Under the pieces are notes generated by a model. That model had not been told where the DNA came from. It made no database searches and saw nothing but the letters and a program-made list of their open reading frames with translations. Positions 1 through 64,000 of a stretch of DNA of 64,000 nucleotides are shown piece after piece. Both the position numbers and the translations under genes were made by a program. The stretch is from an uncultured Spirochaetales bacterium (GTDB taxonomy: Bacteria > Spirochaetota > Spirochaetia > JAFGXN01): NCBI GenBank assembly GCA_949289575.1, contig CASEOG010000001.1:105730-169729 (forward strand), given 5' to 3'. Numbering within the stretch: position 1 is the first letter of the stretch; each line of letters opens with the position of its first letter.

Positions 1-653
1 GTTCTCACCTGCCTTACGAAGAAAACGTGGCTCTGACCAAAAAAGTCTGCGAATATGCACACTCGCAGAAAGATTATGTAACGGTTGAAGGAGAACTCGG
101 TGTTCTCGCCGGTGTCGAGGACGAGGTTTCCCACGAGCATTCGAATTACACCAGCCCCGATGAAGTCGAAGATTTCGTCAAGAAAACGGGTGTCGATTCT
201 CTCGCCATTTCCATCGGAACTTCTCACGGCGCCAACAAATTCAAGCCGGAACAGTGCACAAGAAACGCCGACGGCATTCTGATTCCGCCTCCTCTCCGTT
301 TTGACATTTTGGAAGAAATCGAAAAGAGAATTCCGGGATTCCCGATTGTTCTTCACGGCTCTTCTTCCGTTCCTCAGGATCAGGTGGCGATTATCAACGC
401 CAACGGCGGTAAACTGAAAGACGCTATCGGTATTCCCGAAGAAGAACTGCGCAAAGCCGCCAAATCGGCTGTCTGCAAAATCAACATCGATTCCGACGGT
501 CGTCTGGCTATGACCGCCGCTATCCGCAAAGTGTTCAACGACAACCCCGCGGAATTCGACCCCCGCAAATATTTGGGGCCCGCACGCGATTCTCTGCGCG
601 AGTTGTACAAAAAGAAAAACATCAACGTTTTGGGATCGGCCGGACAGGCTTAA
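1..653 (+). CDS. fba: Class II fructose-1,6-bisphosphate aldolase, 5'-truncated by the window edge
   Basis: Motifs VEGELGVLAG, LAISIGTSHG, PIVLHGSSS, KINIDSDGR, FDPRKYLGPAR; frame stays open back to position 3 (SHLPYEEN). Confidence 0.96.
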   Translation, partial: SHLPYEENVALTKKVCEYAHSQKDYVTVEGELGVLAGVEDEVSHEHSNYTSPDEVEDFVKKTGVDSLAISIGTSHGANKFKPEQCTRNADGILIPPPLRFDILEEIEKRIPGFPIVLHGSSSVPQDQVAIINANGGKLKDAIGIPEEELRKAAKSAVCKINIDSDGRLAMTAAIRKVFNDNPAEFDPRKYLGPARDSLRELYKKKNINVLGSAGQA

Positions 654-666
654 TCCCGTATACGGG

Positions 667-698
667 AAAAAAGGACCGGGAAGCCGGTCCTTTTTTTT
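667..698 (+). terminator. Intrinsic terminator after fba
   Basis: A6-GGACCGG-gaag-CCGGTCC-T8 hairpin. Confidence 0.9.
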
Positions 699-735
699 CT
701 TTACAATCCGCATAAAATATGGAATAATAAATAAC

Positions 736-2163
736 ATGAAAAAGGGAAATCTGCTTTTGTCCGGGAACCGTATTGTTGCCGTTGATTTTTTTCGGGGACT
801 GGCTATCATCGGAGTGGTACTGACACACTGTCTGATTTACGGCGTTTTTTATTCTGTCGGAAATGCTTTGGCGACAGTTCCGCCCTATCTTTTAGCCGTT
901 CTTTTCCCCGTTGTTCTGATTGCTCCGATGGCCGGACTCTTTGCCTTCATCAGCGTCACGGCGAATACCTTTACGGCCCTCAGGCGATTCTCCGAAGGTC
1001 ATTCCCGAAAGCATGTTTTGCAGCCGTTACTGCTGACATCGGCAGCATTGATTCCCGTCCACTTCATCTTCTCGCTCCTTTTTAAGAATTCCAGTGCCTC
1101 CATGTTCGATCCGAAACTGTCGCTCGATACAATCATTCCGGCATCTATCCGACAGGGGCAGCCTGTATTCCCCCGTTTCGAAAATCTTCTCTTTATGGAC
1201 GCCATGGCTATGATTGCCATGAGCGGACTGGCGGCCGCCGCCATTTTAGCATTCATTCTCAAAAAGAAACCGCCGCGCGACAAAACACTCCGCTGCCTGG
1301 CTTATGCCGGATTTATCTCGATTCTGCTCTCTCCTTTTGTCTGGTATCTGTTTTGGGTTCCTTTTAAATATTTGTATTTCACCGAATTTCCGTTAAGACT
1401 GCTCTCCGTTCCTTTGTCGTTTTTTGCCGCACGCATGCACTGTCTTCCGGGAATTTTCCCTTTTGTTGTTTTCGGAATTTGGTTCGGCATTCTCCTTCAG
1501 TCACGTCCGTCTTACGAAGAACTCAAAAAGAAGACAACACCGATAGCGGCGGCTTCGCTGATTCTTTTTCTGATTTTCAGCGGATTGAAACTGTTTCTGA
1601 CAATCGGAAACGAAACCGCTTTTGTCCTTTGGCTGAGCCGCTCGGGGATTTTATCCGTTTTTTCCGAAAATACTCCCGGAATCGTAACGGGAAATATCGG
1701 AAACGCTTTTTTGGATTATAAAGCACTCCCGGTCGAATTTCAATTTTTCGGGATCGCGCTTTCCTTTCTGGGATTCCCCTTTCTTCTGAAAATCTTCGAC
1801 TACCGTTCCGACGAAACAAAACCGCTGTCCGTTTCCCGCCTCAAACCGGTTCTTCGTTTCGGAACCCTTTCGCTGACGGTTTTTGTCTGCGAAACCCCGG
1901 TTCATACTGTTTTTGCCAAAATAATCCACACTCTTTCCGGGGCGCCCGTTCCCGATATGGCCGATATTCAACCCGATTTTTTTATGACGCACCCGCCCGT
2001 CTGGATTGCCTACGCTGTTTTTATGATTCTGCTCTGGGCCGTTATTTTAAAATTCTGGGAAAAACCCGGATACCGATTCAGTCTCGAATGGATTCTGACA
2101 AAAGCTATGTCTCCGTTTCGCAAAATCCGCTCGGAAAAACTGCCGCAGGAAAAAAGCCGGTAA
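736..2163 (+). CDS. Polytopic membrane protein, acyltransferase-like (DUF1624/DUF418/HGSNAT-like N-terminus)
   Basis: N-terminal RIVAVDFFRGLAIIGVVLTH, about 11 hydrophobic segments, C-terminal G.LSLT.F and SLEWIL motifs. Confidence 0.65.
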   Translation: MKKGNLLLSGNRIVAVDFFRGLAIIGVVLTHCLIYGVFYSVGNALATVPPYLLAVLFPVVLIAPMAGLFAFISVTANTFTALRRFSEGHSRKHVLQPLLLTSAALIPVHFIFSLLFKNSSASMFDPKLSLDTIIPASIRQGQPVFPRFENLLFMDAMAMIAMSGLAAAAILAFILKKKPPRDKTLRCLAYAGFISILLSPFVWYLFWVPFKYLYFTEFPLRLLSVPLSFFAARMHCLPGIFPFVVFGIWFGILLQSRPSYEELKKKTTPIAAASLILFLIFSGLKLFLTIGNETAFVLWLSRSGILSVFSENTPGIVTGNIGNAFLDYKALPVEFQFFGIALSFLGFPFLLKIFDYRSDETKPLSVSRLKPVLRFGTLSLTVFVCETPVHTVFAKIIHTLSGAPVPDMADIQPDFFMTHPPVWIAYAVFMILLWAVILKFWEKPGYRFSLEWILTKAMSPFRKIRSEKLPQEKSR

Positions 2164-2166
2164 AAC

Positions 2167-3189
2167 CTATTCAATCAGCTCGCTGTATACGGCTCTGAGC
2201 AGTCTTAAATCGGGTGTATCCTGGGCAATATGCCATATCATGACCCCCCCGAAAGTACGGGCGTAATGACTTTTTTCGCGAATCAGTTTGAGACTGTTGT
2301 AAGTGATGACCTGTCGGCCGCCCTCGGGGGTATCGAGTGTCAGAAAGTCCTCTTTTACCGACTTGCCGGGATACCATTCGTGTACATCGCGGAAAGTCAC
2401 CGATCCCTGGCTGACAGTATTTCCATGCGCATCGAAAGTTCTCTGCCAGCCGTAAAACGGCACGCCGATAACCAGTTTGGAGCGGTCGATTCCGCGCCGG
2501 TTCTGCCAGTAGTCAATCGTTTTTTCCACATGGGCAAACGAAGAATGATCTTTCAGTTCCTTGTCGAAAAGTCCGGACTCATTGTAAATCATCAAATTTA
2601 AGAAATCGAATGCGGTGACAGCCGCATCACTCATTTTTCGGGCGCCCCAATATCCGAAAGCCCCCGAAAGCCGGTACGGTTTATCGGAAACCGCTTTTGC
2701 CAGAGCCGTCACAAAATGGTTGTATTCGGGAATCATCATATCGCCCTCAAAATCGAGATCGATTCCGTCAATCCCGTACGAATCCGCGAACCGCAGCAAT
2801 GCGTCAATAATCACCCGGTGACGGCCGGATCGAAACAGCTGCAGATAGCGTTGCCCCACTTCGGTCTTTGACGTAACATGTCCGCCGCCGATTGAAATAA
2901 AAACACGGGTCTGCCTGGCATGAGCCTTTGCAATAAATTTTCTCAACTCGAAGGGAGTTACTCTCGGTGCCGAAATCTGTCCGTTTCGGTCGAGATTAAA
3001 AAACCATAAATTAATATGCGTCAGATACTCGATTCCCGGATTATACTGTTCGAGCATAATGGCGGCCGCCGGAAAATAGCCGACAACGCGACGGGCTCCC
3101 AGAGCCGATTTATCGGTTTCCGGACGGGTCAGACATCCGCTCAAAAGAAAGAGAATCATCCATAAAAATATGAACCCTTTTTTATTCAC
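2167..3189 (-). CDS. GH18 chitinase-like lipoprotein
   Basis: DGIDLDFE catalytic motif, [22 protein letters not shown]; lipobox LSG-C; GTG start at 3189 behind AGGAG. Confidence 0.88.
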
Positions 3190-3251
3190 AAAATCTCCTT
3201 TTCTCAATTTTATCCGGTCTTTATCCGATAAACAAATCGGAGGAAAACCGA

Positions 3252-3740
3252 ATGAAACGCACCGACTATATCAACTGGGACGAATATTTTATGGGGGTAG
3301 CCCTGCTCTCCGCCAAACGAAGCAAAGATCCGTCAACCCAAGTCGGGGCCTGCATTGTTAATACCGACAATGTGATTGTCGGTACCGGATACAACGGTTT
3401 TCCGAAAGGCTGCAGCGACGAAATGTTTCCGTGGGACCGCACCGGCAATTTCCTGGAAACCAAATATCCGTACGTCTGTCATGCCGAACTGAATGCCATA
3501 CTGAACTCCGCATCGCGAACACTGAAAGGCTGCCGGATTTATGTCGGTCTGTTTCCCTGTAACGAATGCGCCAAGGCGATTATTCAGTCGGGCATTACGG
3601 AAATTATCTTTATTTCTGATAAGTATGCAGATACGGATGGTGTGAAAGCCTCAAAACGCATGCTGACCGAAGCAGGTGTTACATTCAGACCCCTCTCAAC
3701 CCGACGAAAAACAGTGACAATAGACTACGGAATTGTATAG
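3252..3740 (+). CDS. dCMP deaminase
   Basis: [34 protein letters not shown] zinc motifs. Confidence 0.95.
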
Positions 3741-3782
3741 GCCGAATCTTTCGGAAAATAAAATTATTTTTAAAAATTATAA

Positions 3783-3811
3783 TTGACTATAATCATTTTT
3801 GGGTTTAAAAT
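3783..3811 (+). promoter_or_regulatory. Sigma70-type promoter for tyrA and the epimerase gene
   Basis: TTGACT(3783-3788)-N17-TAAAAT(3806-3811) in an AT-rich intergenic region. Confidence 0.65.
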
Positions 3812-3842
3812 CAAGATACTATTCTTAAATAAGAGGAAGATT

Positions 3843-4649
3843 GTGCGGATTTTAATCCTCGGTGCCGGAAAAATGGGGCGCTGGCTTTCCGATTCACTCT
3901 GTCTCGACGAAGAAACCGCGGTTTTCGACACAGACAAGACAAAACTGAAATATCTGTTCAACGTCCGTCGCCTGACGGAAGGTGACGAAATTCGGCAATT
4001 CGATCCGGAACTGGTTATTAATGCGGCCGGATTATCACAAACGGAAAATGCCTTTCGTTTTGCAATTCCTTTCTTATCGGAAAAGTGCATCCTTTCGGAT
4101 ATCGCTTCCGTAAAAAATAACCTTGAAGAATTTTACCGCTCTTCCGGCTTCCGTTTTGCATCATCGCATCCGATGTTCGGGCCGACTTTTGCCAACATCG
4201 GAGATCTCCGTTCGCAGACAGCCATCCTGATTAAAGAATCCTGTCCGGAAGGACACCGGTTTTTTCGAAATTTCTATCAAAAACTGAATGTTCGGGTCTT
4301 CGAAGCCGGTTTCAGCGAACACGACAGGCTGACAGCTTATTCTCTGTCGACTCCATTTGCCGCAACGCTGGCATTTGTCTCCTGTCTGAAACCGATACCG
4401 GCACCGGGGACGACCTTCAAAAAACACATGGAGATTGCCGACGGCCTGCTCTCCGAAGACGATGAACTTCTGACGGAAATTCTTTTCAATAAATACAGTG
4501 CCGATCAGATCGGAGAAATCGGAAAAACTCTCGACCGACTCCTTGAATGGATTATCAAACGCGATTCCGTAGCATTAAAAAAATATTTAAACGACCTCAG
4601 AACAGAATGGGAGAACTACAAAAATGTCTTATGCCGGTTTGGAAAATGA
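3843..4649 (+). CDS. tyrA: Prephenate dehydrogenase, stand-alone
   Basis: GTG start after GAGGA; ILILGAGKMG Rossmann motif, DIASVK, HPMFGP, EHD. Confidence 0.88.
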   Translation: MRILILGAGKMGRWLSDSLCLDEETAVFDTDKTKLKYLFNVRRLTEGDEIRQFDPELVINAAGLSQTENAFRFAIPFLSEKCILSDIASVKNNLEEFYRSSGFRFASSHPMFGPTFANIGDLRSQTAILIKESCPEGHRFFRNFYQKLNVRVFEAGFSEHDRLTAYSLSTPFAATLAFVSCLKPIPAPGTTFKKHMEIADGLLSEDDELLTEILFNKYSADQIGEIGKTLDRLLEWIIKRDSVALKKYLNDLRTEWENYKNVLCRFGK

Positions 4650-5490
4650 CGAGCTGAAAATTCTGATTTCCTCGCACGGAGCCGAACTGCAGTCTCTTTA
4701 CTGCAAGAACAATTCGACAGAATATTTATGGCAGGGAAATCCCGATTTCTGGGGAAGACGCGCACCGCATCTCTTCCCGATTATCGGCGGACTGAAAGAC
4801 GGCTATTTTATTTACGACACAAAATCTTACACCATGGGAAACCACGGTTTTGCGCGCGACAGCTCGTTTGCGGTCGAATACCCTTCTTTAAAGAAAGCCG
4901 TGTTTACCTTGGACGAAGAAAAAGAAAACTATCCGTTCCGCTACCGGTTCACGGTCACCTACTCGCTGAAAAAAAACAGACTGAAAATAACTTATACGGT
5001 TAAAAATACCGACAAACGCAAAATTTACTTTTCGGTGGGCGGACATCCCGCCTTTGCCTGTCCTATTGATCCGACCTTAAAGTACACCGACTACTTTATC
5101 GAATTCGACAAACACGAAAGCGGTGAACTGCTCCTCATCAAAAACGATCTGGCAGACGGAACAAGATACTTCCCTTTAAAAGACAAAAAAATTCCGCTGA
5201 TTCATTCGCTGTTTACACAGGACGCACTGGTGTTCGATCATCCCAAATCCCAAAAGTTCCGCTTGCGAAGCATCAAAGACAGCCGCCAAATCGAAATGAA
5301 AATCAAAAATTTCGAATCGATCGCATTCTGGTCGAAACCGAAAGAAGGAGCCGATTTTATCTGTTTCGAACCGTGGTGCGGAATCGACGATAGGGCCGAC
5401 AGCAATCACCAGCTCGAATCCAAATGGAAAATCCGCTGCCTGAAACCGGGAAAGAAATTCAAATGCTCCTATCTCATAACCGTTAACTGA
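4624..5490 (+). CDS. Aldose 1-epimerase family protein (LacX-like)
   Basis: GAELQS, EYLWQG..FW...AP.LFPIIG, HGFARD, GGHPAF, FICFEPW. Confidence 0.92.
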   Translation: MSYAGLENDELKILISSHGAELQSLYCKNNSTEYLWQGNPDFWGRRAPHLFPIIGGLKDGYFIYDTKSYTMGNHGFARDSSFAVEYPSLKKAVFTLDEEKENYPFRYRFTVTYSLKKNRLKITYTVKNTDKRKIYFSVGGHPAFACPIDPTLKYTDYFIEFDKHESGELLLIKNDLADGTRYFPLKDKKIPLIHSLFTQDALVFDHPKSQKFRLRSIKDSRQIEMKIKNFESIAFWSKPKEGADFICFEPWCGIDDRADSNHQLESKWKIRCLKPGKKFKCSYLITVN

Positions 5491-5517
5491 AAAAAGCTGC
5501 CGAAAGGCAGCTTTTTT
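5490..5517. terminator. Bidirectional intrinsic terminator between convergent genes
   Basis: A6-GCTGCC-gaaa-GGCAGC-T6. Confidence 0.92.
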
Positions 5518-5540
5518 CGATTATTCGCACATCATCGGTC

Positions 5541-6134
5541 TCAATTCGTATTCTTTCGTTTCAGCCAGTTGACCAGTAAACCGTTAAAAATAAAAAGGGC
5601 ACAGCTGAACCAGATTAAAGAAAAGAAATATCCGATCAATTTCTCGAATAAATCGGAATTGACCCCGCCGATAATCCACATCACAACAGCGATGGACAGC
5701 ATCACAACGCCGTCAATCAGAAAACCGATTGCACCTTTATACGCTTTTGTCAGATACCAAAAATAGAGACTGAAAACCGACGCGGCAAAAATACAGAACG
5801 AAATAATCCATGTCAGTCCCCGTAAAATATCGGCGGAGAAAAATGTGCAGACAATGCCCAAAATCAGAAAGAAAAGCCCTGCGGCTATCGGAAAAAAAAG
5901 ACCGTAAATTGTTTTCCTGATGACACCGTAAACAATCGTAAAAGCTCCCAGCATCATGGAAAGAATTCCGAAAAAAACGATGACGATCTGCGGAAGCTGC
6001 GAGGCAAAAACAGCCGTCAGAATACCGGCAAGCAGAAACAGAACGCCGGCGGCGACATAGCCTTTTCTCGAAAACTGATCGACAATACTGACTTCACGGA
6101 TTTCGATTTCGGGAACGATATCTTCCATAAACAA
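5541..6134 (-). CDS. Six-TM membrane protein, HdeD/DUF308-like
   Basis: Six hydrophobic helices with repeated G..(F/L)L..GI patterns; RBS GGAGG. Confidence 0.6.
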   Translation of the reverse strand: MFMEDIVPEIEIREVSIVDQFSRKGYVAAGVLFLLAGILTAVFASQLPQIVIVFFGILSMMLGAFTIVYGVIRKTIYGLFFPIAAGLFFLILGIVCTFFSADILRGLTWIISFCIFAASVFSLYFWYLTKAYKGAIGFLIDGVVMLSIAVVMWIIGGVNSDLFEKLIGYFFSLIWFSCALFIFNGLLVNWLKRKNTN

Positions 6135-6196
6135 AGCCCTCCGTTAAGGTTTATATTATTAATATAGCGATTCTCCTTTAAATTGTAAACCGCATT

Positions 6197-7090
6197 TCAG
6201 GAAAAAATTATCCGACGCATTGTCTCCGTATCCCGCGGAGAAACAAGATGACGGTTCGGTATTTTGCGGAAAAAAGTCATCTGACGCTTGGCATACCGCC
6301 GCGAATGCCGCTGAATCAGATCTCTCACTTCATCTTCGTCATCGGATAAGAAAAATTCGGAATAGCCGATGGCTTTCATTCCCGGCATTTCCGACGTATA
6401 CCCGCACCCGCAAAGAGAGCGCCACTCGTCCGCCAGCCCCTGCTCAAACATCATATCGACCCGCCTGTTGATACGGGCGTACAGCTCGTCTCGGGGACGG
6501 GTCAGCTCGATAATTTTAATATCATAATCGGTTCGCGGCGACGGCTCCGTCGAAAAGGAAGAGAGCGGACGTCCGCTGCTGCGGTAAACTTCCAAGGCAC
6601 GGGTCAGGCGGTAGGTATCGCCGGCGGGAATACGGGCAGCCGTAACCGGATCGCAACGGCGTAATTCCTCGTATAAGCGCTCCCGCCCGCCGGACAGAAT
6701 CTCCCGACGGAGTGTTTCGGCCGTCTCGCGGTTTGTCGGCGGCGCCTCCGGCAGTCCGTACAGAAAATTCAAAAAGTAAAAAGCCGTTCCGCCCGAAATG
6801 ACAGGAAGAGCCCCTTTATCCAGAATCCCGGGAATCAGCCGTTCGGCTTCCGTAACGAAATCGCCGGCATGAAACTGTTCATCGGGATTGCGGATATCAA
6901 TCAGGTGATGCGGAATGCGTTTCAGAAAACCGGCATCCGGTTTGGCCGTTCCGATATTCATTCCTCTGTAAACCTGCATCGAGTCGGCACTGATAATTTC
7001 GATATTTAACGAAGCAAGATCGGCCAGACACTCCGTTTTTCCGACAGCTGTCGGACCGAAAAGAAAAACAACGGCAGGTTTATTCGTCAC
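6197..7090 (-). CDS. miaA: tRNA dimethylallyltransferase
   Basis: GPTAVGKT, SADSMQVYRGMNIGTAKP, GGTAFY, RRYAKRQMTF; likely GTG start at 7090 overlapping the rpoZ end. Confidence 0.96.
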   Translation of the reverse strand: MTNKPAVVFLFGPTAVGKTECLADLASLNIEIISADSMQVYRGMNIGTAKPDAGFLKRIPHHLIDIRNPDEQFHAGDFVTEAERLIPGILDKGALPVISGGTAFYFLNFLYGLPEAPPTNRETAETLRREILSGGRERLYEELRRCDPVTAARIPAGDTYRLTRALEVYRSSGRPLSSFSTEPSPRTDYDIKIIELTRPRDELYARINRRVDMMFEQGLADEWRSLCGCGYTSEMPGMKAIGYSEFFLSDDEDEVRDLIQRHSRRYAKRQMTFFRKIPNRHLVSPRDTETMRRIIFS

Positions 7091-7277
7091 CGAGAGAGAA
7101 TTCGACCTCGCCATCGAGAATTTCGCGAATGGCTTCCGAACAAATTTTGACATCCTCTTTCAGATTTTCCGGATGTTTGGTCAGCGCATCGGCCCGCTTT
7201 ACCATCGCATTCGTCATTTCGTAAAAGTTGCCGTTATAATCCACCATTTTATTCAAAGGAATCACAGATTCGGTCAT
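7080..7277 (-). CDS. rpoZ: RNA polymerase omega subunit, short spirochaete type
   Basis: 65 aa with N.YE......KRA and K....AI.EI..G; lies between yicC/kinase and miaA; own TATAAT and AGGAG. Confidence 0.8.
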   Translation of the reverse strand: MTESVIPLNKMVDYNGNFYEMTNAMVKRADALTKHPENLKEDVKICSEAIREILDGEVEFSLGDE

Positions 7278-7306
7278 TCGATACTCCTTTTTTCATTATA
7301 CACGAT

Positions 7307-7840
7307 TCAATCCGCTTTGTAAACGGCTTCGATAATTTCGGCAACAATTTGTTCCGGATTTTTATCCGAGGTATCGATAATCAGGTCGCAGAAAGCGTAA
7401 TCGTTGTTGTCGATATTGTACAGACGGCGGTAACGATTGCTGTCGCGCTCATCGCGTGCTTCCGTTTCCGCGGCACGTTCTTTCGCACAACCGCCTTCTC
7501 TGTTGTGCACACGGGATGCTCTGACTGCGGCCGGCGCATACAGATAGACTTTTAAATCGGCATCTTTCAAAAGCCAGACTGCCAAACGGGAACCGAGGAC
7601 CACACCGCCTTCGGAAGCCAGCCGAATTTGTTTTTCGTCGAGCGCATAGTCGTACGACGGATCGCTTTCCGCTTTGCGGCAGAATTCCGCGAACGGGATT
7701 CCCGCTTCCTCCGCCATGTTGTGGAACGTGTAGTTAATCAGCTTCAGCCCCAGTTTATCGGCCAGAAGCCGGCTGACTGTCGAATTACCGCAGCCGCTTT
7801 TTCCCGATACGGCGATTTTTATTTTCGATAAATCTTTCAT
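7307..7840 (-). CDS. Archaeal-type cytidylate kinase-like nucleotide kinase
   Basis: IAVSGKSGCGNST P-loop, GSRLA, ADLKVYL, RY..LYNID, DLIIDT; ATG at 7840 behind AGGA. Confidence 0.85.
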   Translation of the reverse strand: MKDLSKIKIAVSGKSGCGNSTVSRLLADKLGLKLINYTFHNMAEEAGIPFAEFCRKAESDPSYDYALDEKQIRLASEGGVVLGSRLAVWLLKDADLKVYLYAPAAVRASRVHNREGGCAKERAAETEARDERDSNRYRRLYNIDNNDYAFCDLIIDTSDKNPEQIVAEIIEAVYKAD

Positions 7841-7853
7841 CAAATTTTCCTTT

Positions 7854-8723
7854 TTATTCGACATTCCGCAACTGTTCGCGAAAATCTTCCAGTGCATCTT
7901 TGATATCGACAACGGCCTGTGTCATTTCGACAAAGAGCGCTTTCGATGCGGCGGTATTGGCTTCCCTGTTGATTTCCTGAGCGAGAAAATCGAGTTTTTT
8001 CCCGACCGGACCGTCGGCGGTCAGAAGGCGCCGGCATTCCGTCAGGTGAACGGAAAGCCGCTCGGTTTCCTCGCTGACGGAAAAACGAACCAGAGAAGCC
8101 GCCAGTTCCTGATAAAAACGGTCACACTCGGCCGCATCACCCAAAATCTCGCGAAACCGGCTGCGCAGGAGATCTTTTAATTTCTCTTCGTTCCGCGACT
8201 GAAAAGAACAGAGGACGGAAAGCCGGTTCTCGATAATATCGAGACGGGACGATAAAAAACGGGCCGTCGCTTCCCCTTCCCGACGCCGTTCCGCCTCAAA
8301 CGCCGTCAGCGCCCGAGCCAGCGCACGCACGGCCAGCCGGCACGGAAGAGAGGTGTCGGCAGATCCCGATCCGCTTCCGGTCATTCCGGGAAGACGCACC
8401 AGAGCGTCGGGACGCGGGGATTCGGCATCGGGGAAAAAGTGCCGGAGACGGGCAAAAACAGCGGCATAAGCCTGCGCCTGATCCTCGTTGAGCACCGGAA
8501 TATCGGCCGGCGCATTTTCGGTAACCGTAAAAAGCAGCTCAACCCGACCGCGGCCGACCCGCCCCTGAACCGCCCGGCGCAAATCCCCTTCCGCGTCCGC
8601 CAGCTGCGGCGGCAAAGAAAGTTTCAGGTCAAGATAACGGTTATTGTAAGATTTGATACGTACGGAAACAGTCACATCACCTTCCGTCTCTTCCGCCGCA
8701 GCAAAACCGGTCATTCCGATCAT
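7854..8723 (-). CDS. yicC: YicC/YloC family endoribonuclease
   Basis: MTGF, SYNNRYLD, RGRVE, GKKLDFLAQEINREANT..SK, REQLRNVE. Confidence 0.93.
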   Translation of the reverse strand: MIGMTGFAAAEETEGDVTVSVRIKSYNNRYLDLKLSLPPQLADAEGDLRRAVQGRVGRGRVELLFTVTENAPADIPVLNEDQAQAYAAVFARLRHFFPDAESPRPDALVRLPGMTGSGSGSADTSLPCRLAVRALARALTAFEAERRREGEATARFLSSRLDIIENRLSVLCSFQSRNEEKLKDLLRSRFREILGDAAECDRFYQELAASLVRFSVSEETERLSVHLTECRRLLTADGPVGKKLDFLAQEINREANTAASKALFVEMTQAVVDIKDALEDFREQLRNVE

Positions 8724-8793
8724 CGGATCCCCCTTTTCAGACGATTGTACTCCAATCATAATCCAAGGAACCGGATTCGTCAATCCGTTTCAC

Positions 8794-8821
8794 AAAAAAA
8801 GGCGGGAGATCTCCCGCCTTT
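8794..8821 (-). terminator. Intrinsic terminator after the 8842-9483 lipoprotein gene
   Basis: GGCGGGAG-at-CTCCCGCC with A7 on the plus-strand left side (T7 on minus). Confidence 0.85.
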
Positions 8822-8841
8822 GAACGTTTAAGACGCCATTG

Positions 8842-9483
8842 TTACGGCGTGCTTCTGTCCCAAATCGTAAAATAGCCGCTGCTTTTTGTCCCGTTGTATG
8901 TCAGCTCAGCTTTCCGTCGTTCCCCCATCGGAGGAAGCGAGGAGGAAAGGGTCGCATAATAATAATGGATATTGACCGATCCTTCCTTAACAACCAGCGC
9001 AATCTGAATATCGGCGGGTTTTCGTCTTATCTCAAACGTTCTCGAAGCGGTTTCCCCTTCCGTGTAGGCCTTGAGTTTATATCTGTACCGGTCGGCTGCC
9101 GTAAAAGAAACCTCATCGGACAAAAGACAGATATCGGCGACCCATTTTTCGTCTCCCCCATTAACGACAGACGAGACGGAAAAAGGAAGATAATACTCTT
9201 TGTTCCCGGATACAGTTACCTGCACACATCCGATATCCTCTTTTTCCGACAATGATGCCGATGCGACGTTTTTGACAAAATCGCCGCCGTCAATTTTCCC
9301 GTCGAAATCGGAAAAATGAGAAACATCAATCCGGCTTTGAAACAGCAAAGAGCCGTCTTCACCCGTAACCGACAACTCATGCCGGTAATAATTGTCATTT
9401 GCTTCACCGCCGACCTCAATCGGCTCGCAGGACAAAAAGGAAAAAACAAAAAACAGACAGCTTAAATGAAAAATATAGCGCAT
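8842..9483 (-). CDS. Hypothetical lipoprotein
   Basis: MRYIFHLSCLFFVFSFLS-C lipobox, RBS AGGAG, own terminator; no family recognised. Confidence 0.75.
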   Translation of the reverse strand: MRYIFHLSCLFFVFSFLSCEPIEVGGEANDNYYRHELSVTGEDGSLLFQSRIDVSHFSDFDGKIDGGDFVKNVASASLSEKEDIGCVQVTVSGNKEYYLPFSVSSVVNGGDEKWVADICLLSDEVSFTAADRYRYKLKAYTEGETASRTFEIRRKPADIQIALVVKEGSVNIHYYYATLSSSLPPMGERRKAELTYNGTKSSGYFTIWDRSTP

Positions 9484-9502
9484 AAATAGTCTCCTAAAAC
9501 AT

Positions 9503-9520
9503 TAATAGATTAAACTAATA
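9503..9520. promoter_or_regulatory. Putative DtxR/MntR-like operator, copy 1
   Basis: TAGATTAAACTAAT at 9506-9519, identical to 20525-20538, about 23 bp upstream of ATG 9483. Confidence 0.6.
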
Positions 9521-9549
9521 AATTAATCAAGGACTATTTTTATTTTTCG

Positions 9550-10986
9550 TTATTTTTTCTCTCCGGCTGCCCAACGCAGCAGATCCGTTCCGATGCCGTT
9601 ATTATTTCCGGCTCCCATTGTGACAAACAAATCCCCCGGACGCAAAACGGTCTTCAGGAAAGCGGCTGCTTCATCGAATTCGGCCTTGTAATAAACGGCG
9701 GGATGGTGTTTGGCGGTTTCCGTGTAAAGCGTTTCACCGGTAATATGACCTGCTGTCTCCCGTGCGGAGGCATAAATTTTATTTAAAACCACGATATCGG
9801 CGGCTGCGAATGCGCAGGCAAACTCTTCCAAAAGACGCTCGGTTCGGGAATAGGTGTGCGACATAAAATCGACAATCAGCCGTTTCGGGCGGTAAAAGGC
9901 CTTATACCCTTCCAATGTTGTCCGAATGGCGGTGGGATGATGGGCGTAATCATCCATAAACAGAATACCGCCCGCCTCCCCGATCCGCTCGGTCCGCCGC
10001 CGGCAGCCGGCAAAAGAATCCAGCCCGGCAGCCGCTTTTACCTGCATATCGTCATCGAAAGCACGGCCTTCGCGTTCGAGAAACAGGGAAATCAGCGCCA
10101 AAGCGGCCGCGGCATTCAAAATCAGATGGTGCCCCGGCAGCCGCAGCCGCCACTCCCTGTCCCCGGAAAAGCCCAGCCGGAAGCGGTTGACACCGCACGC
10201 CTCTTCGTTGCCGGAAATCCGAAACGGGCCGTCGGCTTTCAAACCGTAAGGCACGAGACGAAGCGCCGGCCGGCGGGCGGCAATCATCGCCGCCGTTTCC
10301 GCCGCCCCCGGATCGTCTGCGCAGTAAACGAGCGCACCGTCGTCGGGCAGTTTCTCCGCCAGTTCGATGAACGCCGAACGGATATCGGCATAATCTTTAA
10401 AATAGTCGGGATGATCTTCCTCGACGCTGGTTAAAATCATAAAAGCCGGATCGAAAGCCAAAAAATGGCGGCGGTATTCGCACGTTTCCGCGATGAAAAA
10501 GCGCTCTCCCCCGGTCCATGTGCAGCGATTCTTCAAATCGGCCGCTCCGGAACCGATCAGAACGGACCCGTCGAGAGCCATCGCTTTAACCAGCGAAGCA
10601 CACAACGCCGATGTCGTCGTTTTGCCGTGAACACCGGCCACCGCCGCCGACGGCTGCCGCTGCGAAAGCCGCCCCAACGCCTCCGGATAGGTGAGACACG
10701 GAATCCCCAAACGGCAGGCTTCGGCCAAATCGGCCGATGTCTGCGGTGTATAAGCCGCCGAACAGACCGCTTCGTCAAACGTATTGTCAATATGAACCCG
10801 ATCCATTCCTTCAAAAAAGGAAATGCCGAGTTCCGATAAAATGCCGTCCGTGTAAAAATGCTCGCTGCCGTCGACACCGACGACGATCGCCCCCGCTTTT
10901 TGATACAATTCGGCCAGAGCCGTCATTCCGGTACCTTTAATACCGATGAAAAAAATTTTTTTTCCTTTAAAAGAAAGCGTCCCCAT
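9550..10986 (-). CDS. murC: UDP-N-acetylmuramate--L-alanine ligase
   Basis: FIGIKGTGM, AGVHGKTTT, AETCEY, DHPDYF, DDYAHHPT, HTYSRT, MGAG. Confidence 0.96.
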   Translation of the reverse strand: MGTLSFKGKKIFFIGIKGTGMTALAELYQKAGAIVVGVDGSEHFYTDGILSELGISFFEGMDRVHIDNTFDEAVCSAAYTPQTSADLAEACRLGIPCLTYPEALGRLSQRQPSAAVAGVHGKTTTSALCASLVKAMALDGSVLIGSGAADLKNRCTWTGGERFFIAETCEYRRHFLAFDPAFMILTSVEEDHPDYFKDYADIRSAFIELAEKLPDDGALVYCADDPGAAETAAMIAARRPALRLVPYGLKADGPFRISGNEEACGVNRFRLGFSGDREWRLRLPGHHLILNAAAALALISLFLEREGRAFDDDMQVKAAAGLDSFAGCRRRTERIGEAGGILFMDDYAHHPTAIRTTLEGYKAFYRPKRLIVDFMSHTYSRTERLLEEFACAFAAADIVVLNKIYASARETAGHITGETLYTETAKHHPAVYYKAEFDEAAAFLKTVLRPGDLFVTMGAGNNNGIGTDLLRWAAGEKK

Positions 10987-11084
10987 AATTCCATTCTATC
11001 TTTTTTCGCCGCCTTTTTCAACCGCGCCGCAGAAAGAGAAAAAAGCGCTTTTCTTTCTTTCGAAATTCATGTTAAAATAACATT

Positions 11085-12298
11085 ATGGAAAGTGAACCCC
11101 GCAAATGGGTCGACGAACATCCGCGTCTGAGCAGTCTCTACGAATTTGTCAAATCGGTTGTAATCGAATTTTACAAAGACAACGGCTTTATCGCCTCTTC
11201 GAGCCTGGTCTATTCGACACTGATGTCTCTGGTGCCCTTTTTGGCCGTTCTGACAGCACTGTTCGCCGCTTTCGGCGGTATCGATATTCTGAAAGCCAAT
11301 TACGCCGACTGGTTCCGGCTTTTCGATCCGCCGATGCAGCAGAAAATCATCGGACTGATTAACGGATTTGTCAGTAATTCCCGTTCTCTCGGTGTCGTCG
11401 GTATCATTTCCTTTCTCGTCACATCTGTTTTTCTGATGAATAAAATCTGGGCTGTTTTCAACTCGATTTTCCGAAGCACCTCCCGAAGATCCCAGTTCAA
11501 ACAGTTTGCCAGTTATCTGACCAATCTGGTTCTCGGTACCATTCTCATCAGTCTTTCGATCAGTATCTCGACTCTGATGAAAACCTTTCTGCCTCACTTT
11601 TCCGATATTCAGCAGGTTCACGGACTCCTCTTCTTTCTGGTTCCGGTGCTGATTATTTTTCTGGTGCTCTTTCTTCTTCTCAAAACAATTCCCGCTACCA
11701 AAGTTTATTATTCATCGGCGGCATTCGGCGCCCTGTTCGGAACCCTCTTCTGGCAGATCATCAATGCCGTCTTTCAGAACACATCGCTTTTTCTGACCAA
11801 AAACACCACGATTTACGGTTCGTTTGCCTTCCTGTTTATTTTTCTGCTCTGGATTTACTTTCTCTGGGTCGGCATTCTGCTGTCGGTCGAGATTGCCTAT
11901 GTGCACCAGTACGGCGTTTACCGTACCCGCAGGCGGAAACTGGACTCGCCGGCCTACACGATCTCTCTGGCGGCGGCCGTGCTGCAGACCGTCTGCCGGA
12001 AATTCAAAGAGGGAAACGGCATCTGTTACTTTAACGAAATCTGTCTGCGGCTGCAGGTTCCCGATCGCGATGTTTCACGCATCGTGACTCTGTTGGAAAA
12101 CCACCGGTTTCTGATTCGCGGCGACAGTCTGAAATGGGGCTACATCCCCGGACGCATGATTGACGACATTTCTATGGAAGAGTTCATCCGCACCGTTTTC
12201 GGCGAAGCACCGGAAACCATCTCCGGGAATATCGCCGAAACACTGCTGGAAAACGGAGTGTCCGTCTTTAAAGGGAAATCAGCTCTCGATTCGCTCTT

Positions 12299-12302
<4 letters not shown>
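11085..12302 (+). CDS. YihY/virulence factor BrkB family membrane protein with C-terminal winged-HTH-like extension
   Basis: ASSLVYSTLMSLVP, FNSIF, IYGSFAFLFIFLLWIY..W..IL. Confidence 0.88.
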
Positions 12303-13939
<1,637 letters not shown>

Positions 13940-14055
13940 GGCAGACTCCTTGCGTGGAATTTTTACGATTATAGCCGAAATGAACGCTTTTTTCAAGGGA
14001 ATAGCGGATTTCGGAAAAAGAGTCGGTCTCTTTAAAGGGGGCGGCCCGGTTTCCG

Positions 14056-15501
14056 TTAATAGCGGACTTCGCGAAACAGCACCGTTCCGTCCGATTCGAA
14101 TCCGAACGAAGAAACCGTTCCGTTAAGCCACTCGTGAAGATAAAAAGAATAGGAGAGCATGTCCTCCCGAATTCCGGATTTTTTCGTCAAATCGACCGAT
14201 AAAGGCCAGCCGGAACCCCGTTTCCGGCGATACAGATCATCAATCAGCCGCGCCAAGTGAAACCCGTTTTTCCGATACGCCTCACTGCCCGGTTCATGAC
14301 CGAAAGCGGCTATCTCGTAACGTTCATCCTGTTCGATACCCCGTCCGGTAACGGCAATCATGGTTGTAAAATCGGAAAAAAGCGTATTAAATTCGACGCC
14401 GGTTGCATCGGAAACGACCGCCACTCCCGAAAATGGGGAATCATAAATGCGGCGGACAACATTGTCTCCCCACCGCTCCCGAAGATACCGGAGAAAGAGA
14501 AGAGAATAACCGTAATTGGGCAACGGGAAAGGGTGATTCTCGATCAGAGAAATGCCCTGATTCTCAAATAACGCTTCCAGATAACGACCGTGCGGCAGCG
14601 CATATCCGGCGTAATATTCGGAGAGCATGGAGAGTCCCTCGTTCAGCCAAACCGGCAGCTGCGGTTTCCCGAGCCGCGTCCGATGATCAAATAGAATCAT
14701 ATGCTGAAATTCATGGATAAACGTGGCTATCAGATCGTCCCGATGTGTTTCGAAATCGGCAAAACAGTCGGAATTGACATAAAGAATATCCGCTTCGTTG
14801 GACGGCTCGCCGCCCGTGCCGTCGGGATATTTGTCCTGTGCGTAAAAATAGCCGAAAAGACCGGGTTCCAAAGGAGTCAGCAGAAAAATCACCGCCCCGT
14901 TGCCGTCAATATCGTTTTCGTACGAAAACAGCCGGTGCATTTCCGGAACCATGCGGTCAAATTCCGCGGTAACGACCTCCAACGCGGCGCTGTCGACCGT
15001 CACCGCGGTATCGACATAAACGGCAGCGTACCGGGAAACCCGGCGGCAAACGGCGTTGACCGCATGCGCCGTTCCGGCGGCGTCCAGAACCCAAAATCCG
15101 CTGCGGACGGCCCCTACGGTTTCCGTATTCCGGGCCGTTACCGCGGAACGGCGGGCGGCCGGCAGACCCGGCTGCCGGCGGGAAAGCCGCTCTTCGGTCT
15201 CCCTCATCCGGGAATAAAACGAGTGAACCGCTGCGGTTTCCCGATTTTCCGACGCCGCCCGGACCGGCAGCGCGGCCGACGGCCGCGGCTGTGCGCCGGC
15301 CGCCGCCTCACGGCCGGGAGCAAGGGCGGCCGACAACGTAAAACGGTGACCGCTGTCGATAAAGTTCCCCGCTTCTTGCGGAACGGCGGCCGTCAGCGTG
15401 TAGAGACGGTCCGTTTCGCTCTTTTTTTCTTCACAACCGACAGCCGCCTGCAGCATCACCGCGGCAATCGCCAAAAGAATCGTTTTCCGGATGTTCATCA
15501 C
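14056..15501 (-). CDS. Zinc metallopeptidase lipoprotein, M30 (hyicolysin)-like
   Basis: Lipobox AVG-C; GYFY..D, SNEADILY, HEFQHMI, WLNEGLS. Confidence 0.8.
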   Translation of the reverse strand: MMNIRKTILLAIAAVMLQAAVGCEEKKSETDRLYTLTAAVPQEAGNFIDSGHRFTLSAALAPGREAAAGAQPRPSAALPVRAASENRETAAVHSFYSRMRETEERLSRRQPGLPAARRSAVTARNTETVGAVRSGFWVLDAAGTAHAVNAVCRRVSRYAAVYVDTAVTVDSAALEVVTAEFDRMVPEMHRLFSYENDIDGNGAVIFLLTPLEPGLFGYFYAQDKYPDGTGGEPSNEADILYVNSDCFADFETHRDDLIATFIHEFQHMILFDHRTRLGKPQLPVWLNEGLSMLSEYYAGYALPHGRYLEALFENQGISLIENHPFPLPNYGYSLLFLRYLRERWGDNVVRRIYDSPFSGVAVVSDATGVEFNTLFSDFTTMIAVTGRGIEQDERYEIAAFGHEPGSEAYRKNGFHLARLIDDLYRRKRGSGWPLSVDLTKKSGIREDMLSYSFYLHEWLNGTVSSFGFESDGTVLFREVRY

Positions 15502-15577
15502 CCCCTCCGCCCGATTGTTTTGCCTTTAAACGGAGAGATTTCTTCCCAAAGAAGACATCTCTCCCGCACAATAAGAT

Positions 15578-17002
15578 TTAACGAAAGGTAGCGATCACGC
15601 CCTGATTCACCGGGAATCCGTTCACTTTATTTTTGCTCCACGTTTCATTCCAAAGGGACTTTTTGGAAGACGGCAGTGTAACGGTAATGGACGCATTCCC
15701 CTCAGAATCAGACTCATTCTCCTTCTGGTAGCCGACCTGAAGTCCGTAATAGGTCGCCGATCCCGATGTTTCGGATGAAATTAACTCTGTCTGATTCGAT
15801 AAATCCAGTTCTCGAATATAATTAAACTCCAGATTGACTCTTTTCAATTTTTTATTTCCGCTCAAATCGACTGTTTGCAATTTTTGATAGGCGGCATTTA
15901 AAATTTCGATTTCGGAAAAAAACGCAATTCCCTGCAAATTTTGAATTTGTGTTGATTCATAGTTCCACTCCAAATTCAGTTCCGTCACCTGCTCCGCTTC
16001 CTCTTTGGAAATTTTTCCGTCGCTGTCTGTATCAAACTCCCGAAGAATTGCCCGGAACGCTTCGTCGGGAACATCGGCTGCCAAATCCAGTTCGGTCGGC
16101 TCGGCAACCGATTCGGTGACGGTCACCGTCCACGAAACGAAAACCTCACTGTTGTCGGCCGAGACGGCGGTGACGACAGCCTTACCGGCAGAGGCGGCGG
16201 TCACCGTTACGGACGTTCCGGTTGCGGCACTCAGCGTGACGGCTCCGTTATCGACGCTCCAGTTCACGGCAGGGTTTGAGGCATCCTCCGGAACGACGGC
16301 GACACTAAATGTCTGCGTTCCGCCGACGGTAAGAGAAACCGTCTGACCGACTGCCGGAGTCGGCGTCAGTCCCGTTACGGGTTTTTCTTCCGGTACCGGC
16401 GCGGTGACGGTCACCGTCCACGAAACGGCAACCTCACTGTTGTCGGCCGAGACGGCGGTGACGACAGCCTTACCGGCAGAGGCGGCGGTCACCGTTACGG
16501 ACGTTCCGGTTGTGGCACTCAGCCTGACGGCTTCGTTATCGACGCTCCAGTTCACGGCAGGGTTTGAGGCATCCTCCGGAACGACGGCGACACTAAATGT
16601 CTGCGTTTCGCCGACGGTAAGAGAAACCGACTCGTCTGCCGGAGTCGGCATCAGTCCCGTTACGGGTTTTTCTTCCGGTACCGGATCGGTGACGGTCACC
16701 TTACAGACAGCCGTCAGACTTTTATTTTCGGCAACGACCGCTTTCACTTCGGCTTCCCCGGCAGCTATTGCCGTCACTTTTCCTTCTTTCACCGTAACGA
16801 TTTTTTCATTCGAACTTTCCCAGAGGACTTTCTGAACCGCCTGCTCCGGCAAAACCGCAAACGTCAGTTCTTCCGTTTTTCCGACCTCCAAAGTCACCGA
16901 CAAAGGTCGGATCTCGATACCGGTTGCCTTCACCGGATCCGTTACCGGATCGCAGGATGCCAACATCCATACAGCAGCAATACAACTGAAGATCTTTTTC
17001 AT
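15578..17002 (-). CDS. Lipoprotein with 3 Big_2 (Ig-like) domains and a C-terminal LRR region
   Basis: MKKIFSCIAAVWMLAS-C; Big_2 pattern (W.SS...V.V..G.VTA...G.A); VPDEAFR..L..FDTDSDG cap; LDLS repeats. Confidence 0.85.
   Translation of the reverse strand: MKKIFSCIAAVWMLASCDPVTDPVKATGIEIRPLSVTLEVGKTEELTFAVLPEQAVQKVLWESSNEKIVTVKEGKVTAIAAGEAEVKAVVAENKSLTAVCKVTVTDPVPEEKPVTGLMPTPADESVSLTVGETQTFSVAVVPEDASNPAVNWSVDNEAVRLSATTGTSVTVTAASAGKAVVTAVSADNSEVAVSWTVTVTAPVPEEKPVTGLTPTPAVGQTVSLTVGGTQTFSVAVVPEDASNPAVNWSVDNGAVTLSAATGTSVTVTAASAGKAVVTAVSADNSEVFVSWTVTVTESVAEPTELDLAADVPDEAFRAILREFDTDSDGKISKEEAEQVTELNLEWNYESTQIQNLQGIAFFSEIEILNAAYQKLQTVDLSGNKKLKRVNLEFNYIRELDLSNQTELISSETSGSATYYGLQVGYQKENESDSEGNASITVTLPSSKKSLWNETWSKNKVNGFPVNQGVIATFR
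16114..16700. repeat. Near-identical tandem duplication of one Big_2 domain (period 288/285 bp)
   Basis: CGGTGACGGTCACC... restarts at 16114, 16402 and 16687; the two full copies differ by a few substitutions and a 3-nt indel. Confidence 0.95.
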
Positions 17003-17021
17003 TTTTCGCTCCTTTCCTATA

Positions 17022-19370
17022 TTATTCTCTGACAAGAGTGACGTTGTAATTGGAATCGTTCCGACTCCATTCATTATCCCACCTCTCCCATAAAGAAGAA
17101 GGCAGATAAAGAGTGACTTTTTTGAATCCCTGATATCCGCAGACCAGATTCTTCAATGCCGAATTCGAACGCAAGTCGAGCTTTTCCAAAGAATTGCCGT
17201 TACAAATCAGCGTTTCGAGTTTCGGATTCATCGAAGTATCCAGATCGGTCAAATATCCGCCGCTGCAGTCAAGCGAGAGCAAATTCGGCATCAGCTCCAG
17301 ACCGTACAGAGCCGTTGTTCCGGATGCCGGGTCAACCTCCAGTTCGGAGACGTTTGCCAGGTCGTCTTCGGTGAAGTTCTGTTTGCCGGTCGCGGCGGCA
17401 ACGGCATCGAACAGCGCTCCTGCGGGAATCAGTTCCGTACGAACCGTGACCGCGCAGGTTGCTGTCACTCCGGAAGCGTCTCCGACGGTCGCTTTCACCG
17501 TAAACATGGCCGCGCCGGCATTTGAATTGACACTCAGAAGACCGTCATTAGAAATCGTTGCCGCCCCATCGCCTCCTTCGAGACTCCATGTGACGGTTTT
17601 AACAGCGGCGTTGGGCGGTTCGACGGATGCTGTCAGACGGTAACTTTTTCCTTTATAAAGGTTCACACTCTCCCGATTCAAAACAATTTTTGTGACGGCT
17701 GCCGTTGCCGGAGAGACGGTGACAACACACGAGGCCGATGCCCCGAAGCCGTCGGCGGCGGTCACCGTTACGGTAGCGGTTCCGGCTTTTAACGCGGTTA
17801 CGGTTCCGGTTGTGGCATCCAATGAAACAATGTTTTCGGGTGAAACACTCCAAGTCAGCCGTTTGTCTGTCGCGTCGCCGGGCGTCACCGCCGCACTCAA
17901 AACGAAATCGAGGCCGACTTCGAATGTTCCCGGAGCTGCGGGGTAAACTGAATGATTCAGCGTAATCTGCGTGACGGGAGAAATCACCGTCACTTCGCAT
18001 TCATCGTAAACTCCCGGATTGGAAACCGATTCGGCGCGAACGGTTGCCGTTCCGGCTTTCAGTGCGGTCACTGTCCCATTCTCAACAGAGACAATCCCGT
18101 CGGGAACGGCTGTCCACCGGACGCTGCGGTCAGTCGCTTCTTCCGGTTCGACCGTAGCGGTCAGGGTTTCCGTTTTGCCGTCTTCGGTCAGCGTCAGCTG
18201 CAGACTGTCGCGGTTCAACCGGACGGCGGTGACAGCCTCCCGAACCGTGACGGTACAGCTGGCCGTTTTGGCAGCATCGGATCGCGAAGTAACCGTTACG
18301 GTCGCACTTCCCGGACGGAGCGCCGTCACTTCTCCCGTATCGGCATTGACGGAAACGACATCGGCCCCCTCTGTGACACTCCAAACCACTGTTTTCTCTG
18401 AGGCATTCGGGGGATTGACCGTACAGGTCAGCTGCTTTGTCTCTCCCTTGAACATCGCAACGGTTTCGCCTTCGTTAATTGCAACCGATTCGACAGCGGC
18501 ACTGCCCGCGACAATGTCGATTTTGATCTCCGCCGTGACATCGGCAGGGTAATCGGAGTTGTCGAACGGGTGCAGCGAAGCCCGCACGGTAACAGTGCCC
18601 GGTGCTTTGGCCGTGACCGTGCCGTCCGCAGCGACAGCGGCGGTTTGCGGGTCGGACGTTGCCCAGAAAACGGTGTCGTAAGTCGGCTCTCCGGAAACGG
18701 TCGCCGTCAGCGCAAGCGTCAGCCCGGCCTCCAACCCGGCGGCAGCGTCGTAACCGTCGGCCGTTATCGTCACCTTTTCCGCTGCCCGATAAACCGTCAC
18801 GGCACAACTGTCGCTGTACCCGCCTTCCGCGGTAGTCACCGTCACCTGTGCCGTACCGACAGCAACCCCTTTCACGATACCGCGGTTGGAATCTTCAAGC
18901 GTCAGGACATCTTCCTTCCCCTCTTCGACCGTAAACAAAACCGTTTTCACGGAGGCATCGGTCGGCAGAACCGCATAATTTAAACCGACTTCTTTTCCGA
19001 CCGGAACCGGAAACGTCTCGTCGATTCGGACTCCCGTAACGTCCGTTTTGCCGATAACGGTTATCAGACAGGAAGCCCGGTAATTTCCGTCGGTCGTGAC
19101 AGCTGTCACGGACGTCTCGCCGGCGGCTTTGGCCGTTACCACTCCGGAAGCGGTGACGTCGGCAACAGTCGGATTTTCCGATTCCCACCGGACAGTTTTA
19201 TCGGCTGCCGTTTCGGGCACAACAACGGCTTTCAGCGAAACCGTCTTCCCCGCCTCCAGTGTCACCGATGCAGGCGTTACCGTTATTCCGGACACTTTTG
19301 CCGAATCCTTTTCACAGCCCGCCAAAGCGAGCAGCAAAACCATTCCCCAACAGCGAATAAACATTTTCAT
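17022..19370 (-). CDS. Lipoprotein with 7 Big_2 domains and a C-terminal LRR region
   Basis: Lipobox LAG-C; seven V.P..A.DK...W/G.VTA...G.A.V/C.VTV units; LDCSGG.LT.LD LRRs; ATG at 19370 behind GGAGGAG. Confidence 0.88.
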   Translation of the reverse strand: MKMFIRCWGMVLLLALAGCEKDSAKVSGITVTPASVTLEAGKTVSLKAVVVPETAADKTVRWESENPTVADVTASGVVTAKAAGETSVTAVTTDGNYRASCLITVIGKTDVTGVRIDETFPVPVGKEVGLNYAVLPTDASVKTVLFTVEEGKEDVLTLEDSNRGIVKGVAVGTAQVTVTTAEGGYSDSCAVTVYRAAEKVTITADGYDAAAGLEAGLTLALTATVSGEPTYDTVFWATSDPQTAAVAADGTVTAKAPGTVTVRASLHPFDNSDYPADVTAEIKIDIVAGSAAVESVAINEGETVAMFKGETKQLTCTVNPPNASEKTVVWSVTEGADVVSVNADTGEVTALRPGSATVTVTSRSDAAKTASCTVTVREAVTAVRLNRDSLQLTLTEDGKTETLTATVEPEEATDRSVRWTAVPDGIVSVENGTVTALKAGTATVRAESVSNPGVYDECEVTVISPVTQITLNHSVYPAAPGTFEVGLDFVLSAAVTPGDATDKRLTWSVSPENIVSLDATTGTVTALKAGTATVTVTAADGFGASASCVVTVSPATAAVTKIVLNRESVNLYKGKSYRLTASVEPPNAAVKTVTWSLEGGDGAATISNDGLLSVNSNAGAAMFTVKATVGDASGVTATCAVTVRTELIPAGALFDAVAAATGKQNFTEDDLANVSELEVDPASGTTALYGLELMPNLLSLDCSGGYLTDLDTSMNPKLETLICNGNSLEKLDLRSNSALKNLVCGYQGFKKVTLYLPSSLWERWDNEWSRNDSNYNVTLVRE

Positions 19371-19401
19371 AAAACTCCTCCTCAATACGATTCGATGGTT
19401 T

Positions 19402-20499
19402 TCATTCTTTAATAAGGGTCACCCAGGTGTTGGCCGTTTCGGCAGGATATCCGTCCGGACCCGGCTTTCCCCACGTTTCGTCACTCTCCCATCTGTCCCA
19501 CAACGATTGGGGCAGATAAAGAGAAAGTTTCAAATTGTACATTCCTTCCGCTTCGTTGATCTGCTGTCCGCACCAGAGAAAATCGAGATTCGGACAGTTT
19601 CGGGCATCGAGCCGATCCATGTAATTATTGTAGCAGCTTAAATGAATCAGCTTCGGATTACGGGAAACATCGAGCGAGCGCAGACGATTTTGCGAACAGA
19701 CCAGATATTCCAATTCCGGCAAACCGGTCAGATCCAGCTCTTCGAGGCGGCATTCCCCGGCATCAACCGTAACAAGAGACGGGTTTGCTTCGAGACTCAA
19801 CTGTTTCAGCGTATTGCCTCCGCAGGAGACCTCCGTCAGCAGCGGATTTCCGGAAAGATCGAGCTCTCTTAAACGATTATCAAAGCAGTAAAGGCGACGC
19901 AGTTTCGAAAGCGACCGCAAATCGAGAGATTCGATTTTATTGTAGTGACACGCCAATTCTTCCAGATTGACAAAATATTCGAGACCGGTCAAATCGGCAA
20001 TCTTTTCTTCCGAAGGTGTGCTTGACAGTTTGTAGCAGTGAATCACCGTAACCGTTTCCGCCTCTTTTAATGTGATAATGCCGTCCGCATCGAGATCGAT
20101 CTGTTTCTCTCCCGTTTCCGAATTTTCGCCGAAAAGCGAAAACAGATAGGAGCGGAAAAGCGGATCGGGAATGTAAACCTCATCGGCCACCGTCACCCGG
20201 CACTGCTGCCGAAAACCGCCGTCAACGGTCTCGGCCGTCACAGTCGCCGTCCCCGGCAAAACCCCGCGAATGCGGCCGCCCGCTACGGAAACGGTTTGCG
20301 GAGCATCGCTCGTCCAGCGGATTCCCTTTTCGCCAGCCTCCCCCGGAAGAACCGACGCATTCACCGTCTGTTCCTGCCCCAGCTTCAAATTCAGTTCCGT
20401 GCGGTCGATTGTCAAGCCCGATACCGCCGCCGGTTTCCCGGGACAGGAGACAAAGATCATGGCCGCCAATAAAACGATTCCTTTAAAAAACAGTTGCAT
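19402..20499 (-). CDS. Lipoprotein with 1 Big_2 domain and internalin-like LRRs
   Basis: Lipobox FVS-C; one Big_2; IPDPLFRSYL cap; about 7 L..L.C..N.L..LDLS.N repeats. Confidence 0.9.
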   Translation of the reverse strand: MQLFFKGIVLLAAMIFVSCPGKPAAVSGLTIDRTELNLKLGQEQTVNASVLPGEAGEKGIRWTSDAPQTVSVAGGRIRGVLPGTATVTAETVDGGFRQQCRVTVADEVYIPDPLFRSYLFSLFGENSETGEKQIDLDADGIITLKEAETVTVIHCYKLSSTPSEEKIADLTGLEYFVNLEELACHYNKIESLDLRSLSKLRRLYCFDNRLRELDLSGNPLLTEVSCGGNTLKQLSLEANPSLVTVDAGECRLEELDLTGLPELEYLVCSQNRLRSLDVSRNPKLIHLSCYNNYMDRLDARNCPNLDFLWCGQQINEAEGMYNLKLSLYLPQSLWDRWESDETWGKPGPDGYPAETANTWVTLIKE

Positions 20500-20517
20500 A
20501 AAAACTCCTTCCGTTGT

Positions 20518-20543
20518 TTTTAATTAGATTAAACTAATTAAAA
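20518..20543. promoter_or_regulatory. Putative DtxR/MntR-like operator, copy 2
   Basis: Perfect 10-bp inverted arms TTTTAATTAG-attaaa-CTAATTAAAA just downstream of a minus-strand TTGACA(20569-20574)-N17-TAATAC promoter. Confidence 0.7.
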
Positions 20544-20683
20544 TAGTATTATCAAATTAATTGTTTATTGTCAACGGTTTTTTGTTTCGACCGCAATTCT
20601 TTTTCGGAGCGGAAATAGCGGAAAGCAAATTTTTTCCGGAGAATGTTGACTTTTCCGATAAAAGATGATACAAACACCCCTCG

Positions 20684-20713
20684 GAGCGTTATCGTTATGA
20701 TACGCTCTTTTTT
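20684..20713 (+). terminator. Terminator-like hairpin in the leader of the HsdS-like gene
   Basis: GAGCGT(T)ATC-gttat-GATACGCTC-T6, downstream of TTGACT(20646)-N17-TACAAA. Confidence 0.55.
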
Positions 20714-20748
20714 GTTTTCCGGAAAAATATCAAAGAGGAGGAAAAGCG

Positions 20749-21153
20749 ATGAAACAGAAAAACGGAATGTTAAAACTGAAAGATTTGGCCGACATCTCGG
20801 TTTGTCCGTGGAGTCCGAAACGGAAAAGAAGCACGGGACGTTTCCCGTATATCGGCATCAAAGGAGAAGGCGGATTTTGCGATACCGCCAACTTCGAAGC
20901 CGATTCGATTGTTATGACCCGCTTCGGCAGCGGCGGCGGGCGTGTTTTCTATTTTTCCGAACCGGGATTTGCTTCGGGCTGTTTCATTCTGAAAGGAAAA
21001 ACGGTCTCCGATACCCGCGCCCTCTACCGCTATCTCAAAGAACGGCGTTGTCCCCGGTCGACCGTCTCCCCGGGGCATTCGATTCCGCAGATTTCGCTGA
21101 AGGACGCGGAAGAGTTTGAAATCGAAATCCCGCCGGTTGACAGCGAGACGTAA
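20749..21153 (+). CDS. Stand-alone single target-recognition domain, type I RM specificity subunit (HsdS)-like
   Basis: KLKDLADI, GRFPYIG..G..G, I...R.GS.G.V, LY.YL, IPQIS..D.....I.IPP match one HsdS TRD; RBS GAGGAGG. Confidence 0.7.
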   Translation: MKQKNGMLKLKDLADISVCPWSPKRKRSTGRFPYIGIKGEGGFCDTANFEADSIVMTRFGSGGGRVFYFSEPGFASGCFILKGKTVSDTRALYRYLKERRCPRSTVSPGHSIPQISLKDAEEFEIEIPPVDSET

Positions 21154-21420
21154 GCGCCTGCGCAAGGAAAGAGCGGGAAACGGAGTCGTAACGGTTCGGT
21201 AAAAAGAAGCCGGAAAAGATCAGTACCGGACAGCCGGATGAGGAACGGTTTTCCGGCTGCCGCACTGCGGACAGGCCGGTGAAACCGGTCTCACTGACAG
21301 AAACGAACGGGGAACGACGGCTTCGAAAGACCGTCCGCATTTTGTACAAAGATAGAGCCGGGATTCCCCGGGCTGCGGTTCTCTAAAAAAAGACATTGAA
21401 AAACGACCTCCCGATTCCGC

Positions 21421-21774
21421 TTATTTCTCCAGCGGAAAAGCCTCGGTAAAACCGGCATACATAATACCGCCCATATTGTGAACCTCCTCATATCCGAGAT
21501 GTCTCATTTGACGGGCCGCCGATCCGGCACGGGCTCCGCTGTAGCAGTAAATATAAACCGGAGTTTTTTTGTCGGGAACTTTCGATTCGATCTCTTCCGC
21601 AATTTTGTAATCGGGAATATGAAGCGCTCCCCTGACATGTCCTTCGTTAAACTCGTCCGTACTACGGACATCCAGAATCACCGGTCGTGACTGCCTGCGA
21701 ATCATCTCCGGATAATCACCGCCAGGGATTCTCTTACCGCAAAAAAAAGAAACCGTTCTCCTTAAAAAACACAT
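21421..21774 (-). CDS. Rhodanese-like domain protein
   Basis: ILDVRSTDEFNEGHVRGA, IYCYSGARA, LGYEEVHNMGGI. Confidence 0.92.
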   Translation of the reverse strand: MCFLRRTVSFFCGKRIPGGDYPEMIRRQSRPVILDVRSTDEFNEGHVRGALHIPDYKIAEEIESKVPDKKTPVYIYCYSGARAGSAARQMRHLGYEEVHNMGGIMYAGFTEAFPLEK

Positions 21775-21859
21775 CTTTACTTTTCCTATTCACTTGTAAT
21801 ATAATAATTTCAGTATACAGAAAATGAAAAAAAATAACAACCGTCAGGAGCGAATCCGT

Positions 21860-22933
21860 ATGAAAAACAGAATTCTGATTTTTCTAATGGTATTATTTTC
21901 GGGACTCGCGGCCTGCCCGCCGCCGGCAGCCGACGGCAGTACATCCGAAGAAAATCAGACGAAACCTTCGGAACCATTCGATCCTCTGACAGGATTCTTA
22001 CCCGTCGAACTCTACTACGGCCGTTCGCTTTTGAACCAAGAAGAAAAGCAGGCTTACGATTTTATTCTCAAAGCATTTCTGACCGAGCCGGTCACCGAAG
22101 AGCAGAAATCGGCCGCACAAATCACAGTCCGCTTCAAAGAAAACGGCTTCGTCATGACGGAGGCTCAGATCGTTAAAATTTTCGATTTTCTCTCCAAAGA
22201 CGACCCGCGCATGGCTCTGCTGACCTCGAGTGTCCTGCCGCGCCGTTCGGACAATATCGGCGACACTTACGATCCTTCGGGAACCGCGATTGCCGACAAG
22301 GCTCTTTTCGATAATACTTTCAAAGGGATGGCTCTCGGAACTTTTTGGGAAACGTTCCACAAACCGCAAACTGCCGAAATGGAAACGCACATTCTGCCGA
22401 TTCTGAATACCGTCAACGGGAATATGACGACGGCACAGAAGGTCAGAGCCCTCCACGATGCTTTTCTGGCAACAGTCACTTACGGTACCACCAATTCCCG
22501 CGGTGACGGCAATCTGAGGGGAGCCTTTTTGAACCCGTTGGCCGCCCCCGAAGCCGAAATCCGTTATGTGGTTTGTCAGGGTTATGCCGTTTCGTTTCAA
22601 TATCTGCTGATGCGCTGCGGCATTCCCGCCATCACGGTGCCCGGAACCGCACTCTCGACTCCGGGCGATCTCAATACGAAAGGCTCACATGCCTGGAATA
22701 AGGTCTGTATCGACGGTGATTGGTATCTGGTCGACCCCACCCATGACGATTCCCTTGTGTGGAACAGCCCGACCTGCCGCTACGAATATTTTCTCAAAGC
22801 CGACAGTTCGGTTCCGACTCACGAAGAGGGCGTCCTTCCCGACGGTTCGAAAACCGGCTACCCTGTTTTCCCGGAAACCGCGAAAAACGATTTTCCTCTT
22901 GATCAGACGGTTCGGATCGGAGATTCGCAATAA
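21860..22933 (+). CDS. Transglutaminase-like (Cys-His-Asp) lipoprotein
   Basis: Lipobox LAA-C; VCQGYA..FQYL...CGI, HAWNKV..DG.WY.VD.T.DD. Confidence 0.88.
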   Translation: MKNRILIFLMVLFSGLAACPPPAADGSTSEENQTKPSEPFDPLTGFLPVELYYGRSLLNQEEKQAYDFILKAFLTEPVTEEQKSAAQITVRFKENGFVMTEAQIVKIFDFLSKDDPRMALLTSSVLPRRSDNIGDTYDPSGTAIADKALFDNTFKGMALGTFWETFHKPQTAEMETHILPILNTVNGNMTTAQKVRALHDAFLATVTYGTTNSRGDGNLRGAFLNPLAAPEAEIRYVVCQGYAVSFQYLLMRCGIPAITVPGTALSTPGDLNTKGSHAWNKVCIDGDWYLVDPTHDDSLVWNSPTCRYEYFLKADSSVPTHEEGVLPDGSKTGYPVFPETAKNDFPLDQTVRIGDSQ

Positions 22934-23061
22934 CAGAGAGTCCGAAACTTTATTACGGCAGATCCGACGGATTCTTTTCCTCAAACCCGTCAAAGGTGAC
23001 ACTCCGGCTCCTGTTCACAACGGAAATGTAAAACAGTGCTTTATCGGTATGAACGGACGGA

Positions 23062-24060
23062 TCAGAGTCGGCAGGAGAGAACTTCCGACGCCAATTTCCG
23101 CTCTTCCTTCAATTCCTCAATCGACGCATCGATTTGAGCGCGGGCATAATCGTTGATCTCCAAATTAGGAACAATTTCATGATTGCCGTTTGCATCGGTT
23201 CTAAGCGGAAATCCCGTTATCAACCCCGGTTCTGTCCCGTATTCTCCGTTCGATAAAACGGAGACGCTGAACCAATCTCCGGTCGGAGTAGGATTTATTA
23301 ATTTTCGAACAGTTTCAACAATCGCATTGGCGGCTGAAGCAGCTGAAGAAACTCCGCGCGTTTCTATAATCGCCGCGCCCCGTTTTTGAATGGCGGGAAC
23401 AAAGGTTTCCTCGAGCCACGTTTTATCTCGAATCACTTCGGGAACAGGAATTCCGCGAATAGTCGCGTTTGTAAAATCGGGAAATTGGGTTGAAGAGTGG
23501 TTCCCCCAAATAGTCATGTTTTTAACAGCAGAAACATGAACTCCTGCTTTTTGAGCCAGTTGATACTTACTGCGGCTCTCATCGAGTCCCGTCATCGCGA
23601 AAAAATTTCCGACTGGAACTCCCTCTGCATGCCGCAAAGCAATCAATGCGTTTATATTGCAGGGATTTCCCACTACAAGAACTTTCACATTTTTTGAAGC
23701 GTGAGCAGCAATTGCCTTTCCTTGATCGACAAAAATTTTCCCGTTTATATCCAATAAATCGCGGCGTTCCATGCCCGCTTTTCTCGGAGCGGAACCGAGC
23801 AAAAGACACCAATCGGCATCTTGAAAAGCAACCTTAGGATCAGTTGTTGCCGTAACCTCTTTCAACAAAGGAAACGCGCAATCCTCAAGCTCCATCACAA
23901 CACCGTTGCATCTTGTCAAAGCCGGCTCAATTTCAAGTAAATTTAGAATAACCGATCGATTCTCTCCGAAAATATCGCCGGCTGCAATTCGAAACAGCAA
24001 CGAATAGGCAATCTGTCCTGCCGCACCGGTAACTGCAATTCGAATAGGTTTCTCACTCAT
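23062..24060 (-). CDS. mdh: Malate dehydrogenase (MDH type 2 family)
   Basis: [64 protein letters not shown]. Confidence 0.96.
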
Positions 24061-24203
24061 AAAAACCTCGGTGATCGAACAAAATTCAATATTTCTTTTT
24101 ACCATATTCCATTGTTCTTTGCAATCCCCATGTAATCGGAAATTCCGACACAACAGAAAAGCGCCAAATTTAACTGAAAAAAAATGCGCTGTTATGACCG
24201 GCC

Positions 24204-24315
24204 GCCGGAGTTTTCGCCTTCGCTGCCGGAGTTTTCGCCTTCGCTGCCGGAGTTTTCGCCTTCGCTGCCGGAGTTTTCGCCTTCGCTGCCGGAGTTTTCA
24301 CCTTCGCTGCCGGAG
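24204..24315. repeat. 21-bp tandem repeat (VNTR), 5 copies plus 7 bp
   Basis: GCCGGAGTTTTCGCCTTCGCT at 24204, 24225, 24246, 24267, 24288 (one G>A), partial at 24309. Confidence 0.97.
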
Positions 24316-24402
24316 GCTGCGCCGGATGAGGCAGGTCCCGTAATCGTAATTTCCCCGAGCCCGCCAAGGCCTGTTTTAGTATCGACACAAGCGAAAACAC
24401 AA

Positions 24403-24416
24403 AGAGAGAGAGAGAG
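24403..24416. repeat. (AG)7/(CT)7 dinucleotide microsatellite
   Basis: AGAGAGAGAGAGAG at 24403-24416. Confidence 0.97.
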
Positions 24417-24468
24417 TCAGAACAGATAAAACCGTAAAAAATCTTTTAAGCATACAGTCTCCACTCTG

Positions 24469-24497
24469 ATTATAACAGATAATTTCCCGATTATCAA
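24469..24497 (-). promoter_or_regulatory. Near-consensus sigma70 promoter of the microsatellite-containing gene
   Basis: Minus strand TTGATA(24497-24492)-N17-TATAAT(24474-24469) with TG extension. Confidence 0.85.
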
Positions 24498-24520
24498 ATT
24501 TTTAAAAAATCATCGTATAA

Positions 24521-25525
24521 TCAGTCTGTTCTGTTCCGTGAATCGAACGATTCGAGGATTTCTTCTTTAAGAGCGGCCGGAAGAGGGACATATTTCAGGT
24601 AAAGCGCCGCCGTGTCCCCTTTTTCAAAGCCGTAACGAAAGAATCTCATCACGGCAGCCCTGACTTTCGGCTCGTTTTTCCGTATCAAAATAAACGACGC
24701 GGCGGCTATCGGCCAGGCCTCCTGTGCCGGACTGTTTGTCAGGGAAACTGCATAAGAAGGAACCCGATGCCAGTCGGCCGAAGCCACAGCCGCCGCAAAC
24801 GACTGCGGTGACGGCGCAACGGTTTTTCCCGCCCGGTTAATCAGATTGACATAATTCAGTTTGGCCTGCTCGGCATAAGTGTATTCGACATAACCGATCG
24901 AATTGCGTGTCTGCCGCACCAGATTGGCAACCCCGTCGTTCCCTTTGGCGCCGATGCCGGTTTTCCAGTTGACCGACTTTCCGTGTCCGACCGACCGCTT
25001 CCACTCGTCGGAAACTTCATCGAGATATTCGGTAAAGACAGCCGTTGTTCCGGAACTGTCGGAACGGCGGATAACGGTAATGGCGGCATCGGGCAGTTTC
25101 AGCCCCGGATTCAAAGCTGCCATTTCAGGGTCGTTCCATCGCGTCACATTTCCGAGAAATACGGCAGCCAGTGTCTCTCCGTCGAGAACCAGCCGGTTAT
25201 GTCTGTTGCCGTCGATATTAACGACGACCGTGATGCCGCCCGTTACTGCCGGAAACTGCAGCAGACCGGCCTCATCCAGTTCGGTCCGGGACAACGGATC
25301 GTCGGTTGCCCCGAAATCAACGGTGCCGGCCGTAATCTGCCTGATGCCGCCGCCGCTGCCGATCGACTGGTAATTGACTCTGATGCCGGTTTCCTTTTCG
25401 TAAGAATAAGCCCAACCGGCATAAACCGGATAAGGGAAGGAGGCGCCCGCCCCGTTGAGCGTTTCTCCCGCAAATGCAAAAACAGCCGTAAAACAGAGCA
25501 GAACGGCAATTAATTCAGTTTTCAT
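24521..25525 (-). CDS. pstS: Phosphate ABC transporter substrate-binding protein
   Basis: Signal peptide; GAGASFPYP, YQSIGSGGG, DFGATD, RSDSSGTT, GKGNDGV-like, IGYVEY. Confidence 0.96.
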   Translation of the reverse strand: MKTELIAVLLCFTAVFAFAGETLNGAGASFPYPVYAGWAYSYEKETGIRVNYQSIGSGGGIRQITAGTVDFGATDDPLSRTELDEAGLLQFPAVTGGITVVVNIDGNRHNRLVLDGETLAAVFLGNVTRWNDPEMAALNPGLKLPDAAITVIRRSDSSGTTAVFTEYLDEVSDEWKRSVGHGKSVNWKTGIGAKGNDGVANLVRQTRNSIGYVEYTYAEQAKLNYVNLINRAGKTVAPSPQSFAAAVASADWHRVPSYAVSLTNSPAQEAWPIAAASFILIRKNEPKVRAAVMRFFRYGFEKGDTAALYLKYVPLPAALKEEILESFDSRNRTD

Positions 25526-27221
25526 GGTCTTTCTCCTTTTTCTCCTTTTTTTCCCGCAGTAAAACGCGGAACGTATTCCCGCCTTGTTCATTTTCGAAAA
25601 CAGACGCCTCCCCGTTGTAAAGATGCGCAATGTGTTTGACAATCGACAATCCCAAACCGAATCCCGATTTTTGGCGTGATTTCGAGACCGTATAAAACCG
25701 CTCGAAAATGCGTTTGCGCTCCTTTTCGGAAATCGGAGGTCCGTTATCGGCGACTTCCAGAACCAGAGCCCCGTTTTCTTCACCGATAAAAACACGCACC
25801 TCACCGCCGTCGGAATATTTCAAAGCGTTATTGATCAGATTTCCCAGAACCGTTTCCGTATGAACAATATCGATCGCAAACGGGCGTTCCGTCCGATTCG
25901 AGAAACAAATCTTTTTCTCCGACGGCGGAAACACCATTCTCTCAATCATCTCTGCGACACACGTCGGTTCTTCGACGGTCAGTCCCGTATTCTCGATTCT
26001 GTACAATTCCAAAGTCTGATTGACAAACCGGTTCAACCGGACGGAAGAACGGTATATTTTCTCCAGAAACCGTTCGCGCCATTCACCGTCCATTTGCGGA
26101 TCGTTATTCAACGTTTCCGCTGTTCCCATAATGACCGCCAGAGGGGTTTTCAGCTCGTGTGCGATATTGGCTGTCAGCTCGGCTTTGTAATCTTCGTAAT
26201 CGGCACGGGCGGAAATATCGTGCAGAACGACCAGGCGGTTACTGTCAATCGTTCGCGTATAAACCTCAAAAAGCCGTTTCCCGTACGCAAGACGGAAAAG
26301 CGGTTCTTCTCTCGCAAAAATTTCCTGAAAGAAAGCAGCCGTTTCGCAATTTTGTCCGGAACGGGACGGACAGGCTCCTTTTTCGACATCCGCTCCGAAA
26401 AAATCGGATGCACACCGGTTGGATTCCAGAACGTTTCCGTTTTCGTCCGTCAGGATGACGCACTCATCAATATGATTGATAATCTTTTTTAAAGTAGCGG
26501 CTTCCCGTTCGCGAATCCGCTTCTCCCTCAGCCGGCTTCGGTTGATATGATACATCAGCGATGCCGCACTGTTCATCAGCGGCTCGGCGATTTCCGGCAG
26601 GACAAAATCATCCGAATTGCGGCGAATTGCCTTTTCGACAGACGACAGCTGCACTTTCGGCTTCACCTCTTTGTAGGTCAGGTACAATGACAGAAAAAAA
26701 ATCAGACCGGTAAAAACGGAAAAAACAGCAATCGCATTCAGTCGGATTTTTTCGTAAATACTGAGAAACAGATCCCCGTCGGAAGCAACCCTCAAAACCG
26801 GACCGCTGTTCAGCGGTGCCGCATAATAAATCGAATATTTGCCCGTGATTTCGCTTTTTCGCACCGCATAAAAACTTTTTCCGCTCAGCGCCTTGCGAAT
26901 TTCTTCCCTGTATTTGTGATTTTCCACCGAACCGATCGCGCTGCGGTCGAGTGAAGAATCCGCCAGAACCGTGCCGTCCAAACCGATAAGGGTCATTCGC
27001 AAATCTCTCTCCCGGCTCAAATCACGGAAAAGAGTATTGACACTCTCGCTATCGGAAAAATCATATTCGGACGCAATCGTCCAGTATGTCTTCAGAATAT
27101 CTCTATAGAGTGATTCCGCATTTCGGACGGAAAGCCGGTAATTGACAAGCAGAAGCAGAGCCGTCATCACGACAAACGGCACAAAGACGGAAAAAAAGGC
27201 CTTGAGAAAATATTTAATCAT
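25515..27221 (-). CDS. phoR: Phosphate regulon sensor histidine kinase
   Basis: Two TMs, ENH..R.E sensor, PAS-like region, AHELKTPL, NLINNALKY, DNGP, FERFY, GLGLSIVKH. Confidence 0.9.
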   Translation of the reverse strand: MIKYFLKAFFSVFVPFVVMTALLLLVNYRLSVRNAESLYRDILKTYWTIASEYDFSDSESVNTLFRDLSRERDLRMTLIGLDGTVLADSSLDRSAIGSVENHKYREEIRKALSGKSFYAVRKSEITGKYSIYYAAPLNSGPVLRVASDGDLFLSIYEKIRLNAIAVFSVFTGLIFFLSLYLTYKEVKPKVQLSSVEKAIRRNSDDFVLPEIAEPLMNSAASLMYHINRSRLREKRIREREAATLKKIINHIDECVILTDENGNVLESNRCASDFFGADVEKGACPSRSGQNCETAAFFQEIFAREEPLFRLAYGKRLFEVYTRTIDSNRLVVLHDISARADYEDYKAELTANIAHELKTPLAVIMGTAETLNNDPQMDGEWRERFLEKIYRSSVRLNRFVNQTLELYRIENTGLTVEEPTCVAEMIERMVFPPSEKKICFSNRTERPFAIDIVHTETVLGNLINNALKYSDGGEVRVFIGEENGALVLEVADNGPPISEKERKRIFERFYTVSKSRQKSGFGLGLSIVKHIAHLYNGEASVFENEQGGNTFRVLLREKKEKKEKDHEN

Positions 27222-27885
27222 CGATACCATATCCTACTTTGGGGACCGACTTAATACAGGAACCGGCTGTTCCCAGTTTTTTCCGTAAAGTCGATACATG
27301 AGAATCTATTGTCCGGGTCAGAAAATCGCAGCTGTATCCCCACAAAGAATTCAGAAGGACATCGCGTGAAAAGATTTCATGGGGGCGGGAAAGAAAAAGT
27401 TTCAGAAGTTCGTACTCTCTGTGGGTCAGAACGACTTCGTTGCCGCCGACAAAGACTTTTCGGACGGAATCTTCCATTTTGATATCCCGATATTCCAGGA
27501 TTCCGGAGGTCCCGCCGACGGTTCTGCGTAAAAGAGTATTGACTTTTGTCACAAGCATCTCCATGGAAAACGGCTTGGGCAGATAGTCATCGGCACCTTT
27601 ATTGAGTCCCGAAATAATATCTGCCTCCGCATTCATGGCGGAAATGATAATCACCGGAATTTTAACAAATAAGTCACGGCTGCGGATGATTGTCAGAAAA
27701 TCGAGTCCTTTCAGTCCGGGCAACATCAGATCGAGAAGGATCAGATCAAAAATTTCCTTCTCCGAAAGGATCAGTGCTTCGTTTGCGTTCGAAACGTGCT
27801 GCACCCGAAATCCCGATTTTTGCAAATTATAAACAATCAGATCGCTTATATCGGGATCGTCTTCAATCAGCAGAATCTTCTTCAT
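27214..27885 (-). CDS. phoB: OmpR-family response regulator PhoB/PhoP
   Basis: ILLIEDD, LLDLMLPG, GADDYLPKPF, LTHREYELL, RTIDSHV..LRKKL. Confidence 0.9.
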   Translation of the reverse strand: MKKILLIEDDPDISDLIVYNLQKSGFRVQHVSNANEALILSEKEIFDLILLDLMLPGLKGLDFLTIIRSRDLFVKIPVIIISAMNAEADIISGLNKGADDYLPKPFSMEMLVTKVNTLLRRTVGGTSGILEYRDIKMEDSVRKVFVGGNEVVLTHREYELLKLFLSRPHEIFSRDVLLNSLWGYSCDFLTRTIDSHVSTLRKKLGTAGSCIKSVPKVGYGIDD

Positions 27886-28537
27886 TCTCGGATTCCTCAT
27901 ATTCCAGATTCCCGGAAACGGTAAACAAAACAGCCTCGGCGATGTGTTTGGCGTGATCGGCCATCCGTTCGAGACGGCGCGCCGCATTAATCATATGGAC
28001 GCCGATGTTGACATCGTATCCGGAACCGTTCATTGTCTGAATAATATCTTTTACGGCATCGTTTTTCAAGAGATCGATTTCGATATCGTTTCTGATGATT
28101 TCCATTGCCTTTTCCTGATCCATCAGATAATAGGCCGTAACCGACTCGCAGACGGAATCGGCCACCTTTCCCGCCAAAAGCCGCAGTGCTTCCGACCGGA
28201 AAAACAGATCGGGAGCCGACACTTTCAGCATCCGGCGGCAGACATGTTTGGCATGATCGCCGATTCGTTCGAAATCGGCCGATGTTTTTACGGCCGAAAG
28301 AATATATCTCATTTCGCCGCCCCGCGGCCAATACAACGCAATGATTTTACCGCAAAGCGCATCGCTTTTGATACTGTCGTGGTCCAGACGGATATCCCGT
28401 TCGATGACACGCTGTGCGGCCTTCTCATCCGCATTCAGCAGAGCCGTTTTCATATCGGATGCCATCTCTTTGCAAACTGTGCAAATCCGTGCCGATAGCT
28501 GTTTGAGTTCCCTGTATTCGGGACTGTCGGAATACAT
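27863..28537 (-). CDS. phoU: Phosphate signalling protein PhoU
   Basis: DFERIGDHA and RLERMADHAKHIAE repeats. Confidence 0.93.
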   Translation of the reverse strand: MYSDSPEYRELKQLSARICTVCKEMASDMKTALLNADEKAAQRVIERDIRLDHDSIKSDALCGKIIALYWPRGGEMRYILSAVKTSADFERIGDHAKHVCRRMLKVSAPDLFFRSEALRLLAGKVADSVCESVTAYYLMDQEKAMEIIRNDIEIDLLKNDAVKDIIQTMNGSGYDVNIGVHMINAARRLERMADHAKHIAEAVLFTVSGNLEYEESENEEDSAD

Positions 28538-28550
28538 GCTGCCTCCCTGT

Positions 28551-29321
28551 TTAACCGAACTGACCGGTAATATAATCTTCCGTCATCTTGACTGTCGGTG
28601 ATGTAAATATTTTGTCTGTTTTTCCGATTTCAATCAACTCCCCCATATACATAAAGGCCGTCCAATCGGAAATTCGTGCGGCCTGCTGCATATTGTGAGT
28701 CACAATCACCATTGTTGTCTGACCTTTCAGTTCTCTCATCAGGTCTTCGATTTTTTTTGTCGAAATCGGGTCCAAAGCACTGGTCGGCTCGTCAAACAGG
28801 ACGACATCGGGCTCGGGAGCCAGGGTTCGGGCAATCGACAGGCGCTGCTGCTGACCTCCCGACAAACCGGACGCCGGTGTCCGGAGACGCGACTGCACCT
28901 CTTCCCAAAGGGCCGCTTTTTTCAATGCCGCCTCAACGCGATCCGTCAATTCCTGCCGGTTTCCGATTCCCTTCAGCCGCAATCCGTACGCTACGTTATC
29001 GAAAATCGACATCGGAAACGGTGTCGGTTTTTGAAAAACCATACCGACACGACTCCGCAGCCCGGTCAAATCGGTTCCCTTTTCCAAAATATTTTTTCCG
29101 CGGAACAGAATCTCTCCTTCGTAACGGTTGCCCTTATAAAGATCATGCATCCTGTTCAGGCAGCGCAAAAAAGTTGTTTTTCCGCATCCCGACGGCCCGA
29201 TAAGAGCCGTAATTTTATTCTTTTCGACAGAAAGCGAGACGTTCCGCACCGCCGTCTTGCTGCCGTAGCTGAAAGAAAGATTTCGTGTCTCGATTTCGCA
29301 TCGAAAATCCGGTTGTGTCAT
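28551..29321 (-). CDS. pstB: Phosphate ABC transporter ATPase
   Basis: [64 protein letters not shown]. Confidence 0.97.
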
Positions 29322-30163
29322 AACACCTGTCTCCGTTTTATAATTTGCTTCAGAATAATATTCAAAAAAAGAATAAAGACCGTAATGACGAGAGAAGAGG
29401 CCCATGCCGACAAAACCCATTTTTCGTAAGGCGAGCCGGCATATTGAAAAACGGTCACCGTCAGCGACGGCACGGGACCGCTCATATCTGCTGTCAGATA
29501 ATTGCTGTTAAACGAGGTAAAAAGCAGCGGCGCCGTTTCGCCGGCGATACGGGAAACGGCCAGAGAAACCCCCGTAAAAATACCGGAAAACCCGCTTCGG
29601 AACACAATATCCTTGATGACCTTAAAATAGGGAGCCCCCAAGGCAAACGCCGCCTCGCGCATTGTCCAGGGAACCAGACGCAGCGACTCTTCCGTTGTCC
29701 GCATGATGACGGGCAGAATGATAAACGCAAGCGCAACGGCTCCGGCCCATCCGTTGAACCCGCCGAACGGATGAACCAGAAGCGAGTAAACAAAAGTTCC
29801 GATAATAATCGTCGGAATCCCGATAGCGACATCGGCCAGGTTACCGATAAACCGGCCGACGCGGGATCCGTTTCCGTATTCGGCCAGATAAATGCCGCCC
29901 AAAATACCGACCGGAATTCCTATAATCGCGGCGACTGTCGTCAGAAGAAGCTGTCCGAGAAAAGCATGGCGCATACCTCCCTCGTTTTCAATCCAGGGAG
30001 GAGCCGCATCGTCGGTAAACAGCTCCGGACTGAGCCCCGCAATCCCGTTCCGAATCACACTGAAAAGAATGGCAAAAAGAAAGCAGACCCCGACAACGGC
30101 CGCGGCCGAAGATAAAAACAGCATCAAACGCCCCCGAAGTCTTCTGATAACCGTCGGTTTCAT
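29318..30163 (-). CDS. pstA: Phosphate ABC transporter permease
   Basis: [39 protein letters not shown]. Confidence 0.95.
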
Positions 30164-31089
30164 GATTTTTTCCCCGCTATGCAGAATTTGGCAACCGCCA
30201 GAGTCGAGAAGTTCAAAATAAACAGCAGCAGAGCCAGCAGAAACAGCGACGACATTTGCAGACCCGATGCTTCGTTGAACTCATTCACCAGAACTCCGGT
30301 AACGGTCACATACGGATCGAACACGGATGTCAGTCTGATATTCATATTCCCGATGATATAAGCAATCGCCATTGTTTCACCGAGTGCCCGTCCCAAAGCA
30401 ATGATGATTCCGCTGCGGACAGCTCTTCCCGCATACGGCAGAGAAATACGGCGCACCACTTCCCATTTTTCACAGCCGATTCCGTAACCGGCCTCTTTCA
30501 GCTCCTTCGGAACAGAGTCGAGTGCCTCTTTGGCGACTCCGGCAATAAACGGAAGTACCATGACACCGAGCACGAGTCCCGCTGTCAGAAACCCGATTCC
30601 CCCGGCATAATGAATTTCGAAAAAAGAACCGATAAAAGGCAGTCCGGAAAAGAGAGCGGAAACCCCTCTTTGCAGCGTCACCTCGATAAACGGCGCAAAA
30701 ACGAACAGCCCCCACATACCGTAAATAATACTCGGAATCGCGGCCAGCAGCTCGACGGCGGTTCCGACGAATCCTTTCAGAAAGGCAGGACACAACTCCG
30801 ACAGGAAAACGGCAATTCCGATTCCCATCGGGGCGGCAACGGTAACGGCAATCAGAGAGGTCAGAATCGAGCCCAGAAGCGGCCGCGCCGCTCCGAAGAG
30901 GGATTCGGCATAATTCCACTCGACGGAAAACAAAAATCCGAAAAAGCCGAATTCCCGGAGTGCCGGCACGGACTCGCGCAAAAGGGAAAGAAAAATTCCG
31001 GCGCAAATCAGAAAAACGGAAAGTGCCGAAAGCAGCGAGAAAAGCCGAAAAAGGCTATCTTTGTAAAAAAAGGTGCGGACTGCTTTCAC
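30160..31089 (-). CDS. pstC: Phosphate ABC transporter permease
   Basis: ELLAAIPSIIYGMWG, GRALGETMA. Confidence 0.95.
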   Translation of the reverse strand: MKAVRTFFYKDSLFRLFSLLSALSVFLICAGIFLSLLRESVPALREFGFFGFLFSVEWNYAESLFGAARPLLGSILTSLIAVTVAAPMGIGIAVFLSELCPAFLKGFVGTAVELLAAIPSIIYGMWGLFVFAPFIEVTLQRGVSALFSGLPFIGSFFEIHYAGGIGFLTAGLVLGVMVLPFIAGVAKEALDSVPKELKEAGYGIGCEKWEVVRRISLPYAGRAVRSGIIIALGRALGETMAIAYIIGNMNIRLTSVFDPYVTVTGVLVNEFNEASGLQMSSLFLLALLLFILNFSTLAVAKFCIAGKKS

Positions 31090-31135
31090 GATTTGTTATC
31101 CTTTAACGTTCTATACACCAAACCGCGCCGAATAA

Positions 31136-31163
31136 GGTTATCGGGATGTTAAATAACTGTAAA
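31136..31163 (-). promoter_or_regulatory. Pho-box-like direct repeats upstream of pstC
   Basis: Minus strand TTTACA-N5-TTAACA-N5-ATAACC with 11-bp period, matching the PhoP-type TT(A/T/C)ACA-N5 repeat. Confidence 0.7.
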
Positions 31164-31219
31164 ATCACGAATCTCTTTTACAATTTGACATTCGACTGAT
31201 TTTAAACTACAATAACCCC

Positions 31220-33394
31220 ATGAATCTTTTTGACGAACAGAACAGAGAACCGTTGGCAGCCCGCATGCGCCCGCGCAATCTGTCGGAATATATCGGACAG
31301 AATGCAATTCTCGGAGAAGGCCGTCTTCTGCGCCGCGTCATCCAGGCCGACCGCCTCAGCTCTCTGATTTTTTACGGTCCGCCGGGAACGGGGAAAACCA
31401 CTCTGGCCCGCGTGATTGCCAATACCACCAAAAGCGCCTTTGCCTCTCTGAACGCCGTTCTTTCGGGAATCAAAGAATTGAGAGAGGAGATTGAAGCGGC
31501 CAAAGAACGGAAATCGCTTTACGACAAAAAAACCATTCTGTTTGTCGATGAGGTTCACCGGTGGAACAAAGCGCAGCAGGATGCGCTGCTGCCGTGGGTC
31601 GAAAACGGGACGGTTGTCCTCATCGGCGCCACAACGGAAAACCCCTACTTCGAAGTCAACAAAGCGCTCGTCAGCCGCAGCCGCATTTTTCGGTTGACCT
31701 CTCTGACCGAAGACGAACTGCGTCGGGTCGCGATGCAGGCGGTCGGCGACCGGGAACGGGGATACGGAAAATGGCAGGTCGTTTTCGAAGAGGGGGCTCT
31801 GGAACATCTGGTCCGCACCGCCGAGGGCGATGCCCGCAACCTGCTGAACGCATTGGAACTGGCGGTCGAAACAACGCCGGAATCGTTTCCGCCGGAAGAA
31901 GGAAGCGAAATCCGTATCACGCTGGGCACCGCGGAAGAGAGCATCCAGCAGAAAGCGGTTCTTTACGATAAAGAAGGCGATTACCACTACGACATTATCA
32001 GTGCATTTATCAAATCGCTGCGCGGCTCCGATCCCGATGCCGCTCTTTACTGGATGGCGCGCATGACCGAAGCGGGAGAAAGCCCCCGTTTTCTCTTTCG
32101 CCGCATGCTGATTCTGGCCTGCGAAGATGTGGGATTGGCCGATCCGAATGCAATCCGCACGGTCGAAGCGTGTGCGTCTGCCTTTGACCGCATCGGGATG
32201 CCGGAAGGGAACTTCATGCTTTCCCTGGCCGCTCTCTACCTGGCGACCTGCCCGAAAAGCAACACCACCCTCTCCTTTTTTGATGCAATGGAAGCGGTCC
32301 GCAAAGAATCCAACGGAGAGGTCCCGAACCATTTGAAAGACCCCTCCCGCGATGCCGAAGATTTCGGTCACGGGAAAGGATACCTCTACCCCCATGCGTA
32401 CAGAGATCACTGGGTAGCCCAGCAGTATCTGCCGAAAACACTTCAGGGTCGCGTTTTCTATCAACCGGGCAATCTCGGCTACGAGGCCGAAATTGCCGAT
32501 GCCGTGCTCGAAAGACGCGAACTGCAGCTCTCCCGGGCGGCGGAAAGCGACGATTCCGATGTGCTCTCGTTTTCGTTTGATAAGGAGGAGATGAAGTGGC
32601 TGATGCGGATGAACAGCGACCCGAAAGCCGACGGCCGCCTGCGTAACGGACTGCTCGACCTTTTAAAGTGGCAGCGGTTTTACAATGTTCTGGATGTCAA
32701 CGCCGGCGGCGGCTTTCTTGTGTGGGAAGCGCTGCGCCGTGCGCCGGAAGGCTGCCTCTACGCACTGACGGCGGCGGAAAGCGAAAAGGAGTTTATCGAT
32801 TTTCACGCACGGCAGCTGGCCGAAGAACGGCGGCCGTTTACCGTCGCCGCCGCGGCCTTTTCCGACCGGATAAAAGCCCTTCCCGAGGCGCTGCGTTTCG
32901 AAATCATTCTGGTCCGCGACCTGTTTCTGAAAGAAAACCGGACGGCGGAAACGGTCCTTCTGCTGCGGCAAAAGGCGGCCGACGGCGCACAGCTGCTGCT
33001 TTCGCAAATTCTGCCGCAATGCTCGACGCGGCTGTCGGAACGGCTCTCACCGCGGCTGACGCCGCCGGAGCTGCTGGCCCGCATGAAGGAAGCCGAAAAC
33101 GCGGTTTACACCGACAGCGCCAATCCGCTGCTCACGCTCTCGGAGGAGGCTCTGGCGGCGCTGTTTACCGAAAACGGGTGGCAGGTCACGCACCGCGAGG
33201 AACGGCAGACCTCCGGATTCCGGTTTGTGCCGAAGGAACGGGTTGAGGCGTGGTTTGCTCCCGACGGCATTTACGGCTGCCGGCTGGAAACGGAAGCGGC
33301 CGCCGCGTTGAAGCAGCTGTGTCTGAATCAGATTGCCGGAAAAAATCACCCGTGGCAGCAAAAACTGTTTGTACTTTCGATGAAAACGGTTTAA
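31220..33394 (+). CDS. rarA: Replication-associated recombination protein A with C-terminal SAM-methyltransferase-like extension
   Basis: PLAARMRP, GPPGTGKTT, DEVHRWNK, GATTENPYF, SAFIKSLRGSDPDAA, YLYPH; extra domain with VLDVNAGGG. Confidence 0.93.
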   Translation: MNLFDEQNREPLAARMRPRNLSEYIGQNAILGEGRLLRRVIQADRLSSLIFYGPPGTGKTTLARVIANTTKSAFASLNAVLSGIKELREEIEAAKERKSLYDKKTILFVDEVHRWNKAQQDALLPWVENGTVVLIGATTENPYFEVNKALVSRSRIFRLTSLTEDELRRVAMQAVGDRERGYGKWQVVFEEGALEHLVRTAEGDARNLLNALELAVETTPESFPPEEGSEIRITLGTAEESIQQKAVLYDKEGDYHYDIISAFIKSLRGSDPDAALYWMARMTEAGESPRFLFRRMLILACEDVGLADPNAIRTVEACASAFDRIGMPEGNFMLSLAALYLATCPKSNTTLSFFDAMEAVRKESNGEVPNHLKDPSRDAEDFGHGKGYLYPHAYRDHWVAQQYLPKTLQGRVFYQPGNLGYEAEIADAVLERRELQLSRAAESDDSDVLSFSFDKEEMKWLMRMNSDPKADGRLRNGLLDLLKWQRFYNVLDVNAGGGFLVWEALRRAPEGCLYALTAAESEKEFIDFHARQLAEERRPFTVAAAAFSDRIKALPEALRFEIILVRDLFLKENRTAETVLLLRQKAADGAQLLLSQILPQCSTRLSERLSPRLTPPELLARMKEAENAVYTDSANPLLTLSEEALAALFTENGWQVTHREERQTSGFRFVPKERVEAWFAPDGIYGCRLETEAAAALKQLCLNQIAGKNHPWQQKLFVLSMKTV

Positions 33395-33426
33395 AATAAT
33401 ATTATTCGAATTAAAAGGACTGAAAA

Positions 33427-34038
33427 ATGAAAGCAAAAGAAATCAGACGGAAAGCCCTTGTCAAGCTGGAAGGGAATTGGGTTCCGATGATCGGCATTAC
33501 CATTCTGATCTCCGTTATGTCGGCCGCCTTCGGTTACGTTTATGTTTTGATTGCCCCGTTGATTTTACCCGGAGCCGCCCTGTTTACCCTGAAAATGATT
33601 CGAAACGAAAAACCCGACATCGCCGACCTGTTCGGTACTTATAAAAATTACCTGAACGCCCTTGTGGTTTTCGTCCTCGAGACTCTCATTATTGCCGCAG
33701 GCCTGCTTCTCTTTATTGTCCCCGGAATTATTTTTGCTTATATGTTTTCTTTGACTTCGTTTATCATTGCCGATGATACCGAACAAAATCTTCCGGCATT
33801 TGAAATTTTAAAAGAAAGCGCCCGGCTGATGAAAGGATATAAATGGAAATTATTCTGTCTCCATCTCAGTTTCATCGGCTGGATTCTGCTTTGCATCATA
33901 ACTTTCGGTATTGCCCTTCTCTGGGTTTCTCCTTATATGGCTGCCGCTCATGCCGTTTTTTACGACGAAATTAAAAAAGCGGACGCACAAAATTCAATCG
34001 GAAACAGCCATACCGTGTTTGAAAACAGTACCTTCTGA
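33427..34038 (+). CDS. DUF975 family membrane protein
   Basis: LLLFIVPGII, S..LMKGYKWKLF.L.LSFIGW, WV.PY...A.A.FY. Confidence 0.88.
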   Translation: MKAKEIRRKALVKLEGNWVPMIGITILISVMSAAFGYVYVLIAPLILPGAALFTLKMIRNEKPDIADLFGTYKNYLNALVVFVLETLIIAAGLLLFIVPGIIFAYMFSLTSFIIADDTEQNLPAFEILKESARLMKGYKWKLFCLHLSFIGWILLCIITFGIALLWVSPYMAAAHAVFYDEIKKADAQNSIGNSHTVFENSTF

Positions 34039-34120
34039 TTTTTTAACACCGAAATTATCACGGAAAGCCCTTGACAAAAAAGGGCTTTTTCTGCATAGTA
34101 TACAGGATTCCTAATCAAAC

Positions 34121-34193
34121 GGTGGGAGTAGTTCAATGGCAGAGCGTCAGATTGTGGTTCTGATTGTTGCGGGTTCGAGCCCCGTCTCCCACC
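34121..34193 (+). tRNA. tRNA-His (GTG), with genomic G-1
   Basis: Acceptor GTGGGAG/CTCCCAC, anticodon arm TCAGA-ttGTGgt-TCTGA, T-loop TTCGAGC. Confidence 0.95.
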
Positions 34194-34198
34194 CTTTT

Positions 34199-34272
<74 letters not shown>

Positions 34273-34279
34273 ATGATTT

Positions 34280-34352
34280 GGGCCGCTAGCTCAGCTGGTA
34301 GAGCAACAGACTCTTAATCTGTGGGTCAAAGGTTCGATCCCTTTGCGGCTCA
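34280..34352 (+). tRNA. tRNA-Lys (CTT)
   Basis: GGGCCGC/GCGGCTC, ACAGA-ctCTTaa-TCTGT, GGTTCGATCCC. Confidence 0.95.
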
Positions 34353-34355
34353 TTC

Positions 34356-34437
34356 GCGGGAATGGTGAAATTGGCAGACACGCCGGACTTAGGATCCGGT
34401 ACCGCGAGGTGTAAGGGTTCAAGTCCCTTTTCCCGCA
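34356..34437 (+). tRNA. tRNA-Leu (TAG)
   Basis: GCGGGAA/TTCCCGC, CCGGA-ctTAGga-TCCGG, long variable arm. Confidence 0.95.
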
Positions 34438-34520
34438 GTTTCCAATCCCCCTTCCGGATTTAATTTTTTCTGCAACACGGTTGACAAAAAGCCGAAAATG
34501 TTGTAAAAGAAAAAAGCAAT

Positions 34521-34592
34521 GCGAAAGTAGCTCAGTGGTAGAGCTCCACCTTGCCAAGGTGGATGTCGCGGGTTCAAGTCCCGTCTTTCGCT
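34521..34592 (+). tRNA. tRNA-Gly (GCC)
   Basis: GCGAAAG/CTTTCGC, CCACC-ttGCCaa-GGTGG; TTGACA at 34481 suggests its own promoter. Confidence 0.95.
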
Positions 34593-34598
34593 TATCCG

Positions 34599-34628
34599 AA
34601 GCGGCTCGTTGGCGAGTCGCTTTTTTTT
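34599..34628 (+). terminator. Intrinsic terminator after tRNA-Gly
   Basis: GCGGCTCG-ttgg-CGAGTCGC-T8. Confidence 0.85.
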
Positions 34629-34650
34629 AACACTGAAAAAAGAGGTTGAA

Positions 34651-36006
34651 ATGAAAATCGTCAGCAAAAAAACCGAAAAACTGGAAAACTCGGCGGAAAA
34701 ATTAACCGTCACTATCGACAAAAACGAACTGCGCAAAGCTTACACCGATCTTCTCAATCACTATGCAAAAGAAGCCACCGTCAAAGGTTTTCGCAAAGGG
34801 AAAACACCGGTTAACGTCATCGAAAACCGGTTCGGCGAAATCATCAAAGGCGAAGCGGCGATGAAAGCCATCGATGAAACATGGAAAGAACTGGTTGATG
34901 CGGGCGAAGTCAAACCTCTGCCTTATGCCGAACCGAAGCTGGTTGATGAAGAGAACTTAAAACCCGATTGGGATAACGATTTTGTTTTCAGCATCTCCTA
35001 TGATGTCGAACCGGAAATTACGGTTGCCGGGTATAAAAATATCGAAACGGAAGTTCCCAAAGTTACCGTGGAAGAAGCCGACATCCAAAAAGAATTGGAA
35101 AAACTGCAGGATCAGAACGCGATGGTCGTCCCCAAAAAATCGGGTGCGGTCGAGAAAAACGACATCGTCACCATCGACTACTCTCTTCTTGATGAAGAAG
35201 GCAATGTGATGCCGAAATCCGAACGGGAAGATTTTGTTTTCACGGTCGGCAGCGGATACAACCTCTACAAACTGGACGATGACATCATCGGCATGAACAA
35301 AGACGAAGAGAAAGTGGTCAAAAAATCGTTCGGCGAAGATGAAAACGCACCGGCTCTGAAAGGTCAATCCTTCAACATCAAAGTAAAGGTAAAAGAGATC
35401 AAGGTCAAAGATCTGCCTGCGATCGACGATGATTTGGCTCAGGATATCAACGAAAAATTCAAAACCCTCGACGATCTGAAAGCCGATATTAAAGAGAGAC
35501 TGACAAAAGCAGTCGAGACCAAACTGAAGGGCAGCAAAATCGAAGCGATTTTGAACAAAATCACTTCGGAAACCTCTTTCGAATTACCTCAGTCGATGAT
35601 CGCCGCCGAGCAGGACAGCGCCTGGCAGAACTTCCTTGCCCAGAACAATCTGCAGGAAGAGCAGGCTGTTCAGATTCTCAAATATCAGGGCAAAACGAAG
35701 GAAGACATTGTCAATGATTTCAAGGATGCGGCTGTCAAAAATCTGAAAGACAAACTGGTTCTCAAAGCTGTTATCAAAGCCGAAGATCTGAAAGCCGAAG
35801 AAAGTGATTTCGATGCCCGCTACGAAGAAATCGCCAAGGCAGCCGGAAAAACAGCCGAGGAAATCAAAAAGGTTTACGGCAACGCCTCTTTCAAACCGTA
35901 TCTGGAAGAAGAAATTCTTAACGGCAAAGCCGTTGACTTCCTGATCGGTGCCGCCAAAATCAAAACGGGCAAAAAAACGGCAATGGCCGACTTCCTTTCC
36001 ATGTAA
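34651..36006 (+). CDS. tig: Trigger factor
   Basis: KGFRKGKTP ribosome-binding motif, FKBP-like middle domain, LP.IDDDLAQ; upstream of clpP-clpX. Confidence 0.95.
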   Translation: MKIVSKKTEKLENSAEKLTVTIDKNELRKAYTDLLNHYAKEATVKGFRKGKTPVNVIENRFGEIIKGEAAMKAIDETWKELVDAGEVKPLPYAEPKLVDEENLKPDWDNDFVFSISYDVEPEITVAGYKNIETEVPKVTVEEADIQKELEKLQDQNAMVVPKKSGAVEKNDIVTIDYSLLDEEGNVMPKSEREDFVFTVGSGYNLYKLDDDIIGMNKDEEKVVKKSFGEDENAPALKGQSFNIKVKVKEIKVKDLPAIDDDLAQDINEKFKTLDDLKADIKERLTKAVETKLKGSKIEAILNKITSETSFELPQSMIAAEQDSAWQNFLAQNNLQEEQAVQILKYQGKTKEDIVNDFKDAAVKNLKDKLVLKAVIKAEDLKAEESDFDARYEEIAKAAGKTAEEIKKVYGNASFKPYLEEEILNGKAVDFLIGAAKIKTGKKTAMADFLSM

Positions 36007-36030
36007 CAGGCGTCGGACAAGGAGAAGCAC

Positions 36031-36630
36031 GTGAACGAGCAAAACAATACACTGGTTCCGATCGTTGTCGAAAGAACAGGCGCGGGAGAACGCTCCTACG
36101 ACATCTTTTCGCGACTGCTTAAAGACCGGATTATTTTTATTGACGGCGAAATCAATGATGCGACGGCCGATTTGGCTGTGGCTCAAATGCTTTTCCTTGA
36201 ATCCGAAGATACCGAACGGGAGATTAATCTTTATATCAATTCTCCCGGCGGATCGGTCACAGCCGGTCTGGCGATTTACGATACGATACAGTATTTAAAA
36301 TCGGAAGTCCGGACCATTTGTCTCGGACAGGCATGCTCGATGGCGGCCGTTCTTCTGGCAGCCGGAACCAAAGGGAAACGGTGTGCGTTGCCCTCTTCCC
36401 GCATTATGATTCATCAACCGTGGGGCGGTGCCGGCGGACAGGCCTCCGACATCGGCATTCAAGCCAAAGAAATCGTTCGCCTGAAACAGCAGCTGACCGG
36501 CTATCTGGCAGACGCCTGCGGATGCTCCGTCGATAAACTGGCCGCCGACCTGGAACGCGACTTTTATCTGACACCGCAGGAGGCCCTCTCTTACGGTTTA
36601 ATCGATAAAGTTCTGGTAAAAAATCAATGA
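36031..36630 (+). CDS. clpP: ATP-dependent Clp protease proteolytic subunit
   Basis: [39 protein letters not shown]. Confidence 0.97.
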
Positions 36631-37889
36631 GCAACGGCGGAAAAAGAAACTGTATCCTTTGCGGCGAACCGATTCCCGACTGGCTGATTTCTTTCGAAGG
36701 AGTCAAACCGGGAGTCTATGTCTGCGAAAACTGCATTTCGACAGCGTTTGAGGTTCTCAAAGAAAATGCCGAAAAGGATATTCACGAATCATCGCCCTCT
36801 TCCGCTATTATACAGGAGAATCCGGCCGACATACCGACCCCTTCCGAACTGAAAGCCCATCTCGACCGCTACATCATCGGACAGGATAAAGCAAAAAAAG
36901 TTCTCAGCGTCTCCGTCTACAACCATTACAAACGGATTTTCAAAAAAGATGCGGTCGACCCGCAGGTGGAGATTGACAAATCGAACATTCTTCTGCTGGG
37001 CCCTTCCGGTTCCGGAAAAACACTGCTGGCGCGGACGTTGGCCAAAAAACTGAATGTTCCGTTTGCCATTGCCGACGCCACCACCGTGACGGAAGCCGGT
37101 TATGTCGGCGACGATGTCGAAAATATTCTGCTGAGACTGATTCAGAATGCCGACGGGGATATCGAAAAAGCCCAAAAGGGGATTATTTTTATCGACGAAA
37201 TCGACAAGATTGCACGCAAATCGGAGAACCGGTCGATTACCCGTGACGTCTCGGGAGAAGGGGTTCAGCAGGCACTGCTGAAAATTATCGAGGGAACCGT
37301 TTCGGATGTCCCGCCCGGAGGCGGACGAAAACATCCGTATCAGGAAATGATAAAAATCGATACGACCAATATTCTTTTCATCTGCGGAGGAGCTTTTGTC
37401 GGTCTGGATAAGCTGATTGCGGAACGCACCTCACGAAAAACAATCGGTTTCGGCGAAGAAAATCATCATCATTCCCCTTCCCTCTCCGAACTCTATTCCA
37501 ATATCCACCCCGACGATTTGGTAAAATTCGGTCTGATTCCCGAACTGATAGGTCGTCTCCCCGTAATTGTCGGCTTGGACGAATTGGACAAAGAAGCCCT
37601 CATCCGTATCATTACGGAACCCGATAACTCGATTCTGAAACAGTTTTCCGAAATGCTGAAACTTGACAATGCGGATCTCGATTTTCATGCCGATGCCATT
37701 GAGGCTGTGGCGGAAACCGCTCTCAACCGAAAAACCGGTGCCCGGGGAATCCGATCCATTTTTGAAAAACTGATGAACGATGTGATGTACGAACTCCCCG
37801 ATATTCCCGGAAAGAAAACCGTCATTGTAACAAAAGAGTGTATTACGGAGAACGCCAGACCGGAAATTACCGTCTCTCCCCTGCCGTAA
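36627..37889 (+). CDS. clpX: ATP-dependent Clp protease ATP-binding subunit
   Basis: N-terminal C4 zinc finger, [31 protein letters not shown] loop. Confidence 0.97.
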
Positions 37890-37947
37890 ACTCCTCCGTG
37901 GTTGACTTTTTTCCCGGAATCATACATAATGTTACCCTATCCGAGGA

Positions 37948-38895
37948 ATGATCATGAAAATCAGATTAACCGACCGCTCTTTTTTGAAATTACTGGACTT
38001 CACGCCCGAAGAAATCAGATATCTGCTTGATTTGGCTCACAAACTGAAAGAGGAAAAACGGCGTAATAAACTGAAGAACCGTTTTAAGGGAAAATCACTG
38101 GCTATGATTTTCGAAAAACGATCGACACGCACCCGCTGTGCCTTTGAAACCGCCTTTGCCGAAGAAGGCGGTCATCCGGTTTTTCTTTCCACGGATGATA
38201 TTCAGCTCGGAGAAAAGGAATCGGTCGAGGATACCGCCCGTGTTCTGGGCCGTATGTTCGACGCCATTCAATTCCGCGGTTTCAGACAGGAACATGTGGA
38301 AATGCTGGCTTCCGGCTCCGGAGTCCCCGTCTACAACGGACTGACAGACGAATTTCACCCGACCCAAATTCTGGCCGACTTTATGACCATGGAAGAGGTT
38401 TTCGGCCGCCTGAAAGGCCTGAAGGTTGTTTTTGTCGGAGACACCCGCAACAATGTCGCCGTCTCCATGATGGTCGGTTGCGCCAAAATGGGAATTCACT
38501 TTACCGCAGTCGGTCCGAAATCACTGGCACCCGATGCACAAATGGTGGCAAAGTGCAGGGAAATCGCACAATCGACCGGAAGCCGGATCAACGTAACGGA
38601 CAATATCGATGAAGCTGTCGATAATGCCGATGTCATTTATACCGATGTATGGGCATCCATGGGCGAAGAATCGCAGAGCCGTCAACGCTCGGAGATTCTG
38701 GCCCCGTATCAGGTCAACGATGCATTAATGGAAAAAACCGGTAAAACGGAATCGATTTTTCTTCACTGTCTTCCGGCCGTTAAAGGACAGGAAGTGACCG
38801 AGTCGGTCATTGAGGGGCCCCGCAGCTATGTCTGGGATGAGGCGGAAAACAGAAAGCATACGATTAAAGCAGTAATGGTCGCTACCCTCACATAA
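37948..38895 (+). CDS. argF: Ornithine carbamoyltransferase
   Basis: FEKRSTRTR, HPTQ, YTDVWASMG, FLHCLP, EAENRKH. Confidence 0.95.
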   Translation: MIMKIRLTDRSFLKLLDFTPEEIRYLLDLAHKLKEEKRRNKLKNRFKGKSLAMIFEKRSTRTRCAFETAFAEEGGHPVFLSTDDIQLGEKESVEDTARVLGRMFDAIQFRGFRQEHVEMLASGSGVPVYNGLTDEFHPTQILADFMTMEEVFGRLKGLKVVFVGDTRNNVAVSMMVGCAKMGIHFTAVGPKSLAPDAQMVAKCREIAQSTGSRINVTDNIDEAVDNADVIYTDVWASMGEESQSRQRSEILAPYQVNDALMEKTGKTESIFLHCLPAVKGQEVTESVIEGPRSYVWDEAENRKHTIKAVMVATLT

Positions 38896-38910
38896 ACAGA
38901 AGGATAAAAA

Positions 38911-39918
38911 ATGAAAACCGATACAATCGAAGAAATTCTTGAGGCTTTAAAAAATAACGATTCTTTTCTGATTGTCGGCCACTTTCAACCCGATCCCGAC
39001 TGCATTTCATCTCAATGGAGTCTGGCCCGATTCCTTCGCGAAAAAGGAAAAAAAGTAACAGTTGCCAATGCGGGACCGCTGAAAGAAAACGATTTTAAAC
39101 CGTACCGCCGGGACATTCTCGAATCGGTCAAAGATATTTTACCGCGTTTACGCGATGAAAAAACCGTAATGATTGTCACCGACTGTTCGAGTGCCGACCG
39201 GCTCGGATCTCTCGAAGGCGACACTCGGGAATTTTTTACGATTGTCATCGACCATCACGCCAACGGCGATGAAAACTTCGGAAATCTGAGACTGATCGAC
39301 CCCAAAGCACCTTCGACGACAATTCTTATCAAGCAGATTATATGTGCATGGGACTCGTCGCTGTTGCCCCTTTGCGCCGAAACTTTGTTCTGGGGCTTCT
39401 GCACCGACAGCGGTTACTTTCGTTTTCTCCAGAGCTACAGTGCTCCCTATTTTCATGATATTGCGGATCTTGTTGCTGCCGGCGCCGTTCCCGCAGCAAC
39501 ATACGCACGGATGGCTTACGGAAAGTCGCTTCTCTCCAGAAAATTCATCGCCGAAATGACAGACAAAATGAAAGCCTATCACGAAGACCGGTTTTTCCTG
39601 GCAACCGTCTCCCGAAAAACGGAAAAGAAATACGGAGAAGAAAAAGACACGTCGGCGTTTTACGATCTTGTAATGGCTGTCCGAAGCTGCGAAATAATTG
39701 CTCTGATTAAATACAACGGCTTTCGAAGCTACATTATCAGCCTGCGCTCGCTTCGCACGGACATCGGGCAGCTGGCCCTTTCATACGGCGGAGGCGGTCA
39801 CAAACTGGCGGCCGGCTTCCGCTACAAAGGAAGTCTGCGCCGCCTGAAAAAGATGTTAATTCGGGATACGGGGCGTTTGCTGACAGCCCCGTCCGCGAAG
39901 TCTACATCCCGTAAGTAA
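38911..39918 (+). CDS. DHH family phosphoesterase (NrnA-like)
   Basis: H..PDPDC, TDCS, IDHH, TDSG.F, GGGGHKLAAG. Confidence 0.92.
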   Translation: MKTDTIEEILEALKNNDSFLIVGHFQPDPDCISSQWSLARFLREKGKKVTVANAGPLKENDFKPYRRDILESVKDILPRLRDEKTVMIVTDCSSADRLGSLEGDTREFFTIVIDHHANGDENFGNLRLIDPKAPSTTILIKQIICAWDSSLLPLCAETLFWGFCTDSGYFRFLQSYSAPYFHDIADLVAAGAVPAATYARMAYGKSLLSRKFIAEMTDKMKAYHEDRFFLATVSRKTEKKYGEEKDTSAFYDLVMAVRSCEIIALIKYNGFRSYIISLRSLRTDIGQLALSYGGGGHKLAAGFRYKGSLRRLKKMLIRDTGRLLTAPSAKSTSRK

Positions 39919-42040
39919 AAACAGCCGTTTCGGCAATATTCCGGGAACTGTTCCCGACGGAAACCGTAAATTCTCCCGGTTCGACACACCATCCCTGTTT
40001 CGAAGGATTGTAAAACCGCAAACTCTCTTCCGTAAGAATCATTTTTACGGTTCCGGATTCACCGGCTTTCAGGAACACCTTTTCGAAAGCTTTCAGTTCC
40101 TTTGCCGGACGGGGCAGAGACGATTCCGTATCGGAAATATAAAGCTGCACAACCTCACTTCCGTCGACATTTCCCGTATTCCTGACCGTAACGGACACTT
40201 CGATCGATCCGTCCTTTTTCATTTTTCCGCCGGACAGTTTCAATCCGGAAATTTCAAAATTCGTATACGAAAGACCGTGTCCGAAGGCAAAAGCGGGATC
40301 GATTCCGGCCGTATCGAAATGTCTGTAACCGACAAAAATTCCTTCTTCGTAGACAAACGGTTTCTTCAGACGACGCAATGTCCGGTTTCCCGCAGGTCCC
40401 GTAATCCGAAGCAATCCGAATTTTTCGGGTTTGTCCACGTAATTGGAAACGGAAGAATAATCGTCCCATTTTTTCCCGAATGTAAACGGCAACTTGCCGG
40501 AAGGGTTAATTTTTCCCAGAAGAACATCGGCAATGACATTTCCTGACGGATCTCCCGGATAGAATGCGTCGACAATGGCCGGAACCTTTCCTGACCATTC
40601 TTCCGTTTCGACAGCCCCTCCGGTATTCAGCACGACAATTGTTCTCGCCTGACTGGCTGCTGCCTTTAAAATCAGTTTCCGGTCTTTTGCGGAGAGTTTC
40701 CACGGCCTGTCGTGGAATTCGCCTTCCGTACAGTAAGAAAATCCGACACAGAGAACCACGGCATCGGCCTTTTTCATCTGAGCCGCCGAAGGAGACGATT
40801 TGTAAATCACTTTTCCGCTCTGACCGACCCGTTCCGTCAAAGCATCCTTCAGAGAAACTTTCCGATACGCGACCGGCCGGCTGGATCCGCCTCCGCCGGT
40901 TTCCGTATCTTTTGCTCGACTGCCGGTCACAAGAATCGTCATCTGCTGCTGCGAAAGATCCAGCGGAAGCGCCTTGTTGTCGTTCTTTAAAAGGACAATC
41001 CCTTCCGCCGCGGCATCGTATGCGGCCTTCTGATGAGCGGGCCCGTTTTCCGCAGCATTCGCGTCGGCAATCGGCCTTTCGTATGCACCGACCGCAAAGA
41101 AAGAGGTCAGAATGCGCAAAACTTTATCATCCAGATCCGCTACCGTAATACGTCCCTTATCCATAAGACGCATCAGATTCTTCCGGTTCATATATTTTGC
41201 GTTCGGCATTTCGAGATCAAGCCCCGCATTGAACGGTTTTTCCGCATCATAGCAGGAAAGCCAGTCGGAAACAACAAATCCCCCGAATCCCCATTCGTTT
41301 TTCAAAATGTCGGTCAGCAGCCGACGGTTTTCGCTTGCGGAAACACCGTTAACCGGATTATAAGAACTCATCACGGAAAGAACTTTTGCTTTTTTGACAG
41401 CCGCCTCAAAAGCAGGCAAATAAATTTCGCGTAATGTCCGGTCATCCAAATCGGAGCCCGTTTTGTTCCGGTCGTAATCCGAATTGTTGGCGGCAAAATG
41501 TTTGATTGTTGCCACAATTCCGTTTTCCTGAAGTCCCGTAATATACGAGCAGGCCATCTCGGAGGCCAGATAAGGATCTTCTCCCATATATTCGAAATTC
41601 CGCCCGCAGGTCGGTACACGGGCAATATTAACCCCCGGGGCCAGCAGGTTGGAGATTCCTTTTGCCCGGCACTCTTCCGCCATAACGGCCGCCGAACGGT
41701 GAATCAGATCTCTGTTCCAGGAAGCAGCCATGGAAACCAGACACGGAAATACGGTTGATTCGCCGACGCCGCGAATTCCGGAAGAAGCATCGGCCATCCA
41801 CATTGCATCCAAACCGAGACGGGGAACAGCCCGAACGGCGAACCACTCGTATCCGCCGATAAAATCAATCTTCTCTTCCAATGTCAGCTGCCCGAGAATT
41901 TTCCGTGCTTTTTCGGCCGGAGTATCGTTTCGGTCCGTAAAACTGTCGACTCTGACATCCTGTAAAAAAGATTCCCGCGGAGATTTTGCTTCCCCGAAAA
42001 TCAGCTTCTGATAAATTTTGAAAAATGTTTCCTTCAGCAT
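39902..42040 (-). CDS. GH3 beta-glucosidase
   Basis: LAPGVNIAR, GRNFEYMGEDP, KHFAAN, VVSDW, PSGKLPFTF, C-terminal Fn3-like EVVQLY/KELKAF. Confidence 0.95.
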   Translation of the reverse strand: MLKETFFKIYQKLIFGEAKSPRESFLQDVRVDSFTDRNDTPAEKARKILGQLTLEEKIDFIGGYEWFAVRAVPRLGLDAMWMADASSGIRGVGESTVFPCLVSMAASWNRDLIHRSAAVMAEECRAKGISNLLAPGVNIARVPTCGRNFEYMGEDPYLASEMACSYITGLQENGIVATIKHFAANNSDYDRNKTGSDLDDRTLREIYLPAFEAAVKKAKVLSVMSSYNPVNGVSASENRRLLTDILKNEWGFGGFVVSDWLSCYDAEKPFNAGLDLEMPNAKYMNRKNLMRLMDKGRITVADLDDKVLRILTSFFAVGAYERPIADANAAENGPAHQKAAYDAAAEGIVLLKNDNKALPLDLSQQQMTILVTGSRAKDTETGGGGSSRPVAYRKVSLKDALTERVGQSGKVIYKSSPSAAQMKKADAVVLCVGFSYCTEGEFHDRPWKLSAKDRKLILKAAASQARTIVVLNTGGAVETEEWSGKVPAIVDAFYPGDPSGNVIADVLLGKINPSGKLPFTFGKKWDDYSSVSNYVDKPEKFGLLRITGPAGNRTLRRLKKPFVYEEGIFVGYRHFDTAGIDPAFAFGHGLSYTNFEISGLKLSGGKMKKDGSIEVSVTVRNTGNVDGSEVVQLYISDTESSLPRPAKELKAFEKVFLKAGESGTVKMILTEESLRFYNPSKQGWCVEPGEFTVSVGNSSRNIAETAVFTYGM

Positions 42041-42055
42041 AAAACCCTCTGTATC

Positions 42056-43426
42056 TTAATATTCAAATCCGTAAACAGGCATCATCAGTGAGAAATAGAG
42101 ATCTCTGTATTGCGGAGACAGCCCGAAACCGAGCGTCTCCCCGTCTCTTCCGGCAACCGGACTCAATCCGACTTTTCCCTCTTTTGTCAGAAGCCAGGCG
42201 GCCTTCACCTTCTTATCCGTAAATGATGAGGGAATTTTTAATTTGAGAGGATCTCTGTCGTCGGGCCATAGCGAGTGACTTTTCTGCAGGCAATAAGTTT
42301 TTCCGGAACCGCAAAAAAGAACCGTTTCGGGCAATAAAATCTTATCATCGGTGACAATTTCCGTTCCGGAAAATATTTCGCTATTAATGCGAAACCAGTC
42401 GCCGATAGATTGAGCCAGCGCCAGTGATTCGTCCGAAACAATCGCATCGCTCATGACATCGAGGGAAATCAGAACCGATCCGCCTTTCTCCCAAACCGAA
42501 AGCGTCCTGTCGATAAACGATTCCCCTTCTTTATAAAGAAGCCGGTTATTAATCTGATCGACCCCCGAAAAAGTATTCAGCGAAAAGACCCACGGCCGGT
42601 TCCGCTCTCGGAGATTTCTGTCGGACGGAACCACTGTTTTATAAACATCGAAATCTCCCCACTGCCGTTTTTTACGGTTTCCCAAATAGTTATTGACAAT
42701 CAGATCGGGATTCCATGCGTACATCTGCCGCAAAAGCTTTTCGGCATCCCCGTCGCTCCACCATGGAGCCCAGTCACCGTCAAAAAAAATCATATCGGCA
42801 CCGTAATCGACAATCAGTTCTTTCAGCTGAACCGTCATGTATTCGATATACTCTTCTTTTGTTCCTTCATTCAGGACCGTATTCATTTTTACGGCATAGC
42901 GGCTTCCGTCTTTTTTATACTGTATCTGCGAAGGATGGTGCCAGTCGATAATCGAATAACCGAACCCGACCCGAATGCGGTTCGCTTTCAGAATCTCCGT
43001 CACGGTCCGCAGCCAGTCCGCTCCGGTCTCTGTATGGTCTTTAATATTGTAATCGCAGACCGACGAATCCCAAAAACAGAATCCGTCGTAATTTTTGGCG
43101 GGAAGAATGACATACGGAAGACCCGTCGCCTCTTTTAAAGCCGAGACAGCTGCCGTCAGTCTCTCTTTATCCGTCGAGAAATTCAAAGAGCGAATCATTT
43201 CCTCATACGTTTCCGGCTGCAGCGACGTTACGTAAAGAAAAAGACCGTTCTCGTTCGAAATAAAACCCTCGTAATCCCGCTGAAAAAGAATATGGGCGCC
43301 CGTTTCGATTCTGACGCCGATTTTCGAAGACTCGAGCCATGCCGTCTTCTCATCTTCGGAAAAGCCCGAAAAAGTCACGCCGAGGAACAAAAAACAGAAG
43401 AGTGAAAAAAAGAAAAACTTCCGCAT
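42056..43426 (-). CDS. Divergent GH29 alpha-L-fucosidase-like exported protein
   Basis: Signal peptide; K..DGFCFWDS, YS..DWHHP, QLKELI..YG...FFDG.W, IG.W...N.E. Confidence 0.7.
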   Translation of the reverse strand: MRKFFFFSLFCFLFLGVTFSGFSEDEKTAWLESSKIGVRIETGAHILFQRDYEGFISNENGLFLYVTSLQPETYEEMIRSLNFSTDKERLTAAVSALKEATGLPYVILPAKNYDGFCFWDSSVCDYNIKDHTETGADWLRTVTEILKANRIRVGFGYSIIDWHHPSQIQYKKDGSRYAVKMNTVLNEGTKEEYIEYMTVQLKELIVDYGADMIFFDGDWAPWWSDGDAEKLLRQMYAWNPDLIVNNYLGNRKKRQWGDFDVYKTVVPSDRNLRERNRPWVFSLNTFSGVDQINNRLLYKEGESFIDRTLSVWEKGGSVLISLDVMSDAIVSDESLALAQSIGDWFRINSEIFSGTEIVTDDKILLPETVLFCGSGKTYCLQKSHSLWPDDRDPLKLKIPSSFTDKKVKAAWLLTKEGKVGLSPVAGRDGETLGFGLSPQYRDLYFSLMMPVYGFEY

Positions 43427-43470
43427 ATCCGTTTTTATTGTAACGGCGTTTTCCGCGGAAGTCAAGAATT

Positions 43471-44118
43471 TTATTTCGGAGAGCCTGTTCTCCGTTCCGA
43501 TTCCGATTTACTCTTTTCCCATTCGCGATAGAGTTTATACTGCTGTTTGTCGAGCACGGCCCTTAAACGGCTGTTTTTTTCGTAACGAAGAAAGTTAAGT
43601 CTGATTTTTTTCTCGGTCTTTCCGAGTCCGCTATCTTCGGCAATCCGAATCTGCTTCACCCGAATATCGGTCAGCACCGCCAGCAGCAATTTTCCGCGCA
43701 CCTCTGTCGGACGGACCACTTCGGAAACGGCCTCCCATTCTTTCCGGGCCGCATATTCGGCACGGCGGAGAATCGGAACATCGACGGTCGCCGCGGCGGC
43801 GTCGGGCAGCGACTGTTCGCCGTCGCCGGTTCCGGCATCCCACACCAGCGCGTCGTCGTCAGCAGCCGTTTCCGACGCACCGGAAGACGGCGATACGACA
43901 GCCGGCTCCGACGGAGTCTCTCCGTCCGCTTCGGCCGCCGGTTCCGCTGCTTCGGACAACGGGACCGGACCGTCCGTTTCACCGGCCGTGACCGGTCCGT
44001 CCGCAGAAGCCCCGTCGGCCGTTTCGATTTCCGAATCCTCCGTTTCCGCTACGGGAATCTCCTGAGCCGATACGATAACCGCAGAAAATAAAAGCCAAAG
44101 AAAAATCGATTTTTTCAT
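43471..44118 (-). CDS. Exported hypothetical protein with acidic low-complexity N-half and helical C-terminus
   Basis: [20 protein letters not shown] signal peptide; ATGA overlap with the thiC stop; RBS GGGAG. Confidence 0.7.
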
Positions 44119-45392
44119 AAAAACTCCCGGCTCCGCTTCATCGGGCACAAATCGCCGCACATGGTGCAGACATGTTCTTCGTGCGGCATCGATGATTTGC
44201 GGTATTCGATTGCTTTGTCTCTGTCCATCGCACAGTCGAGCATTTCGGGCCAGTTCAGGTTTCCGCGCGCCGTTCCCATCCGGTGATCCCAGTCGACCGC
44301 ACCGGGAACGCCTTTGGCAATATCGGCCGCATGTGCCGCGATTTTCGATGCCATAATGCCTTCTTTGACGTCCGCCTCGTCGGGGAGACGCAGGTGCTCG
44401 GCCGGGGTGACATAACAGAGAAAGTCGGCGCCCGCGGCCGCGGCGATGGCGCCGCCGATGGCCGAAGTGATATGATCGTAACCGGGAGCCACATCGGTGA
44501 CCAGCGGCCCGAGCACGTAAAACGGCGCCCCGTGACACAGCTTCTTTTCAATCAGCATGTTGGCGGCAATTTCGTTCATGGCCATGTGCCCGGGGCCTTC
44601 AATCATCACCTGAACATTCCGTTCCCACGCCCGTTTCGTCAATTCGCCCAAAATCACCAGTTCGGTCACCTGCGGTGCGTCTGTTGCATCTTTCAATGAG
44701 CCCGGACGCAAACCGTCGCCGAGACTCAACGTCACATCGTAACGCCCGCAGATATCCAAAAGCCGGTCAAAATCTTCGTAAAACGGATTCTCTTTGCCGT
44801 TTCGCTTCATCCACTCATATAAAATGGAACCGCCGCGGCTGACAATACCGGTCTGACGCGGATTGCGGTCGACCCGCTCGGCTGCCGTCAGATTCAGTCC
44901 CGCATGAATCGTCAGAAAGTCGATACCGTCTTCGCAATGAAGCTCGACAACACGAAAGAGGTCCTCTTTGGTCATTGCCGCAATATTTTTGCCGTAACGG
45001 GCCACCGCATCGTACATCGGAACGGTTCCGAGCATAATCGGCAGTTTTTCGACCAGCTGTCGTCGAAACGCCTGCGTATCCCCGAATGTCGATAAATCCA
45101 TCACCGCATCGGCATTGTATTTGAGTGCCAAATCGGCTTTTCTCATCTCCATTTCACGGTTACATACATCTTCGGAAACTCCCAGATTCACATTAATCTT
45201 GGTCTTCAAACCTTTCCCGACTCCGCGGGCTTTCAGATTTTTGTGATTGCGGTTGGCCGGTACGGCAATTTCCCCCGAAGCAATCCGTTCGATTAAAAGA
45301 TCTTTGGCAATCGACTCGTATTGAAAGACATCCTCCATTTGAGGCGTCCAGATTCCCTTTTTGGCCGCATCCATTTGCGTCGTGTAATTCAT
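44115..45392 (-). CDS. thiC: Phosphomethylpyrimidine synthase
   Basis: [52 protein letters not shown]. Confidence 0.97.
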
Positions 45393-46429
45393 TGATTCCT
45401 CCCGAACTGTTTTATTTTTTCATTGAGTGCACCGACCATTGCTTTCACATCATCCGCTCCGACAATTTCGGAAACAAGAGCGATATGTCTGACCGGATAT
45501 TTTAAGACTTCATCGATATTGTTTAATTTGATCCCGCCGATCGCCACATACGGCAGCGTCACATTTCGGGAAACATAATTTAAATAATCGAGACCGACGG
45601 GCGCGCAGACATCGTCTTTCGTAAACGTCTGAAAAATCGGTCCGCACCCGATATAATCGATATCGCAGCGCATTGCCGCCTGTGCCTGATCCGGATTATG
45701 GGTCGAAAGACCGATGATAGCGGTATCGCCCATGATGCGCCGGACATCCGCCGGATTCCAGTCGTCCTGTCCGATATGAACTCCGTCGGCCTCGCACAAA
45801 AGAGCCAAATCGGGATGGTCGTTGACAATAAAAACAACTCCGGCATCGGCCGTTATTTTCCGGATTTCTTTCGCTTCGGCCGCTTTTTCTTTCATGGTGC
45901 GGTATTTCTCGCGGTATTGAATAACCCGAATACCGGCGTCGACCATCTCCCGAACCGACCGGACGTTTCCTTTCCCGTTGGCAAACTTTTCGGCCGTTAT
46001 CCCGTAAAGTCCCTCCGGGAGACGCCTCAAAACGGCCGCCGTCACCTTTTTTTCCAGTGTATATGAACGGAAACGCAGCGCTTCGGCTTTTTTGGCCTCT
46101 TCGTAAAAGCCGTTTCCTTTCAGCGACTCTTCCAAAACCCGCAGCGCCTCCTGAATCCGCTTGCTGTTGGCCGCAATCACCGACGGCAGCCCGCAACGCC
46201 CGTCGTCGGCAGCGGCACGGCTGACCGGCACTCCGACATCGGTCTCCGAATCGCGGGAAGCAATCAGCTGCGCCATCCGCGGCGCAAACAGTGTCCGCAA
46301 ATCATGACGCAGCGAACGGCATTCCCGCGTCAGATCTTCCCGATTCAAATCGAAACGAACCGTGTCCTCGAGAACGCGAACCCCTTCGCAGGCACGGTTT
46401 AAATTGGCATCTGTTTTTCGGTAATCCAT
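45389..46429 (-). CDS. thiE: Thiamine-phosphate synthase with N-terminal ThiD2-like extension
   Basis: DANLNRA.EG.RVLED extension; [28 protein letters not shown]. Confidence 0.93.
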
Positions 46430-46430
46430 A

Positions 46431-46982
46431 CTATTCCTTTTCGAACCTTTTCAGGATTTCGTTTGCCATTAAAGCGGCAATCATGGTCACTTTCGGACCG
46501 CGCGGCGGCTGCCGGTCGGTATCGCTGCTCCCGTCGCCGAAGAGCACCAGTCGGCCGCCGACCACGGTGCGGGCGACCGATTCGGTTGAGAGGCCGCCGA
46601 TTCCGTTGGCCCCGACCGCAAAGCGTCCGTCGGGAAGGAAGGTTTCGGCAAACCACCGTTTTGCCTCTTTGTTATCGAAACCTTCCGCCAGTACCGTGCA
46701 GTCGGCAAAAATCTCCCGTGCCCGCTGCGGCGTCAGTTTTTCGTTATACAGCGACAGCTGCAAAGAAGGCTCGATGCGACGCAGGTTTTCGGCAAGCGCA
46801 CCGGTTTTCGGCTGCCCCAGCTGATCGCGGAAAAAAAACTGCCGGTTCAGATTGCTTTCGCCGACCACATCGAAATCGGCCAGCACAAAACGGCGGAACC
46901 CGGACCGGACCAGAAGCATGGCGGTATTGCCGCCGATACCGCCGCAGCCGGCAATTCCGATAAGTGCTTCGCTTTTTGTCAT
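46431..46982 (-). CDS. thiF: ThiS adenylyltransferase (short form)
   Basis: GIAGCGGIG, ADFDVV..SNLNRQ, G.PK. Confidence 0.9.
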   Translation of the reverse strand: MTKSEALIGIAGCGGIGGNTAMLLVRSGFRRFVLADFDVVGESNLNRQFFFRDQLGQPKTGALAENLRRIEPSLQLSLYNEKLTPQRAREIFADCTVLAEGFDNKEAKRWFAETFLPDGRFAVGANGIGGLSTESVARTVVGGRLVLFGDGSSDTDRQPPRGPKVTMIAALMANEILKRFEKE

Positions 46983-48094
46983 ACCAGCTGCCACCAGTCT
47001 TTATAAACAGGCGTGAAGCCCTCTTCCTTCAGCATCGCCGCGACCTCCTCGACACTTCTCTCGTCGCTGATCTCAAACTGCTCGTCGGAAGGATTGTCCC
47101 CGCTGTACCCGCCGACATCGGTTTTGCTGCCGCCGGACATTTTGGTAATCCCCAAACCGACAATGTGATTGCGGAATTCGGGGGCTTCCCGGGTCGAAAC
47201 GTTCAGACCGACCCGCGGCAGAAAGAGGCGGAACGCCACCATCAGCTTGACAAAATCGGTATCATCGACAATCTTGGTAATCGGAAACGTTTCGGGCGCT
47301 TTTTTGATACGGGGAACCGAAAGCGTCACTTCCGTATCGGGATAATGATGCAGCAAATAGGAGGCGTGCATCGCCGAGAAAAAACCGTCCCTCATCGGAT
47401 TGCCCAATCCGAACAGGGCACCGATACCGATCACACGCAGTCCGGCTTTCGCCCCACGCTCCGGTGTATCCAGACGAAAACGGTAATCTTTTTTCGGTCC
47501 GTAGAGATGAAGCCGGTCATAAACCGCTTCGTCATAAGTCTCCTGATAAATCGTCAGTCCGTCGACCCCGATCGCTTTCAGTTCGGCATACTGCTCACAG
47601 CTCAGCGGATAGACTTCCACCGAAACCGAATCGAAATATTTTTTCAGAATGGCGGCTGCTTCTTTGAGATAGGCAAAATCGGATTTCCCCGGAGCCTCCC
47701 CCGTCAGCATCAGAATATGACGCACCTGGGATTTGGAAATCTCCGCCGCTTCCTTTTCGATCTCGTCAAGCGTCAGCTGCCGCCGTTTGATTTTATTCAG
47801 ACTCGAAAAGCCGCAGTAAACACAGCCGTTACAGCAGTAATTGGCCAGATAAATCGGCTGATAGAGACTGACCACACGGCCGAAATAGTGACGGGTCAGT
47901 TTCTGAGCCAGAACCGCCATTTCTTCGAGATGTTCGTCGCCCCGGGGAGAGAGAAAATTCAGCAGATCGAACCCGGTACACCGCTCTTCTTCGGCATGAT
48001 GCATCGATTTCCGGAACATCTCCTCGGTCACTCCGGCAAAGTAGCCTTCGAAATCAAAATCTCTGTATTGTTCGATAACGGAATAAAACGACAT
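46979..48094 (-). CDS. thiH: 2-iminoacetate synthase (radical SAM)
   Basis: PIYLANYCCNGCVYCGF, YQETY, LNVSTRE, GS.T.VGGY, QFEISDER, YKDW. Confidence 0.96.
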   Translation of the reverse strand: MSFYSVIEQYRDFDFEGYFAGVTEEMFRKSMHHAEEERCTGFDLLNFLSPRGDEHLEEMAVLAQKLTRHYFGRVVSLYQPIYLANYCCNGCVYCGFSSLNKIKRRQLTLDEIEKEAAEISKSQVRHILMLTGEAPGKSDFAYLKEAAAILKKYFDSVSVEVYPLSCEQYAELKAIGVDGLTIYQETYDEAVYDRLHLYGPKKDYRFRLDTPERGAKAGLRVIGIGALFGLGNPMRDGFFSAMHASYLLHHYPDTEVTLSVPRIKKAPETFPITKIVDDTDFVKLMVAFRLFLPRVGLNVSTREAPEFRNHIVGLGITKMSGGSKTDVGGYSGDNPSDEQFEISDERSVEEVAAMLKEEGFTPVYKDWWQLV

Positions 48095-48095
48095 T

Positions 48096-48878
48096 TCAGT
48101 CCTCTTTTTTTCGCAGGAAACCGGTCAGCGGGCTGGAGGCGACCGCATAACGGGATTCTTCGGCCAAATGTGCCAGATACGCCATGCGTCCGGCCCTCAC
48201 CGCCAGAGAAAAGGCTTCTCCCATGCCGACCGGATCATCGGCGGCGGAAATCGCGGTATTGACCAGACAGGCCGCCGCCCCCATCTCCATGGCCTCCGCC
48301 GCCTGCGAGGGACGGCCGATACCGGCATCGACAATCACCGGCAACGAGGTGTTTTCCATGATCATTTCGATAAACGGCCGGCTCAAAATTCCGCGGTTGC
48401 TGCCGATCGGAGAACCGAGCGGCATGACCGCCGCCGCCCCCGCATCCTCGAGCCGCCTGGCCGCCACAAAATCGGGCATCATGTACGGCAAAACAACGAA
48501 GCCTTCTTTGGCCAGAATGGCGGTCGCCTTCGCTGTCTCCGCGTTATCCGGCATCAGATAGCGGGAGTCGTTGATAATTTCGATTTTGATAAAATTGCCG
48601 CAGCCGGCCTCGCGTGCGATGCGGGCAATTTTTACCGCCTCTTCGCAATTCCGGGCGCCCGAAGTGTTGGGCAGCAGCGTAACGCTTTTCGGAATAAAAT
48701 TGAGTATATTTTCCTGCGGAAATTTGAAATCGACCCGACGCAGCGCAACCGTAATCATCTGCGAACCGCTGGCCTCGAGCATCGGAATAATATCTTCATT
48801 ACGGGCAAATTTACCCGTTCCGGTAAACAGACGGTTGGTAAAAACTTTTCCGCCCAAAATCAGTTCATCGCCGGCCAT
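48096..48878 (-). CDS. thiG: Thiazole synthase
   Basis: [36 protein letters not shown]. Confidence 0.97.
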
Positions 48879-48880
48879 TT

Positions 48881-49081
48881 TCAGCCTCCCGAAACAAAAC
48901 GGACCGCTTCCACACTGTCGCCCTCTTTCAGCACAACAGACGCTCTTTTTTCGGCCGGAATAACGGTATCGTTGACCAGAATCACGAACTCCCCTTCCGT
49001 TTCCAGCTCTTCGCTGATAAACTCGGCGACCGTCATTTCCCGTTCCAGCTCGAACGGTTCGTCATTTACCAGAATTGTCAT
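48881..49081 (-). CDS. thiS: Sulfur carrier protein
   Basis: 66 aa ending in [16 protein letters not shown]; ATG at 49081 behind GGAGG. Confidence 0.93.
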
Positions 49082-49096
49082 ATTCTTTTCCTCCGT

Positions 49097-49128
49097 AAAA
49101 CAAAAACGCACCCGAATGCAGGTGCGCT
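49097..49128 (-). terminator. Riboswitch expression-platform terminator
   Basis: Minus strand GCGCACCTG-catt-CGGGTGCGT-TTTTGTTTT between the aptamer and the thiS RBS. Confidence 0.8.
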
Positions 49129-49135
49129 TTGCGGT

Positions 49136-49222
49136 TACTTTCCCTTCGCCGGCATTACCCGATTCAGGTTCAAAGAGTTGGCCTTCGCCTCTCAGCCGCT
49201 GTGCGGCACCCCCAGTCCGATA
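49136..49222 (-). ncRNA. TPP riboswitch
   Basis: Minus strand GGGGTGC...GCTGAGA...CTTTGAACCTGAATCGGGTAATGCCGGCGAAGGGA upstream of the thi operon. Confidence 0.95.
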
Positions 49223-49253
49223 CTCCGGCCGAAACCGGATTTTATGTTAAATA

Positions 49254-49285
49254 AAAAAGGATCGCTGACAGAAAGCGACCCTTTT
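49254..49285 (-). terminator. Intrinsic terminator after rpmB
   Basis: Minus strand GGGTCGCT...AGCGATCC followed by a T-run. Confidence 0.75.
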
Positions 49286-49293
49286 CCGTCCGA

Positions 49294-49518
49294 CTACTCG
49301 GTCTTCATGCACGATTTCAGACACTTCATGCAGACTTTGATTTTCTGCGGTTTTCCTCCGATATCGGCCGTTACCTTGATCAGATTCGGTCTGAATACTC
49401 TCTTTGTTTTGACGCCGATATGCTGTCCGGCTCCGCCTTTCTTTTTCGGCTGTCCTTTCCGGGGCACATTATTTCCCGCTACCGTTCCTTTTCCGCAAAT
49501 TTCACATCTTCTGGCCAT
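49294..49518 (-). CDS. rpmB: 50S ribosomal protein L28
   Basis: MARRCEICGKG...GNNV, TKRVFRPNL, KVCMKCLK; spirochaete-like insert PRKGQPKKKGGAG. Confidence 0.95.
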   Translation of the reverse strand: MARRCEICGKGTVAGNNVPRKGQPKKKGGAGQHIGVKTKRVFRPNLIKVTADIGGKPQKIKVCMKCLKSCMKTE

Positions 49519-49644
49519 ATCTATCCACCTGATTATTGTATTCGACTGTAAATGATTTTTTTCAAAATACCAGAAATCACGATTTTTGTAAAGAGTTACG
49601 AATAAATAAATTGCTTTTTTTCTTTATTTTTGTTAGTTTTACTT

Positions 49645-50094
49645 ATGTTTCAGCTGATTCTTCCGATGCCGCCTTACTGGGAGGCCGAAACACAGCAAAT
49701 CGCATCCGCTCTCTTCGCCGCAACGGGCGACTTCACCGCGGTGCAGGCGCCTTTCTGGCTTGCCGTCGCCGATCTGCCCGGGAAACCGGCAGCGCCGCCC
49801 CCCTCGAAAGCCTTTTTCCGCCTGACGGAAATCCACAACCGCCGCGGCCGCCTGATTCTCCGTTTCGAAACGGAATGCGCGCTGCCGGCCTGTTCCGGAG
49901 AAGCCGCAGCCGACACCACAATGAAAACCCGTACCGCCGAAATCGAACTGGGACCGATGCCGCACCCCTCCGATACAACCGTTTACGACCGGCTGATGCG
50001 GTTAAGCCGACGGCGTATCAAGACGGCCCCCTGCTATCTCGAAATTCTCTCCTTCATTCCCGGCCGGAAAACGGAAGCGGTTTTCCGCCGCTGA
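49645..50094 (+). CDS. Hypothetical protein
   Basis: ORF filling the rpmB-murD gap; TTGCTT-N17-TAGTTT 5 nt before the ATG. Confidence 0.5.
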   Translation: MFQLILPMPPYWEAETQQIASALFAATGDFTAVQAPFWLAVADLPGKPAAPPPSKAFFRLTEIHNRRGRLILRFETECALPACSGEAAADTTMKTRTAEIELGPMPHPSDTTVYDRLMRLSRRRIKTAPCYLEILSFIPGRKTEAVFRR

Positions 50095-50142
50095 CGGTCA
50101 ATGATACTTTACTTTTTCGAACGATTGAAGTAAGATAACCTT

Positions 50143-51453
50143 ATGAAAATAACAGTAATGGGCCTCGGCCTCAACGGAGGCGGTCTCGCTTCCGCCCTCT
50201 ATTTCGCAAAACGCGGTGACGAAGTGACCGTGACCGATTTACGCGACGAAACCGTTCTGGCTCCGGCCATCGGACAGCTGAAAGAATATCCGATCCGCTA
50301 TGTTTTGGGGCAGCACCGGGAAGAAGATTTCCGTGATGCCGACTGTGTCATTAAAAATCCGGCAGTCAAATGGAACTCTCCCTACCTGAAAGCGGCCCGA
50401 TCCGTCGAAACAGATATAACGGTTTTTTTAAGGCAGACACACAACCCTGTTACCGCCGTCACCGGCAGCAAGGGAAAATCGACGACGGTCTCGGCTTTAT
50501 ACCATATTCTGAAAGAATGCGGAAAAAATCCCCACCTCGGCGGCAATATTACCGTCTCTCCCCTCACTTTTATCGAAGAAGCCCTTGCCGACCCGGACTC
50601 ACCGGTTATTTTGGAACTTTCTTCCTGGCAGCTCGCCGATATCCGTGAAGTCGAAAAAAGAACCCGGTCGATTCTTTTGAAGCCGCAGACAGCGGTGATT
50701 ACAAACATCCTTCACGACCATCAAAACGCTTACGACTCTCTCGACGACTATGCCGCCGACAAGGCCTTCATCTACCGCAACCAGACGGAAGACGACAGAC
50801 TGATTGTTCCGTCCGACAGCTACGGACACCGCTTTGCCGCCGAAGCCCGATCGCAAATATTTTATGCGGACGAAATCTGCGATTCGATTTTACCCGAAAC
50901 CCTGATAGTTCCCGGAAACCATTCCCGCTGCAATATCCGGACCGCCGCACAGATTGCCCTGTGGGCCGGCTGTGACCCCGAATCGGTCAGCCGGGCGGCC
51001 GCCTCCTTTACGGGCGTTCCTTTCCGTCTGGAAAACAGGGGGACAGTCGGGCCTGTTACATTCTACAACGACTCGGCAGCCACTATGCCCGATGCGATGC
51101 TGGCCGCCTGCCGCAGTTTTTCCTGTCCGATCTATCTGATTACCGGAGGAACGGACAAAAATCTGATTCTCGAACCTTTCGGACAGATTCCCGACAACGT
51201 CAGACACATCTCGCTCCTTTACGGAAGCGCAACGGTTAAAGCTCTCGAAACAACGGCTCTGAAAAACCGTCCCTACGCAGGACCTTTTCATTCCATGAAA
51301 GAAGCCTTCGCGGATGCATGGGAAGCGGCCTCACGCTCTACCGAACCGGCCGTTCTTCTGCTTTCACCGGGAGGATCATCCTTTGAACTCTTTCTGAATG
51401 AATTCGACCGGGGAAGACAGTTTAACGACGAAATCCTCATTCTTAATGAGTAA
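50143..51453 (+). CDS. murD: UDP-N-acetylmuramoyl-L-alanine--D-glutamate ligase
   Basis: MGLGLNGGG, AVTGSKGKST, GGNI, LELSSWQL, YNDSAAT, LLSPG.SSF..F.NEFDRG. Confidence 0.95.
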   Translation: MKITVMGLGLNGGGLASALYFAKRGDEVTVTDLRDETVLAPAIGQLKEYPIRYVLGQHREEDFRDADCVIKNPAVKWNSPYLKAARSVETDITVFLRQTHNPVTAVTGSKGKSTTVSALYHILKECGKNPHLGGNITVSPLTFIEEALADPDSPVILELSSWQLADIREVEKRTRSILLKPQTAVITNILHDHQNAYDSLDDYAADKAFIYRNQTEDDRLIVPSDSYGHRFAAEARSQIFYADEICDSILPETLIVPGNHSRCNIRTAAQIALWAGCDPESVSRAAASFTGVPFRLENRGTVGPVTFYNDSAATMPDAMLAACRSFSCPIYLITGGTDKNLILEPFGQIPDNVRHISLLYGSATVKALETTALKNRPYAGPFHSMKEAFADAWEAASRSTEPAVLLLSPGGSSFELFLNEFDRGRQFNDEILILNE

Positions 51454-51507
51454 TTCACCCTTTTTAAGTTTATTCCCTTTTTTGCGCTTTCAGATTAAAA
51501 TACATAT

Positions 51508-51837
51508 ATGACAATCTCTGAAACGGTCAGCTCTAATATTAAACTCAGAAGGAAAGAACTGAAAATCTCCCAATCAATGCTTGCCGAAAAAACCGATTTA
51601 TCCCCCGGAATGATTGCCGGAATCGAAATTTGCAAGGTGATGCCGTCTATGGAATCACTCGGAAAAATTGCCTCCGCTCTGAAAATGAAGCCTTATCAGT
51701 TGCTGATGGATGAAGAAGATAAAAAACCGTTCAACAGGCTGCAGTTTTGTCAGGAAATCGGCTATATACTTGAAGAAGAATTCATCCGCATGGAGACAGC
51801 GGTTCGGGAGCGCATCAGGAATTTCGATTGCGAGTAA
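51508..51837 (+). CDS. XRE-family HTH transcriptional regulator
   Basis: NIK..RKEL.ISQ..LAEK.DLS...I..IE....PS...L.KIA.AL. Confidence 0.88.
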   Translation: MTISETVSSNIKLRRKELKISQSMLAEKTDLSPGMIAGIEICKVMPSMESLGKIASALKMKPYQLLMDEEDKKPFNRLQFCQEIGYILEEEFIRMETAVRERIRNFDCE

Positions 51838-52849
51838 ATTTTTTTATCCGCCTGTAATAAATCCCCCGCAATTTTTCCGCCCACCGGAAAACACGATAAA
51901 CAACGGGACGGACAGGAGCGTCATAGACACCGCTACGGTGAATCAGTGCGCCGCCGAAGCCGGTTTTAAACCGGTAGAGTCCGTGCATCGGGTGATTGGG
52001 ATCGTTTGTCGGCGGAATCCCGTAAAAATCGTATCCGGTACAGCCGCAGTCACGTGCATCGCGGATGGCCTGCCACTGCAAAAGGTAGGCGGGCATCAGA
52101 TTGCGTTTCGTATTCGAAGAAGCTCCGTACAGATATATTGCTTTTTCTTTATAAAAAAGAACGATAATACCGGCCAGAAGATCTCCTTCATGTTCGGCAA
52201 GATAGAGACGAAGTGCGGGACGTTCGTCTTTGAGCTCAATCGGAGCCCCCGTTTCCAGGACCCGGCGGTAATACGCTTCCGAATGAATGGCTATTTTATC
52301 CCGTTCGGCCGTTACCCGATAAAGACGGTACCATGCCGTCAGTTCATCGTTCGCGGCGACACGAACCGTTACCCCCGACTTTTGCGCATAACGGATGTTG
52401 TATTTTGTTTTTTTATGCATTCCCGACAGAAGAGCTTCGTCTCCGACTGTCAAATCGAGCCAAACCGTATCGGGCGGCTGAATGTACGCTGCTGCCTTTT
52501 TTAACGGCGCCCCGATACCGAAATCGAATGCGGGATCGATTCCTCCTTCCTCTTTCGAAAAAACCGTATAAAGCGGCAAATCCCATTTAACCAGAAACAG
52601 CGGCTCTCCCGTTTTCTTTTTCCAAAGGCGGCTCAGACGGATTGCTTTTTCGGCCGTAACGGGCGACCGGTCCCACCCGAACGGAACGTACCCGACAGCC
52701 AAACCACGAAAAAGTGTCCGAACCAGCAACAGAACCGCTCCTTCGCCCTCGTCAAAAACATAGGGTCTCCACCCTTCAGCAGCCTTGACTTCCGCCCAGA
52801 ACGGAGTCTGAAGAAAGGAATCGGATTCTGTCAGAACAGCTCTGTCCAT
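51815..52849 (-). CDS. FemABX family lipid II aminoacyltransferase
   Basis: FLQT.FW..VK...GW, K..YNIR.A.K.GV, YLYGASS, QWQAI, YDFYG, GLYRFKTGFGG. Confidence 0.92.
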   Translation of the reverse strand: MDRAVLTESDSFLQTPFWAEVKAAEGWRPYVFDEGEGAVLLLVRTLFRGLAVGYVPFGWDRSPVTAEKAIRLSRLWKKKTGEPLFLVKWDLPLYTVFSKEEGGIDPAFDFGIGAPLKKAAAYIQPPDTVWLDLTVGDEALLSGMHKKTKYNIRYAQKSGVTVRVAANDELTAWYRLYRVTAERDKIAIHSEAYYRRVLETGAPIELKDERPALRLYLAEHEGDLLAGIIVLFYKEKAIYLYGASSNTKRNLMPAYLLQWQAIRDARDCGCTGYDFYGIPPTNDPNHPMHGLYRFKTGFGGALIHRSGVYDAPVRPVVYRVFRWAEKLRGIYYRRIKKFTRNRNS

Positions 52850-52853
52850 AGCG

Positions 52854-55022
52854 TCAGCCGACATTTCCGTTACGGATTTTTTCCGTGCGTAAAGGCTGTC
52901 CGGCTGCCGTCAGCCGCACCCCCTGCACCCCAACGGCAAATTCGCTGACCGTCATCGGCACTTCGAAAAAGCGGTCGATTTTAATTTCGGCGGGTGTCTC
53001 TGTCTCCGCAAATCCCTCGGGAAGAACCGGTGTTCCTTCGGCCGCATCGGTTGTCAGCACTTCAAGCTGTTTGGCTTCGCCTTCACCGCAATCGGCCGCC
53101 AGCAGCATGCCTTCGCTCAGCACACCGCGGAGTTTGGCCGGCTTCAGATTAACGGCCACAATGACTTTCTTTCCCTCCAGCTCCTCTTTCGTACAGTAAG
53201 CCGCCAGCCCCGACACAATCCGCCGCTTACCGAGAGGCCCCAGGTCGATCTGCTCGATATAGAGCTTATCCGCATCGGGATGATTTTCGACCGATTCGAT
53301 TCGTCCCACCGCCAGCCTGACCGTCGAAGCAAACTGCTGCACCGGCGATTTTTCTTCCGCAACCGCCGAAGCCGCCGCGGCCGCCTGCCCTCCGGCATAC
53401 CGGGCCCGTAATTCGGCTATACGATCATCTTCCAGCGGCACAAATAGGATTTCCGCCGGGTGAACGGTTCGAATATCGGTTTTCCGAAGATTTTTCCATT
53501 CCAGCTTCGAGACACCGATCATAGCGGCAATTTTTTCCGCGGTTGCCGGCAAAACCGGAGCCGCCACAACGGCCGCATCGTGAATCAGATTAATCAATGT
53601 ACGAATCAGCGTAGCCGCTTTTTCCGGATTCTCTTTCCGCATCCGCCACGGTTCCCCGTCCTGAAACGCTTTGTTTCCCAAAGAGGTCAACTCGAAAACA
53701 GCCCGGAAAGCATCGCGCAAATCGGCTCTGTCGTAAGCAGCGGTGATTTCATCAAGAATTTTTTTCTCAGCCCCGCGGATTGTTTCATCGAAAGGCGCTT
53801 CGGGAACGTTTCCTTCATAAAACCGGTTGATGAAACTGACCGTCCGGTTCACCAGATTGCCGAAATTCCCGATCAGCTGCGAATTGACTTTTTCCTGAAA
53901 ATCGCTCCATAAGAACTGGACGTCTGACTTTTCGGGGCGGTTGTAGAAAATATAAAACCGCCATACATCGGCCGGGATTCCGGTTTCTTTGGCCTGATCG
54001 CCGAAAACGCCGGTTCCCTTGCTCTTGGAAAACTTTCCGTTTTCGTAATTCAAATATTCGGTTGACGACATGTGATAAAGCGTCGTCCAGTTTTCGCCCG
54101 TTGCCAGCTGACAGGCGGGGAAGATAACGGTATGAAAAGGAATATTGTCTTTGCCGATAAACTGATAGAGTTCGACATCGTCGGGACGGTACCACCACTC
54201 TTTCCAGTCATCGAATTTCGATGCCGTAATCGAAACATATCCGATCGGCGCATCGAACCAGACATAAAAGACCTTATTTTCATATCCCGGTTTCGGCACG
54301 GGAATTCCCCATTTCAGATCACGAGTAATACACCGTTCTTTCAGTCCGTCGCGAATCCAGCTTTTGGTCATCGCCAGCGCATTTTTTGCCCAAAAACCTT
54401 CCTCGCTGCGTTTCTCCATCCACGATTCCAGAAGCGGCAGGACTTTCGGCAAATCGAGATAAAGATGTTTCGTATCGCGGGGTACGGGAGCGGAACCGCA
54501 GCTGCCGCATTTCGGATCGATCAGATCGGTCGGATCCAAAAGTTTTCCGCATTTTTCGCACTGATCGCCGCGGGCTTCTTCGTATCCGCAGTGGGGACAA
54601 ATTCCCCCGACATAGCGGTCGGCCAGAAAACGGTCGCATTTCTCGCAGTAAAGCTGCGTCGTTGTCCGCTCGACAATGTAGCCGGCCTCGTCGACTTTTT
54701 TAAAAATATGCTGAACAATCTCTGTCTGCTTCGGTGTCGATGTACGTCCGAAATGATCGAATTGAATTTCAAACCAGTCGTAAATCTGTTTGTGTATTTC
54801 GTGGTATTTATCGCACAATTCGCGCGGAGAAACCCCCTCCGCCATCGCCTTCGTTTCGGTGGCCGTCCCGTACTCGTCGGTTCCGCAAACAAAGCGGGTT
54901 TCGTACCCGTAACTGCGGCAAAAACGGGCAAAAACATCCCCCGAAAGACACTGAATCAGATTCCCCAAATGAGGAATATTGTTGACATAAGGTAATGCGG
55001 AAGTCACTAATCGCTTTTTCAT
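52854..55022 (-). CDS. metG: Methionine--tRNA ligase with C-terminal tRNA-binding domain
   Basis: TSALPYVNNIPHLGN, GTDEYG, zinc knuckles, YVWFDA, GKDNIPFH, KFSKS, NLKPAKLRG..SEGMLL. Confidence 0.97.
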   Translation of the reverse strand: MKKRLVTSALPYVNNIPHLGNLIQCLSGDVFARFCRSYGYETRFVCGTDEYGTATETKAMAEGVSPRELCDKYHEIHKQIYDWFEIQFDHFGRTSTPKQTEIVQHIFKKVDEAGYIVERTTTQLYCEKCDRFLADRYVGGICPHCGYEEARGDQCEKCGKLLDPTDLIDPKCGSCGSAPVPRDTKHLYLDLPKVLPLLESWMEKRSEEGFWAKNALAMTKSWIRDGLKERCITRDLKWGIPVPKPGYENKVFYVWFDAPIGYVSITASKFDDWKEWWYRPDDVELYQFIGKDNIPFHTVIFPACQLATGENWTTLYHMSSTEYLNYENGKFSKSKGTGVFGDQAKETGIPADVWRFYIFYNRPEKSDVQFLWSDFQEKVNSQLIGNFGNLVNRTVSFINRFYEGNVPEAPFDETIRGAEKKILDEITAAYDRADLRDAFRAVFELTSLGNKAFQDGEPWRMRKENPEKAATLIRTLINLIHDAAVVAAPVLPATAEKIAAMIGVSKLEWKNLRKTDIRTVHPAEILFVPLEDDRIAELRARYAGGQAAAAASAVAEEKSPVQQFASTVRLAVGRIESVENHPDADKLYIEQIDLGPLGKRRIVSGLAAYCTKEELEGKKVIVAVNLKPAKLRGVLSEGMLLAADCGEGEAKQLEVLTTDAAEGTPVLPEGFAETETPAEIKIDRFFEVPMTVSEFAVGVQGVRLTAAGQPLRTEKIRNGNVG

Positions 55023-55066
55023 GTCCTCATGATACCGTTTTTGACGTCGAAAAGCAAGCGTTTGCA

Positions 55067-56125
55067 TCAAATTCTCAAAAATCGTTCCTCGGGATGCCGC
55101 TCCAGATAGGCGGTTACCGTTTCGGTCATCGCATCCGCATTGCGGCCGCAGTTGCGGGCCTCGGAAAAAACGCGGCTTCCGAACCGCAAATTACCGCAAA
55201 AGTAAAACAAAAACCGGGAGAGCCGCGACGATAAAAATTCGGGCGGCTGGTAAAGACAAAAAAGTTCCCGAAAACGCATCAAAACCGCGTAGAGATCGAC
55301 CGTTTCCGGTTCCGCATGCTCTGTGCCGAGTTTCGAAAGCTGCCTGAACAGCCACGGCCGGGCCACCGCTCCGCGGCCGATCATATACCCGTCGGCACCG
55401 AAGCCGCCGGCGGCACCTCCGCTCCCCGTTGCGCCGCTACCGCTCCGGGCGCCCCCGCCGGCACGGAAAAGAAAACTTTCCGCATCGGTAATGTTGCCGT
55501 TTCCGACAACAGGCACCGAAACCGTCTCCTTCAAAAGCGTTACCCAGCGCCAGTCGCCGGTGCGGTTGCGGTTATCCTTCTTCGTCTGCGGATTCAACGT
55601 TATAAAATCGACTCCGCCCTCTTCGAGCGCCGAGGCAAACTCCCGAAAAGCACCTTCATCGGCGGTCCAACCGATTCGCATCTTGACCGACAACGAACGG
55701 CCTTTCACAATCGGCCGCAATGCGGCAATCAGACTGCCGGCCCGGCGGGGATCTTCCATCCAGCAAATCCCCCACCCTTTCCGGACAATCGTATAAGCAC
55801 TGCACCCCATATTGATATCAATCCCGGCACCGGGCAGCCGCATCAGCCGTTCGGCGGCGGCGCAAATCGCATCCGGATCGCTGCCGGCCAGCTGAAAAAC
55901 GGTTCTGTCGGCCAACTTTCCGGCCTCCGAATAAAAACTCTCATACGGGGTATTCGCCGTCAGGGCACCGGCCGAAATCATTTCCGTAAAGAAATAATCG
56001 CATCCTCCGAATTCATCGACCAGCATCCTGAACGGCAGGTGTGTCAGCTCCGCCAGCGGAGCCAGAAAAAACGGTTTTTTACCGGAATTCAAATCGGATA
56101 AAACAGAAATCATCATCTCTCCCAT
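55067..56125 (-). CDS. tRNA-dihydrouridine synthase family protein
   Basis: LAPLA, TEMIS, QLAGSD, IDINMGC, SVKMRIG, GNGNI, MIGRGA...PW.F. Confidence 0.9.
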   Translation of the reverse strand: MGEMMISVLSDLNSGKKPFFLAPLAELTHLPFRMLVDEFGGCDYFFTEMISAGALTANTPYESFYSEAGKLADRTVFQLAGSDPDAICAAAERLMRLPGAGIDINMGCSAYTIVRKGWGICWMEDPRRAGSLIAALRPIVKGRSLSVKMRIGWTADEGAFREFASALEEGGVDFITLNPQTKKDNRNRTGDWRWVTLLKETVSVPVVGNGNITDAESFLFRAGGGARSGSGATGSGGAAGGFGADGYMIGRGAVARPWLFRQLSKLGTEHAEPETVDLYAVLMRFRELFCLYQPPEFLSSRLSRFLFYFCGNLRFGSRVFSEARNCGRNADAMTETVTAYLERHPEERFLRI

Positions 56126-56154
56126 TCGATTCTACCCGATTTGATTCCTTTCCG

Positions 56155-58551
56155 TCAATATCCGAGATATCCGATCGACCCGACACTGTCATACGGAACC
56201 GCTTCGAATCCGCTTTCCCCGTCCCGAACCGCCGCATAGACGGTCTCGCCGCGGTAACCGATTCCGGACGGATACGAAAAGTCGAATCCGTAGTCGGCGG
56301 CAAAGCTGTCCGTACACGACAGCTCCCGCGGATTCGGGAATTCCCGGCCGGGCAGAAGTCCTTCGGTACTGTCGGCCGCCTCCGCACCCCGGTTCCGGCC
56401 CCAAACATACAGTTTTCCGGGATAAAGACCGCTTACCGTCAGATATCCCGCCCCCTTTTGGGCGGTGTCGATATTTTTCAACATCGATTCGGACAACGGC
56501 ATCGGACAACCGACGGAAAATGAAAAATTGAGAAACTCATCCTTTTTCTTGTAGTAAATGTGAGCCATTGTCCCCGATACGGTTACGGCTCCGTTTCGAT
56601 CCGGATAATTCGAGAACCCGTACAAATCATACCCGTATGTCCACGATAACGCCGTATAACGACGATAGAACGAAAGATTTCCGACTTTACACTGAACATT
56701 GTGTTTACGTGAACCGACGGGAATCATCCTCTGTCCGGCAGCCACCGTTGTCATGACATACCGCACCCAATCGGACGTCTCCAATTCAACGGCTCCGACA
56801 GCCGGTGCGGAATAACCGCCCGAAACCGAACCGAGTTCGCGATTACCGTCCGAAAAAACCGCAACCGGCTCGTAGCGGAAATTGACCGGACCGGGTGTTG
56901 CCAGTAAGAAATCGTAATAGCAACTCTCCGAAGTTTCGTACTTTGCCCCGGCAAACCGGATGTGCAGATCTTCTCCGATTTGTTTGGGATAGGAATGAAA
57001 ATGAAAAGTATCGATACCCGGAATTTCATCCCAGGAAAGCCGGACTTTATCCGTAAACGTACGAACGGAAGCCCTCAGCGGCGGTAATTCGGAAGGAAAA
57101 ACGGCGGCACAGGCAAAAGAAGCGACGGTTCGGTTATTTTGCGTTTCCGTATTTTCATCTGCATAGGGATTAATTTTATAGTAAAAGGCTCCGAACCGGT
57201 CAAAAGACGAATCACTCCATGAAACAAATTCGGAAAACGATTCTGTTGCCACATCCGCGACAGGAGAATCCCACTCACTTCTGTCGGTACCGCCGTCAAA
57301 CAGAAGCCGTTCCGTTCTGTAAATCCTGTATCCGCGAATCCGGGAATCGGACGGTTTTTTCCATTTCAAAACAACCGGAGAATCGACCGAACCGTTTCTT
57401 TGCCGACTGCCGTGAGAAACCGAAATCGCAGAAGGAACGGGCAGAGAAGATGATTCCCGACTGAAAAAAAGAACCGACTGTTCCGCGGACCCGCCGGAAG
57501 CAAGAACCTCTCCGTTGCCATCCCCGAAAAGAACAGAAACGGACACATCAAGCCAGCGTGACTCTTTGCCGGCCAGAAGGGACCGAATCTCGGCTTCGCT
57601 TAAAACAAGATTATCCGAAAATCCGTAGCGTAAATCAAAAACACGGGAAACCGTCTCACCGTTTGACGCATCCCGAAATCGGATTTCGAAAGCGGTTACC
57701 TTTTGCCGGAATTCGGCAGGAACAAAAACCCGCACAGCCGCCTTTTCCGCCGAAACATCCCATGCCTCCGTCTGCGGCTTCGGAAACACAAAACCCTCAA
57801 CCTCTTCACTTTCTCGCCCGTAGCGCCCCAAAGAATCAATCGGAACAATGCGGTAATTGTATACAATTCCCGCCTGTGCCGATTTGTCATAATAACAGAC
57901 GGCACCGTTCACGGAAGCGCCCTCAACCGTTTCCCCCGAACCGGACAAAACCCGGGCCGCCTCGACAATTTCCGCTGCCTCCGTCAACAGCTGCGACCCT
58001 TTCCCCGGCTCACGGCGCAAAACCGCATAAGCATGCGCCCCTGCTGCCGGAATAAAAATTACACGAACCGCGTCTGTCACAACGACACCGTCCGTTTCGG
58101 ACAGAAAACCGCCGGCAGACGCCGATAAGACTCTTACCGTTTCCCGATAATCGGGAGCGAAAACGGTAACGGCCGCTTCGGTCGACCGGAACCCTTCCGT
58201 CCCGGCCTCATTGACGGAGGCCGCAGCATAACGCCAGACTCCGGAATGAGTCCTCAACGAAATCTCTTTATCGGTAAACGATGTTCCGGTTACCGGAGCC
58301 GTCGTCACCGGATGCCATTCTCCGCCGCTGCCGGCCGCTCTGTAAACCCGATAACCGGCGGCACCTGCCCGTTCCTTCCATGTCAGCCGCGGCGACACCC
58401 CGTCAAGCGTCACCGAAAACTCCTCCGGCGGTAAAAGCGCGTTTCGAGTCACCGCCGCGTACAGATGTTCCCGCTCGGGACTGTCGGTCCACACCGCAGA
58501 CGGCGCACAGGCAACCGACGTCACGGCCGCCAAAATCAGAAAAATCAACAT
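56155..58551 (-). CDS. FN3-like repeat lipoprotein
   Basis: Hydrophobic N-terminus with VA-C; repeated L.W....A.GY.(V/I)YR and Y.Y.I.P motifs; ATG at 58551 behind AGGAGG. Confidence 0.75.
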   Translation of the reverse strand: MLIFLILAAVTSVACAPSAVWTDSPEREHLYAAVTRNALLPPEEFSVTLDGVSPRLTWKERAGAAGYRVYRAAGSGGEWHPVTTAPVTGTSFTDKEISLRTHSGVWRYAAASVNEAGTEGFRSTEAAVTVFAPDYRETVRVLSASAGGFLSETDGVVVTDAVRVIFIPAAGAHAYAVLRREPGKGSQLLTEAAEIVEAARVLSGSGETVEGASVNGAVCYYDKSAQAGIVYNYRIVPIDSLGRYGRESEEVEGFVFPKPQTEAWDVSAEKAAVRVFVPAEFRQKVTAFEIRFRDASNGETVSRVFDLRYGFSDNLVLSEAEIRSLLAGKESRWLDVSVSVLFGDGNGEVLASGGSAEQSVLFFSRESSSLPVPSAISVSHGSRQRNGSVDSPVVLKWKKPSDSRIRGYRIYRTERLLFDGGTDRSEWDSPVADVATESFSEFVSWSDSSFDRFGAFYYKINPYADENTETQNNRTVASFACAAVFPSELPPLRASVRTFTDKVRLSWDEIPGIDTFHFHSYPKQIGEDLHIRFAGAKYETSESCYYDFLLATPGPVNFRYEPVAVFSDGNRELGSVSGGYSAPAVGAVELETSDWVRYVMTTVAAGQRMIPVGSRKHNVQCKVGNLSFYRRYTALSWTYGYDLYGFSNYPDRNGAVTVSGTMAHIYYKKKDEFLNFSFSVGCPMPLSESMLKNIDTAQKGAGYLTVSGLYPGKLYVWGRNRGAEAADSTEGLLPGREFPNPRELSCTDSFAADYGFDFSYPSGIGYRGETVYAAVRDGESGFEAVPYDSVGSIGYLGY

Positions 58552-58561
58552 TGCCGGCCTC

Positions 58562-59005
58562 CTATAATCCGTTGACAGTGCCGACACGGCTGTAGCGTTC
58601 GACAATCACATCGGGTTTCTCGAAATCGGCCAGAATCAGCCGGTCGCCGTCAAACCGCAACTCGAAACGCTGCTCGGCTTTCCGGTTACCGTCGGGCGCC
58701 AGAAAGAGCGCATAAACGGAACAACCGGCCGTCCGCGACGGAGCATAGACAATGCGCCACAGGCCTTCCGACACCGAATCCTTCACAACCTCTCCGTCGA
58801 CTAAATACGCGATACGGTAAATACCGGCGAAATCCTCCGCATTTTCGGGAACGCCGTCAAACGGAGCAAACCGGATTGCTTTCCGATTGTAACAGCTGCT
58901 TTCCGTATTGCGGTTCACCCAATACCCTTCCAGTCGCTCTGCCCGAACTGCTTCGCAGCCGGCCAGAAGCAACACTCCGACCAGACAAATCAATCCTCTT
59001 TTCAT
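58562..59005 (-). CDS. Small lipoprotein, possibly lipocalin-like beta-barrel
   Basis: MKRGLICLVGVLLLAG-C lipobox, LEGYW motif; RBS AGGAGG. Confidence 0.7.
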   Translation of the reverse strand: MKRGLICLVGVLLLAGCEAVRAERLEGYWVNRNTESSCYNRKAIRFAPFDGVPENAEDFAGIYRIAYLVDGEVVKDSVSEGLWRIVYAPSRTAGCSVYALFLAPDGNRKAEQRFELRFDGDRLILADFEKPDVIVERYSRVGTVNGL

Positions 59006-59018
59006 AAAGAACCTCCTG

Positions 59019-59057
59019 AAAAAAAGAGCATCCCCGATTGAGGATGCTCTCATTTTT
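59019..59057. terminator. Intrinsic terminator-like hairpin between the FN3 gene pairs
   Basis: A7-GAGCATCC-N8-GGATGCTC. Confidence 0.8.
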
Positions 59058-59088
59058 ATTAATGATCAAAAGGTTCTTTTTTTACAAA

Positions 59089-61905
59089 TTAATCGTAAAA
59101 TCCGTAATACATTGTCCAGTCCTCGGAACGCGTATTAATCCAGTTATTCAACGGATATTTAAAATTGATGGTTGTCAGTTCATAACTGTTGGTGGCATCA
59201 TTCTGCCCCAATACACGCTGTTCGTAAGACTTCGGCGGGAAGTAACGAAGGATAATCGAATCGTTTTTCTCGAGTCCCTCATATTTCTGTTTCCGGCCGT
59301 CTGCCTGAGTGATTTCCATCCAGCCGCCCCGCGGTCTGTCGACATACATACCGTTTTCGAGCGTGACCACGATGCGAGACTCCCCGTCATACAACGGTGT
59401 CTTGATTTTGATAATCATATCAAAATTGACATTGGAACCGAATTTAATAGCAATGGCAAACGGTTCGATATGGATATCCCAATCGGGACCCCAGTCGGAA
59501 TAATGTGTCATCCAGCACTGTCCCGAACCGCCGAGACCGTCCACTTTCGCCGTATAGCCGACCTGTCCGCCGTATTCACCCGCTTTGGTCTGCGGCGACG
59601 GCAGCAACTCGATAATAGTCGACAGTGTTCCGTGATACGGCGGATAGAGCAGGTGCCACAGCCGGTTCATCGCCACTTCCCGCATCCACAACAGCAGATG
59701 GGCAAAATCATCGTTAGTCAAAGCCGGATAACCGTACGTCGTATCCAACGATTCCGATTCGGGCCAGCTTCCGCTTCCGGGATTTTTCCACTTGGCAACG
59801 ATTTTATATTCACAGCCGACCGCTTTTTTCATATCAAACGGCATTTTACGATTAATATATTTCCACGCCTCACGGTCCCATGTCCAGTATGTCCAGGTTT
59901 CGCCTTTTTTAATGGGAGCCTCCATCGGTTTAATGGTATCCGCTTCCGGATTGATGTCGGCCGCCAGATTATCTGTAAATGAAAATTCACCGTTGCTGAC
60001 AGTCACACTGCCGAAATCGGCAACCGTTTTTTCTTTCACCGCAATCGGTTTCGACGTATCGGTATCTTTGCCGAAAGAGTAAAGACGCACGATCTTGATA
60101 TCGACATGATTCCCGTAATCGGCCATACCGTCCCATTTCCCTGAAATTTTAATTCTGTTCGGAAAATTTTTATCTCCCTGACTGACCGTCAGCACCGGAA
60201 TTTCGGGTCCGGCCAATCCGGCCTCCGATTCGATGACATTACTGCGTCCGTACAGTTCGGTATCGCCGTCAACGAAAATCTTTGAAACATCACCGCCTTC
60301 GATTGAGCTCTTCTTGGCAGCACAAATTCTGAATTTGTAAGTTCCGGACTGATTGTAATTCGGAATTTGAACAACCACTTTCCGGACATCTGTCGCCAGC
60401 CCGTCGTCCAGAGTAAACGTCCCGTCGCTTACGGGAGAAACGGATCCGTCGTTTTTCACCCAATTCCAAGTTGCGCCGTCATCTTCGGTATACTGCACAT
60501 AGAAAGCATCCCCGAGCGGTGTCGTTTTGAAATCAAAAATCAAATCGATCTGCTGCGGGTAAACCCGTTTGGATGCGGAAATACGTCCTTCTTCCAGGAA
60601 GAAGCCGAATCCGTTATGATTATCCGCGCTGAAATCGGATAATTTTCCGTCAATTTTCGAAGCATTTCGCGCCGAAACCTTATAATAATAGGTATTGGCT
60701 CTCCGGTTGGCGGGAACATCGGATAAATCATCAATGTAATATGTGGCATTCGCTTCCGTAACATCAATCGGCTCGAACGGTGCATCCGGCGAAGAGGCTC
60801 TGTAAATCCGGAATTGCATTCCCGACATTTCTTCCCATTCGATTCGAATACCCGATCCGTAATCTCCCTTCGAGACGTTGAGAATGACGGGAGCGTCGGG
60901 TGCGCCGACGGCCAAAAGCGCGCCGAGAATCGTCACCGTATCGGAACCGACACGCGCATAAACAGCCGTTTCGTTTTCTTCGTAAAACGGAATCACCCTG
61001 TAACGGAATTCGTTTGTTGCCGGGACTCCGACAGAAGAGACATCTGTCGAATAATCGGTATATGAGGTTTGGGAGGTTTTTTCTTTGACGGTACTCCACT
61101 CCAACACATCCGATCCTTCCGTAACCGGCGCTCTTTCGACTTTATAATAGGAAGCGCCCGGAACCGGGTACCAGCTGATGGTGATCTGATTCAGATTTTC
61201 GCGGTACTGTGCCGAAATCCGCCAGACATTGCGGAATAGAGTTCCGGTCGCAAAATAAGACAGGCGGCTTCCCTGCATCGTTGTCTGTTTTTCACTGACC
61301 TTAACCGTATAAACAGCCCGCACCGCATAATGGTAATTCTCTCCTTCAAGCAGAACAGCCGTTTGCCCGGAGCCGTCTCCGGTCGGCTCCGCAGCCGGAG
61401 TCCCCGTATCGGCCGCTCCGTCTCCCTCCGTTCCGGGGTCGGTCGGTTCGCTGCCCTCTCCCGTACCGGGATCCGTCGGCTCACCGCCTTCTTCCGTACC
61501 CGGTGTTTCGGAAGCCGCATAAGCGTTATCGGTCCATTTACACTCTGTCAGACCTTCGGCAATCCGCACCCATGCCGAGGAATCGTCTTGACTGTTTTTC
61601 CGGTAAACGGAGTAAGTGACCGAATCGGTACCGGCCGGTTTTGTTACCGGATGCCAGGTCACTTCCACCTTATCGGGATACCGGTTTTGAGAGGCCGTTA
61701 CATTGCCGGGAAACGGCAGCGACGGCTTAACCAAAAGCCCGTTATCGTCTTTGATCGTCACAAAATAATCGGCAGCATTATCGGGATTTTCGGGTTCTTT
61801 CGCCGTCTGCAACCCGACAAACTTATTGTAGTCATCGATGAAAGTATTTTTACATCCGACGACAGATAATACCAGGAACAAAAATAAAAGGATATTTCGC
61901 TTCAT
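59089..61905 (-). CDS. Large FN3-like repeat lipoprotein
   Basis: Lipobox VVG-C; repeated (A/V)S(Q/K)G..I.I.W..Y.(V/I)YR..Y.Y.V units. Confidence 0.8.
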   Translation of the reverse strand: MKRNILLFLFLVLSVVGCKNTFIDDYNKFVGLQTAKEPENPDNAADYFVTIKDDNGLLVKPSLPFPGNVTASQNRYPDKVEVTWHPVTKPAGTDSVTYSVYRKNSQDDSSAWVRIAEGLTECKWTDNAYAASETPGTEEGGEPTDPGTGEGSEPTDPGTEGDGAADTGTPAAEPTGDGSGQTAVLLEGENYHYAVRAVYTVKVSEKQTTMQGSRLSYFATGTLFRNVWRISAQYRENLNQITISWYPVPGASYYKVERAPVTEGSDVLEWSTVKEKTSQTSYTDYSTDVSSVGVPATNEFRYRVIPFYEENETAVYARVGSDTVTILGALLAVGAPDAPVILNVSKGDYGSGIRIEWEEMSGMQFRIYRASSPDAPFEPIDVTEANATYYIDDLSDVPANRRANTYYYKVSARNASKIDGKLSDFSADNHNGFGFFLEEGRISASKRVYPQQIDLIFDFKTTPLGDAFYVQYTEDDGATWNWVKNDGSVSPVSDGTFTLDDGLATDVRKVVVQIPNYNQSGTYKFRICAAKKSSIEGGDVSKIFVDGDTELYGRSNVIESEAGLAGPEIPVLTVSQGDKNFPNRIKISGKWDGMADYGNHVDIKIVRLYSFGKDTDTSKPIAVKEKTVADFGSVTVSNGEFSFTDNLAADINPEADTIKPMEAPIKKGETWTYWTWDREAWKYINRKMPFDMKKAVGCEYKIVAKWKNPGSGSWPESESLDTTYGYPALTNDDFAHLLLWMREVAMNRLWHLLYPPYHGTLSTIIELLPSPQTKAGEYGGQVGYTAKVDGLGGSGQCWMTHYSDWGPDWDIHIEPFAIAIKFGSNVNFDMIIKIKTPLYDGESRIVVTLENGMYVDRPRGGWMEITQADGRKQKYEGLEKNDSIILRYFPPKSYEQRVLGQNDATNSYELTTINFKYPLNNWINTRSEDWTMYYGFYD

Positions 61906-64000
61906 TGCAATGCTCCTACCTGACTGTAACTGTAATTTGTGAATCCGGAAGCACCCGACCGTTTAACGGAATAGGCGGTTGAGGTGTTGATACCGGGATT
62001 TTCCGAAACTACGGTACCGAAACCATATTCGTCACCGACCCAACCGATATATTCATAAGACCGCCAGTCGGAATAATCGCCGGCAACAACCGGACCTGGC
62101 TTCCCCGATGCCGCATTGATATAGGTCAGTGCCTGATCCCAATCCGAGACACCGGACACATTGTTTTTGGCCCAGATCTGAAGTTCGCCCGGATAGACTC
62201 CTGTCACCGTAATATTGCCCGGCTGTTTATCGACCGCATTGGCATCGGTATTATTATACCCTTTTGCCAGCCACTTGTCGGACGATGAGGAAAAAGAGAG
62301 ATACAAACCGACTCCTTTTTTAAATCCGCTCGATCCCCAATTACCCGATCTGGAAAAATACAAATGAAACAAAATTCCGTCTACCGAAACGGCGTTGTTA
62401 GAATCTTTGTAACCGGCAAACTTATAGACCTGATACTTATCGTTCTCTCCCAAATCCCAGTAACCTCGGGCGCTCCACATAACGGTGTTTTCCGCATTAC
62501 TGTATTCGGAACGGTAAGAACCGCCCCAGTTATATTGTGTCTTTCTGTCGGGTTGAATCGTTCCCTGTCCTTTCATCATCGTCTGCATCACCAGTTTAAT
62601 CCATTTCGTATCGGACAGTTTAATGGCACCGGCCTGTTCTGCGCTCGCGGGGCAGTCGACCGTTGCCAGCACGCTACTGTTATTGGTAAACACGATCTGT
62701 GGAATGACACGGAATGTATAATTGCCGGGTGTCAAAGTCGAATAGTCGAACGAAAGTCCGGTAAACGACTTCGCATCGGAAAACGAAGAACCGGTCGGGG
62801 TTTTGACCTGCAGGCGGTAACGGCCCGCCCCCGGGGCCGTCGTCCACGACACCGGGATATGGGTTTCGCTGGTCTGCGTGTCGACAGTGAGTACCGGTAT
62901 CTCTTCGGGAATAAAGGCCGCCCGGACAAAACTGTTCTCCGATTCGTTGTTCTCCGTTTCAATACCGTCAGCCGACGGATTGATTTTGTAGAAATAACCA
63001 CCGGGAGCGGTTGCCGTAGTATCTTCAAAAGTATGCCCGGATCCGTCCCCGTTTCGCGACACCGTTCCGATGTATGATCCCCAGGAGGTACTGTCTCCGC
63101 CACCATCGGTAAATGCCAGTCTGCCGGTCCGATAAACCAGATAGGTTTTGATGTTCGGATCGGATGTCCCCGCCCACGAAATTATCACGGGAGAAGAGAT
63201 AGAACCATCTTTCCATTTCCCGTGAGTGACCCGAATCTCCTGCGGCAATTCCAACAGGCTGGCACCGCTTTTTATCAGCTTGGTTCCGACCGTTTCGGAC
63301 GGTACAGTATCCACGGCAGTGCCGCCCATCTTCTTATATTGGGCAACCGCCTGAATATAAATTTCTTTTGCCAAAACGGTACCGACCAGTTTATCGATAG
63401 CGTTTGAAAGATCCAGCGTGTAAGATCCGGATCCGTTATCTTTCACGGAAACACCGTCACTGACTTCGAGATAAGGACCGGCCTCCTCTTCGGACGTTTT
63501 GACAGCGAAAGTAACCGTAGCTCCGCCCATTTCTCCCGTCACGGTTACCGGAATTTCGCAGACTCCGGCATAAGACTTGACATTGTTTCTGTCAATCACT
63601 GCCGACGGATAGACAAAGCCGTCTTTCATATCTCCGCTCTGGGGATGATTCTGACCGACAATACCGCCTTCCCCAATCGGTGTAATCTTGTAAGTATACT
63701 TGACTCCCTGTCGGGAGGGAACATGCATAAAATAATAGACATTTTTACCGCTCTCCGAGTCGCTGATAGCGGCAATATCGGGAGTAAAGGCCTCGGCAAC
63801 CAGATCCCAGGAGCCGGATGACGATGTCGGCCGGTACTGTATCTGATAAGAAGGGATCTTCGAATCGGCTTCGATTTTCAGCAAAATTCCCAGTTTATTG
63901 GCAGGAACAATGGTCGTACTGCCCTCCTTCACTTCCGAAAACGATCCCTGTGAGACTGACAAAAGGTTGGCGTATGCTGTGTAAAGCGGGCTGGAAAGCG
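61902..64000 (-). CDS. FN3-like repeat protein, 5'-truncated by the window edge; paralog of 56155-58551
   Basis: Shared blocks SPV..W...SD..I..Y..YRT.RL.F..G, YKINP.AD..ET.NN, GA..L....W...VM.T...GQ, G..TV.G.YPG.L..W..N; ATGA overlap with the next gene. Confidence 0.8.
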   Translation of the reverse strand, partial: LSSPLYTAYANLLSVSQGSFSEVKEGSTTIVPANKLGILLKIEADSKIPSYQIQYRPTSSSGSWDLVAEAFTPDIAAISDSESGKNVYYFMHVPSRQGVKYTYKITPIGEGGIVGQNHPQSGDMKDGFVYPSAVIDRNNVKSYAGVCEIPVTVTGEMGGATVTFAVKTSEEEAGPYLEVSDGVSVKDNGSGSYTLDLSNAIDKLVGTVLAKEIYIQAVAQYKKMGGTAVDTVPSETVGTKLIKSGASLLELPQEIRVTHGKWKDGSISSPVIISWAGTSDPNIKTYLVYRTGRLAFTDGGGDSTSWGSYIGTVSRNGDGSGHTFEDTTATAPGGYFYKINPSADGIETENNESENSFVRAAFIPEEIPVLTVDTQTSETHIPVSWTTAPGAGRYRLQVKTPTGSSFSDAKSFTGLSFDYSTLTPGNYTFRVIPQIVFTNNSSVLATVDCPASAEQAGAIKLSDTKWIKLVMQTMMKGQGTIQPDRKTQYNWGGSYRSEYSNAENTVMWSARGYWDLGENDKYQVYKFAGYKDSNNAVSVDGILFHLYFSRSGNWGSSGFKKGVGLYLSFSSSSDKWLAKGYNNTDANAVDKQPGNITVTGVYPGELQIWAKNNVSGVSDWDQALTYINAASGKPGPVVAGDYSDWRSYEYIGWVGDEYGFGTVVSENPGINTSTAYSVKRSGASGFTNYSYSQVGALQ

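Follow-up and report, generated by a model that had tools for sequence, protein, structure and literature searches.

The stretch of DNA analyzed here (the window, 64,000 nucleotides) belongs to the genome of a chicken-gut Opitutales bacterium, a draft of 8 contigs (G000). Between pstS and mdh, the minus strand carries a compact unit that opens with a sigma-70-like promoter (24469..24497), comprising TTGATA at 24497-24492, a 17-nt spacer, and TATAAT at 24474-24469, with a TG before the -10 hexamer. This element scores 11 of 12 positions and is the sole promoter-like site in 23900-24800 (shuffles: mean 0.7). A GGAG ribosome-binding motif on the same strand (24459..24462) is followed after 5 nt by an ATG (24453-24451), and the leader would be only ~10 nt long if transcription begins ~7 nt past the -10 hexamer. 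From this ATG, the ORF is a minus-strand frame of 25 residues (24376..24453), which consists of a signal-peptide start and an early stop, and corresponds to an OFF state. Within it, a (CT)7 tract (24403..24416, minus strand; seen as (AG)7 on the other strand) falls in codons 13-17, in the hydrophobic core of the signal peptide. An earlier sequence-only reading of the locus had described the two hexamers and their spacing, the GGAG, the ATG, and the CT tract, together with a 21-bp VNTR downstream; each is present on direct reading, and the (CT)7 product is 25 residues long with exactly the sequence that it gave.

A change in the number of CT units shifts the ATG into or out of a productive frame: 7 units lead to the stop after 25 residues, and only 5 or 8 units join the ATG to a lipoprotein frame that extends past the tract on the minus strand (P0001; 24192..24401). 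This frame encodes the lipobox VFAC (Cys codon at 24387-24389), a short conserved N-terminal stretch, (SGSEGEN)5, SGGRS, and a stop; the (CT)8 product would comprise 87 residues (the first 18 plus frame 24401-24192), as had been proposed. Its mature part contains 12 acidic versus 2 basic residues (pI about 4), and its acidic linker repeat is encoded by the 21-bp VNTR (24204..24315, minus strand; 5.3 copies, 98% matches). By a PROSITE-like lipobox pattern, the natural alleles P0002 and P0004 (Cys 21) and the protein of sister genome G002 all pass, whereas P0003, and hence the window frame, passes a looser pattern only, with a Cys at position -4. The host itself encodes the lipoprotein-modification pathway enzymes Lgt (LGT, PF01790; 225.6 bits) and LspA (Peptidase_A8, PF01252; 103.6 bits).

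A further minus-strand frame (24170..24400) is open for 76 residues, encodes PAAKAKT-type basic repeats, and would join the ATG at (CT)6. Plus-strand ORFs at 24071-24343 and 24184-24429 are likewise open across the VNTR, so the openness of the basic frame is attributed to repeat composition, and we judge it to be a chance open frame across the repeat, a possibility that the sequence-only reading had itself raised. Two database proteins, P0005 and P0006, were called in this basic frame, from another ATG and without the signal-peptide start; the lipoprotein frame is broken in both alleles, so these calls are the expected outcome. P0006 changes frame a second time inside the repeats and leaves the basic frame. 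Among the 8000 candidates scored, none joined the lipoprotein ATG to the basic frame. Another candidate, P0007, combines a ribosomal-protein Pfam family with an Ala/Lys-rich tail and was set aside as unrelated.

The (CT)7 tract exceeds chance expectation. Under a first-order Markov model of the 1.95-Mb genome, which takes no account of codon bias, CT/AG tracts of at least 7 units number 2 where 0.011 are expected, and those of at least 6 units number 4 where 0.2 are expected; all four dinucleotide tracts of at least 6 units in the genome are of the CT/AG type. An in-frame (CT)6 lies at contig C3:379498-379509. As a 5′ coding-region repeat, (CT)7 also passes the candidate length criterion for slipped-strand phase-variable genes, given for dinucleotides as 6 or more units in PMC6321876. 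Two other repeat tracts occur in glycosyltransferase genes of one locus, a G12 that splits a GT2 and an (AG)9 at C3:394136-394153 that is in frame in a GT4. Repeat tracts in glycosyltransferase genes are a classic pattern of organisms that use contingency loci. The genome encodes the mismatch repair proteins MutS and MutL, so slippage rates may be low either way.

Parent lipoprotein family and the mdh segment

The N-terminus of the small ORF is related to that of a 224-residue lipoprotein in G002 (E 4.9e-4), which is 41% identical (E 2e-34) to a 277-residue protein in G003. The family, of about 220-280 residues and with 17 database relatives, has no name and no Pfam family; Pfam scans of the G002 protein and of P0002 each returned 0 families. 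The G003 member lies directly downstream of pstS, as does a G001 member that is cut by a contig end. Beside their own pstS, G001 and G003 have a second family member. The window ORF resembles these relatives in the signal peptide, with its Cys near residue 21, in the brief conserved segment that follows the Cys, in an acidic repeat linker, and in lying downstream of pstS, as in G001 and G003; such linkers, rich in Gly/Ser/Glu/Pro and variable in unit and copy number, are a family trait. At the N-terminus, the small ORF has the family arrangement of a signal peptide with lipobox followed by the linker, whereas at the C-terminus the beta-rich domain of ~165 residues is absent. Alignment A2, for which 10 of the 17 database hits were used (P0008, P0019, P0025, P0026, P0028, P0029, and P0030 being left out as short or partial), indicates that this domain is common to 12 full-length or near full-length members. 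In the AlphaFold2 model of the G002 protein (mean pLDDT 68), residues 1-46 are disordered and the body is beta-rich; a Foldseek search of this model against the PDB returned nothing at E 0.001 or better; the best E was 0.028, and the hits were generic beta sandwiches. The signal-peptide regions of the full-length genes in G002, G003, and G001 contain no CT run.

Where the lipoprotein body would be expected, the window carries mdh (23062..24060, minus strand), which encodes a malate dehydrogenase of 332 residues with relatives at 100% and 99% identity. A minus-strand remnant of the last 36 codons of the family's globular domain begins at the mdh stop codon (22953..23063), and these codons are all that is left of the domain beyond mdh: by tblastn, residues 189-224 of the 224-residue G002 protein align with window positions 23063-22956 at 89% identity (E 6e-14), and DNA homology to G002 ends at 23063. 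On the other side of mdh, the last repeat unit adjoins a conserved mdh-upstream region (junction at 24150..24212, minus strand), and the stop codon of the small ORF lies within mdh-side sequence. The match of G001 to the window (98.9%) begins at 24212 and runs downstream, the DNA before that point being unrelated, so that G001 retains only the last few codons of the small ORF unit; a contig with the G001-type junction also occurs in sequencing run X6. No full-length family copy was found in this genome by tblastn with the G002 and G003 proteins. These comparisons document the truncation, and by them the unit is to be read as a fragment of a family member, not a whole member, so that the self-contained mini-lipoprotein originally envisaged gives way to a 5′ fragment, the remainder of a longer gene that has lost its body in this genome. 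The interval occupied here by 8.1 kb, including mdh, the stub, and the pst-pho operon, measures 657 bp in G002.

A search for the 371 bases of the unit in 41 genomes including G000 gave only two matches beyond G000: 63 bases at the tail of the unit in G001 and 26 bases, by chance, in G038. The exact 29-base pattern around the start codon had 0 matches in genome contigs and 0 in metagenome contigs. HMMER with P0002 against 1.84 billion representatives gave 8 matches at E 0.001 or better, of which P0003 and P0008 were inspected; the other six (338-1373 residues) aligned mostly or only through the repeat linker (query 18-44 to 51-76), in 4-10 stretches, and were provisionally taken as low-complexity matches.

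Natural alleles of the CT tract

Alleles of the unit fall into two types. In the interrupted-tract type, the proteins P0002 (78 residues, 9 member sequences) and P0004 comprise MLKR, a hydrophobic core, and VFGC, followed by the same mature sequence. The window lipoprotein frame is 84% identical to P0002, and although the interrupted-tract type departs from the window allele at 9 amino acids, its lipobox is preserved. At the tract, two T-to-C changes and a length difference of 4 bases, all within Leu/Ser/Phe codons, set it apart from the CT-run allele. This type is in frame in all observations, namely P0002, P0004, and runs X5, X6, and X17 (in the parts covered), and its intact alleles hint at some selection for an intact ORF. 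The identification of the lipoprotein frame as the true ON frame is thereby upheld, since natural alleles in this frame have both the signal peptide and a lipobox with Cys 21.

In the CT-run type, the longest exact stretch shared with window DNA at the tract is obtained with 5 units for P0003 (45 residues; VFAC lipobox) and with 4 units for P0005 (42 residues), and P0006 fits 4 CT units by eye. The CT numbers are thus 4, 4, and 5, as deduced from protein frames and not from allele DNA, and 7 in the window; only 5 gives the lipoprotein, so that P0003 alone is in frame, and the frame is lost in P0005, in P0006, and in the window. P0003 and P0004 are both 55 residues long and end in ENPRR, which may reflect a cut at a contig end or a further frame change in the repeats. 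Given runs of 4 or 5 units, or an interrupted one, in related strains, we take the tract to be a real slippage hot spot, and this series bears out the expectation that CT number differs among natural alleles and decides between ON and OFF, with the lengths 4 and 5 taken from protein frames.

Of 20 sequencing runs found, all kept as contigs, 4 (X1, X5, X6, and X17) were compared with the window, as consensus sequence at a depth of 5-9; in these contigs, no length heterogeneity within a sample was seen. The Logan contigs of X1 reproduce 24270-24900 with 0 differences from the window, (CT)7 included; this confirms the reads and not an independent strain, since the run may be the source sample. 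In the other three of the four runs, 4 bases are missing at the tract and substitutions at 24410 and 24416 interrupt it, and the 4-base loss puts these alleles in the lipoprotein frame. Where coverage is missing in X5, X6, and X17, the assembly broke at the VNTR, and nothing is read into these gaps. Positions 24417-24531, upstream of the tract, are identical to the window in the covering contigs of X5 and X6, with a T>C change at 24532 in X6. Between the window and X17, 8 of 10 substitutions in 24331-24400 change an amino acid (hand count). VNTR copy number varies as anticipated: X17 is without 63 bp (3 units), and P0002 has 4 units.

Hot spot or contingency locus

The unit is best explained as the 5′ portion of a lineage-specific lipoprotein gene of a gut Opitutales (Verrucomicrobiota) bacterium. 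It lies between pstS and mdh and has retained the promoter, the start codon, the signal peptide with its lipobox, and the acidic tandem-repeat linker. In sister genomes, the whole protein (224-277 residues) carries the beta-rich domain after the linker, with the gene directly downstream of pstS in two of them. Here, an mdh-bearing segment occupies the place of the domain, so the ORF ends four codons after the repeats, while 36 C-terminal codons persist just beyond mdh. The pyrimidine-rich codons of the signal-peptide core form an uninterrupted (CT)n, the length of which replication slippage would alter: 5 units permit read-through to the lipobox, 4 break the lipoprotein frame, and 7 shift the frame such that translation stops after 25 residues and the gene is OFF. 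The sequences document the anatomy, the in-frame alleles, the allele series, and the truncation, whereas slippage as the cause and reversion of (CT)7 at a useful rate are inferred. On balance, we lean towards a mutational hot spot in a stub that is dispensable and probably decaying and that can flip ON and OFF at low frequency. A three-state switch of surface charge that evolved as such is not our reading, and adaptive phase variation, although possible, is unproven. As signs of decay we counted the out-of-frame CT-tract alleles, the second frame change in P0006, the loss in G001, and the preponderance of amino-acid-changing substitutions (8 of 10); counted against a decaying stub were the interrupted alleles, always in frame, the CT/AG tract excess, and the tracts in two glycosyltransferase genes.

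A rival reading is a true contingency locus, in which a tether-only acidic lipoprotein would be functional, (CT)n would be selected as a high-frequency reversible switch, and the VNTR would tune the length of a surface-exposed acidic tail. Such a locus would account for the 7 units of the 5′ coding-region tract relative to the cut-off of at least 6 (PMC6321876), for the occurrence of both ON and OFF alleles in nature, and for a mature part that varies downstream of a promoter and start region shared unchanged by the allele types. It would also fit the intactness of all interrupted-tract alleles, the enrichment of CT-type tracts, and the presence of G12 and (AG)9 in two glycosyltransferases of one locus in the same genome. 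However, the ORF is without the family's conserved domain and takes its stop codon from mdh-side junction sequence, the 4-unit OFF alleles are poorly mutable and look locked off (one with its second frame change), the unit is lost in G001, and mismatch repair genes are present; we consider this account possible but less likely. We are more tentative still about a small repeat-based phasome of this (CT)n together with G12 and (AG)9 in two glycosyltransferases of one polysaccharide locus, with the lipoprotein stub re-used as a switchable, length-tunable acidic surface tether, which we would call an unlikely conjecture. The notion of three states (OFF, acidic lipoprotein, or basic membrane-anchored peptide at (CT)6) is highly improbable. 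The basic frame is indeed open for 76 residues, would join the ATG at 6 units, and was gene-called in two other assemblies (P0005 and P0006), but these calls begin at a different ATG without the signal-peptide start, P0006 exits the frame in the repeats, opposite-strand ORFs are equally open, and the candidate search was negative. Of the sequence-only reading, the open frame at (CT)6 stands; its basic membrane peptide is without support, no allele among those scored joining the lipoprotein ATG to that frame, and a deliberate three-way switch was not shown.

The surviving promoter and short ORF might now act mainly as an upstream promoter or leader for mdh, with the ORF frame irrelevant to the cell. 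No terminator-like site was found between the small ORF and mdh, shuffled sequences fold as well as 24240-24140 does (z 0.99), and the promoter stretch is conserved while the ORF diverges. In addition, one contig from the metatranscriptome library of run X17 reaches from mdh across the ORF to 24450, where it ends close to the transcription start that is predicted. A contig over two genes does not, however, prove a single transcript; X17 is one run of one study, represented by a contig only, and its RNA library may hold DNA, as such libraries can, and we did not count it as transcription evidence. Moreover, the mdh genes of G001 and G003 are nearly identical, yet the DNA upstream differs (beyond 24212 and 24139, respectively), so mdh does not need this promoter, and we hold a leader role to be doubtful. 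One could also suspect that the gene is invariant and in frame and that its 7 units are an error of assembly or sequencing, given an 8-contig draft in which a G12 elsewhere also breaks a gene, possibly as a homopolymer error. Against this, the 7-unit length recurs in the X1 contigs (perhaps the source sample and not an independent strain), and other natural alleles are out of frame at the same tract, making an error very hard to credit.

Comparable systems and implications

The mechanism proposed for the decaying stub resembles that of Helicobacter pylori oipA (hopH), in which, according to PMC10564699, the number of units in a CT run within the signal-peptide coding region sets the frame ON or OFF and differs among strains; some CT patterns there are sparse or interrupted, like that of the second allele type here. 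The likeness is one of mechanism only: oipA encodes a full-length Hop outer-membrane beta-barrel and its switching is measured, whereas the present ORF is a lipoprotein stub with no Pfam family, unrelated to Hop proteins. H. pylori, in which sabA and hopZ switch like oipA, is not known to have MutS1/MutL repair, whereas this genome has both. In Neisseria opa genes, slippage of CTCTT pentamer repeats in the leader-peptide coding region sets the frame; there as here, a pyrimidine repeat arises from Leu/Ser/Phe codons of a hydrophobic leader, although opa differs in its many-copy pentamer, its multigene family of intact adhesins, and its high measured switching rates. Mycoplasma lipoproteins of the Vlp/Vsa type combine a conserved signal peptide with a charged tandem-repeat C-terminal region of variable copy number. 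They are similarly small repeat lipoproteins with expression toggled by a simple repeat, but the switch is usually a promoter repeat or an inversion, and the products are abundant complete antigens from gene families, in contrast to the single locus and truncated gene here. Within the gut Verrucomicrobiota, the Akkermansia muciniphila capsule is a phase-variable surface structure; the demonstrated mechanism is an invertible promoter and not a coding-region repeat, and its authors note that slip-strand mispairing at long mononucleotide repeats may also act at cps1 (PMC13343947). The literature matches listed included no description of repeat-based switching in Opitutales or Spyradosoma.

Coding-region repeat switching is known mainly from Helicobacter, Neisseria, Haemophilus, and Campylobacter. 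If the tract truly switches, it would extend this mode to a gut Verrucomicrobiota commensal; invertible promoters alone have so far been demonstrated in the Verrucomicrobiota within the literature examined (PMC13343947). Were the phasome reading true, Verrucomicrobiota would gain their first described coding-region dinucleotide switch, one that exemplifies how a contingency locus can arise when a few point changes fall in pyrimidine-rich signal-peptide codons. The finding is mainly a lesson in annotation: the 'missing' small gene is a frameshifted, truncated lipoprotein gene, and public assemblies contain two erroneous protein calls in the alternative frame over its repeat. At the species level, the allele series shows how such a CT tract can arise.

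Reading frames of the unit between pstS and mdh

Between pstS (24521-25513 and upstream), its 5′ neighbour, and mdh (24060-23062), its 3′ neighbour, all on the minus strand, lies a short unit that bears a promoter-like site and a start codon, and whose productive frame encodes a lipoprotein precursor. The promoter-like site (TTGATA, 17 nt, TATAAT, with TG upstream of TATAAT; 11 of 12 positions match) is the sole such site within 23900-24800, and GGAG stands 5 nt ahead of ATG 24453. With the uninterrupted (CT)7 at 24416-24403, the gene in G000, the genome of the window, is a 25-aa ORF with its stop at 24376, ending translation after 25 codons. The lipoprotein frame proper (P0001, 24401-24192) comprises a lipobox, a short Gly-rich stretch, five SGSEGEN units and SGGRS-stop, and a 21-bp tandem repeat occupies 24204-24315 (5.3 copies, 98% matches); every sequence feature noted in the sequence-only reading was found again.

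Querying 5.8 billion proteins with P0001 brought up three natural alleles, P0002 (78 aa, 9 member sequences), P0003 and P0004 (55 aa each), which share a basic N-terminus, a hydrophobic core and Cys at residue 21. The lipobox is VFGC in P0002 and P0004 and VFAC in P0003, and P0002 has four SGSEGEN units before the same SGGRS end as the window. A PROSITE-like lipoprotein pattern matches P0002, P0004 and a protein of the related genome G002; P0003 matches a looser lipobox pattern only, and the window's own frame has the same stretch as P0003. Given these in-frame alleles and the in-frame contigs of three public sequencing runs (X5, X6 and X17), we take the lipoprotein ON frame to be real. G000 encodes Lgt and LspA, as well as MutS, MutS2 and MutL.

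The sequence-only reading had also proposed a three-state switch, with the CT number selecting OFF, the acidic lipoprotein or a basic membrane peptide. A protein search with the basic-frame ORF recovered P0005 (80 aa, 4 contigs) and P0006 (93 aa), basic-frame gene calls that start from an ATG other than the lipoprotein ATG, the kind of call that gene finders make once the lipoprotein frame is broken; it found no allele in which the basic frame is joined to the lipoprotein ATG. Two plus-strand ORFs likewise cross the repeat, and the basic frame is open because the repeat is without stops in most frames, and for no other reason. The three-state switch was therefore rejected.

CT tract and allele series

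G000 (1.95 Mb, 8 contigs, 49% G+C) contains 19 dinucleotide tracts of at least 5 units and four of at least 6, every one of these four of CT/AG type. Expected numbers of CT/AG tracts under a first-order Markov model, which ignores codon bias, are 0.2 with at least 6 units and 0.011 with at least 7; chance does not account for the tract in the unit. Seven units also exceed the candidate cut-off of 6 for phase-variable dinucleotide tracts given in PMC6321876.

Four of the 20 runs found with the stretch (X1, X5, X6 and X17) were compared with the window as contigs. X1, possibly the source sample, reproduces 24270-24900 exactly, (CT)7 included, and an assembly error as the source of (CT)7 is unlikely. 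In X5, X6 and X17, from two other studies, 4 bases are missing at the tract and substitutions at 24410 and 24416 interrupt it, so that the ATG falls in the lipoprotein frame, in agreement with P0002. These three and P0002 and P0004 form type B, with an interrupted pyrimidine stretch and in frame wherever covered; type A alleles have a CT run and mature sequence as in the window. For type A, the window tract was reset to 2-10 units by script and the translations matched against stored proteins: P0003 fitted best with 5 CT units (45 consecutive identical residues) and P0005 with 4 (42 consecutive identical residues), and P0006, judged by eye, has a 4-unit pattern like P0005. P0006 also switches frame within the repeats, basic to acidic, indicating a second indel. 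Tract length and ON/OFF state thus vary among natural alleles; the type A series would run 4, 4, 5 and 7 units, with 4 and 5 deduced from proteins and ON only at 5. Repeat number varies as well, from 5 full units in the window to 4 in P0002 and 3 in P0005, and X17, in which 63 bp are skipped, falls three short of the window.

Elsewhere in G000, a G12 run (L086:2472-2483; C3:392971-392982) breaks a family-2 glycosyltransferase into ORFs L086:2142-2507 and L086:2426-3085, the first with a Pfam Glycos_transf_2 match covering only profile positions 2-105 of 168; the gene may be a candidate for phase variation, caught OFF, or else the run is a homopolymer error of the assembly. At 1.1 kb from this gene, (AG)9, the longest dinucleotide tract in G000 (L086:3637-3654; C3:394136-394153), encodes RERERE in frame within a 364-aa family-4/group-1 glycosyltransferase. 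Of the two CT-type 6-unit tracts (C3:185500-185511 and C3:379498-379509), one is intergenic and precedes a promoter-like TTGTAG, 17 nt, TATAGT by ~20 nt, and the other is in frame within an ORF.

Full-length family, rearrangement and host

In six genomes, P0002 had a match in G000 and a weak one (E 4.9e-4) in G002, to a 224-aa lipoprotein that has an N-terminus of like kind, one GGEGEN unit and then a body absent from the window's ORF. The AlphaFold2 model of this protein is disordered over residues 1-46 with a beta-rich body, for which a comparison with the PDB gave no significant structural match. A 277-aa member in the related genome G003 (L089:605-1438) adjoins pstS downstream, has a promoter of its own and contains 12.9 copies of a 15-bp repeat that encodes PGEEV units; it is 41% identical to the G002 protein over the body (E 2e-34). 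The related genome G001 has a gene of the G003 type downstream of pstS, cut by the contig end (L090:1-245). In these pstS-adjacent genes (L089/L090) TATAAT lies just 7 nt ahead of the ATG, a spacing suggestive of leaderless mRNA. The family search yielded 17 relatives, all without a name or Pfam family, and aligned members have in common the lipobox Cys, an acidic repeat linker of GE(N/T)PG type that varies among them, and a conserved ~165-aa domain. As the linker unit has grown to five copies in P0008, a G002-type allele, the linker VNTR is a family trait. Because the ORF lacks the ~165-aa domain and tblastn with the G002 and G003 proteins found no full-length copy in G000, we read it not as the self-contained mini-lipoprotein first proposed but as a gene fragment, signal peptide and linker alone.

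The last 36 residues of the G002 protein match window 23063-22956 at 89%, beginning at the mdh stop codon, and window 22953-23063 thus holds a 36-codon C-terminal remnant of the family. G002 and the window are homologous in DNA over 21975-23063 and again from 31178, leaving 8.1 kb in G000 where G002 has 657 bp containing most of its lipoprotein gene. Besides mdh, the stub and pstS, the 8.1-kb block (23064-31177) holds a histidine kinase and additional ORFs that probably complete the pst-pho operon; at E 1e-30, G002 (94% complete) gave no match to mdh or pstS. G001 equals the window at 98.9% from 24212 downstream, with unrelated DNA ahead of 24212, and the stub's stop codon sits in sequence that in G001 belongs to the region upstream of mdh. 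Both the window-type and the G001-type junction at 24212 occur in one gut metagenome (X6), where two related strains or species therefore coexist. Three GTDB species of this genus have 97-99% DNA identity over mdh and the flank downstream of it (window 20064-24212 against L002 and L005), whereas pstS proteins are only 79% identical and each species has different DNA upstream of mdh, suggesting a mosaic history or recent exchange. In X5, 20 of 144 positions in the 3′ part of pstS (24707-24850) differ from the window and 24417-24706 is identical, which indicates a recombination mosaic within the gene.

The best mdh relatives among GTDB species genomes are two MAGs (99-100%) labelled 'uncultured Spirochaetes', followed by Candidatus Spyradosoma, Candidatus Spyradenecus and many animal-gut Opitutales MAGs (71-76%), and the runs in which the stretch occurs come from the gut metagenomes of birds, chickens and other sources. 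We therefore assign the host to the gut Opitutales (Verrucomicrobiota), not the spirochaetes. The two closest public MAGs (L004, L005) are titled 'uncultured Spirochaetes bacterium', probably a mislabel, all further relatives being Opitutales/Verrucomicrobiota.

Probable slippage and decay, and possible switching

Comparable arrangements include the CTCTT leader repeats of Neisseria opa and the Mycoplasma variable lipoproteins with repeat tails. The nearest system in mechanism is Helicobacter pylori oipA, which has a CT run where the signal peptide is encoded; the number of CT units decides between ON and OFF and differs from strain to strain (PMC10564699). The unit's protein is unrelated to OipA and belongs to no Pfam family. 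In Verrucomicrobiota, phase variation has been demonstrated in print by way of an invertible promoter at an Akkermansia capsule locus, where slip-strand mispairing is raised only as a possibility (PMC13343947). Among the papers listed in literature searches, none dealt with repeat switching in Opitutales.

Tract-length differences would come from replication slippage, and changes by one unit in a 7-unit tract may be frequent enough to bring the gene back into frame, 8 units being reached by a single addition. We lean, with somewhat better than even confidence, towards a dispensable gene stub that contains a slippage hot spot. Decay is suggested by the missing domain, by three of the four CT-run alleles being out of frame, by 4-unit tracts too short for ready switching, by the second indel in P0006, by the loss of the unit in G001, and by the 10 substitutions that separate X17 from the window in 24331-24400, 8 of which alter the amino acid (hand count). 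A true contingency locus is less likely, yet stays a live rival because interrupted-tract alleles are intact in 5 of 5 observations, because the two allele types have the same start region (24417-24531) but mature N-termini with 9 differences in 58 aligned residues, and because two more repeat tracts of G000 lie in surface-glycan genes. That the surviving promoter now feeds mdh, a reading compatible with the others, seems still more doubtful. From the sequence-only reading, then, the lipoprotein ON frame and the CT-length and VNTR polymorphism stand, and the three-state switch and the self-contained mini-gene fall away; the unit is probably a decaying gene.
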